Of a DNA stretch of 34,229 bases, positions 1 through 34,229 are shown in pieces. The number at the start of each line of letters is the position of its first letter. Within the stretch, counting starts at the first letter, position 1. The notes below the pieces were generated by a model. The model was not told the DNA's origin. It searched no databases and was given only the letters and a program-made list of their open reading frames with translations. The translations under genes and the position numbers were made by a program. The stretch is from Flavobacteria bacterium RIFCSPLOWO2_12_FULL_31_7 (GTDB lineage: Bacteria > Bacteroidota > Bacteroidia > Flavobacteriales > Flavobacteriaceae), in the NCBI GenBank assembly GCA_001800945.1, contig MGWJ01000022.1:1-34229 (forward strand), read 5' to 3'.

Positions 1-599
1 TCATCATTACTAATGTGAACGCTAATTTCAGTTGTGTTTTCGCTCAATAATACAGGAACTTCAAATTTTCCCGTTTTCGCATCAATTTTCATGTTCTTTT
101 GAGTACCATTAATATAAATTGTTAAGTTCGGATATAATTTTTCTGAAAGAGGTTTTTTCGTTTTACGATCTAGCAATTTACCATGAATTGTAAAGGAAAT
201 AACTTTATTCACAGGTTCTCTATAGGCAATTTTACCCATAATCACACGTTGAGGTTTAGTTGAATCTACTTCGATTTTTTGAGGTTCTTTTTCTTGAGCA
301 ACCACATTTGATGTCAATAAAACAGAAGCAGCAATTGCAGTAGCGTATTTCAGATTATTCAATTTTGAAGTTTCATAATGTTCAAATACTTGTTCCAATT
401 GTGAGGTTTTTAATCGGGCACAAATAGAAGATTCTTTCGAAGTTGCTAAAAACTTTCCGACTTCAGAATTGGTTTTTCGACTCAAATCAATCACGTTTTT
501 CGCACATGAGCTACAAAATGAACCAGTTGCATTTGGAGTCATTTCGCTATATTTTGCCTCACACGGATTTTCTATTTTAAGGGAAAATTGTTTTTTCAT
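1..599 (-). CDS. Partial (runs off window) Bacteroidota protein: N-terminal 4-Cys motif, internal hydrophobic segment, probable carboxypeptidase-regulatory-like beta-sandwich
   Basis: Not in the ORF track. Manual translation from ATG 599 is open to base 1: MKKQFSLKIENPCEAKYSEMTPNATGSFCSSCAKNVIDLS...SICARLK...YATAIAASVLLTSNVVAQ...FTIHGKLLDRKTKKPL. Confidence 0.8.
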   Translation of the reverse strand, partial: MKKQFSLKIENPCEAKYSEMTPNATGSFCSSCAKNVIDLSRKTNSEVGKFLATSKESSICARLKTSQLEQVFEHYETSKLNNLKYATAIAASVLLTSNVVAQEKEPQKIEVDSTKPQRVIMGKIAYREPVNKVISFTIHGKLLDRKTKKPLSEKLYPNLTIYINGTQKNMKIDAKTGKFEVPVLLSENTTEISVHISND

Positions 600-683
600 A
601 ATCTTATTTTAAATAAAACTTACTTAACTGAAGTTCTATTTATATAGATTACAATTATTATAAAAAGGTTGGAAAGGGTTGAA

Positions 684-1199
684 TTATTTTTCTAAATTTT
701 TTATAAACTGTTCAATCTCAAGTTTTTGAAACGCATATTTTTTTTGCAAATCGCCATCTTTTTCCATTCGGTTATAGTATTCTAAAGCTTTATTAGCGAA
801 AAAATTGCGTTGAAATTTAGAAGCATTTGGAACTTTAGGGAATATTTCATGGAAACACATTTCGCAATACGCTTGCCATTCGCGTTCATTTCGGTCTTGA
901 ATTTGGTATTCCGCCGATTTCTGAATCACATGAATCATTTCATGAGCCAATAAATTAACGACTAATTCAAATGGAAATTCGAATGCATTTTCAGGAATTC
1001 TGATAATTTGCTTGTCGCCGATTTCACCTTCGGCAGTAAATAATATGAAATTAGGTTCGGCTTTTTCTCGAAATTCAAAACCTTTAAAATTGGCATGTTT
1101 GATTTCAAATTCTTCCAACAGAAATAAAGCAGCAGCTTCTGTTTGTCCTAATTCGTGATAGGATTGCAAGATTTGAACTATTTCTGCTTTAGATTTCAT
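684..1199 (-). CDS. Hypothetical zincin-like metallopeptidase (HExxH)
   Basis: 171 aa; LAHEMIHVIQ at 930-944 followed by NEREWQAY (candidate third Glu ligand); starts 8 nt after the radA stop. Confidence 0.6.
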   Translation of the reverse strand: MKSKAEIVQILQSYHELGQTEAAALFLLEEFEIKHANFKGFEFREKAEPNFILFTAEGEIGDKQIIRIPENAFEFPFELVVNLLAHEMIHVIQKSAEYQIQDRNEREWQAYCEMCFHEIFPKVPNASKFQRNFFANKALEYYNRMEKDGDLQKKYAFQKLEIEQFIKNLEK

Positions 1200-1207
1200 A
1201 TCAAATT

Positions 1208-2569
1208 TTACCCAAACAACTGTTCTACTAAATCTTCAATTTTACTTACCATTCGAACATCAATTTTAAAATCTTTTGGGTTGATTTTATTGTGTTTCGA
1301 TACGAAAATGGTTGAAAATCCTAATTTTTCTGCTTCCTGAATACGTTGTTCTACTTTATTTACGGGACGAATTTCCCCGGTTAAACCCACTTCGCCAGCA
1401 AAACAAAAATCTTTATCAATTGTAATGTCTTCATTTGAAGATAAAATTGCAGCCACAACAGCTAAATCAATCGCTGGATCATCAACGTTAATTCCTCCAG
1501 TAATATTTAAAAATACGTCTTTTGCGCCTAAACGGAAACCAGCTCGTTTTTCTAAAACTGCTAAAATCATGTTCAATCTTTTCAGATTATAACCTGTGGT
1601 GCTACGTTGAGGCGTGCCATAAACGGCTGTTGAAACTAAAGCTTGAATTTCAATCATTAACGGACGCATGCCTTCAATCGTAGTAGCAATTGCAGTTCCG
1701 GAAAGGTAATTGTCTTTGTTAGAAATTAAAATTTCAGATGGATTAGAAACTTCTCTTAATCCGTTTCCTAACATTTCATAAATTCCTAATTCGGCAGTAG
1801 AACCAAATCGGTTTTTTAAAGCTCGAAGTATTCTATATACATGATTTCGGTCGCCTTCAAATTGCAAAACGGTATCGACCATGTGTTCCAAAATTTTCGG
1901 ACCAGCAATCGTTCCATCTTTCGTAATATGACCAATTAAAATTACGGGAACATTGGTTTCCTTGGCGAATTTTATTAGTTCAGCCGTACATTCTCTAATT
2001 TGAGAAATGCTTCCAGCCGAAGATTCAATATATTCGGTATGCAACGTTTGAATCGAATCAATAATCACCACTTCGGGTTCAATTTCTTCAATTTGGCGAA
2101 AAATATTTTGTGTTTTCGTTTCTGTTAAAATGAAACAATTATCGGTTTGACCTGTAATTCTTTCCGCACGCATTTTTATTTGTTTCTGGCTTTCTTCACC
2201 TGAAACATAAAGCGTTTTATAAGGTAACTTTAAAGAAATTTGAAGCAAAAGTGTACTTTTTCCAATGCCAGGTTCGCCACCTAAAAGCGTTAAAGAACCC
2301 GGTACTAATCCGCCACCTAAAACGCGGTTTAATTCGCCGTCAGTTGTGTTCATTCTGACTTCTTCTGAAGTTGAAATTTCATTTATTTTTAAAGGTTTGG
2401 CAACTTTTTTAGCTTCAGATGAAGGACTTCGCCAACTTTGTTTTTCTTCTTTTTGAATAATTTCTTCTACGATGGTATTCCATTGTTTGCACGAAGTACA
2501 TTGTCCTAACCATTTTGCATAGTTTGTTCCACAACTTTGACAAAAGAAAGAAGTTTTTAGTTTAGCCAT
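1208..2569 (-). CDS. radA: DNA repair protein RadA/Sms
   Basis: N-terminal CQSC...CTSC zinc finger, Walker A GEPGIGKST, KNRFG motif, Lon-like C-terminal domain. Confidence 0.97.
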   Translation of the reverse strand: MAKLKTSFFCQSCGTNYAKWLGQCTSCKQWNTIVEEIIQKEEKQSWRSPSSEAKKVAKPLKINEISTSEEVRMNTTDGELNRVLGGGLVPGSLTLLGGEPGIGKSTLLLQISLKLPYKTLYVSGEESQKQIKMRAERITGQTDNCFILTETKTQNIFRQIEEIEPEVVIIDSIQTLHTEYIESSAGSISQIRECTAELIKFAKETNVPVILIGHITKDGTIAGPKILEHMVDTVLQFEGDRNHVYRILRALKNRFGSTAELGIYEMLGNGLREVSNPSEILISNKDNYLSGTAIATTIEGMRPLMIEIQALVSTAVYGTPQRSTTGYNLKRLNMILAVLEKRAGFRLGAKDVFLNITGGINVDDPAIDLAVVAAILSSNEDITIDKDFCFAGEVGLTGEIRPVNKVEQRIQEAEKLGFSTIFVSKHNKINPKDFKIDVRMVSKIEDLVEQLFG

Positions 2570-2575
2570 TAATTA

Positions 2576-3793
2576 TTAGTCTTTTTTAGGTTCTTCAGTA
2601 GGAACTGGTTCTGCTGGAGCATCTGTTTGAGTTTCTTCCACTTTTGGTTCTTCTTTTTTGCCTTTTAAAGCTTCTGCGCGATCTAAGATATAAGCTTTTG
2701 TTAAATCGCCAATTTCAGTTTTTGTATAGGCATTTTGATATTCTTTTGCGGCTCTTTTAAATTGTCCGATTTTTTCAAAGTACAAACCTCTGTGATATGT
2801 TCCTAACATAGTTTTAGGATATTGTTTGTCAGCATACGCACCTAAAATTTCTAAATCTGAATACGCTTTATTTTTTATAATTGCCGCTTCAATGGCTTTA
2901 AAATCTGTATATCTTGGTTGGATTTTTAGTCCGATTTTTTTCTCTATATAATCGTATTTATCAATTAGATATTGGGCATAACCACTTTCTAATTTTAATA
3001 TTTTTTCGTTAAATTCTAATTTTGAAATGGGTTGGTAGCCATTAAAAATGAAATAGAAAGCACTTGGAATAGCTTCAGCAACTAAAGAATAATGAGAGGT
3101 ATTTTGAAACACGTCATATCTATATGTTACATTTGGGTTTTTAATTTCTTTAACAAAGTCATCTAATTTTTTTGTGTTTTCTTGAATTTCTTCTAAATCA
3201 GCTTTTGAAGTAGCTTGATAATAAAAAATTGGCTTTTGAATTTTTGATAATCGATCGGCAATTCTATCTGCCATAAGTGGTGCCATTTCTGGTGAAAGAG
3301 AAATAAATGCATTAAAAATTGGGTCATCTTTATAGATGTAGAAATTTAAAAAACCTGCAGTTGTGTCGTGTCCTGCAATTATTCTAAATGGTAATGTTCT
3401 GTATTTTTGTTGTAGGTATGGTAGTAATTCGAAACCAATAAATTCGAAAAATTTTGCACCAGAATCTTTTGGTAAACCATCTTCTCCATAATTGCTGTCG
3501 TTAAAGCGTGCTTCTCCGTAATTTTGATTTACGGCGACTATTATCATTTCTGGTAAATCATCCCAATAGTTTCCATATTTTAAAATTCCAGAAAAAGGAT
3601 CTGCAAGATATTCTCCGTCTAATAATACTAAAACAGGATATTTTTTTTCAGGACTACTTTCGTATGAGGCAGGCATAATAACTGAAAAAGTTCTTTCTTC
3701 ATTTAGTTTTTTAGATTGAATTTTTTCGTCGATTTTTTGCGAAAAAGCAGCAATAGAAACCATTAAAAATAGTAGGATAGATTTCATCTTCAT
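2576..3793 (-). CDS. Exported alpha/beta hydrolase-fold (IroE/Fes-like esterase family) protein with C-terminal TPR-like helices
   Basis: Signal peptide; YPVLVLLDG, FIGFELLPYL, IIAGHDTTAG at the nucleophile elbow, SHYS; helical C-terminus with acidic/Pro tail. Confidence 0.8.
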   Translation of the reverse strand: MKMKSILLFLMVSIAAFSQKIDEKIQSKKLNEERTFSVIMPASYESSPEKKYPVLVLLDGEYLADPFSGILKYGNYWDDLPEMIIVAVNQNYGEARFNDSNYGEDGLPKDSGAKFFEFIGFELLPYLQQKYRTLPFRIIAGHDTTAGFLNFYIYKDDPIFNAFISLSPEMAPLMADRIADRLSKIQKPIFYYQATSKADLEEIQENTKKLDDFVKEIKNPNVTYRYDVFQNTSHYSLVAEAIPSAFYFIFNGYQPISKLEFNEKILKLESGYAQYLIDKYDYIEKKIGLKIQPRYTDFKAIEAAIIKNKAYSDLEILGAYADKQYPKTMLGTYHRGLYFEKIGQFKRAAKEYQNAYTKTEIGDLTKAYILDRAEALKGKKEEPKVEETQTDAPAEPVPTEEPKKD

Positions 3794-3832
3794 GATAAAT
3801 TGATTTAGTAAAATAATGTAGCAATATACTAA

Positions 3833-4792
3833 TTATTTTTTATTGTAGAGCGGTAAAAAAGCGTAAGATATTAGCCCAAGGAATATAGTTAAGATGGTTT
3901 GTGAGGTCCAAGCTAGCCAACCAAAGGCAGCTCCAATATCGTTTGAAATTCCATATAAAGAAAATATCATGGCAATAGCAAGTGGATAAGCTCCTAAACC
4001 ACCATTGGTAAATCCGACGGCTAAACTTCCGAAAATGAATCCCATAATTACGATATCAAAACTAATATTTTCTGTTTCTGGCAAGGCAAAAATAGGCAGA
4101 TAAAACATAACTAAGTAACTAAACCAAATGAAAAAAGAAAAGAAAATATATTTCCATTTGTCTTTCATTTTCAAAATACTAGTCATTCCTTCAATTAATC
4201 CAGAAAGTTTATTTTTTAATTTTTTGATGATACTCCATTCGGCATATATCCAAATTAGAAGAAAAATTATGCCTAAAATTACACCGATGAATCCGAATAA
4301 GATGATTTTTTCGAAGGCAATTTTTTGTTTGATGAAACCATACAGTTTTTCAAATTGCAATACAAAAGCTAATCCAACAAATAGGAAAAAAATAAGTAAA
4401 TCCACAATTCTTTCAGCTACGATTGTTCCGAAACCTTTGTCGAATGGTACGTTTTCGTATTTTTTTAATAAAGCCGCTCTTGTAATTTCGCCAGATCTTG
4501 GAATCGTTAAATTCATAAAATAGGAAACACAAACCGACATTAAATCATTTTTAAAATCTGTTTGATAACCTAAGTGTTGTAAAGAATATTTCCAGCGATA
4601 CGCTCTTGCCCAATATCCAAATAAGGCGACAAATAAGGAAAGAAAAATATAAAAATAATCAGCTTGTTGAAAGCAAGATTTAATTTTATCCAATTCTTCT
4701 GCGGATAAGGTAGTGTATTGATAATAAATTAGTCCGAAACCTAAAAGTAACGGAACAAACAAAGAGGCAATTTTACTTAACTTCGCCTTCAA
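3833..4792 (-). CDS. Lysylphosphatidylglycerol synthase TM-domain / flippase-like membrane protein
   Basis: Multi-TM; RAYRW, N-x-x-IPRSGEITR and GTIVAERIVD motifs, GGLGAY; TTG start. Confidence 0.85.
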   Translation of the reverse strand: MKAKLSKIASLFVPLLLGFGLIYYQYTTLSAEELDKIKSCFQQADYFYIFLSLFVALFGYWARAYRWKYSLQHLGYQTDFKNDLMSVCVSYFMNLTIPRSGEITRAALLKKYENVPFDKGFGTIVAERIVDLLIFFLFVGLAFVLQFEKLYGFIKQKIAFEKIILFGFIGVILGIIFLLIWIYAEWSIIKKLKNKLSGLIEGMTSILKMKDKWKYIFFSFFIWFSYLVMFYLPIFALPETENISFDIVIMGFIFGSLAVGFTNGGLGAYPLAIAMIFSLYGISNDIGAAFGWLAWTSQTILTIFLGLISYAFLPLYNKK

Positions 4793-4794
4793 AA

Positions 4795-5145
4795 CTAAGT
4801 TAAAGAATTGTCTTTTTCGTTAGGGAAAACCAAGCAAGGTTTAAAGGTTTTTGCTTCTTCAAAATCAATAATACCGTAGGCAATAATGATGATGATATCA
4901 CCACGGTGTACTTTTCTGGCAGCTGGTCCGTTTAAAGTGATTTCGCCTGTATTTCTTGGGCCTTTGATGGCGTAAGTTTCCAAACGTTCTCCGTTATTAA
5001 CGTTAACAATGGCAACTTTTTCACCTTCAACAATATTCGCTGCTTCTAATAAAGCTTCGTCAATTGTAATACTTCCGATATAATTTAAATCGGCTCCAGT
5101 TACAGAAACTCTGTGTATTTTAGATTTTACTACTTGTATTTGCAT
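4795..5145 (-). CDS. panD: Aspartate 1-decarboxylase
   Basis: [14 protein letters not shown] autocleavage site, [15 protein letters not shown]. Confidence 0.97.
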
Positions 5146-5149
5146 TTTG

Positions 5150-5157
5150 CAAAGTTA
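5150..5157 (-). promoter_or_regulatory. Bacteroidota housekeeping -7 box (TAACTTTG) immediately upstream of panD
   Basis: Matches TAnnTTTG; only 4 nt (CAAA) before the panD ATG. Confidence 0.6.
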
Positions 5158-5181
5158 ATTAATTCGAATAAATTTTATTAT

Positions 5182-6030
5182 TTATTTTAATGAAATATTA
5201 TCAATTAACCTGATATTTTCAATAAAAACGGCTATAAAGCCCCTGTATTTTTTGTTTTTTACTTTTCTTTTGCAGGTTAAAAGGGTGTCTTCAGCTGCAA
5301 TTTCGAAATATTCTAATGTAAAATTAGGGTTTTTTTTGAATTCATTCTCCACAAATAAAACAACTTCATTTGCAGATTTTGTATGGAATTTTTCTTTTGC
5401 TTTTGATAGTATTTGAAAAATTAATTTCGATTCCTTTTTGGCGCTTTCAGAAAGTCTTTCGTTACGACTACTCATGGCTAACCCACTCGCTTCTCTGAAA
5501 ATTTCGCAACCAATGATATTGACTGGAATTTTATATTTCACAACTAACTTTCTAACAATTTGTAATTGTTGAAAATCTTTTTCTCCGAAATAGGCATTCG
5601 TTGGTTTAATAATTTCGAAAAGTTTTTTTACAATTGTTCCTACGCCATCAAAATGTCCAGGTCGGTGTTTGCCTTCCATTTGATTTTCTAATCCATCGTA
5701 ATTAAAAGAAGTAGAGATGGTATTTCCTTCGTAAATATCTGCTACACTTGGCGCGTAAACCAATATGTTTTTATTTAAATTTTGCACCAATTCCACGTCT
5801 TTTTCTAAAGTTCGTGGGTATTTTTTTAAATCATCCGCGTTATTAAACTGAGTTGGATTCACAAAAATACTTAAAACGGTAATTTCATTTTCGGCTAAAG
5901 ATTGTTCTAGTAAGGAAAGATGACCTTTGTGTAAAGCCCCCATAGTAGGCACAAAACCAATGTTTTTAGATTGATTTTCTGTTTTATTTAGTTCAATTTG
6001 AAGCTCTTTTTGTGTTTGAAAAACGCGCAT
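5182..6030 (-). CDS. panC: Pantoate-beta-alanine ligase
   Basis: GFVPTMGALHKGH, SIFVNPTQF, RPGHFDGV, FGEKDFQQ, GLAMSSRN, RLIDN. Confidence 0.97.
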   Translation of the reverse strand: MRVFQTQKELQIELNKTENQSKNIGFVPTMGALHKGHLSLLEQSLAENEITVLSIFVNPTQFNNADDLKKYPRTLEKDVELVQNLNKNILVYAPSVADIYEGNTISTSFNYDGLENQMEGKHRPGHFDGVGTIVKKLFEIIKPTNAYFGEKDFQQLQIVRKLVVKYKIPVNIIGCEIFREASGLAMSSRNERLSESAKKESKLIFQILSKAKEKFHTKSANEVVLFVENEFKKNPNFTLEYFEIAAEDTLLTCKRKVKNKKYRGFIAVFIENIRLIDNISLK

Positions 6031-6049
6031 ATGATATTATTATAAAATG

Positions 6050-6057
6050 CAAACTTA
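6050..6057 (-). promoter_or_regulatory. -7 box (TAAGTTTG) for panC
   Basis: TAnnTTTG match 19 nt before the panC ATG; one half of a divergent promoter pair. Confidence 0.6.
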
Positions 6058-6088
6058 CTATTTTAGTAGATAAGTCCATAAATTTTTA

Positions 6089-6096
6089 TAATTTTG
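6089..6096 (+). promoter_or_regulatory. -7 box (TAATTTTG) for the GT5-DUF4270-glmS unit
   Basis: TAnnTTTG match. It overlaps the ORF-track TTG start, so the real start is probably ATG 6127. Confidence 0.55.
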
Positions 6097-6126
6097 CATA
6101 TTAAACAAAAATATAACATTTATTAT

Positions 6127-6933
6127 ATGAATGACAAGAGGATATTATATGTATCATCTGAAGTAGTGCCTTATTTAGCTGAAAATGAAGTGTCATTACA
6201 TTCTTATGAACTGCCAAAAATGATAAATGAAGTAGGAGGGCAGATAAGAATTTTTATGCCTAGATATGGAAATATCAACGAACGCAGACATCAATTACAC
6301 GAAGTAATTCGACTTTCTGGGATGAATTTGGTTGTTAATGACATGGATATGCCTTTAATTATTAAGGTTGCATCAATTCCAAAAGAAAGAATTCAGGTTT
6401 ATTTTATCGATAATGACGAATATTTTAAAAGAAAAGCTACTTTTTCTGATGAAGAAGGTGTGTTGTATCCGGATAATGATGAAAGAGCTATTTTCTTTGC
6501 AAAAGGTGTGGTTGAAACGGTTAAAAAATTAAATTGGGTGCCAGATATTATTCATGTTCACGGTTGGATGGCTTCTTTATTACCGGTTTATTTAAAACAC
6601 TACTACAAAGATGAAGGTATTTTTGAAGATACCAAAATTATCACTTCAGTGTATAATAATGATTTTGATGGAATCTTAGATGCAGAAATGATTACGAAGT
6701 TGGCTTACGATAATTTACCTGCGGAAGCTATTTCAATTTACAAAGAACCAATTTTTAATAATTTAATGAAAGCGACTATAGATCATTCTGATGGAGTAAT
6801 TATTGCTTCTCATGACTTGTCTGCAGATTTAACAAAATATATAGAAACTTCGAAAAAACCTTTTTTACCTTTCACCCCGAAAGAAATTTTCAAAGAAGCT
6901 TATTTAGAGTTTTTAAAAAATAAAGTACAGTAA
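6127..6933 (+). CDS. Glycogen/starch synthase N-terminal (GT5) domain-only protein
   Basis: RILYVSSEVVPY, IFMPRYG, YPDNDERAIFF, PDIIHVHGW; only about 268 aa. Start moved from TTG 6094 to ATG 6127. Confidence 0.85.
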   Translation: MNDKRILYVSSEVVPYLAENEVSLHSYELPKMINEVGGQIRIFMPRYGNINERRHQLHEVIRLSGMNLVVNDMDMPLIIKVASIPKERIQVYFIDNDEYFKRKATFSDEEGVLYPDNDERAIFFAKGVVETVKKLNWVPDIIHVHGWMASLLPVYLKHYYKDEGIFEDTKIITSVYNNDFDGILDAEMITKLAYDNLPAEAISIYKEPIFNNLMKATIDHSDGVIIASHDLSADLTKYIETSKKPFLPFTPKEIFKEAYLEFLKNKVQ

Positions 6934-6938
6934 TTATA

Positions 6939-8708
6939 ATGAAAAAGAAAATAACAGTTTTATTTTTAGTTTTTTCAATGGTTTTCATTTCTTGTGATCA
7001 AGATTTTAATACAATTGGATCAGATTTAGTTGGTGATGAACATTTTGATTTTGACACGTATACTCCAGCTTTAAAAGCTTATTCTGTTCGAACTGGAGAA
7101 GTGCAAACTAATAATTTACCAATTAATCCTCTTGGGTTTTATAAGAATCCGTTTTTTGGAGAAACAAAAGCAAATTTCGTAACTGATGTAGCCTTGAATT
7201 CGGTTCAGCCAAATTTCGGTACTGGAGTTGTGGTTGATGATGTAACATTGTATATTCCGTTTTACAGTACAGTGGAATCTACCAATGCAGATGGTTCAAA
7301 GGTGTATTCGCTTGATTCTATTTATGGTGCGAATAAAGAAAGCAAAATGAAACTAAATGTTTATGAAAACGGGTATTATTTAAGTTCTTTTGAAGGTCCA
7401 AATCAAGATGTTACTTCTAAGTATTATTCAGATATGGATGCTATTATTGATGCTCAAAAACGCGGTGCTGATGCTAGTGGAAATTCAATTAGTGTTGCCA
7501 GTGGAGGAACTAGATTAAATAATAGTTCAAATGTTGCAGAAAATGATGAATTCTTTTTCAATAAATCTGAGATTATAACTTATAAAACAAAACTAAATAC
7601 AGTTACAGGAGTTTTAGAATATGTAGACGAAAAGGGAGTGGTATTTGCGGATAAGTTAGATGTTACATTGAGAGCAAAGAACAGATTAGCGCCTGGTATT
7701 TATTTACATTTAAATAAAGATTTCTTCAAGAAAAAAATAATAGAATCCTCTAGCGATAATTTGTTTAATAACAACAATTTTAGACAGTATTTTAAAGGGT
7801 TGTATTTTAAAATGGAGCAAATTGCTGGAGAAGAAGGTGCTATGGCGATGTTGAATTTCAATGTTGCAAAAATTAATATTGATTACCATTCTATTGATAC
7901 TGGTTCAACAATTCCTACGGCCAAAACTTTTTTAATTGGATTAGGTCTAAATTCAGGTGGAAATACTATTTCATTACAAGATTTTAATTATTCTGGCGAT
8001 TATGATGCTGGTTTGACTGCTTCTAATCAAGTTACAGGTCAAGATGCCAATTTGTTTTTAAAAGGTGGTAAAGGTTCTGTTGTATATATGGATGTTTTTG
8101 GAGATACGGATGTGTTGAAAATAGTTGACGGACAACTGGTTTCTGGTTCAAACGAAGTGCCTGATGAATTGGATCAATTAAGATTAAAAGGTTGGTTGAT
8201 TAATGATGCTTATTTAGAGTTTTATATTGATAAAACTGCAATGGCAGGTAATACTGAGTTTCAAGAAGCAGAAAGATTGTATTTATTTGATGCAACCAAT
8301 CAAAAACCTTTAGCAGATTATTTCTTTGATTCGAGTACAAATTCAAATTCTAAAAGAAATAAAATTATTCATGGAGGTATGATTGAAAGAGATGATACTG
8401 GTTCAAATAAAGGAGTGAAATATAAAATCAGAATTACGCAACATATCAATAATCTTATTAATAGTACAAATGTTAACTTGAATAAGAACGTGAAATTAGG
8501 ATTGTGTGTTACTGAAAATATTGGTTTAACGGGTAATTATTTTTATAAATCACCAAGAACATTTAGTTCTGGACCAGATATTAATTTTTTCCCTGTAACT
8601 TCAATTATCGCACAGCAAGGAACAGTTTTATTTGGAACAAATCCTACTTCATCTGCAGATGCGGATAAAAAACTAAAATTAACAATTCATTTTACAAAAC
8701 CAAACTAA
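6939..8708 (+). CDS. DUF4270-family lipoprotein
   Basis: Lipobox FIS-C(19) followed by acidic DQD; LDSIYG and LYIPFYS motifs; C-terminal KLKLTIHFTKPN; position between the GT5 gene and glmS is typical of Flavobacteriia. Confidence 0.8.
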   Translation: MKKKITVLFLVFSMVFISCDQDFNTIGSDLVGDEHFDFDTYTPALKAYSVRTGEVQTNNLPINPLGFYKNPFFGETKANFVTDVALNSVQPNFGTGVVVDDVTLYIPFYSTVESTNADGSKVYSLDSIYGANKESKMKLNVYENGYYLSSFEGPNQDVTSKYYSDMDAIIDAQKRGADASGNSISVASGGTRLNNSSNVAENDEFFFNKSEIITYKTKLNTVTGVLEYVDEKGVVFADKLDVTLRAKNRLAPGIYLHLNKDFFKKKIIESSSDNLFNNNNFRQYFKGLYFKMEQIAGEEGAMAMLNFNVAKINIDYHSIDTGSTIPTAKTFLIGLGLNSGGNTISLQDFNYSGDYDAGLTASNQVTGQDANLFLKGGKGSVVYMDVFGDTDVLKIVDGQLVSGSNEVPDELDQLRLKGWLINDAYLEFYIDKTAMAGNTEFQEAERLYLFDATNQKPLADYFFDSSTNSNSKRNKIIHGGMIERDDTGSNKGVKYKIRITQHINNLINSTNVNLNKNVKLGLCVTENIGLTGNYFYKSPRTFSSGPDINFFPVTSIIAQQGTVLFGTNPTSSADADKKLKLTIHFTKPN

Positions 8709-8720
8709 ACTCTTATATAT

Positions 8721-10568
8721 ATGTGTGGAATCGTAGGTTATATTGGTCATAGAGACGCATATCCAATTATTATAAAAGGATTAAAAAGATTAGAATATCG
8801 TGGATACGATAGTGCTGGTCTTGTTTTATATGATGGTAAAGATTTGAAACTTTGTAAAACTAAAGGAAAAGTTTCCGATTTAGAAGAAAAAGTAGCTAAG
8901 GAAATATCTACTGATGGACATATTGGTTTTGGTCATACACGTTGGGCAACTCATGGAGTACCAAACGATGTAAACTCTCATCCACATTTCTCAAATTCTG
9001 GAAAATTAGCGATTGTTCATAACGGAATTATTGAAAACTATGAGCCGTTAAAAAAAGAATTAATCAAAAGAGGGTATGTTTTTCATTCAGATACAGATAC
9101 GGAAGTTTTAATCAATTTAATTGAAGACGTTCAGAAAACAGATAACTTAAAACTAGGAAAAGCAGTTCAAGTTGCCTTAAATCAAGTGGTTGGAGCTTAT
9201 GCTATTGTGGTTTTTGATGTGAACAAACCAGATGAATTAGTTTGTGCGCGTTTAGGTTCGCCTTTAGCAATTGGTATTGGTGAAGAAGAATATTTCGTAG
9301 CTTCAGATGCTTCTCCATTTATTGAATTTACTTCTAACGCTATTTATTTAGAAGATGAAGAAATGGCCATCATTCGTTTGAATAAACCAATGAAAGTTCG
9401 TAAAATTAAAGATGATTCTTTAGTAGATCCTTACGTGCAAGAATTGCAAATGAATTTAGAGCAAATCGAAAAAGGTGGTTACGAACATTTCATGTTAAAA
9501 GAAATTTACGAACAACCAAACGTAATTAAAGATACTTACAGAGGAAGACTATTAGCTAACAAAGGCATTATTCAAATGTCTGGTGTAGAAGACAATTTAG
9601 AACGATTTACAAACGCAAAACGAATTCTAATCATTGCTTGTGGAACTTCATGGCATGCCGGTTTAGTGGCCGAATATGTTATTGAAGAATTTGCAAGAAT
9701 TCCTGTTGAAGTAGAATATGCTTCAGAATTCAGATACAGAAATCCAATTATTAATAAAGATGATGTGGTGATTGCTATTTCACAATCTGGTGAAACAGCG
9801 GATACTTTAGCGGCAATCAAACTGGCAAAAGAAAACGGAGCATTTGTTTTTGGAGTATGTAATGTGGTAGGCTCATCTATTTCAAGAGAAACTGATGCAG
9901 GTGCTTATACTCACGCTGGACCAGAAATTGGTGTAGCTTCAACAAAAGCATTTACAACTCAAATCACTATTCTTACTCTTTTAGCTTTACGTTTAGCAAA
10001 AGCGAAAGGAACAATGAATCAATCGGATTATCAACGTTATTTGTTAGAATTAGAAATGATTCCAGAAAAAGTTCAAGAAGCTTTACAAACCAATGAGGTG
10101 TCAAAAGCAATTGCTGAGATTTATAAAAATGTACCAAATGCTTTGTATTTAGGTAGAGGATTTAATTTTCCAGTAGCTTTAGAAGGTGCGTTGAAATTAA
10201 AAGAAATATCATATATTCATGCAGAAGGTTATCCTGCTGCTGAAATGAAACATGGGCCAATTGCTTTAATTGACGAACAAATGCCAGTTATAGTAATTGC
10301 TCCTAATAAAGGTCATTACGATAAAGTAGTGAGTAATATTCAAGAAATAAAATCAAGAAGTGGAAAAATCATTGCCGTAGTAACTAAAGGCGATACGCAA
10401 GTGAAAGCTTTAGCAGATCACGTAATTGAAATTCCAGAAACTTCTGAAGCGTTAACGCCATTATTAACCACAATTCCATTGCAATTGTTGTCTTATCACA
10501 TTGCGGTTTTAAGAGGTTGTAATGTAGATCAGCCTAGGAATTTGGCAAAATCAGTGACCGTAGAATAA
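8721..10568 (+). CDS. glmS: Glutamine-fructose-6-phosphate transaminase (isomerizing)
   Basis: MCGIVG, GHTRWATHG, SQSGETADT, ASTKAF, PRNLAKSVTVE. Confidence 0.98.
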   Translation: MCGIVGYIGHRDAYPIIIKGLKRLEYRGYDSAGLVLYDGKDLKLCKTKGKVSDLEEKVAKEISTDGHIGFGHTRWATHGVPNDVNSHPHFSNSGKLAIVHNGIIENYEPLKKELIKRGYVFHSDTDTEVLINLIEDVQKTDNLKLGKAVQVALNQVVGAYAIVVFDVNKPDELVCARLGSPLAIGIGEEEYFVASDASPFIEFTSNAIYLEDEEMAIIRLNKPMKVRKIKDDSLVDPYVQELQMNLEQIEKGGYEHFMLKEIYEQPNVIKDTYRGRLLANKGIIQMSGVEDNLERFTNAKRILIIACGTSWHAGLVAEYVIEEFARIPVEVEYASEFRYRNPIINKDDVVIAISQSGETADTLAAIKLAKENGAFVFGVCNVVGSSISRETDAGAYTHAGPEIGVASTKAFTTQITILTLLALRLAKAKGTMNQSDYQRYLLELEMIPEKVQEALQTNEVSKAIAEIYKNVPNALYLGRGFNFPVALEGALKLKEISYIHAEGYPAAEMKHGPIALIDEQMPVIVIAPNKGHYDKVVSNIQEIKSRSGKIIAVVTKGDTQVKALADHVIEIPETSEALTPLLTTIPLQLLSYHIAVLRGCNVDQPRNLAKSVTVE

Positions 10569-10571
10569 TAT

Positions 10572-10604
10572 AAAAAAGCGAAATAATAAGTATTTCGCTT
10601 TTTT
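10572..10604 (+). terminator. Intrinsic terminator after glmS (bidirectional type)
   Basis: AAAAAA-GCGAAATA-ataag-TATTTCGC-TTTTTT. Confidence 0.85.
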
Positions 10605-10628
10605 ATTGAAAAAAATTCAAAAAATATA

Positions 10629-10660
10629 TTGCATAATTGCATCTAAAAAAACTATCTTTG
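10629..10660 (+). promoter_or_regulatory. Housekeeping promoter for atpD-atpC
   Basis: TTG at 10629-10631, then 21 nt, then TATCTTTG at 10653-10660 (-33/-7 arrangement). Confidence 0.7.
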
Positions 10661-10718
10661 CACTCTGAAAAAAGTATGTTTTTTTTCAATAATTAATAGC
10701 TATTAAATAAATACATAA

Positions 10719-12233
<1,515 letters not shown>

Positions 12234-12237
12234 TATA

Positions 12238-12311
12238 AAGTTAGAAGTTAGAAGTTAGAAGTGGGAAGTTAAGTCTTCTTCTTCAAACTTCTAGCTTCCT
12301 TCTTCAAACTT
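12238..12311. repeat. Heptamer tandem repeat with inverted partner (AAGTTAG / AACTTCT type)
   Basis: AAGTTAG x3, AAGTGGG, AAGTT, followed by the roughly complementary CTTCAAA/CTTCTAG/CTTCCTT/CTTCAAA/CTT. Confidence 0.8.
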
Positions 12312-12319
12312 AAAAAAAT

Positions 12320-12601
12320 ATGATTTTAGAAATAGTATCACCAGAAGCAACCTTATTTTCAGGAGAAGTTACATCTGTGGCTGTTCCAGGAATAAATGGA
12401 GAATTTCAAATGTTAAATAATCACGCAGCTATTGTTTCCTTGTTAACAAAAGGAAATGTGAAAATTAACGCTCAAAATATTAAAATTGAAAAAGAACACG
12501 TTTCTAAATTCACTAAAGTAAATGAGCAAACATTCTGGTTACCAATTAATTCTGGTACTATAGAAATGAATAACAATAAAGTAATTGTTTTAGCAGATTA
12601 A
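12320..12601 (+). CDS. atpC: F0F1 ATP synthase epsilon subunit (short form)
   Basis: LEIVSPE, VPGINGEFQMLNNHA, ends VIVLAD; follows atpD. Confidence 0.95.
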   Translation: MILEIVSPEATLFSGEVTSVAVPGINGEFQMLNNHAAIVSLLTKGNVKINAQNIKIEKEHVSKFTKVNEQTFWLPINSGTIEMNNNKVIVLAD

Positions 12602-12621
12602 TTCAGTTCTTTTATTAAAAT

Positions 12622-12660
12622 AAAAATCCCGGTAAGTGTTTTTCTTATCGGGATTTTTTT
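12622..12660 (+). terminator. Intrinsic terminator after atpC
   Basis: AAAAATCCCGGTAAG-loop-CTTATCGGGATTTTTTT. Confidence 0.85.
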
Positions 12661-12777
12661 ATTTCTACTTTTTTAGATCCGTACTAATAGCAATGGCATT
12701 TTCTGGGATTTATATTTCTCTTAAACTAGTGACAATATTTTATTATATTTTTATTTTCATTTTTGTATTTTTACCGT

Positions 12778-13302
12778 ATGGATAAAACAAAACCTGAAAT
12801 TGTAGAATTATATAACGATAAATTGAATTTTTTCGAGATTTTTTTCTCTTCCTTATTTTATACTTTTTCATTAGTTGCTTTTGTAAGTTATTTCTACTTT
12901 TTATTTAATTCTGGTTTTAGTTATGAGGTTTTTAAAGCCTCACCAGCTTTTTTAACATTAACTTTTGTTTTCCTAAATCCTGCAATTATTATTTCTGAAG
13001 TCAATATTATTAGAGTTAGTACCTCTGAAAAAAAGATTTTTCACACAATTGAAATTTTATTTTACAAAAAAAATAAAGTTATCGAAGCTGAATTTTTTGA
13101 TTACGTTGCGATTAATAAATCCAATTTAGGCTATAATGTAACTTTGTGGTATGAAGGAAATAGAAGGATGGAACTTGTATCTTTCTATAAAAAAGAAAAA
13201 GTATTTAATTATGCTAAAGCAGTAGCAAAAGGAATTAAAACGGATTTGTTAGATAAAACTGACCTAAAAAATCCCATTTGGACAGCATCAAAAGACTTAT
13301 GA
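12778..13302 (+). CDS. Hypothetical membrane protein (2 TM plus soluble beta-rich domain)
   Basis: Two hydrophobic segments. ATG 12778 preferred over TTG 12763. Stop overlaps the bioF start (ATGA). Confidence 0.7.
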   Translation: MDKTKPEIVELYNDKLNFFEIFFSSLFYTFSLVAFVSYFYFLFNSGFSYEVFKASPAFLTLTFVFLNPAIIISEVNIIRVSTSEKKIFHTIEILFYKKNKVIEAEFFDYVAINKSNLGYNVTLWYEGNRRMELVSFYKKEKVFNYAKAVAKGIKTDLLDKTDLKNPIWTASKDL

Positions 13303-14444
13303 AAATCCCAAATCCACTACAACAAAAATTAGATCTTCGTACAGAAACAAATGCTTTACGAAAATTGCCTGTTTCCACTAATGGAATCGATTTTTCTTCT
13401 AACGATTATTTAGGTTTTGCTAAAAGTCTAGAAATTTTCGATAATACACATCAATATTTAGTAGATAAAAATATCAAAGCAAACGGCGCAACAGGTTCTC
13501 GATTAATTTCTGGAAATCATCATTTATATACTCTTACAGAAGATTTTATCGCTCAATTTCATAATTCGGAAGCTTCCTTAATTTTTAATTCGGGTTACGA
13601 TGCGAATGTGGGTTTTTTTAGTTCCGTTCCGCAACGCAACGATATTATTTTGTATGACGAATTATGTCACGCATCCATTCGTGATGGCATCCAAATGAGT
13701 CATGCTAAATCGTATAAATTTCAACATAACGATTATGAAGATTTAGAAAGTTTATTGCGAAAATTTGTCACACTGAGCGGAGTCGAAGTGTCTGTTTACA
13801 TCGTTACGGAATCCGTTTTTTCTATGGATGGTGATGCACCAAACATAGAAACTTTGGTACAGCTTTCCGAGAAATTCAATGCGCTTTTAGTAATTGATGA
13901 AGCCCATGCTTTAGGTGTTTTTGGAGATAACGGTGAAGGATTAGTACAATCTCAGAATCTTCAAAATAAAGTTTTCGCCAGAATTATGACTTTCGGAAAG
14001 GGTTTAGGTTGCCACGGCGCTGCGATTTTAGGAAATACAGATTTAAAAGAATATTTAGTCAATTTTGCCAGAAGTTTTATTTACACAACCGGACTTTCAC
14101 CTCATTCGGTGGCAACAATCTTAATGGCTTATAAAAACTTAAATTCGTCTTTAGAACTTCAAAAACTGAAAAATAATATTAATTTTTTCAACCAACAAAA
14201 ACAATTATTAGGCATAAAACCTTTGTTTGTGTATAGTAAATCTGCGATTCATTCGGCTATAATTCCAGGTAATGAAAAGGTAAAACATATTGCTTCACAG
14301 TTACAAGAAAAAGGTTTTGAAGTCAAAGCAATCCTTTCTCCAACGGTTCCAGAAGGTCAAGAAAGATTGCGTTTTTGTTTGCATAGTTATAATTCTGAAC
14401 AAGAAATTTCCGCCGTAATCACCTGTCTTTACTCGCTTCTTTAA
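13299..14444 (+). CDS. bioF: 8-amino-7-oxononanoate synthase
   Basis: DFSSNDYLG, GSRLISGN, HASIRDG, ESVFSMDGD, DEAH, TFGK (PLP Lys); bioD and bioA nearby; ATG 13299 in an ATGA overlap. Confidence 0.9.
   Translation: MKIPNPLQQKLDLRTETNALRKLPVSTNGIDFSSNDYLGFAKSLEIFDNTHQYLVDKNIKANGATGSRLISGNHHLYTLTEDFIAQFHNSEASLIFNSGYDANVGFFSSVPQRNDIILYDELCHASIRDGIQMSHAKSYKFQHNDYEDLESLLRKFVTLSGVEVSVYIVTESVFSMDGDAPNIETLVQLSEKFNALLVIDEAHALGVFGDNGEGLVQSQNLQNKVFARIMTFGKGLGCHGAAILGNTDLKEYLVNFARSFIYTTGLSPHSVATILMAYKNLNSSLELQKLKNNINFFNQQKQLLGIKPLFVYSKSAIHSAIIPGNEKVKHIASQLQEKGFEVKAILSPTVPEGQERLRFCLHSYNSEQEISAVITCLYSLL
13767..13791 (+). repeat. REP-like palindromic element inside bioF
   Basis: GTCACACTGAGCGGAGTCGAAGTGT: GC-rich in an AT-rich gene, ACACT/AGTGT stem, same architecture as the intergenic copy at 25957-25983. 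Confidence 0.7.
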
Positions 14445-14461
14445 AAAAGAATAATTTTTTT

Positions 14462-14501
14462 TGTAACGTTTTTGTTTTTCGATTACTTACGAGTCGTAAT
14501 C
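14462..14501 (+). promoter_or_regulatory. Candidate ECF-type promoter / operator
   Basis: TGTAAC at 14462-14467, a T-rich spacer, then the inverted repeat GATTAC-N9-GTAATC; heads the operon that contains an ECF sigma factor. Confidence 0.4.
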
Positions 14502-14520
14502 AAATTAAACTATACAAATC

Positions 14521-14727
14521 ATGGAAACAAAAACACAAAGTCCTAATAAAATGCAAATTACGGCAAATTATGTAATGTTATTTTTAGCCACTTTTGGCAT
14601 TGGATATTCAACAGTCAAGTATTTTATTTTAACTAACAATGACACCAATTGGTCTACTATTGCACCGTTGTTTATTATTTCAATAATTGTACTTTTCAGT
14701 TCTTTAAGAAATTTAAGAAGAAAATAG
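14521..14727 (+). CDS. Small 2-TM membrane protein
   Basis: 68 aa, two hydrophobic helices, basic C-terminus, A-rich leader. Confidence 0.7.
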   Translation: METKTQSPNKMQITANYVMLFLATFGIGYSTVKYFILTNNDTNWSTIAPLFIISIIVLFSSLRNLRRK

Positions 14728-14777
14728 TTCGTAATCTAAATTAAAGTTTCAATCATCAAATTTAAATTAATCAAAAA

Positions 14778-15647
14778 ATGAAAAATTATATAAAATTAGC
14801 TGTTGTAACAGGCTTGTCATTGTTATTTAACCAAGTAAACGCTCAATCAGAAAAAATATCTCCAGTAAATGAGAGTATTCAAAATTCGTTACTTTGGGAA
14901 ATTTCTGGTAATGGGTTAGAAAAACCTTCTTACTTATTTGGAACAATTCACATGATTTGCGAAAGTGATTTTTTAATGAAAGAAAAAGTAAAATCTTCTT
15001 TCGAGAAAACGGAAGAATTAGCTTTAGAATTAGATTTTGATGATCCTAAAGAATTACAAAATATGCAAAAATTAGCTGTTTCGCCAATTCCTTTATCAGA
15101 AGCACTAACTAAAGAAGAATACGCAAGACTAGAGGTTTTGCTAAAAAATAAATATGCACTAGAAATTAAACAATTTGAAAATTACAATTTAATTGGTGTG
15201 ATGAGTGTGTTGATGATGAAGCAATTAAACTGTACACCAAAAGTGTACGAAATTGAATTTTTAAAAATGGCAATGAAGCGCAAAAGTATCGTTCATGGAA
15301 TGGAAACAGTAGAAGATCAGGAAAAAGCTTTTGGGGATTCATTTAATAATAAGGAATTTATTGAACAATTAGAAAGTTATGATGCGACTTATTTTGCTGA
15401 GCTAATTCGTTTTTATAAAAATGAAGAACTTGATAAAATTCTGAAAATGACAACTGATGATAAGTTTATGGACGAGGAAGCACAACTTTTTATGTTGGAT
15501 AATCGAAACAAAAAATGGATTCAAAAAATGCCAGAAATGATGCAACAACACAGTGTTTTCTTTGCTGTTGGTGCTGCACATTTACCTGGAGATAATGGTG
15601 TGATTAATTTATTAAAAAAGTCAGGTTATACGGTTAAACCTATCTAA
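14778..15647 (+). CDS. TraB/GumN (Tiki-like) family exported protein
   Basis: Signal peptide; SLLWEISGNGL, SYLFGTIH, GMET, RNKKW, FAVGAAHL. Confidence 0.9.
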   Translation: MKNYIKLAVVTGLSLLFNQVNAQSEKISPVNESIQNSLLWEISGNGLEKPSYLFGTIHMICESDFLMKEKVKSSFEKTEELALELDFDDPKELQNMQKLAVSPIPLSEALTKEEYARLEVLLKNKYALEIKQFENYNLIGVMSVLMMKQLNCTPKVYEIEFLKMAMKRKSIVHGMETVEDQEKAFGDSFNNKEFIEQLESYDATYFAELIRFYKNEELDKILKMTTDDKFMDEEAQLFMLDNRNKKWIQKMPEMMQQHSVFFAVGAAHLPGDNGVINLLKKSGYTVKPI

Positions 15648-15657
15648 AATTTTAGTT

Positions 15658-16161
15658 TTGAAAGTTAAAGAACAAGAATTTTTATCCCGAATTGACAAAC
15701 ATAAAGGTATACTTTATAAAGTTTCCAAAATGTACATGGATACTAGAGACGATCAAGAAGATTTGTTTCAAGAAATAGTTTGTCAATTATGGAAAGCCTA
15801 CGAAACGTTTAAAGGTGAAAGTCAATTTTCAACTTGGATGTACCGTGTGGCGATTAATACCGCAATTATTTTCTTAAAAAAGGAAAAACGAAAGGTGGAT
15901 AAATATGAATTGTCTTCTTCAAATATTCGTGACGAAGAAAGTGATTTTGAAGAAAAAGAAAATCAAATTGAACATTTTTATAAAGCTGTTCAGAAATTGA
16001 AAAAAATTGATAAAGCCATTATTTTTTATCAATTAGAAGGATTTTCACATAAAGAGATTGGAGAAAATTTAGGTATTTCAGAAGGAAATGCCAGAGTCAA
16101 ATTGAATAGAGCAAAAGAAAAATTAAAAGAAATAATTAAAAATCAAGGATATGGATTTTAA
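15658..16161 (+). CDS. ECF RNA polymerase sigma-70 factor
   Basis: EDLFQE, FSTWMYRVAINT (region 2); GFSHKEIGENLGISEGNARVKLNRAK (region 4); TTG start. Confidence 0.93.
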   Translation: MKVKEQEFLSRIDKHKGILYKVSKMYMDTRDDQEDLFQEIVCQLWKAYETFKGESQFSTWMYRVAINTAIIFLKKEKRKVDKYELSSSNIRDEESDFEEKENQIEHFYKAVQKLKKIDKAIIFYQLEGFSHKEIGENLGISEGNARVKLNRAKEKLKEIIKNQGYGF

Positions 16162-16765
16162 TGATATACAAAACGCGTGGAATAACGACAAGAATGAAAA
16201 TGTTACACTTCCCACGAACTTAGAAAAATTGCAAGCCGCAAATACACCGCTAGATAAGATCAGAAAAAATCTAAAAAATGAATTTATTTATCAAATCATT
16301 TCAATCGTAGTATTAGCGTTTGTACCATTACTATATGGGTTTTCAAAGTCTATAACAATTTTATATTTTACTTTGTTTAGCATTTTTGTGGCTATTTGTG
16401 TTTACTATTTGTTAAAACTTTACTTTTTTTATAAAAGAATAAATAACGTTATGTTAAACACGAAGGACAGTTTGTATGAAACTTATTTTGATATTCGATT
16501 GAATATGGAAATCTATAAAACTTTTGGTTTTGCTTTAACGCCTTTTTTAGTCTTATTTTTGGTTGGATTGATGTATTTTGAAATATCTAAAACTCAAGAA
16601 ATTGTTTTAAATAATTTACAAAATTCACATTTAATCATTCTCTTTGTTTTAATTGCTTTTTGTATTTTATTTATGGGAATTGCTTTAGAATGGTGGGTGA
16701 AATACTTTTATGGGAAATATGCCAAGGAAATTAAAAAAGTATTAGAGGAACTGAAAGAACAATAA
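16151..16765 (+). CDS. Probable membrane anti-sigma factor (4 TM)
   Basis: Overlaps the sigma gene by 11 nt; MDFNDIQNAW N-terminus; four hydrophobic segments; ends YGKYAKEIKKVLEELKE. Confidence 0.65.
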   Translation: MDFNDIQNAWNNDKNENVTLPTNLEKLQAANTPLDKIRKNLKNEFIYQIISIVVLAFVPLLYGFSKSITILYFTLFSIFVAICVYYLLKLYFFYKRINNVMLNTKDSLYETYFDIRLNMEIYKTFGFALTPFLVLFLVGLMYFEISKTQEIVLNNLQNSHLIILFVLIAFCILFMGIALEWWVKYFYGKYAKEIKKVLEELKEQ

Positions 16766-16766
16766 G

Positions 16767-16799
16767 AAAAAGCCCGTCAATAAGATGGGCTTTTTTTTT
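16767..16799 (+). terminator. Intrinsic terminator closing the ECF module
   Basis: AAAAA-GCCCGTC-aataa-GATGGGC-TTTTTTTTT. Confidence 0.88.
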
Positions 16800-16813
16800 C
16801 ATAATGAAATTAG

Positions 16814-16821
16814 TAAATTTG
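16814..16821 (+). promoter_or_regulatory. -7 box (TAAATTTG) for the DUF2007 gene and probably bioD
   Basis: TAnnTTTG match 7 nt before ATG 16829. Confidence 0.55.
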
Positions 16822-16828
16822 TTTCATT

Positions 16829-17230
16829 ATGAAAAAATTCACACAAATTGCCAATTATCAATATTCATCTGAAGCTTATTTAATTAAAGGAAAATTAGAA
16901 TCAGAAGGTGTGGAAGTTTTTCTGCAAAATGAAAATACGATAAATACGGATCCTTTATTAAGTAATGCGGTTGGCGGAGTGAAATTGTTTGTGAATTCAG
17001 ATGAAGTTATCAAAGCCAAACAAATTTTATCTTCTATTATTGAGTATTCTGTTGATGATAAAGGACAATTATTAACTTGTCCAAATTGTGGTGCTCAAAA
17101 AGTGGAAATGTTTACGACAATTAAAGACCTTAAATCGTTTTTTGCTTTTCTTTATGGTTTGTTAACGCTATCGATGCCGTTTTATACGAAGCATAAGTAC
17201 AAATGCGAAAACTGTAATTTTGAATTTTAA
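16829..17230 (+). CDS. DUF2007 (putative signal-transducing) protein with split Zn ribbon
   Basis: EAYLIKGKLESEGV, SNAVGGVKLFV; CPNCG...hydrophobic segment...CENC. Confidence 0.8.
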   Translation: MKKFTQIANYQYSSEAYLIKGKLESEGVEVFLQNENTINTDPLLSNAVGGVKLFVNSDEVIKAKQILSSIIEYSVDDKGQLLTCPNCGAQKVEMFTTIKDLKSFFAFLYGLLTLSMPFYTKHKYKCENCNFEF

Positions 17231-17311
17231 ACACAAGTAGATAAAGTTTCACAAAACTTTAATAAACATCTTTGTGAACCTTGCGAAATCTTTGCGAACT
17301 TTGCAGTTAAA
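17226..17311. repeat. Imperfect hairpin of CTTTGCGAA-type 9-mer repeats
   Basis: CTTTGTGAA CCTTGCGAA at CTTTGCGAA CTTTGCAGTTAA, with a left arm AAAGTTTCACAAA complementary to TTTGTGAACCTT. Confidence 0.7.
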
Positions 17312-17322
17312 TAAAAAAAAAC

Positions 17323-17943
17323 ATGAAAGTATTCGTTACCGGAATTGGAACTGATGTTGGAAAAACAATCGCCTCATCCATTATTGTAGAAGCTTTAGAA
17401 GCGGATTATTGGAAACCTATTCAAGCTGGCGATTTAAATCATTCAGATTCACATAAAATTAAATCGTATATCTCCAATCCGAAATCTCAAATTTTAGAGA
17501 ATGCTTACGCTTTACAAACACCTGCTAGTCCACACTTAGCTGCAGCAATTGACGGAATTACTATCGATAGGAATAAAATTATCGAACCTAAAACTAAAAA
17601 CAATCTAGTAGTGGAAGGTGCTGGTGGGATTTTCGTACCATTAAATCATTCTGATTGTGTGATTGATTTAATTCAACCCGATAATAAAGTTGTTGTAGTT
17701 TCTCGTCATTATTTGGGAAGCATCAATCATACCTTAATGACTATCGAAATTTTAAAATCGAGAAATTTAAATGTAGCCGGAATTATTTTTTCAGGTGATG
17801 AAAATCCTTCTTCTGAAAGTATTATTTTAGAAAAAACAGGAATTAAAATGATTGGAAGAATTGATAACGAGCCGTATTTCGACCAAAATGTTATCAAATA
17901 TTACGCAGATTTGTTTAGAGAAAATTTGAATGAATTAGTTTAA
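17323..17943 (+). CDS. bioD: Dethiobiotin synthase
   Basis: FVTGIGTDVGKT, WKPIQAG, PASPHLAA, VEGAGG, LGSINHT. Confidence 0.96.
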   Translation: MKVFVTGIGTDVGKTIASSIIVEALEADYWKPIQAGDLNHSDSHKIKSYISNPKSQILENAYALQTPASPHLAAAIDGITIDRNKIIEPKTKNNLVVEGAGGIFVPLNHSDCVIDLIQPDNKVVVVSRHYLGSINHTLMTIEILKSRNLNVAGIIFSGDENPSSESIILEKTGIKMIGRIDNEPYFDQNVIKYYADLFRENLNELV

Positions 17944-18033
17944 TGCCCAATAACTTTTCATGCTGAAAGCATCTCTCACAAGCTATGTTATAGTCTAATT
18001 TATAAGCAAATTGCCTTTTGAAATTTAGGTTTT

Positions 18034-18177
18034 GCGTTAGTGGGTGCAGTGGCATCCTTTTTAAGTTTATAAAAAAGTACAAATTTTTTATAAATTTAAA
18101 AAGATATAACGGAACTCACGACCTCGTTGTAAAACTAAATTGAATGCTAAGCATATTACTGTGCAACGAGGGAACGC
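18034..18177 (+). ncRNA. Structured RNA / repeat resembling the Flavo-1 RNA motif
   Basis: Nested stems GCGTT/AACGC, TGGGT/ACTCA, CTTTTTAAGTTTATAAAAAA/TTTTTTATAAATTTAAAAAG and CCTCGTTGTA/TGCAACGAGG. The family name is from memory of the motif, not from a search. Confidence 0.65.
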
Positions 18178-18195
18178 CCAATTAAAATGTTTCCT

Positions 18196-18203
18196 TATCT
18201 TTG
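18196..18203 (+). promoter_or_regulatory. -7 box (TATCTTTG) for bioA-ketosynthase
   Basis: TAnnTTTG(CA) match 38 nt before the bioA ATG. Confidence 0.65.
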
Positions 18204-18241
18204 CACTGCTGATTAATCACTAATTACTAGTCACTAATACA

Positions 18242-19519
18242 ATGACACTTTCAGAAAAAGATAGTTTATACAACTGGCATCCTTATACACAACATAAAAT
18301 TTATTCTCATTTTCCAGCCATCGTAAAAGGTGAAAAGGAATTTTTATGGGACGAAACTGGTAAAAAATATATTGATGCTATTGCTTCTTGGTGGGTAAAT
18401 CCGTTCGGACATAGCAATAGGTTTATTGCGGATGCGATTTACAAACAATTGATTACATTAGAACACGTTTTATTTGGTGGTTTTACACATAATGTGGTTG
18501 TAGAATTAGCGGAGAAATTAGTAGAAATTTTACCTTCCAATCAAAAGAAATTTTTTTATTCAGATAATGGTTCTACGGCAGTGGAAGTGGCTATAAAAGC
18601 GTCATTTCAATATCTGTATAATAAAGGAATTAAAAAAGATACGATTATCGCTTTTGAAGATGCCTTTCACGGTGATACTTTCGGAGCGATGGCAGTGAGT
18701 GGAATTGGATTGTTTACAGAAGCTTTTCAAGATGCGTTAGTTAAGGTAATTCGAATTCCAGTTCCCACAAAAGATAACGAAGAAAAATCGAAAGTAGCTT
18801 TACAAAAAGCAATTGCTGAAAATGAAGTTGCTGCTTTTATTTTTGAACCTTTAGTTTTAGGAGCAGCTGGAATGGTGATGTACGAAGCTTCTGAGTTAGA
18901 CGAATTGATTTCGATTTGTAAACAAAATAGTGTTTTTACGATTGCTGACGAAGTAATGACAGGTTTCGGAAAAACCGGAAAACTTTTCGCTTGTGATTAT
19001 TTGAAAAATCAACCAGACATGATGTGTTTGAGTAAAGCCTTAACTGGCGGAACGATTCCAATGGCGATTACCACTTTCACCCAAGAAATTTTTGATGGTT
19101 TTGTGAGTGATGATATTAATCATGCTTTGTTTCACGGGCATACATTTACAGCAAATCCAACAGGTTGCGCAGCTGCATTGGCAAGTATTTCATTGTTGAA
19201 AAACCAAGAAATTTTAGATAATATTCAACATATAAATGCTTCTCATCTTCAATTTGAAAAGCATATTTCACAACATCCAAAAGTCAAAATCACTCGTGTT
19301 TTAGGTGTAATTTTCGCTTTAGAAGTTGAAGTTTCCGAAAAACAAGGTTATTATAGCAATTTACGTAATCAGTTTTATAATTATTTTATTGAGAAAGGTG
19401 TAATTTTGCGTCCAGTTGGTAATATCATTTATATTTTGCCTTCCTATATTATTTCTGAAGAAAGTTTGCAACAAATTTATACCACTATTGAATTAGCATT
19501 AAACGAGATTCCATGTTAA
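18242..19519 (+). CDS. bioA: Adenosylmethionine-8-amino-7-oxononanoate transaminase
   Basis: WHPYTQ, DAIASWWVN, SDNGSTAVEVAIK, FHGDTFGAM, DEVMTGFGKTG, LSKALTGG, HGHTF. Confidence 0.96.
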   Translation: MTLSEKDSLYNWHPYTQHKIYSHFPAIVKGEKEFLWDETGKKYIDAIASWWVNPFGHSNRFIADAIYKQLITLEHVLFGGFTHNVVVELAEKLVEILPSNQKKFFYSDNGSTAVEVAIKASFQYLYNKGIKKDTIIAFEDAFHGDTFGAMAVSGIGLFTEAFQDALVKVIRIPVPTKDNEEKSKVALQKAIAENEVAAFIFEPLVLGAAGMVMYEASELDELISICKQNSVFTIADEVMTGFGKTGKLFACDYLKNQPDMMCLSKALTGGTIPMAITTFTQEIFDGFVSDDINHALFHGHTFTANPTGCAAALASISLLKNQEILDNIQHINASHLQFEKHISQHPKVKITRVLGVIFALEVEVSEKQGYYSNLRNQFYNYFIEKGVILRPVGNIIYILPSYIISEESLQQIYTTIELALNEIPC

Positions 19520-20664
19520 AACAACCTGTTTTTATTCATTCAATTGCTTCCATTTCTGCTTTAGGAACTTCTCTTGACGAAATTTGGGACAATTATGTAC
19601 ATGAAAATTCTTTATTTCAAAGGTTCGATGCAAATAATAAATCGTATTGGGTTTCTCAATTTTCAGCGCTTTCTACTCAACTTTTACAAGATATAATGGC
19701 ATCTGATTCTAAATACAAACATTTAGATCAATCAGTAGTTATGGCCATTTTTGTAGCTAGAAAATGTTTTGAAAATAGTCGATTTTCCAATACAAATTTG
19801 GGGATAAATTTTGGTTCTTCTCGTGGTGCTACAACTTTATTTGAGAAACACCATTCTGATTTCATTACTGATGGTTTTGTTTCTACTTTTACTTCACCAT
19901 CTACTACTTTAGGAAATATTTCCAGTTGGGTTTCTCACGATTTACATGCTGATGGACCAGAAATTTCGCATTCAATAACGTGTTCAACTGGTTTACATGC
20001 CGTGCTAAACGGTATAGCTTGGTTGCAATCAGGAATGTCCGATCAGTTTTTAGTTGGCGCTAGTGAAGCTCCGTTGACTCCTTTTACGTTAAGTCAACTG
20101 TCAGCTTTAAAAGTATATTCAACAGAAGAAAATTCTTTAGCAAATAGAAGTTTAGATTTTTCTAAAACCAGCAATACCATGGTTCTTGGTGAAGCAGCGG
20201 TATGTTTGTCGTTATCGCTTGCATCCGAAAATGCTTTAGCTAAAATTACTGGAATAGGGTATGCTACGGAAGTTTTATCGAGTAGTACTTCAATTTCTAC
20301 TGATGCGAAATGTTTTCAAAAATCAATGCAAATGGCAATTGGATCTAATAATTTAGAAGATATTGATGTGATTGTGATGCATGCGCCAGGTACTATTCAA
20401 GGTGATAGTACCGAATTTGAGGCAATCAAAACTGTTTTTGGTAATCATTTACCACTTTTGACTTCAAACAAATGGAAAGTAGGGCATACTTTTGCAACTT
20501 CTGGATTGTTGAGTATTGAATTGGCTATTTTAATGTTACAAAAGCAAAAAATTATTGCATCTCCTTTTTATGCCAATCCACAAAAAAATAAAAAAATATC
20601 CAAAATTTTGGTAAATGCAGTTGGTTTTGGAGGAAATGCAGTTAGTGTTATAGTTGAGTTGTAG
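19513..20664 (+). CDS. FabF/FabB-type beta-ketoacyl synthase homologue, biotin-locus associated
   Basis: TCSTG (Cys157), MHAPGT (His290), K320, GHT (His325), GEAA, NAVGFGG; overlaps bioA by 7 nt. Confidence 0.88.
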   Translation: MLKQPVFIHSIASISALGTSLDEIWDNYVHENSLFQRFDANNKSYWVSQFSALSTQLLQDIMASDSKYKHLDQSVVMAIFVARKCFENSRFSNTNLGINFGSSRGATTLFEKHHSDFITDGFVSTFTSPSTTLGNISSWVSHDLHADGPEISHSITCSTGLHAVLNGIAWLQSGMSDQFLVGASEAPLTPFTLSQLSALKVYSTEENSLANRSLDFSKTSNTMVLGEAAVCLSLSLASENALAKITGIGYATEVLSSSTSISTDAKCFQKSMQMAIGSNNLEDIDVIVMHAPGTIQGDSTEFEAIKTVFGNHLPLLTSNKWKVGHTFATSGLLSIELAILMLQKQKIIASPFYANPQKNKKISKILVNAVGFGGNAVSVIVEL

Positions 20665-21042
20665 TTTTTTATGGCTTTTTTGAGGCTACTTTTTCAAAAT
20701 ATTTTTTTCTGATTTTATTTCTTACAAAAATTTTCTTTTCTATTTTTCAAAATCAATACGTGTATTATGTCGATTTTTGTTAACATTTCGTCGTATTTTT
20801 TATTACTAAGATTTCCCTCACGAAAATATTAACAAAACATCATCTAATTGTTAAATATCTATATAAATCATTTGGATTTTGAATATTTAACATATTTAGC
20901 TTTTTATGTTAGAATATAATTCATACTTTTAACAGAATATATGAATATATTTTAGCTCAATTTAACAGAAAAATTTATAAAACAACATAAAAATTGTAAA
21001 AAAAATGCATTAAATCTATTCTAACTCTTAATCACTTTGGAT

Positions 21043-24000
21043 ATGATTAAAAAAATTACTCCTTTTACAAGAATACTATTACCTACTCTAGTTTTCTTCT
21101 TACTTACTGCGGTAAGTTTCTCTCAAAATGCAAATTTGGTAATTTCTGGTAATGGAAATACTATTGCAAATAATGATATCACTCCAAGTGCGCTAGATTT
21201 TACAGATTTTGGAAATGTAAATATTGGTTCCACTAAAGACAATACATTTGTATTAAGAAATGATGGCACTGGAGGTACTGCAAGTGCTCGAAGAATTACT
21301 TTTGCGAATCCGGCAGTAGTGATATCAGGTGTAGATGCAGCTCAGTTTTCTATTGTTTCTGGCCCTTCTAGTGGAAATACACTTAACGGTTTAGGAACTG
21401 TTTTTTCACCAAATTTAGTCATCCGATTTACACCAATTGCACCAGCGGGTATAAAAAACGCAACAATTACGGTTAGATATACAAATAATGGTGGAACTTT
21501 AACTTACGTATATGCCACCAGAGGAACTGCAATTTCTGCTCCAGAAATGGATGTGCGTGGAAATTTAAATTCTATTGTTGATGGAGATGTAACACCTTCT
21601 ATTATAGATTATACGGATTTTGGTTCAACATCTGTTGGTGGAAGTATTTTCAGAACTTTTTTCGTACATAATACAGGATCTCAAAATTTAAATTTAGGGG
21701 CGATAACATTTTCAGGAGCAAATCCTGGCGATTTTTCTATTACTACTGCACCTGCAGCTGTAGTTATCCCAGGTGGAAATACTTCTTTTGTAGTTACGTT
21801 CAACCCATCCGTAATCGGAACAAAAACAGCAACTATTTCTATCGTAAATGATGATTCAGATGAAAATCCATACAACTATAATTTAACAGGTTCTTGTATT
21901 CAAACATTTTTTGATAGTGATGGTGATGGAATTTTTGATAACGTAGATATTGATGACGATAATGACGGAATTCGAGATACTATTGAAGAAACAAATTGTA
22001 ACAATGCCAACGGTCCAAAAGTTAATTATAAATTTTTAAATGAAAGTTTTGGTTCCGGACCAAGAACAACAATTAATACAACCTATAATGCCATTACTAC
22101 CTATTGTTATGAAAACGGGGTAGGTGCTCCAAATACTGTGGCTTGTCCAACTCTAAGTTCAGTTGACTTAAATGACGGAGAATATGCGGTTGCTTCTAGT
22201 TGTCAAATTGCCTCATGGGCACCAACTTACTGGCACATGGGTGGCGACCATACGGGCGATGTAAACGGAAGAATGGCTATTTTTAATGCGTCTTACACTC
22301 CTGGAATTTTTTATACCGCTTCAATAACTGGAGCACTGCCGAATATTCCAATTACTTATAGTTTTTGGGTGTTAAATATTGACAGAACGGATGCTCCTGG
22401 GATCGCTACCAGATTACGTCCTAATGTAAGAGTAGAGTTCAGAGATGTAAATAATAATCTTTTAACATCAATAAGCACAGGTAATATTGCTCCAACAACT
22501 GCTGGAAATTTAGCTGGAAATTGGGTGCAGTTTACCGCTAGTTTAAACTTAAATGTAGATGCATTTAATGTGACTTTTATCAATAACGAAACGGGTGGAC
22601 TAGGGAATGATTTAGCATTAGATGATATTTTAATTACTCAAGCGTTATGTGATTTAGATTTAGATGGTGTTGCAGATGTTTTCGACTTAGATTCAGATAA
22701 TGACGGAATTGAAGATATTATTGAGGTAGGTTTAGGGAATTTAAGTAACGCCAAAGGAAGAATGGATGTGGCTTGGATGGATGCTAATGCAAATGGTTTA
22801 CACGATAGCGCCGAAGGAATATTATCTGCTCCTGATTTTGATGGTGATGGTGCTGCTAACTATATGGATTTAGATTCTGATAATGATGCCATTTTTGATG
22901 TGGACGAATCAGGTGCTGGAAATGCTAATGCCGTGCCTGGATTTGTGAACGGAGATGGAGATATCACTGGAGATGGAAAAGGAGATGGCGCTGATACAGA
23001 AACGTTCAGAAGTAAAGATACTAACGGTGACGGAATTGTTGAAGGATATGGTGATGGTATTTTAGATTTATACGATTATGGATTGAATATCTATGGGAAC
23101 TTAGATCAAGGTTCGCTTATTGCACCATTTTTAAATTATGTTTTAGATACAGATGGTGACGGTGCTCCAAATTATTTAGATGTAACAAGCAATGGAAGTT
23201 TTGATATTACCAATACACTTTATGCTTCTCTAGATACAAATAATGACGGAATTATCGATGGAAATACAGATCTTGATAAAGATGGAATTGTTGATGCTTT
23301 TGATACTAATACTGCTTATTTTGGTTCGCCAAGAGATCTAAACAGAAAACTTTTATTAGAATTTGATGGAAGAAACGATTATGCACAAAGTACAGCTATT
23401 TTAGGAGGCTTGCCAGCAGCAACATTAATGTCATGGATTAATTTAGCGAACGGTTACAATGCAGATGGAGTAATTGTTGGACAGAATAATTTCCAATTGA
23501 AAGTGTCTAATATTAAAAGATTACAAGCTAAGGTAAATGGAACGACGGTTACATTCAACACAGCATTAAATACCAATCAGTGGTACCATGTTGCAGCTAT
23601 TTATTCTGGCGGAAGTGTAAGATTATATATAAATGGTTTACAAGTCGCTTCCCAAGCTTTAGTTGGAAATATTGGAGCAGATGCTTCTTTATTAACTTTA
23701 GGAAAAAATCCTGCTTCGAATACTGATTATTTTACAGGAAAAATAGATGAAGTTCGTGTGTTTAACATCGGATTAACTGATGTACAATTGCAAAGAATGG
23801 TATATCAAGAGGTTAAAAATAACGCTACTCAAGTTAGAGGTGAAGTAATTCCAAAAGATGTTGGCACCTTACCATTTGCTAACTTAGTACGTTACTACCG
23901 AATGGATGTGTATAAAGACGATATTATTGATGATTTATCTACACCTGCTATTGATTTGGTTGGTACCAAAATTTTCAATCATAAAGTGATAAATGTGCAA

Positions 24001-25872
24001 CAGGCACCAATGCCTTTCTTAACGGAAAGAGTAGGTGATTTTGCAACAGCTGTAAATAGTCCAACAAAAGAAATTAGAGGATTAGATGTTATGGATTACG
24101 ATTGGTCAATTGTAAATGTATCACATACTATTACAGAAACTTCAAATTCTACAGATTTAGGCTTAATTTTAAATCCTGGTGCAACTATCAAAATGACTAA
24201 CGATAATAAGTTACAAAACGATTGGTACTTATTATTAGATGGTGTAATTGATTTAGTAGGGCGTTCTCAACTGGTTCAAACTGCACAAAGTGATTTAGAA
24301 CCAACTAGTGATGGTTGGATTGAAAGAGACCAACAAGGTGCGTCTAACATATACAATTATAATTATTGGTCTTCGCCAGTTGGACCAGTAAATGGAAGCG
24401 TTAATAATAGTAATTATACAGTCGCAACGGTTTTAAGAGATGGAACAAATCCATCAAGTCCAACACCAATAAACTGGATTGGTGGCTATAACGGAGCTCC
24501 AACTAATCCAATAAGTTTAGCGGGATATTGGATTTATAAATTTCAAAATGTTACTGGTGTGTATGCGAACTGGACTCAAGTTTTACAAACAGGATCTTTA
24601 AGTCCGTCACAAGGCTACACGATGAAAGGTAGCGGTGCAGCTACTCCTAAACAAAATTATACGTTCATTGGGAAACCCTACAACGGTGATATTACCAATC
24701 CAATTTCTGCAAATAATTTGAATTTGAGTGGTAATCCTTATGCCTCAGCTATTGACGCAGATAAGTTTATTGATGATAATATTGTTTCTGTGGCAGGCGC
24801 TTCTGGAGCAACTAATGGTACGATTTATTATTGGGAACATTCGGCTCTTAATAATACGCATGTTTTACAAGATTATCAAGGAGGTTATGCCGCTTACACT
24901 AAAGTTGGAGGTACACCACCAATTGCTCCTCCAGGAATTAATGGATTAGGAGGGAATACAAAAATTGCTCAACGTTTTATTCCTGTTGGACAAGGATTCT
25001 TTGTTTTTGGAAGTGCTACAGGTGGAAATATTACTTTTAATAATTCTCAAAGAATATTTGTTAAAGAAAATGATCCAGCTTCTTTTGAAATGTTTAGAAG
25101 TGCCAATCCAAATGCCACTAATAACGCAAATGATAACTTTTCAACTAATGAATTTGCTAAAATTCGTTTAGGATTTAATTCTGCGAATAACTTTCACAGA
25201 CAACTTTTATTGGGTTTCATGAATGAGTATGCTACCGATAATATTGACCCAGGATATGATGGTGTTCATTTAGATGACCAGCCTAATGATATGTATTTTA
25301 GAAGCCAAGAAACTAATTTGATTATTCAAGGTGTTGGCGTTTTCAATCCATTAAAAAGACATCCGATAGGTGTTAAAACAGATCAAACAGGTTTTGTAGA
25401 AATTGTTTTAGATGATGTTGAAAATTTTGATGCGAATAGAAAAGTGTTTATTTTCGATAATGAAACTGGTTTGTTTCACAACATTAAAACACAACCTTTT
25501 AAAGTGAAGTTACCTGCTGGAGTTCATAATAATAGATTTTATTTAACTTTTAATAATAGAAGTACTCCTGGAACTGTTGTAGCCAGAACCATTTCAGATG
25601 ACACTAAAATAAATGAGGAATTAAACGAAGCTATTGAGGTGAAATTTGAAAGTACAAATCAAGTACTTCAAATTGCAAATACTGATAAAAACACTACAGT
25701 TAACAAAGTACAATTATACAATTTAGTAGGTCAATTGATTAATGCTTGGGATGTTAGAAATGATGAGCAAAGCAATATTTTAATACCAATGTCGTCCAAC
25801 AGTACTGGAGTGTACATTGTAAAAGTGGAAACTACTAACGGAAGTTTTAGTAAAAAAGTAAGTGTAAAATAA
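21043..25872 (+). CDS. Large T9SS type A-secreted protein: two choice-of-anchor D/Ig-like domains, DxDxDG Ca-binding repeats, LamG-like domain, CTD
   Basis: Signal peptide; twice D-x-TPS-x-x-D-x-TDFG; many DSDGDG/DLDSDND repeats; WYHVAAIY...LYINGL...GKIDEVRVF; C-terminal TGVYIVKVETTNGSFSKKVSVK. ATG 21043 preferred over TTG 21037. Confidence 0.9.
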   Translation: MIKKITPFTRILLPTLVFFLLTAVSFSQNANLVISGNGNTIANNDITPSALDFTDFGNVNIGSTKDNTFVLRNDGTGGTASARRITFANPAVVISGVDAAQFSIVSGPSSGNTLNGLGTVFSPNLVIRFTPIAPAGIKNATITVRYTNNGGTLTYVYATRGTAISAPEMDVRGNLNSIVDGDVTPSIIDYTDFGSTSVGGSIFRTFFVHNTGSQNLNLGAITFSGANPGDFSITTAPAAVVIPGGNTSFVVTFNPSVIGTKTATISIVNDDSDENPYNYNLTGSCIQTFFDSDGDGIFDNVDIDDDNDGIRDTIEETNCNNANGPKVNYKFLNESFGSGPRTTINTTYNAITTYCYENGVGAPNTVACPTLSSVDLNDGEYAVASSCQIASWAPTYWHMGGDHTGDVNGRMAIFNASYTPGIFYTASITGALPNIPITYSFWVLNIDRTDAPGIATRLRPNVRVEFRDVNNNLLTSISTGNIAPTTAGNLAGNWVQFTASLNLNVDAFNVTFINNETGGLGNDLALDDILITQALCDLDLDGVADVFDLDSDNDGIEDIIEVGLGNLSNAKGRMDVAWMDANANGLHDSAEGILSAPDFDGDGAANYMDLDSDNDAIFDVDESGAGNANAVPGFVNGDGDITGDGKGDGADTETFRSKDTNGDGIVEGYGDGILDLYDYGLNIYGNLDQGSLIAPFLNYVLDTDGDGAPNYLDVTSNGSFDITNTLYASLDTNNDGIIDGNTDLDKDGIVDAFDTNTAYFGSPRDLNRKLLLEFDGRNDYAQSTAILGGLPAATLMSWINLANGYNADGVIVGQNNFQLKVSNIKRLQAKVNGTTVTFNTALNTNQWYHVAAIYSGGSVRLYINGLQVASQALVGNIGADASLLTLGKNPASNTDYFTGKIDEVRVFNIGLTDVQLQRMVYQEVKNNATQVRGEVIPKDVGTLPFANLVRYYRMDVYKDDIIDDLSTPAIDLVGTKIFNHKVINVQQAPMPFLTERVGDFATAVNSPTKEIRGLDVMDYDWSIVNVSHTITETSNSTDLGLILNPGATIKMTNDNKLQNDWYLLLDGVIDLVGRSQLVQTAQSDLEPTSDGWIERDQQGASNIYNYNYWSSPVGPVNGSVNNSNYTVATVLRDGTNPSSPTPINWIGGYNGAPTNPISLAGYWIYKFQNVTGVYANWTQVLQTGSLSPSQGYTMKGSGAATPKQNYTFIGKPYNGDITNPISANNLNLSGNPYASAIDADKFIDDNIVSVAGASGATNGTIYYWEHSALNNTHVLQDYQGGYAAYTKVGGTPPIAPPGINGLGGNTKIAQRFIPVGQGFFVFGSATGGNITFNNSQRIFVKENDPASFEMFRSANPNATNNANDNFSTNEFAKIRLGFNSANNFHRQLLLGFMNEYATDNIDPGYDGVHLDDQPNDMYFRSQETNLIIQGVGVFNPLKRHPIGVKTDQTGFVEIVLDDVENFDANRKVFIFDNETGLFHNIKTQPFKVKLPAGVHNNRFYLTFNNRSTPGTVVARTISDDTKINEELNEAIEVKFESTNQVLQIANTDKNTTVNKVQLYNLVGQLINAWDVRNDEQSNILIPMSSNSTGVYIVKVETTNGSFSKKVSVK

Positions 25873-25896
25873 TTATAATATTGGAACTTAATAATC

Positions 25897-25923
25897 AATC
25901 CCAACTTGGCGGTTGGGATTTTT
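25897..25923 (+). terminator. Intrinsic terminator after the T9SS cargo gene
   Basis: AATCCCAAC-ttggcg-GTTGGGATT-TTT. Confidence 0.8.
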
Positions 25924-25932
25924 CATTTCTTA

Positions 25933-26178
25933 AATCCCAAACTTAACCGCAATATTGTCATGCTGGGCTTGTCGAAGCATCTCGTAACCAAAATCTATTT
26001 AAGTATATCAACTAAAATAAATCCTTGCAATCCTTCAAATCTGCGTGCTCATTAATCCCAAACTTAACCGCAATCTTGTAATGCTGAAAGCATCTCACAC
26101 CATTCTCATCACCATTAACAAACAACACTAATACTACTCAAATTAATTCTTGAGATTCTTCAAATTTCCGTGCTAATC
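25933..26178. repeat. Two tandem composite repeat units (about 121 bp period)
   Basis: AATCCCAAACTTAACCGCAAT at 25933 and 26054; each followed by TTGT(C/A)ATGCTG..AAGCATCTC, a variable spacer, and AAT(C/T)CTTG..AT(C/T)CTTCAAAT....GTGCT. Confidence 0.8.
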
Positions 26179-26195
26179 AACACAATCGTTAAAAC

Positions 26196-26232
26196 AAAAA
26201 TCCCAACTTCTATTAACTAAAAGTTGGGATTT
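26196..26232 (-). terminator. Intrinsic terminator of the nuo operon
   Basis: AAATCCCAACTT-N11-AAGTTGGGATTT; T-run on the minus strand; 21 nt past the nuoN stop. Confidence 0.82.
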
Positions 26233-26253
26233 CTATATTTGATAGTTTGTTTC

Positions 26254-27621
26254 TTATAACAAATTCATAATCGCATCTGGGAAGATACCGATAAGTACTA
26301 ATAAAACTGTAGCTACAATTCCTACGATATAATATTCAGAATGATTCGCATATACTTTACCATAAGTTGGTTCTTTTGTGTACATCGCTACTACAATTTT
26401 AAAGTAGTAAAACACCGCAATCATTGAGTTGATAATTGCTATAATCGCTAAACCAATAAATCCACTAGTAATAATTTGATTTAATAAGAAGAATTTCGCA
26501 AAGAAACCTGCTAAAATTGGAATTCCAGCCATAGACAATAAAGCAATGGTCATTACGAAAGCCATTAATGGGTGTTTTTTTCCTAAACCATCGAAATTTT
26601 CAATAAAATCGTTGTCTTCGTTTTTAACAACGAATAAAATTACTGAAAATGCGGCTAATCCAGCAATCGCATAAGAAGTTGCATAAAATAATAAATTGTT
26701 TTCAGCGGCATTAATGTTCAACAAAGTCATTAACATAAACCCAGTGTGCGAAATACCTGAATAAGCGATAACACGTTTCACTTTTTTCTGACGTAGAGCC
26801 ATTACGTTACCAAATAGCATCGTTGCAATTACTACAACTACAATTACTTGAGTATAACTGTATAACATTTGACTGTTTAAAATTGTAATTAATTTGAAGA
26901 AAGAAGCCATAGCAGCTACTTTAGCCAAAGTACTCATGATAGCTGTAACTTGTGTTGGTGATCCTTCGTAAACATCAGGAGCCCAAAAGTGCATTGGCGT
27001 AGCGGCTACTTTAAACAACATTCCAATCGTAATTAAAATTACTCCGATGTAAAACCAAAATTCTGTACTAGCAGAAATTGAGGCTTCGTATAAAGTTCCC
27101 ACATCAAAAGTACCAGTAGCTCCATATAACATCGTGATTCCGAATAATAAAATTCCTGATGCGAATGAACCCATTAGGAAATATTTCATTCCAGCTTCAT
27201 TACTTTTGATATTCAATCTGTCGCTTCCAGCTAACACGTATAAACCGATAGATAAAACTTCAATTCCTAAAAAGAACATTGCCATATTACTGAAACTTAC
27301 CATAGCCACTGCTCCAGAAAGCATAAAGACTTTTATAGAAATGAAATCAGATAATTTGGAACTTTTAGCATAACTCGGCGCACTCATTAAAATTAAAAGC
27401 GCCGTTAATAATATAAATAAACTTGAAAAAGCAATTGAGAATTTATTTACTTCAATCATAGATTCAAATCCATTAATTTCAGGTAATTGACCTGTTATGT
27501 TTAAACCAAATAATGCCATCAACGACACAATTGACACAGGAATAATAATCTTTTTTAGATTCATTATTTCTGCTAATAAACAAAATATTCCGATTCCTAT
27601 TATAGCAATTAATGTAGTCAT
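26254..27621 (-). CDS. nuoN: NADH-quinone oxidoreductase subunit N
   Basis: EAGMKYFLMG, FKVAATPMHFWAPDVYEGSPT, AYSGISH; operon position. Confidence 0.95.
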   Translation of the reverse strand: MTTLIAIIGIGIFCLLAEIMNLKKIIIPVSIVSLMALFGLNITGQLPEINGFESMIEVNKFSIAFSSLFILLTALLILMSAPSYAKSSKLSDFISIKVFMLSGAVAMVSFSNMAMFFLGIEVLSIGLYVLAGSDRLNIKSNEAGMKYFLMGSFASGILLFGITMLYGATGTFDVGTLYEASISASTEFWFYIGVILITIGMLFKVAATPMHFWAPDVYEGSPTQVTAIMSTLAKVAAMASFFKLITILNSQMLYSYTQVIVVVVIATMLFGNVMALRQKKVKRVIAYSGISHTGFMLMTLLNINAAENNLLFYATSYAIAGLAAFSVILFVVKNEDNDFIENFDGLGKKHPLMAFVMTIALLSMAGIPILAGFFAKFFLLNQIITSGFIGLAIIAIINSMIAVFYYFKIVVAMYTKEPTYGKVYANHSEYYIVGIVATVLLVLIGIFPDAIMNLL

Positions 27622-27634
27622 TTTGTGCTGATTA

Positions 27635-29065
27635 TTATTTAATTTGTGTTAAAATTGATTGTAAACTTGGCGTAATTAAATCGATAATTGGTTGTGGAAA
27701 TAATCCGAAGAAAATTGTTAATCCAACAACAATTACTAAAACAATACTTTCTTGTTTTGATATTTTGTGAAATGATTTCGTTTCCGAACCTAACATTACT
27801 TTTTGAAACATTCGTAACATATAAAATGCTCCTAAAATGATAGTTGTTCCTGCAATTACCGCATACCAAATGTTTACTTTGAATAAACTATATAGTAAAT
27901 TGAATTCACCAATAAAGTTGAAAGTGGTTGGTAAAGCTACAGAAGCCAACATGATAATCATAAATAAAGATGCGAAATAGGTATCTTGAATTCTGATTCC
28001 ACCCATTTGTTTGATTTCGTAAGTGTTGTATCTGCTGTAAATTAATTCTACCACATAAAATAATCCAACAATAACAATACCGTGAGAAAGCATTTGTAAA
28101 ACCGCACCTTGAAATCCTTCAAAAGTTAAAGAATATAAACCTGCAGCAATTAATCCCACGTGAGATAATGAGGAATAGGCTAATAATTTTTTAATGTCTT
28201 TTTGTTTTAAAGTTACAATCGCACCGTAAATAATACCAGCAATTGATAACGCTACAATAAGTGGCATATATTCTTTTGCAGCAGAATCTGATAAAGGCAA
28301 TTGCCATCTTAAAACACTGTATAATCCCATTTTTAGCATAATTCCAGATAATAACATCGTACCAACTGCTGGTGCTTTGCTATAGGTGTTCGCCTGCCAA
28401 GTATGGAAAGGAACTACTGGAATTTTAATTGCATATGCTAAAAAGAATGCGAAGAAAATATATGTTTTTTCAACATGAGTTAATGGTAACGCATATAATT
28501 TGTTGATGTCAAAACTTCCGCCTTTTGTGTATAAGTAAATGAATGCTAAAAGCATAAATAACGAACCAGCAAAGGTATAAATGAAGAATTTTAAAATTGC
28601 TTTTTTGCGTTCTTCTAATTCTCCATTACCCCAATTTAAAGCGATAAAGTAGATAGGAATTAAAGCAATTTCCCAAAAGATATAATATAAAAACCCGTCA
28701 GATGCTAAAAATGTTCCAGTCATGGCAAATCCCATGAATAGCATTAAAGCATAAATTGATTTTGAATTTTCAAATTTTGTGATAAATCCAGATAAAATAA
28801 TTAGTGGTAACAAACCAGTTGTTAATAATAACATCACTAATGATAAACCGTCAACGTGTAAGGCGAAGTTGATGTTTAGTTGTGAAATCCATGGAAAATT
28901 TACATCTAAATCATCTCCAGCTTGAAATGCGTTTAAAGCCAATAGTGTTGCTCCAAAAGCTGCAAAACTTGAAACTAAAGCTATTTTAGAAGCGAACTTG
29001 TTTCCAGATAAATAGGTGGCTAAAGCGCCAACTAATAATACAATTAAAACGATACTAATATCCAT
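27635..29065 (-). CDS. nuoM: NADH-quinone oxidoreductase subunit M
   Basis: VDGLS, FWEIALIP, IKIPVVPFHTW, LKMGLY, AYSSLSH, FIGEF. Confidence 0.95.
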   Translation of the reverse strand: MDISIVLIVLLVGALATYLSGNKFASKIALVSSFAAFGATLLALNAFQAGDDLDVNFPWISQLNINFALHVDGLSLVMLLLTTGLLPLIILSGFITKFENSKSIYALMLFMGFAMTGTFLASDGFLYYIFWEIALIPIYFIALNWGNGELEERKKAILKFFIYTFAGSLFMLLAFIYLYTKGGSFDINKLYALPLTHVEKTYIFFAFFLAYAIKIPVVPFHTWQANTYSKAPAVGTMLLSGIMLKMGLYSVLRWQLPLSDSAAKEYMPLIVALSIAGIIYGAIVTLKQKDIKKLLAYSSLSHVGLIAAGLYSLTFEGFQGAVLQMLSHGIVIVGLFYVVELIYSRYNTYEIKQMGGIRIQDTYFASLFMIIMLASVALPTTFNFIGEFNLLYSLFKVNIWYAVIAGTTIILGAFYMLRMFQKVMLGSETKSFHKISKQESIVLVIVVGLTIFFGLFPQPIIDLITPSLQSILTQIK

Positions 29066-30951
29066 TATTTTAAATCTCGAATTATAAATACATAAACTAA
29101 AAACCCAACCATTCCGAATATGAATGCGAATAAATACACACCAATATTACCATTTTGAATTTTCTTCCCTTTTATAGATAATGCATAAGTAGCACCACCT
29201 AAACCAATAACTGCTTTAGAAATGAATTTCTCCACATATTTTTTAGCAAAACTTGAAATCATATAGATAGGTTTCACAATTGTTGCCATATAAATTTCAT
29301 CTAAATAATATTTGTTCGATAAAACTTTATGTAAACCTTGTACTTCTGAATCTGCAACAGGAACTTCTTTGTTTTTAATATATTTAAACCAAGCAATTCC
29401 AATTCCAATAAAAGCTCCAACTGTAGCAATAGCCATTAACATTATTGTTTCTCCATCTAAATGGTGTTCTCCATGAGATTTGTGAGCAAATAATGGTGCT
29501 AAATAATGGTTTAACCAACTGTTTCCTGGTAAGCTGATAAGTCCACCAACAGTAGCTAAAAATCCTAAAATAATTAACGGGATAGTAATCAAAGCTGGAC
29601 TTTCATGTAAGTGATGTTTTTGTTCTTCCGTTCCTCTAAAGTCGTTGAAGAAAGTTATATACATCAAACGGAACATGTAAAATGCTGTCATAATAGAAGC
29701 TATCGAACCAATAATCCATAATGGAATATTTGTATGGAAAGCTGTCATTAAAATTTCGTCTTTAGAAAAGAATCCAGAGAAAGGAACAATTCCTGAAATC
29801 GCTAATGTTGAAAACATCATCGTCCAGAACGTAATTGGCATTACTTTTCTTAAACCACCCATATTTCTCATGTCTTGTTCTCCATGTAAAGCATGAATTA
29901 CAGAACCTGAACCTAAGAATAAACAAGCTTTAAAGAAAGCGTGTGTAATTACGTGAAATACCGCTACTTCATACGCTCCTAATCCTAAGGCTAAAAACAT
30001 TAAACCTAATTGCGAAACTGTAGAATAGGCTAATACTTTTTTAATATCGTTTTGAACTAAACCGATTGAAGCCGCAACAATTGCAGTGATAGCACCAACA
30101 ATAGCAATTACATTTTGGATTTCTGGAGTTAAGTCGAATAAGAAATTCATTCTTGTTATCATAAAAATACCAGCTGTTACCATCGTTGCTGCGTGAATTA
30201 AGGCAGAAACTGGTGTTGGACCCGCCATCGCATCTGGTAACCAAGTCGCTAAAGGCAATTGTGCCGATTTACCACAAGCTCCAATGAATAAACACAAAGC
30301 TGCGATTGACAATAGGCTAGGAGAGATTACATCTTTTCCTAATAATGCTTTTATTTCTAAGAAATCTAAAGTACCAAATAAATGACCTAAGATGAAAATT
30401 CCAATTAAGAAACCTAAATCTCCAATACGGTTCATGATGAAAGCTTTTTTAGCGGCATCATTATAGTCTTGGTTTTTATACCAGAATCCGATTAGTAAGT
30501 AAGAACATAATCCTACGCCTTCCCAACCGATGAACATAATTAATAAGTTACTTCCTGAAACTAAAGCAATCATGAAGAAAACGAACAAATTTAAATAAGA
30601 GAAAAATTTGTGCATATTTTCGTCTTCATGCATATAGCTAATAGAGTATAAGTGAATTAAAGTTCCAATTCCTGTTACAAACAATAACCATAAAGCGGAT
30701 AATTGATCGAATAAGAAAGAGAAATTTACTTTAATAGTTCCAATTGAAAACCAATCTGCTAAGTGAAAAGTGATCGCTTTTCCGTTTGCATTGATTTGTG
30801 AGAATAAGCAAATTGTACATAAGAAAGAGATAAATACTGAAGCCGTACCAATAGCGCCAGAGACAGTTTTACCTAATGTTTTACCGAAGAAAATGTTGAT
30901 TAAAAAACCAACTAACGGTGCAAATAATAAAAGTAATATAGTAGTATTCAT
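29065..30951 (-). CDS. nuoL: NADH-quinone oxidoreductase subunit L
   Basis: GWEGVGLCSYLLIGFW, NRIGD, GKSAQLPL, WLPDAMAGPTPVSALIHAATMV, HAFFKA. Confidence 0.97.
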   Translation of the reverse strand: MNTTILLLLFAPLVGFLINIFFGKTLGKTVSGAIGTASVFISFLCTICLFSQINANGKAITFHLADWFSIGTIKVNFSFLFDQLSALWLLFVTGIGTLIHLYSISYMHEDENMHKFFSYLNLFVFFMIALVSGSNLLIMFIGWEGVGLCSYLLIGFWYKNQDYNDAAKKAFIMNRIGDLGFLIGIFILGHLFGTLDFLEIKALLGKDVISPSLLSIAALCLFIGACGKSAQLPLATWLPDAMAGPTPVSALIHAATMVTAGIFMITRMNFLFDLTPEIQNVIAIVGAITAIVAASIGLVQNDIKKVLAYSTVSQLGLMFLALGLGAYEVAVFHVITHAFFKACLFLGSGSVIHALHGEQDMRNMGGLRKVMPITFWTMMFSTLAISGIVPFSGFFSKDEILMTAFHTNIPLWIIGSIASIMTAFYMFRLMYITFFNDFRGTEEQKHHLHESPALITIPLIILGFLATVGGLISLPGNSWLNHYLAPLFAHKSHGEHHLDGETIMLMAIATVGAFIGIGIAWFKYIKNKEVPVADSEVQGLHKVLSNKYYLDEIYMATIVKPIYMISSFAKKYVEKFISKAVIGLGGATYALSIKGKKIQNGNIGVYLFAFIFGMVGFLVYVFIIRDLK

Positions 30952-30958
30952 TTCAGAA

Positions 30959-31276
30959 TTATCCTTTTAGATTTTTTAAATTATCGATGTCAATATTTCC
31001 AATATTTCTAAATACCGAAACTAATATGGCTAAACCTACGGCAACTTCAGCTGCAGCAACGGCCATAGTGAAAAATACAAAAACTTGTCCTGAAGCATCT
31101 TCATGATAAGATGAAAAAGCAACTAAAAGTAAGTTTACAGCATTAAGCATAATTTCAATAGACATAAACATGATTATGGCATTTCTTCTGTATAAAAGTC
31201 CGAAAGCACCAATACAAAATAGCAAGGCTGCTAGAGTAAGGTAGTTTTCTATACCAACGTGTTCTAAGATATTCAT
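30959..31276 (-). CDS. nuoK: NADH-quinone oxidoreductase subunit K
   Basis: [28 protein letters not shown]. Confidence 0.96.
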
Positions 31277-31278
31277 AA

Positions 31279-31782
31279 TTATATTTTTTCTTCTTTTTTA
31301 GAAATTAAAACTGCACCAATCATAGAAACTAAAAGTAAAATCGAAGCAAATTCGAAAGGAACTTGGTATTCGTTTAATAAAACGTTTCCTAAAACTTTAA
31401 TGGATTGATAATCTACTCCAGAATTTACATATTCAATATTTTCTGGTTGTGCTTTACGTAAGGCTGCAATTAATACTAAACCTAAAATTCCAGCTGAAAA
31501 AACTGCTGAAAATTTTGCTAATATGGGTTTAGACGTTTCGTCTTCATTGTTCAAATTCATTAACATTAAGGTAAATAATAATAATACCATAATGGCTCCA
31601 GCATAGACAATAATGTGAACGATAGCTAAAAATTGAGCATTGAATAATAAGTAATGACCTGCTAATGAGAAAAAGCAAATTACTAAATAAATAGCACTAT
31701 GAATCGCATTTTTACTAATTACTGTTAAAAATGCAGTTCCTAATGTTATAGCTGATAAGATATAAAAAATGTACTCTAACAT
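31279..31782 (-). CDS. nuoJ: NADH-quinone oxidoreductase subunit J
   Basis: [35 protein letters not shown]. Confidence 0.95.
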
Positions 31783-31783
31783 A

Positions 31784-32329
31784 TTAATTTGCTGTATTTG
31801 ATTGCGTATTTTTGATAGCCATATCTAAAGGCATCACTAATTTGTCTTTTCCGTAGATAAAACCTTCTCTTTCGTAACCCGATTTTACAATTTTTTTAGA
31901 TGTAGTTAAGTAAATCGCTTCTTTTGGACAAGCTTCTTCACATAAACCACAGAAAATACAACGCAACATATTAATTTCATAAATTTCTGCGTATTTTTCT
32001 TCTCTATATAAGTTTTTTTCTTCTGGTTTTCTTTCAGCAGCTTTCATAGTAATCGCTTCAGCTGGACAAGACAAAGCACATAATCCGCAAGCGGTACATC
32101 TTTCTCTTCCTTGATCGTCGCGCATTAACATGTGCTGTCCTCTATAAACCGGACTCATAGTTCTTGTTTCTTCTGGGTATTTAATGGTTTCGTTTCTTCT
32201 AAACAAATGTTTTAAAGTGGTCCATAAACCTTTCAGAATTGTCCAAACGTAAATTCGTTCTAAAAATGACATTTCCTTGTTGGAAACTTCAATTTTTCTT
32301 CCTGATAATGATATTTGTTGTATTGACAT
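31784..32329 (-). CDS. nuoI: NADH-quinone oxidoreductase subunit I
   Basis: Two 4Fe-4S motifs, CTACGLCALSCP and CIFCGLCEEACP. Confidence 0.96.
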   Translation of the reverse strand: MSIQQISLSGRKIEVSNKEMSFLERIYVWTILKGLWTTLKHLFRRNETIKYPEETRTMSPVYRGQHMLMRDDQGRERCTACGLCALSCPAEAITMKAAERKPEEKNLYREEKYAEIYEINMLRCIFCGLCEEACPKEAIYLTTSKKIVKSGYEREGFIYGKDKLVMPLDMAIKNTQSNTAN

Positions 32330-32336
32330 CTTCTTA

Positions 32337-33368
32337 CTAATTAAATAAAACCATTACGATACCTGTTATTATGATATTTAGAACAGCTAATGGGATTAAT
32401 ATTTTCCAACCTAAATGCATCAATTGATCGTATCTGAAACGTGGAATCGTCCATCTTACCCACATGTAGAAGAAGATGAAGAAACATATTTTTGCGAATA
32501 AAGTCAAGAAACCTAATAAGGCTCCAATGTTAATTCCCCAATTTTCATTGACCCAAGCCATTCCTGGGAAGTGGTAACCTCCTAAGAATACAACTGCTAA
32601 GATGGTTGAAGAAATGAACATGTTAGCATATTCAGCAAATAAATAGAATCCCATTTTCATAGATGAATATTCAGTATGATATCCGCCAATTAATTCTGAC
32701 TCACATTCTGCTAAATCGAAAGGTGTTCTGTTTGTTTCTGCAAAAGAACAAATTAAGAAGATTAAGAAAGCTAAAGGTTGATAGAAAATGTTCCAACCAT
32801 CATTGGCTTGCATTACTGTAATGTCTTTTAAAGATAAAGACCCTGACATCATTAAAATTGAAATCATAGCTAATCCCATTGCAACTTCGTAAGAAATCAT
32901 TTGAGAAGAGGCACGAACCGCTGACATTAATGAATATTTGTTGTTTGATGCCCAAGCACCAATCATAATTCCGTATACTCCAATTGATAATATTCCAAAA
33001 ACATACAAAATTGATACGTCAATATCTGTAGCTTGTAGTAAAACATCTCTTCCAAAAACGTGAATTTTATCTCCCCATGGAATTACAGCACTTGTAATCA
33101 AAGCCGTACTCATGGCAATTGCTGGTCCTAATATAAATAAGAATTTATTAGGTGTATTTGGAAAAAATTCTTCTTTTGTAAATAATTTGGCTCCATCGGC
33201 AAGTGGTTGTAATAATCCACCCCAACCTGCACGGTTTGGCCCAACACGATCTTGTAAAAAGGCTGCTACTTTACGTTCAGCCCAAGTTGAATACATGGCC
33301 ATTAACATCGTTAACGCAAATACTGCAACTATAATTACACTTTTTTCTATGATAAATACGCTATCCAT
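32337..33368 (-). CDS. nuoH: NADH-quinone oxidoreductase subunit H
   Basis: ERKV, RVGPNR, GLLQPLADGAKL, ISYE, AETNRTPFDL, PRFRYDQLM. Confidence 0.97.
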   Translation of the reverse strand: MDSVFIIEKSVIIVAVFALTMLMAMYSTWAERKVAAFLQDRVGPNRAGWGGLLQPLADGAKLFTKEEFFPNTPNKFLFILGPAIAMSTALITSAVIPWGDKIHVFGRDVLLQATDIDVSILYVFGILSIGVYGIMIGAWASNNKYSLMSAVRASSQMISYEVAMGLAMISILMMSGSLSLKDITVMQANDGWNIFYQPLAFLIFLICSFAETNRTPFDLAECESELIGGYHTEYSSMKMGFYLFAEYANMFISSTILAVVFLGGYHFPGMAWVNENWGINIGALLGFLTLFAKICFFIFFYMWVRWTIPRFRYDQLMHLGWKILIPLAVLNIIITGIVMVLFN

Positions 33369-34229
33369 TATTTTTGAGTATTTTTTAATGGAACACCTGT
33401 CATACTAATTTTTTTACGGTCTTCATCACGACCTAAAAGTATGTTTTTCTCTGTTTCGATAATTACTTTCTCTAAAGGACGAACGTAATTATTTTGGTTA
33501 ATAACAGAATCTTTTGCAAATTTTCTTGGTCCTTCGATAGTCCAATCAGAAACTTCTTTTTTATCGAAACGACACGTATTACAAATAAATTCTTCTACTT
33601 CACCATATTGGTCTTTTCTACCCGTAACTCTTTGAATTTCGTTTCCAAACATCCAAACAGTAGTTTTTCCACAACAAGTTGTACATTCTCTGTGCGCATT
33701 GAAAGGCTTATTAAACCAAACTCTACTTTTGAAACGGAATGTTTTGTCTGTTAAAGCTCCAACAGGGCAAACATCAATCATATTTCCAGAAAATTCATTG
33801 TCAATTGCCGCAGAAACGCAAGTTGAAATTTGCGCATGATCTCCACGGTTTAAAACTCCGTGAACTCTTTTATCTGTTAATTGATCAGCTAAAGTTGTGC
33901 AGCGTTGGCATAAAATACAACGATTCATATGTAATTGAATTTTGTCACCAATATTTTCTGGTTCAAAAGTTCTTTTTTCTTCAATGAAACATGTTTCAGA
34001 TTTTCCGTGTTCGAAACTTAAATCTTGTAAATTACATTCTCCAGCTTGGTCACAAACAGGACAATCTAAAGGGTGGTTGATTAATAAAAATTCCGTTACT
34101 GATTTTCTTGCTTCAGTTACTCTGTCCGAATTTTTACTATTCACTTCCATACCATCCATACATCCTGTAACGCATGAAGCCATTAATTTTGGCATTGGTC
34201 TTGGATCGGCTTCGCTACCTTTAGCCACT
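33368..34229 (-). CDS. nuoG: NADH-quinone oxidoreductase subunit G, short form (5' end outside window)
   Basis: NHPLDCPVCDQAGECNLQD, RCILCQRC, DVCPVGAL; TAATG overlap with nuoH. Confidence 0.92.
   Translation of the reverse strand, partial: VAKGSEADPRPMPKLMASCVTGCMDGMEVNSKNSDRVTEARKSVTEFLLINHPLDCPVCDQAGECNLQDLSFEHGKSETCFIEEKRTFEPENIGDKIQLHMNRCILCQRCTTLADQLTDKRVHGVLNRGDHAQISTCVSAAIDNEFSGNMIDVCPVGALTDKTFRFKSRVWFNKPFNAHRECTTCCGKTTVWMFGNEIQRVTGRKDQYGEVEEFICNTCRFDKKEVSDWTIEGPRKFAKDSVINQNNYVRPLEKVIIETEKNILLGRDEDRKKISMTGVPLKNTQK

What the first reader, a model, noticed from the sequence alone, without database searches (positions are those of the whole stretch)
19513..20664. bioA-coupled FabF-type ketosynthase with an Arg in the acyl pocket: candidate new route to the pimelate precursor of biotin
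Seen: a 383-aa KAS overlapping bioA by 7 nt in a locus with bioF and bioD and no bioC, bioH, bioW or bioI. It keeps Cys157/His290/His325 and Lys320, so it is FabF/FabB-type (Cys-His-His), unlike the FabH-type BioZ of alphaproteobacteria. The FabF motif GSGIGG reads GSSRGA here (Arg104, nt 19822-19824). Established: that Ile (E. coli FabF Ile108) lines the acyl channel and influences chain length, and BioZ uses an Arg to hold the free carboxylate of glutaryl-CoA. Inference: this enzyme binds an unmethylated dicarboxylic acyl primer (malonyl or glutaryl) and elongates it towards pimeloyl-ACP, a convergent methylation-independent entry to biotin synthesis. The alignment is by eye, and I cannot confirm that the family is unpublished.
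Basis: partly seen in the sequence, partly recalled or inferred. Interest (0 to 1): 0.85.

Follow-up and report, generated by a model that had tools for sequence, protein, structure and literature searches.

The report
Arginine-gated ketosynthase for biotin precursor
A fatty-acid-type condensing enzyme with an invariant arginine at a position that gates the substrate tunnel in its relatives sits among the biotin genes of this flavobacterium and of nearly all biotin-making members of its family that were sampled, and it likely builds the vitamin's seven-carbon precursor by a route that has not been tested experimentally.

Summary
Observation confirmed. The 383-aa ORF overlaps bioA by 7 nt, has a FabF fold and keeps Cys157/His290/Lys320/His325. 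Arg104 aligns with FabF Ile108. It is invariant in 146 of 146 diverse homologues and absent from 29 of 29 other KAS I/II controls. All 80 of 80 genome loci lie within 8 kb of a bio gene. In 120 family genomes (one per genus), 79 have both this gene and bioA, 40 have neither, and the one bioA-only genome carries bioG-bioC instead. None of the 79 has BioC over cut-off, BioW or a BioE-like gene. Best reading: it is the dedicated pimeloyl-precursor enzyme, probably condensing unmethylated glutaryl thioester with malonyl-ACP, as BioZ does, but on a different scaffold. No biochemistry exists. Up to 83 of 113 bioA-positive genomes across the class lack any detected precursor gene, so this enzyme is not the only possible route. 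The concept has precedent: BioZ, and a FabF-like gene required for biotin in Desulfovibrio; one Desulfovibrio-type KAS that I examined is not an orthologue. I found no paper on this family. This scan had already reported it on other genomes (8 notes listed).

The parts
19513..20664 (+). Divergent FabF-fold (KAS I/II-type) ketosynthase, 383 aa; the candidate pimeloyl-precursor enzyme
   Evidence: Pfam PF00109+PF02801; TIGR03150 fabF 133 bits against a 494 cut-off; AF2 pLDDT 97.1; FabF TM 0.91, Z about 53, rmsd about 2 A
19822..19824 (+). Arg104, at the FabF Ile108 back-gate position
   Evidence: 146/146; 0/29 controls
19894..19908 (+). S128-P129-x-T131-T132, a polar segment replacing the hydrophobic I/V-P-M-M/L pocket segment of FabF
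   Evidence: S128 145/146, P129 146/146, T131 142/146, T132 142/146; FabF controls read FFIPMLIPD or FFVPMMISD
19981..19983 (+). Cys157, predicted catalytic nucleophile
   Evidence: 146/146; aligned to the FabF catalytic Cys
20095..20100 (+). Gln195 and Leu196; Leu196 (Met in 116/146) is at the FabF Phe202 gate position, Gln195 replaces the Gly before it
   Evidence: Q195 145/146; alignment
20380..20382 (+). His290, first catalytic His (HAPGT; FabF has HGTST)
   Evidence: 146/146
20470..20487 (+). Lys320 to His325, conserved Lys and second catalytic His
   Evidence: both 146/146
20623..20634 (+). GFGG gating loop with Phe372 (FabF Phe400)
   Evidence: G371, F372, G373 145/146; role from PMC9006962 passages
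18242..19519 (+). bioA, overlapping the ketosynthase start by 7 nt
   Evidence: TIGR00508 519 bits, over cut-off
17323..17943 (+). bioD
   Evidence: TIGR00347 over cut-off
13278..14444 (+). bioF, the enzyme that would consume the pimeloyl thioester
   Evidence: TIGR00858 best hit, E 1.4e-100, under cut-off; orthologues in 68/80 loci

Best explanation
This gene encodes a FabF-fold ketosynthase that travels with the biotin genes and likely makes biotin's seven-carbon precursor by condensing an unmethylated glutaryl thioester with malonyl-ACP. Proposed steps: (1) glutaryl-CoA or glutaryl-ACP acylates Cys157 (inferred; the genome encodes a glutaryl-CoA dehydrogenase homologue, so glutaryl-CoA is probably a metabolite here); (2) Arg104, with Gln195 and the Ser/Thr segment 128-132, closes the tunnel at the FabF back gate and holds the free omega-carboxylate (position shown by alignment, contact inferred); (3) His290/His325/Lys320 decarboxylate malonyl-ACP and form 3-oxopimeloyl-ACP (residues shown, activity inferred); (4) housekeeping FabG, FabZ and enoyl reductase finish pimeloyl-ACP, since no dedicated ACP, reductase or dehydratase recurs beside the gene (absence shown, use inferred); (5) a C7 diacid would not fit behind the Arg, so elongation stops and BioF, BioA, BioD and BioB take over (inferred). 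Confidence in the role 'supplies the pimeloyl precursor', whatever the primer, is about 0.87; the figure below is for the glutaryl version.
For: Invariance: Arg104 is 146/146 among homologues 35-55% identical to the query, like the catalytic residues. It is kept in 8/8 still more divergent members and absent from 29/29 FabF-type and other KAS controls. Linkage: 80/80 scanned loci have a bio gene within 8 kb and 69/80 have one as a direct neighbour. The link holds in different gene orders: after bioA, before bioB, overlapping the start of bioF in 4 genomes, and as the last gene of compact bioB-F-D-A-KAS or bioF-D-A-KAS operons in other families (L038, L041, L042, L175). Co-occurrence: in 120 family genomes, 79 have both, 40 neither, 1 bioA only, 0 KAS only. 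In 6 of the 79 the gene is more than 10 kb from bioA or on another contig. Replacement: the one exception, G375, has bioG-bioC in its operon and is the only genome of 120 with BioC over cut-off. BioW is 0/79 and BioE-like 0/120 (the same query found 9 in the class sample). In 200 class genomes, 20 KAS, 9 BioE-like and 1 BioC genomes do not overlap, and all are bioA-positive. Geometry: FabF I108/F202 gate the tunnel at about C7-C8, and I108F stops at C6 to C8 (PMC9006962 passages). Glutaryl-CoA dehydrogenase homologue on C89, E 8.5e-129 to solved GcdH.
Against: No assay, mutant or expression data exist. I could not measure the Arg104 rotamer in the model. Up to 83 of the 113 bioA-positive class genomes show no KAS of this family, no BioE-like gene, no BioC and no clear BioZ orthologue, so Bacteroidota seem able to keep the late pathway without any recognised precursor gene; that weakens the 'only candidate' argument. 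Genomes are kin, and the gene usually sits next to bioA, so some joint losses may be block deletions; I built no species tree to count independent losses. BioZ R147A kept partial activity. Two FabF features differ: the D265-N404 gate pair reads Glu253 and Ala376, and HGTST reads HAPGT, so the reaction cycle may not be the standard one. The own genome is 67% complete. Nothing tested here tells glutaryl from malonyl as the primer.
Confidence: 0.62

Rival explanations
1. Same role, different primer: the enzyme does both elongation rounds from an unmethylated malonyl primer (malonyl to glutaryl to pimeloyl), as proposed for the Desulfovibrio cluster, with no link to lysine or tryptophan catabolism.
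For: All linkage and co-occurrence evidence applies equally. KAS I/II enzymes are ACP-dependent iterative elongases (established). A flexible Arg plus several Ser/Thr could serve two chain lengths. The basic residue at the FabF R206 ACP-contact position is Arg or Lys in 99/146. PMC10102598 proposes malonyl-ACP elongation without methyl esters (passages).
Against: The I108 gate lies at about C7-C8, far from a C3 carboxylate. No dedicated ACP, reductase or dehydratase recurs in 80 loci, unlike the Desulfovibrio-type operon, so two rounds of charged intermediates would have to pass housekeeping enzymes.
Confidence: 0.22
2. It works in biotin precursor supply but not as a condensing enzyme: for example, it transfers a glutaryl or pimeloyl group between CoA and ACP, or shortens a longer diacid by the reverse reaction.
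For: The gate pair and the HGTST motif are altered. The protein is 383 aa, shorter than FabF (about 412), and overlaps bioF in one lineage.
Against: Both His, the Lys and the GFGG loop needed for decarboxylative condensation are invariant or nearly so. No BioW or BioE-like gene was found that could supply a diacid to be transferred.
Confidence: 0.09
3. It is a hitch-hiker with another job (a special lipid or other metabolite), and these bacteria get pimelate from housekeeping fatty-acid synthesis or an unknown gene.
For: Up to 83 of 113 bioA-positive class genomes have no detected precursor gene. In 3 of 18 hand-picked loci there is no bio gene nearby (L040, L043 on a 2-kb contig, L044).
Against: 0 of 99 KAS-positive rows across the family (79) and class (20) samples lack bioA; the samples share one genome. 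The three unlinked genomes have bioA elsewhere. The link is kept in three gene orders, and bioG-bioC appears exactly where the gene is missing.
Confidence: 0.07

Closest known systems
BioZ (FabH/KAS III-type; Agrobacterium, Mesorhizobium, Brucella, also Rhodothermus; PMC7645780, PMC8024396, passages read)
   Same: A single stand-alone ketosynthase in the bio operon, in genomes without bioC/bioH. BioZ condenses glutaryl-CoA with malonyl-ACP and has polar residues (S84, R147, S287) at the tunnel end. This is the reaction predicted here.
   Different: BioZ is KAS III with Cys-His-Asn. This protein is KAS I/II with Cys-His-His and superposes best on FabF. BioZ's Arg is only partly required. Not an orthologue; any shared chemistry would be convergent.
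Desulfovibrio extended biotin operon with FabF-like DVU2563 (PMC545781; PMC10102598, passages read)
   Same: A FabF-like KAS inside a bio operon without bioC/bioH; transposon mutants lose fitness without biotin; a methyl-ester-free route and a less hydrophobic active site were proposed.
   Different: It comes with a dedicated ACP, a FabG-like and two FabZ-like genes. The one operon of this type that I retrieved (L298, metagenome contig, identified by gene order, not DVU2563 itself) has a KAS that is 20% identical, reads GSGPHL instead of GSSRGA, scores 106 bits on the family profile (housekeeping FabF 173-197), and falls on the FabF side of a quick tree on a long, unsure branch.
FabF (KAS II) of fatty-acid synthesis
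   Same: Fold (TM 0.91, Z about 53), Cys-His-His plus Lys, GFGG loop.
   Different: 20-26% identity; 133 of 494 cut-off bits; Ile108 to Arg, Phe202 to Met/Leu with an added Gln, polar 128-132 segment; a separate ordinary FabF exists in the genome.
BioE diiron oxygenase route of Weeksellaceae and other Bacteroidota (PMC12704756 section 5 and passages; PMC12915131 passages)
   Same: Fills the same slot in Bacteroidota bio operons; mutually exclusive with this gene in my samples.
   Different: Unrelated fold and chemistry (oxidative cleavage of long acyl chains). The term FabF occurs in neither main text; their supplements were not read.
AmcF-AmcG ketosynthase of cispentacin synthesis (PMC10698177, passages read)
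   Same: A type II KS that condenses a C5 dicarboxylic starter (2-oxoglutaryl-ACP) with malonyl-ACP, showing that this fold can take a free carboxylate.
   Different: A heterodimer that also cyclises the product; unrelated pathway; only 62 bits against a 325 cut-off.

Membership tests
KAS I/II (FabB/FabF) superfamily | Thiolase fold of FabF type | tested here: met
   AF2 pLDDT 97.1; Foldseek TM 0.91; VIA Z about 53, rmsd about 2.0 A over about 374 residues
KAS I/II (FabB/FabF) superfamily | Cys-His-His triad plus conserved Lys and GFGG loop | tested here: met
   C157, H290, K320, H325 146/146; GFG 145/146
KAS I/II (FabB/FabF) superfamily | Decarboxylative Claisen condensation with malonyl-ACP | not testable with these tools
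   needs an enzyme assay
FabF equivalog (TIGR03150) | Score over the curated cut-off | tested here: not met
   133.4 against 493.75 bits
FabF equivalog (TIGR03150) | Hydrophobic I108-F202 back gate and D265-N404 pair (PMC9006962) | tested here: not met
   Arg104 and Leu/Met196; Glu253 and Ala376
BioZ | KAS III scaffold with Cys-His-Asn | tested here: not met
   Cys-His-His; Pfam gives PF00109/PF02801, not the ACP_syn_III domains
BioZ | In the bio operon of genomes lacking bioC/bioH | tested here: met
   (bioC tested across 120 genomes; bioH only in the own genome)
BioZ | Condenses glutaryl-CoA with malonyl-ACP; complements E. coli bioC/bioH mutants | not testable with these tools
   needs genetics and assay
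Desulfovibrio-type extended bio operon | Dedicated ACP, FabG-like and FabZ-like genes beside the KAS | tested here: not met
   none in this window and none recognised, by eye, among the 22 commonest neighbour clusters of 80 loci
Desulfovibrio-type extended bio operon | Orthology of the KAS | tested here: inconclusive
   one retrieved example (L298) is 20% identical, lacks the Arg motif and groups with FabF, but on a long branch in a quick tree; DVU2563 itself was not seen

The most novel reading that the evidence does not exclude
A distinct, widespread family of FabF-fold enzymes, in an estimated thousands of GTDB contigs, is the biotin entry enzyme of most biotin-making Flavobacteriaceae and several other Bacteroidota lineages. 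Converting the hydrophobic back gate into an Arg/Gln/Ser/Thr carboxylate clamp let one stand-alone KAS II make pimeloyl-ACP with no methylation, no esterase and no dedicated carrier: a separate invention of BioZ-like chemistry and a further route beside BioC-BioH, BioI/BioW, BioZ, BioE and the Desulfovibrio cluster.
Probability: 0.75. Interest if true: 0.8.

Novelty: new variant of a known kind. Interest (0 to 1): 0.7.

Why it matters
How bacteria make the pimeloyl chain of biotin is the open, variable part of the pathway. Flavobacteriaceae are abundant in water and soil, and 79 of the 80 bioA-positive genera sampled have no BioC, BioW or BioE-like gene. This family fills that gap with one gene and makes the question testable by one deletion and one E. 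coli complementation. It would also correct vitamin-prototrophy calls in metagenomes, where the gene is annotated as ordinary fabF. It would show how a KAS II pocket is rebuilt for a charged chain, which is useful for making dicarboxylic acids and for biotin production without the BioC step.

Tried and rejected
(1) Ordinary second FabF: rejected on score, pocket residues, tree and the presence of a separate FabF. (2) BioZ orthologue: rejected on triad and fold. (3) Hidden known routes in KAS-positive genomes: BioC over cut-off only in G375; 15 other genomes had partial methyltransferase hits of 69-88 bits, which I did not count as BioC. BioW 0/79 and BioE-like 0/120. P450/BioI and BioH were searched in the own genome only. 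(4) BioZ as the route in the unexplained class genomes: a bio-operon FabH from G002 gave only 34-41% FabH-level hits in the listed matches, with no set standing apart; inconclusive, because one distant query may miss orthologues. (5) The single-sequence search missed 8 divergent members that the profile found. The profile's weakest member scored among ordinary FabFs and 99 matches were not listed, so 20 is a lower bound and 83 an upper bound. (6) The ESM Atlas gave only generic names in Bacteroidota, and 10 cluster look-ups gave a taxon for one; no support for range outside the phylum. L095, labelled Bdellovibrio, is a 6-kb MAG contig 55% identical to the query, and I treat it as a probable mis-bin. 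(7) The careful tree did not finish; the quick tree is reported. (8) Literature: all 10 searches found no paper on this family. The FEMS review PMC8371270 was not held; subscription papers and supplements were not seen. (9) Fisher tests (p 4e-31 and 5e-6) overstate because genomes are kin, and I do not rely on them. (10) No complex prediction or read mapping was run.
Full report
Observation. The ORF at 19513-20664 is 383 aa and overlaps bioA (18242-19519) by 7 nt. It matches the two ketoacyl-synthase Pfam domains, but reaches only 133 of the 494 bits needed for the FabF equivalog. bioD and bioF lie upstream on the same strand. The closest named homologues are from Flavobacterium. The assembly is 67% complete. 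It holds bioB and an ordinary FabF on other contigs, and no BioC or BioH over cut-off, BioW, P450, BioE-like or BioG match. Because the assembly is incomplete, the argument from absence rests on relatives.

Fold and pocket. An AlphaFold2 model from a 146-sequence alignment has mean pLDDT 97.1 and superposes on FabF with TM 0.91, Z about 53 and rmsd about 2 A. Sequence and profile alignments put Arg104 on FabF Ile108 and Leu196 on Phe202. A review (PMC9006962, passages) describes I108-F202 as a gate at about C7-C8 of the bound chain and reports that I108F mainly elongates C6 to C8; a 2026 preprint (passages) agrees. I aligned the query with 145 of the 150 best representatives of 50%-identity clusters (5 fragments or atypical hits dropped). 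Arg104 is present in 146 of 146, one of only 11 invariant columns, together with the catalytic residues. Ser128, Thr131, Thr132, Ser154, Thr156 and Gln195 are each at 142-145 of 146. None of 29 other full KAS I/II sequences from the same kinds of genomes has Arg there (one of these controls, L195, is from the unpublished genome G325; my label 'aryl-polyene type' for some controls is recalled). A quick tree of 47 sequences puts the 29 Arg-bearing rows on one side of a long branch (SH-aLRT 100). I had no coordinates, so the direction of the Arg side chain is inferred. Two departures from FabF are noted: the D265-N404 gate pair reads Glu253 and Ala376, and HGTST reads HAPGT.

Linkage. It estimated about 3500 pattern matches; 493 of the 600 examined were relatives, and the best 80 were kept, nearly all Flavobacteriaceae by title. 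All 80 have bioA, bioB, bioD or bioF within 8 kb, 69 have one as a direct neighbour, and 79 show GSSRG (one is cut by a contig end). Of 18 hand-picked loci, 15 are linked. They include compact bioB-bioF-bioD-bioA-KAS or bioF-bioD-bioA-KAS operons in other families and a bio cluster in one genome of another class. In four genomes of a divergent lineage the gene overlaps the start of bioF instead. No ACP, reductase or dehydratase stood out among the 22 commonest neighbour clusters, judged by eye.

Co-occurrence and replacement. In 120 family genomes, one per genus (118 of high quality), 79 have the gene and bioA, 40 have neither, one has bioA only and none has the gene only. The exception, G375, has bioB-bioA-bioF-bioG-bioC-bioD and is the only one of the 120 with BioC over cut-off. 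BioW was found in 0 of the 79 and a BioE-like gene in 0 of 120. I identified the BioE-like query by its position beside bio genes and a divergent regulator-like gene, as described in PMC12704756 section 5, not by sequence identity to the characterised protein. In 200 class genomes, 113 have bioA; 20 have this family (12 by single sequence, 8 more by profile with the Arg checked), 9 a BioE-like gene and 1 BioC. The three sets do not overlap and all are bioA-positive. These tallies include the unpublished genomes G269 and G325 as rows. In a phylum sample of 200, dominated by other classes, 13 had the family by single-sequence search.

Results against. Up to 83 of the 113 bioA-positive class genomes have none of these genes, and a bio-operon FabH query showed no clear BioZ set. 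Of 40 bioA loci chosen as KAS-negative, 5 had a BioE-like gene, 2 had bioC, 1 turned out to hold a divergent family member, and the rest showed no recognisable precursor gene, including several intact bioBFDA operons. So Bacteroidota have at least one more unexplained solution, and 'nothing else could do it' is not a safe argument. Joint loss with bioA can partly reflect block deletion, although in 6 of the 79 genomes the two genes are far apart or on different contigs (read by eye). Kin are not independent.

Mechanism. The catalytic set is intact and the tunnel gate is charged, so the simplest reaction is condensation of a short diacid thioester with malonyl-ACP. The gate position suits a C5 diacid better than a C3 one and would exclude a C7 one, which gives a natural stop at pimeloyl. 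The genome encodes a glutaryl-CoA dehydrogenase homologue, which suggests a glutaryl-CoA pool; I did not test this across relatives. BioZ shows that one condensation plus housekeeping enzymes suffices (PMC7645780, PMC8024396, passages), and AmcF-AmcG shows that a type II KS can take a C5 diacid starter (PMC10698177, passages). I put the precursor role at about 0.87 overall: 0.62 for glutaryl, 0.22 for two rounds from malonyl, with a non-condensing role at 0.09 and an unrelated role at 0.07.

Comparison and novelty. It works like BioZ (predicted) but is not a BioZ: the triad and fold differ. It is not an ordinary FabF. The one operon of that type that I could retrieve has its own ACP-like, FabG-like and FabZ-like genes and a KAS without the Arg motif, less like this family than housekeeping FabF is. 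Ten full-text searches found no paper on the flavobacterial family; subscription literature, one key review and all supplements were out of view. The scan itself has reported the family before on other genomes (8 notes listed, 13 windows matched); those are unchecked AI notes and add no evidence.

Verdict. A real, strongly supported candidate for the missing first step of biotin synthesis in Flavobacteriaceae: a new variant of a known kind, untested, and easy to test. Interest 0.7.

Noticed in passing
class sample; e.g. L138, L139, L156, L172: Up to 83 of 113 bioA-positive genomes, some with intact bioB-F-D-A operons, have no Arg-KAS, BioE-like gene, BioC or clear BioZ: a further unexplained pimelate source in Bacteroidota.
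   Followed up: partly
L145:9438-10157, also L152, L154, L160, L166: An uncharacterised protein of about 240 aa with no Pfam match sits between bioB and bioF in 5 of 40 loci that lack the ketosynthase. It has a signal-peptide-like start; it could be a biotin-related outer-membrane protein (guess).
   Followed up: partly
L047, L048:6357-8104, L049, L053; 25 of 80 loci: One or two Cupin_8/JmjC-type genes of about 290 aa follow bioB in many Flavobacteriaceae loci; the link to biotin was not tested.
   Followed up: no
window 14778-16765 (+): A TraB/GumN protein, an ECF sigma factor and a membrane protein (anti-sigma-like, my guess) interrupt the bio cluster between bioF and bioD; the same block is in about 10 of 80 related loci.
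   Followed up: no
window 16829-17230 (+): DUF2007-related protein with a C-terminal Cys cluster just before bioD; a similar cluster recurs in 24 of 80 loci.
   Followed up: no
L376:576-1355 (own genome, C89): A DUF3050 iron-redox (heme-oxygenase-like) protein directly follows the glutaryl-CoA dehydrogenase gene.
   Followed up: no
L298:8981-17760: Desulfovibrio-type extended biotin operon; its KAS has GSGPHL and an Arg in the neighbouring pocket segment (WMLRYLP), which suggests a separate polar remodelling of the pocket.
   Followed up: partly
G450:C3:391027-392247 and G457:C1:2657906-2659243: Two family members match in two pieces within one open frame of 441 or 453 aa, implying an in-frame insertion near residue 205-240.
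   Followed up: no
window 21037-25872 (+): 1611-aa T9SS-secreted protein with choice-of-anchor D and LamG domains directly after the ketosynthase; large secreted proteins are at this spot in many Flavobacterium loci.
   Followed up: no
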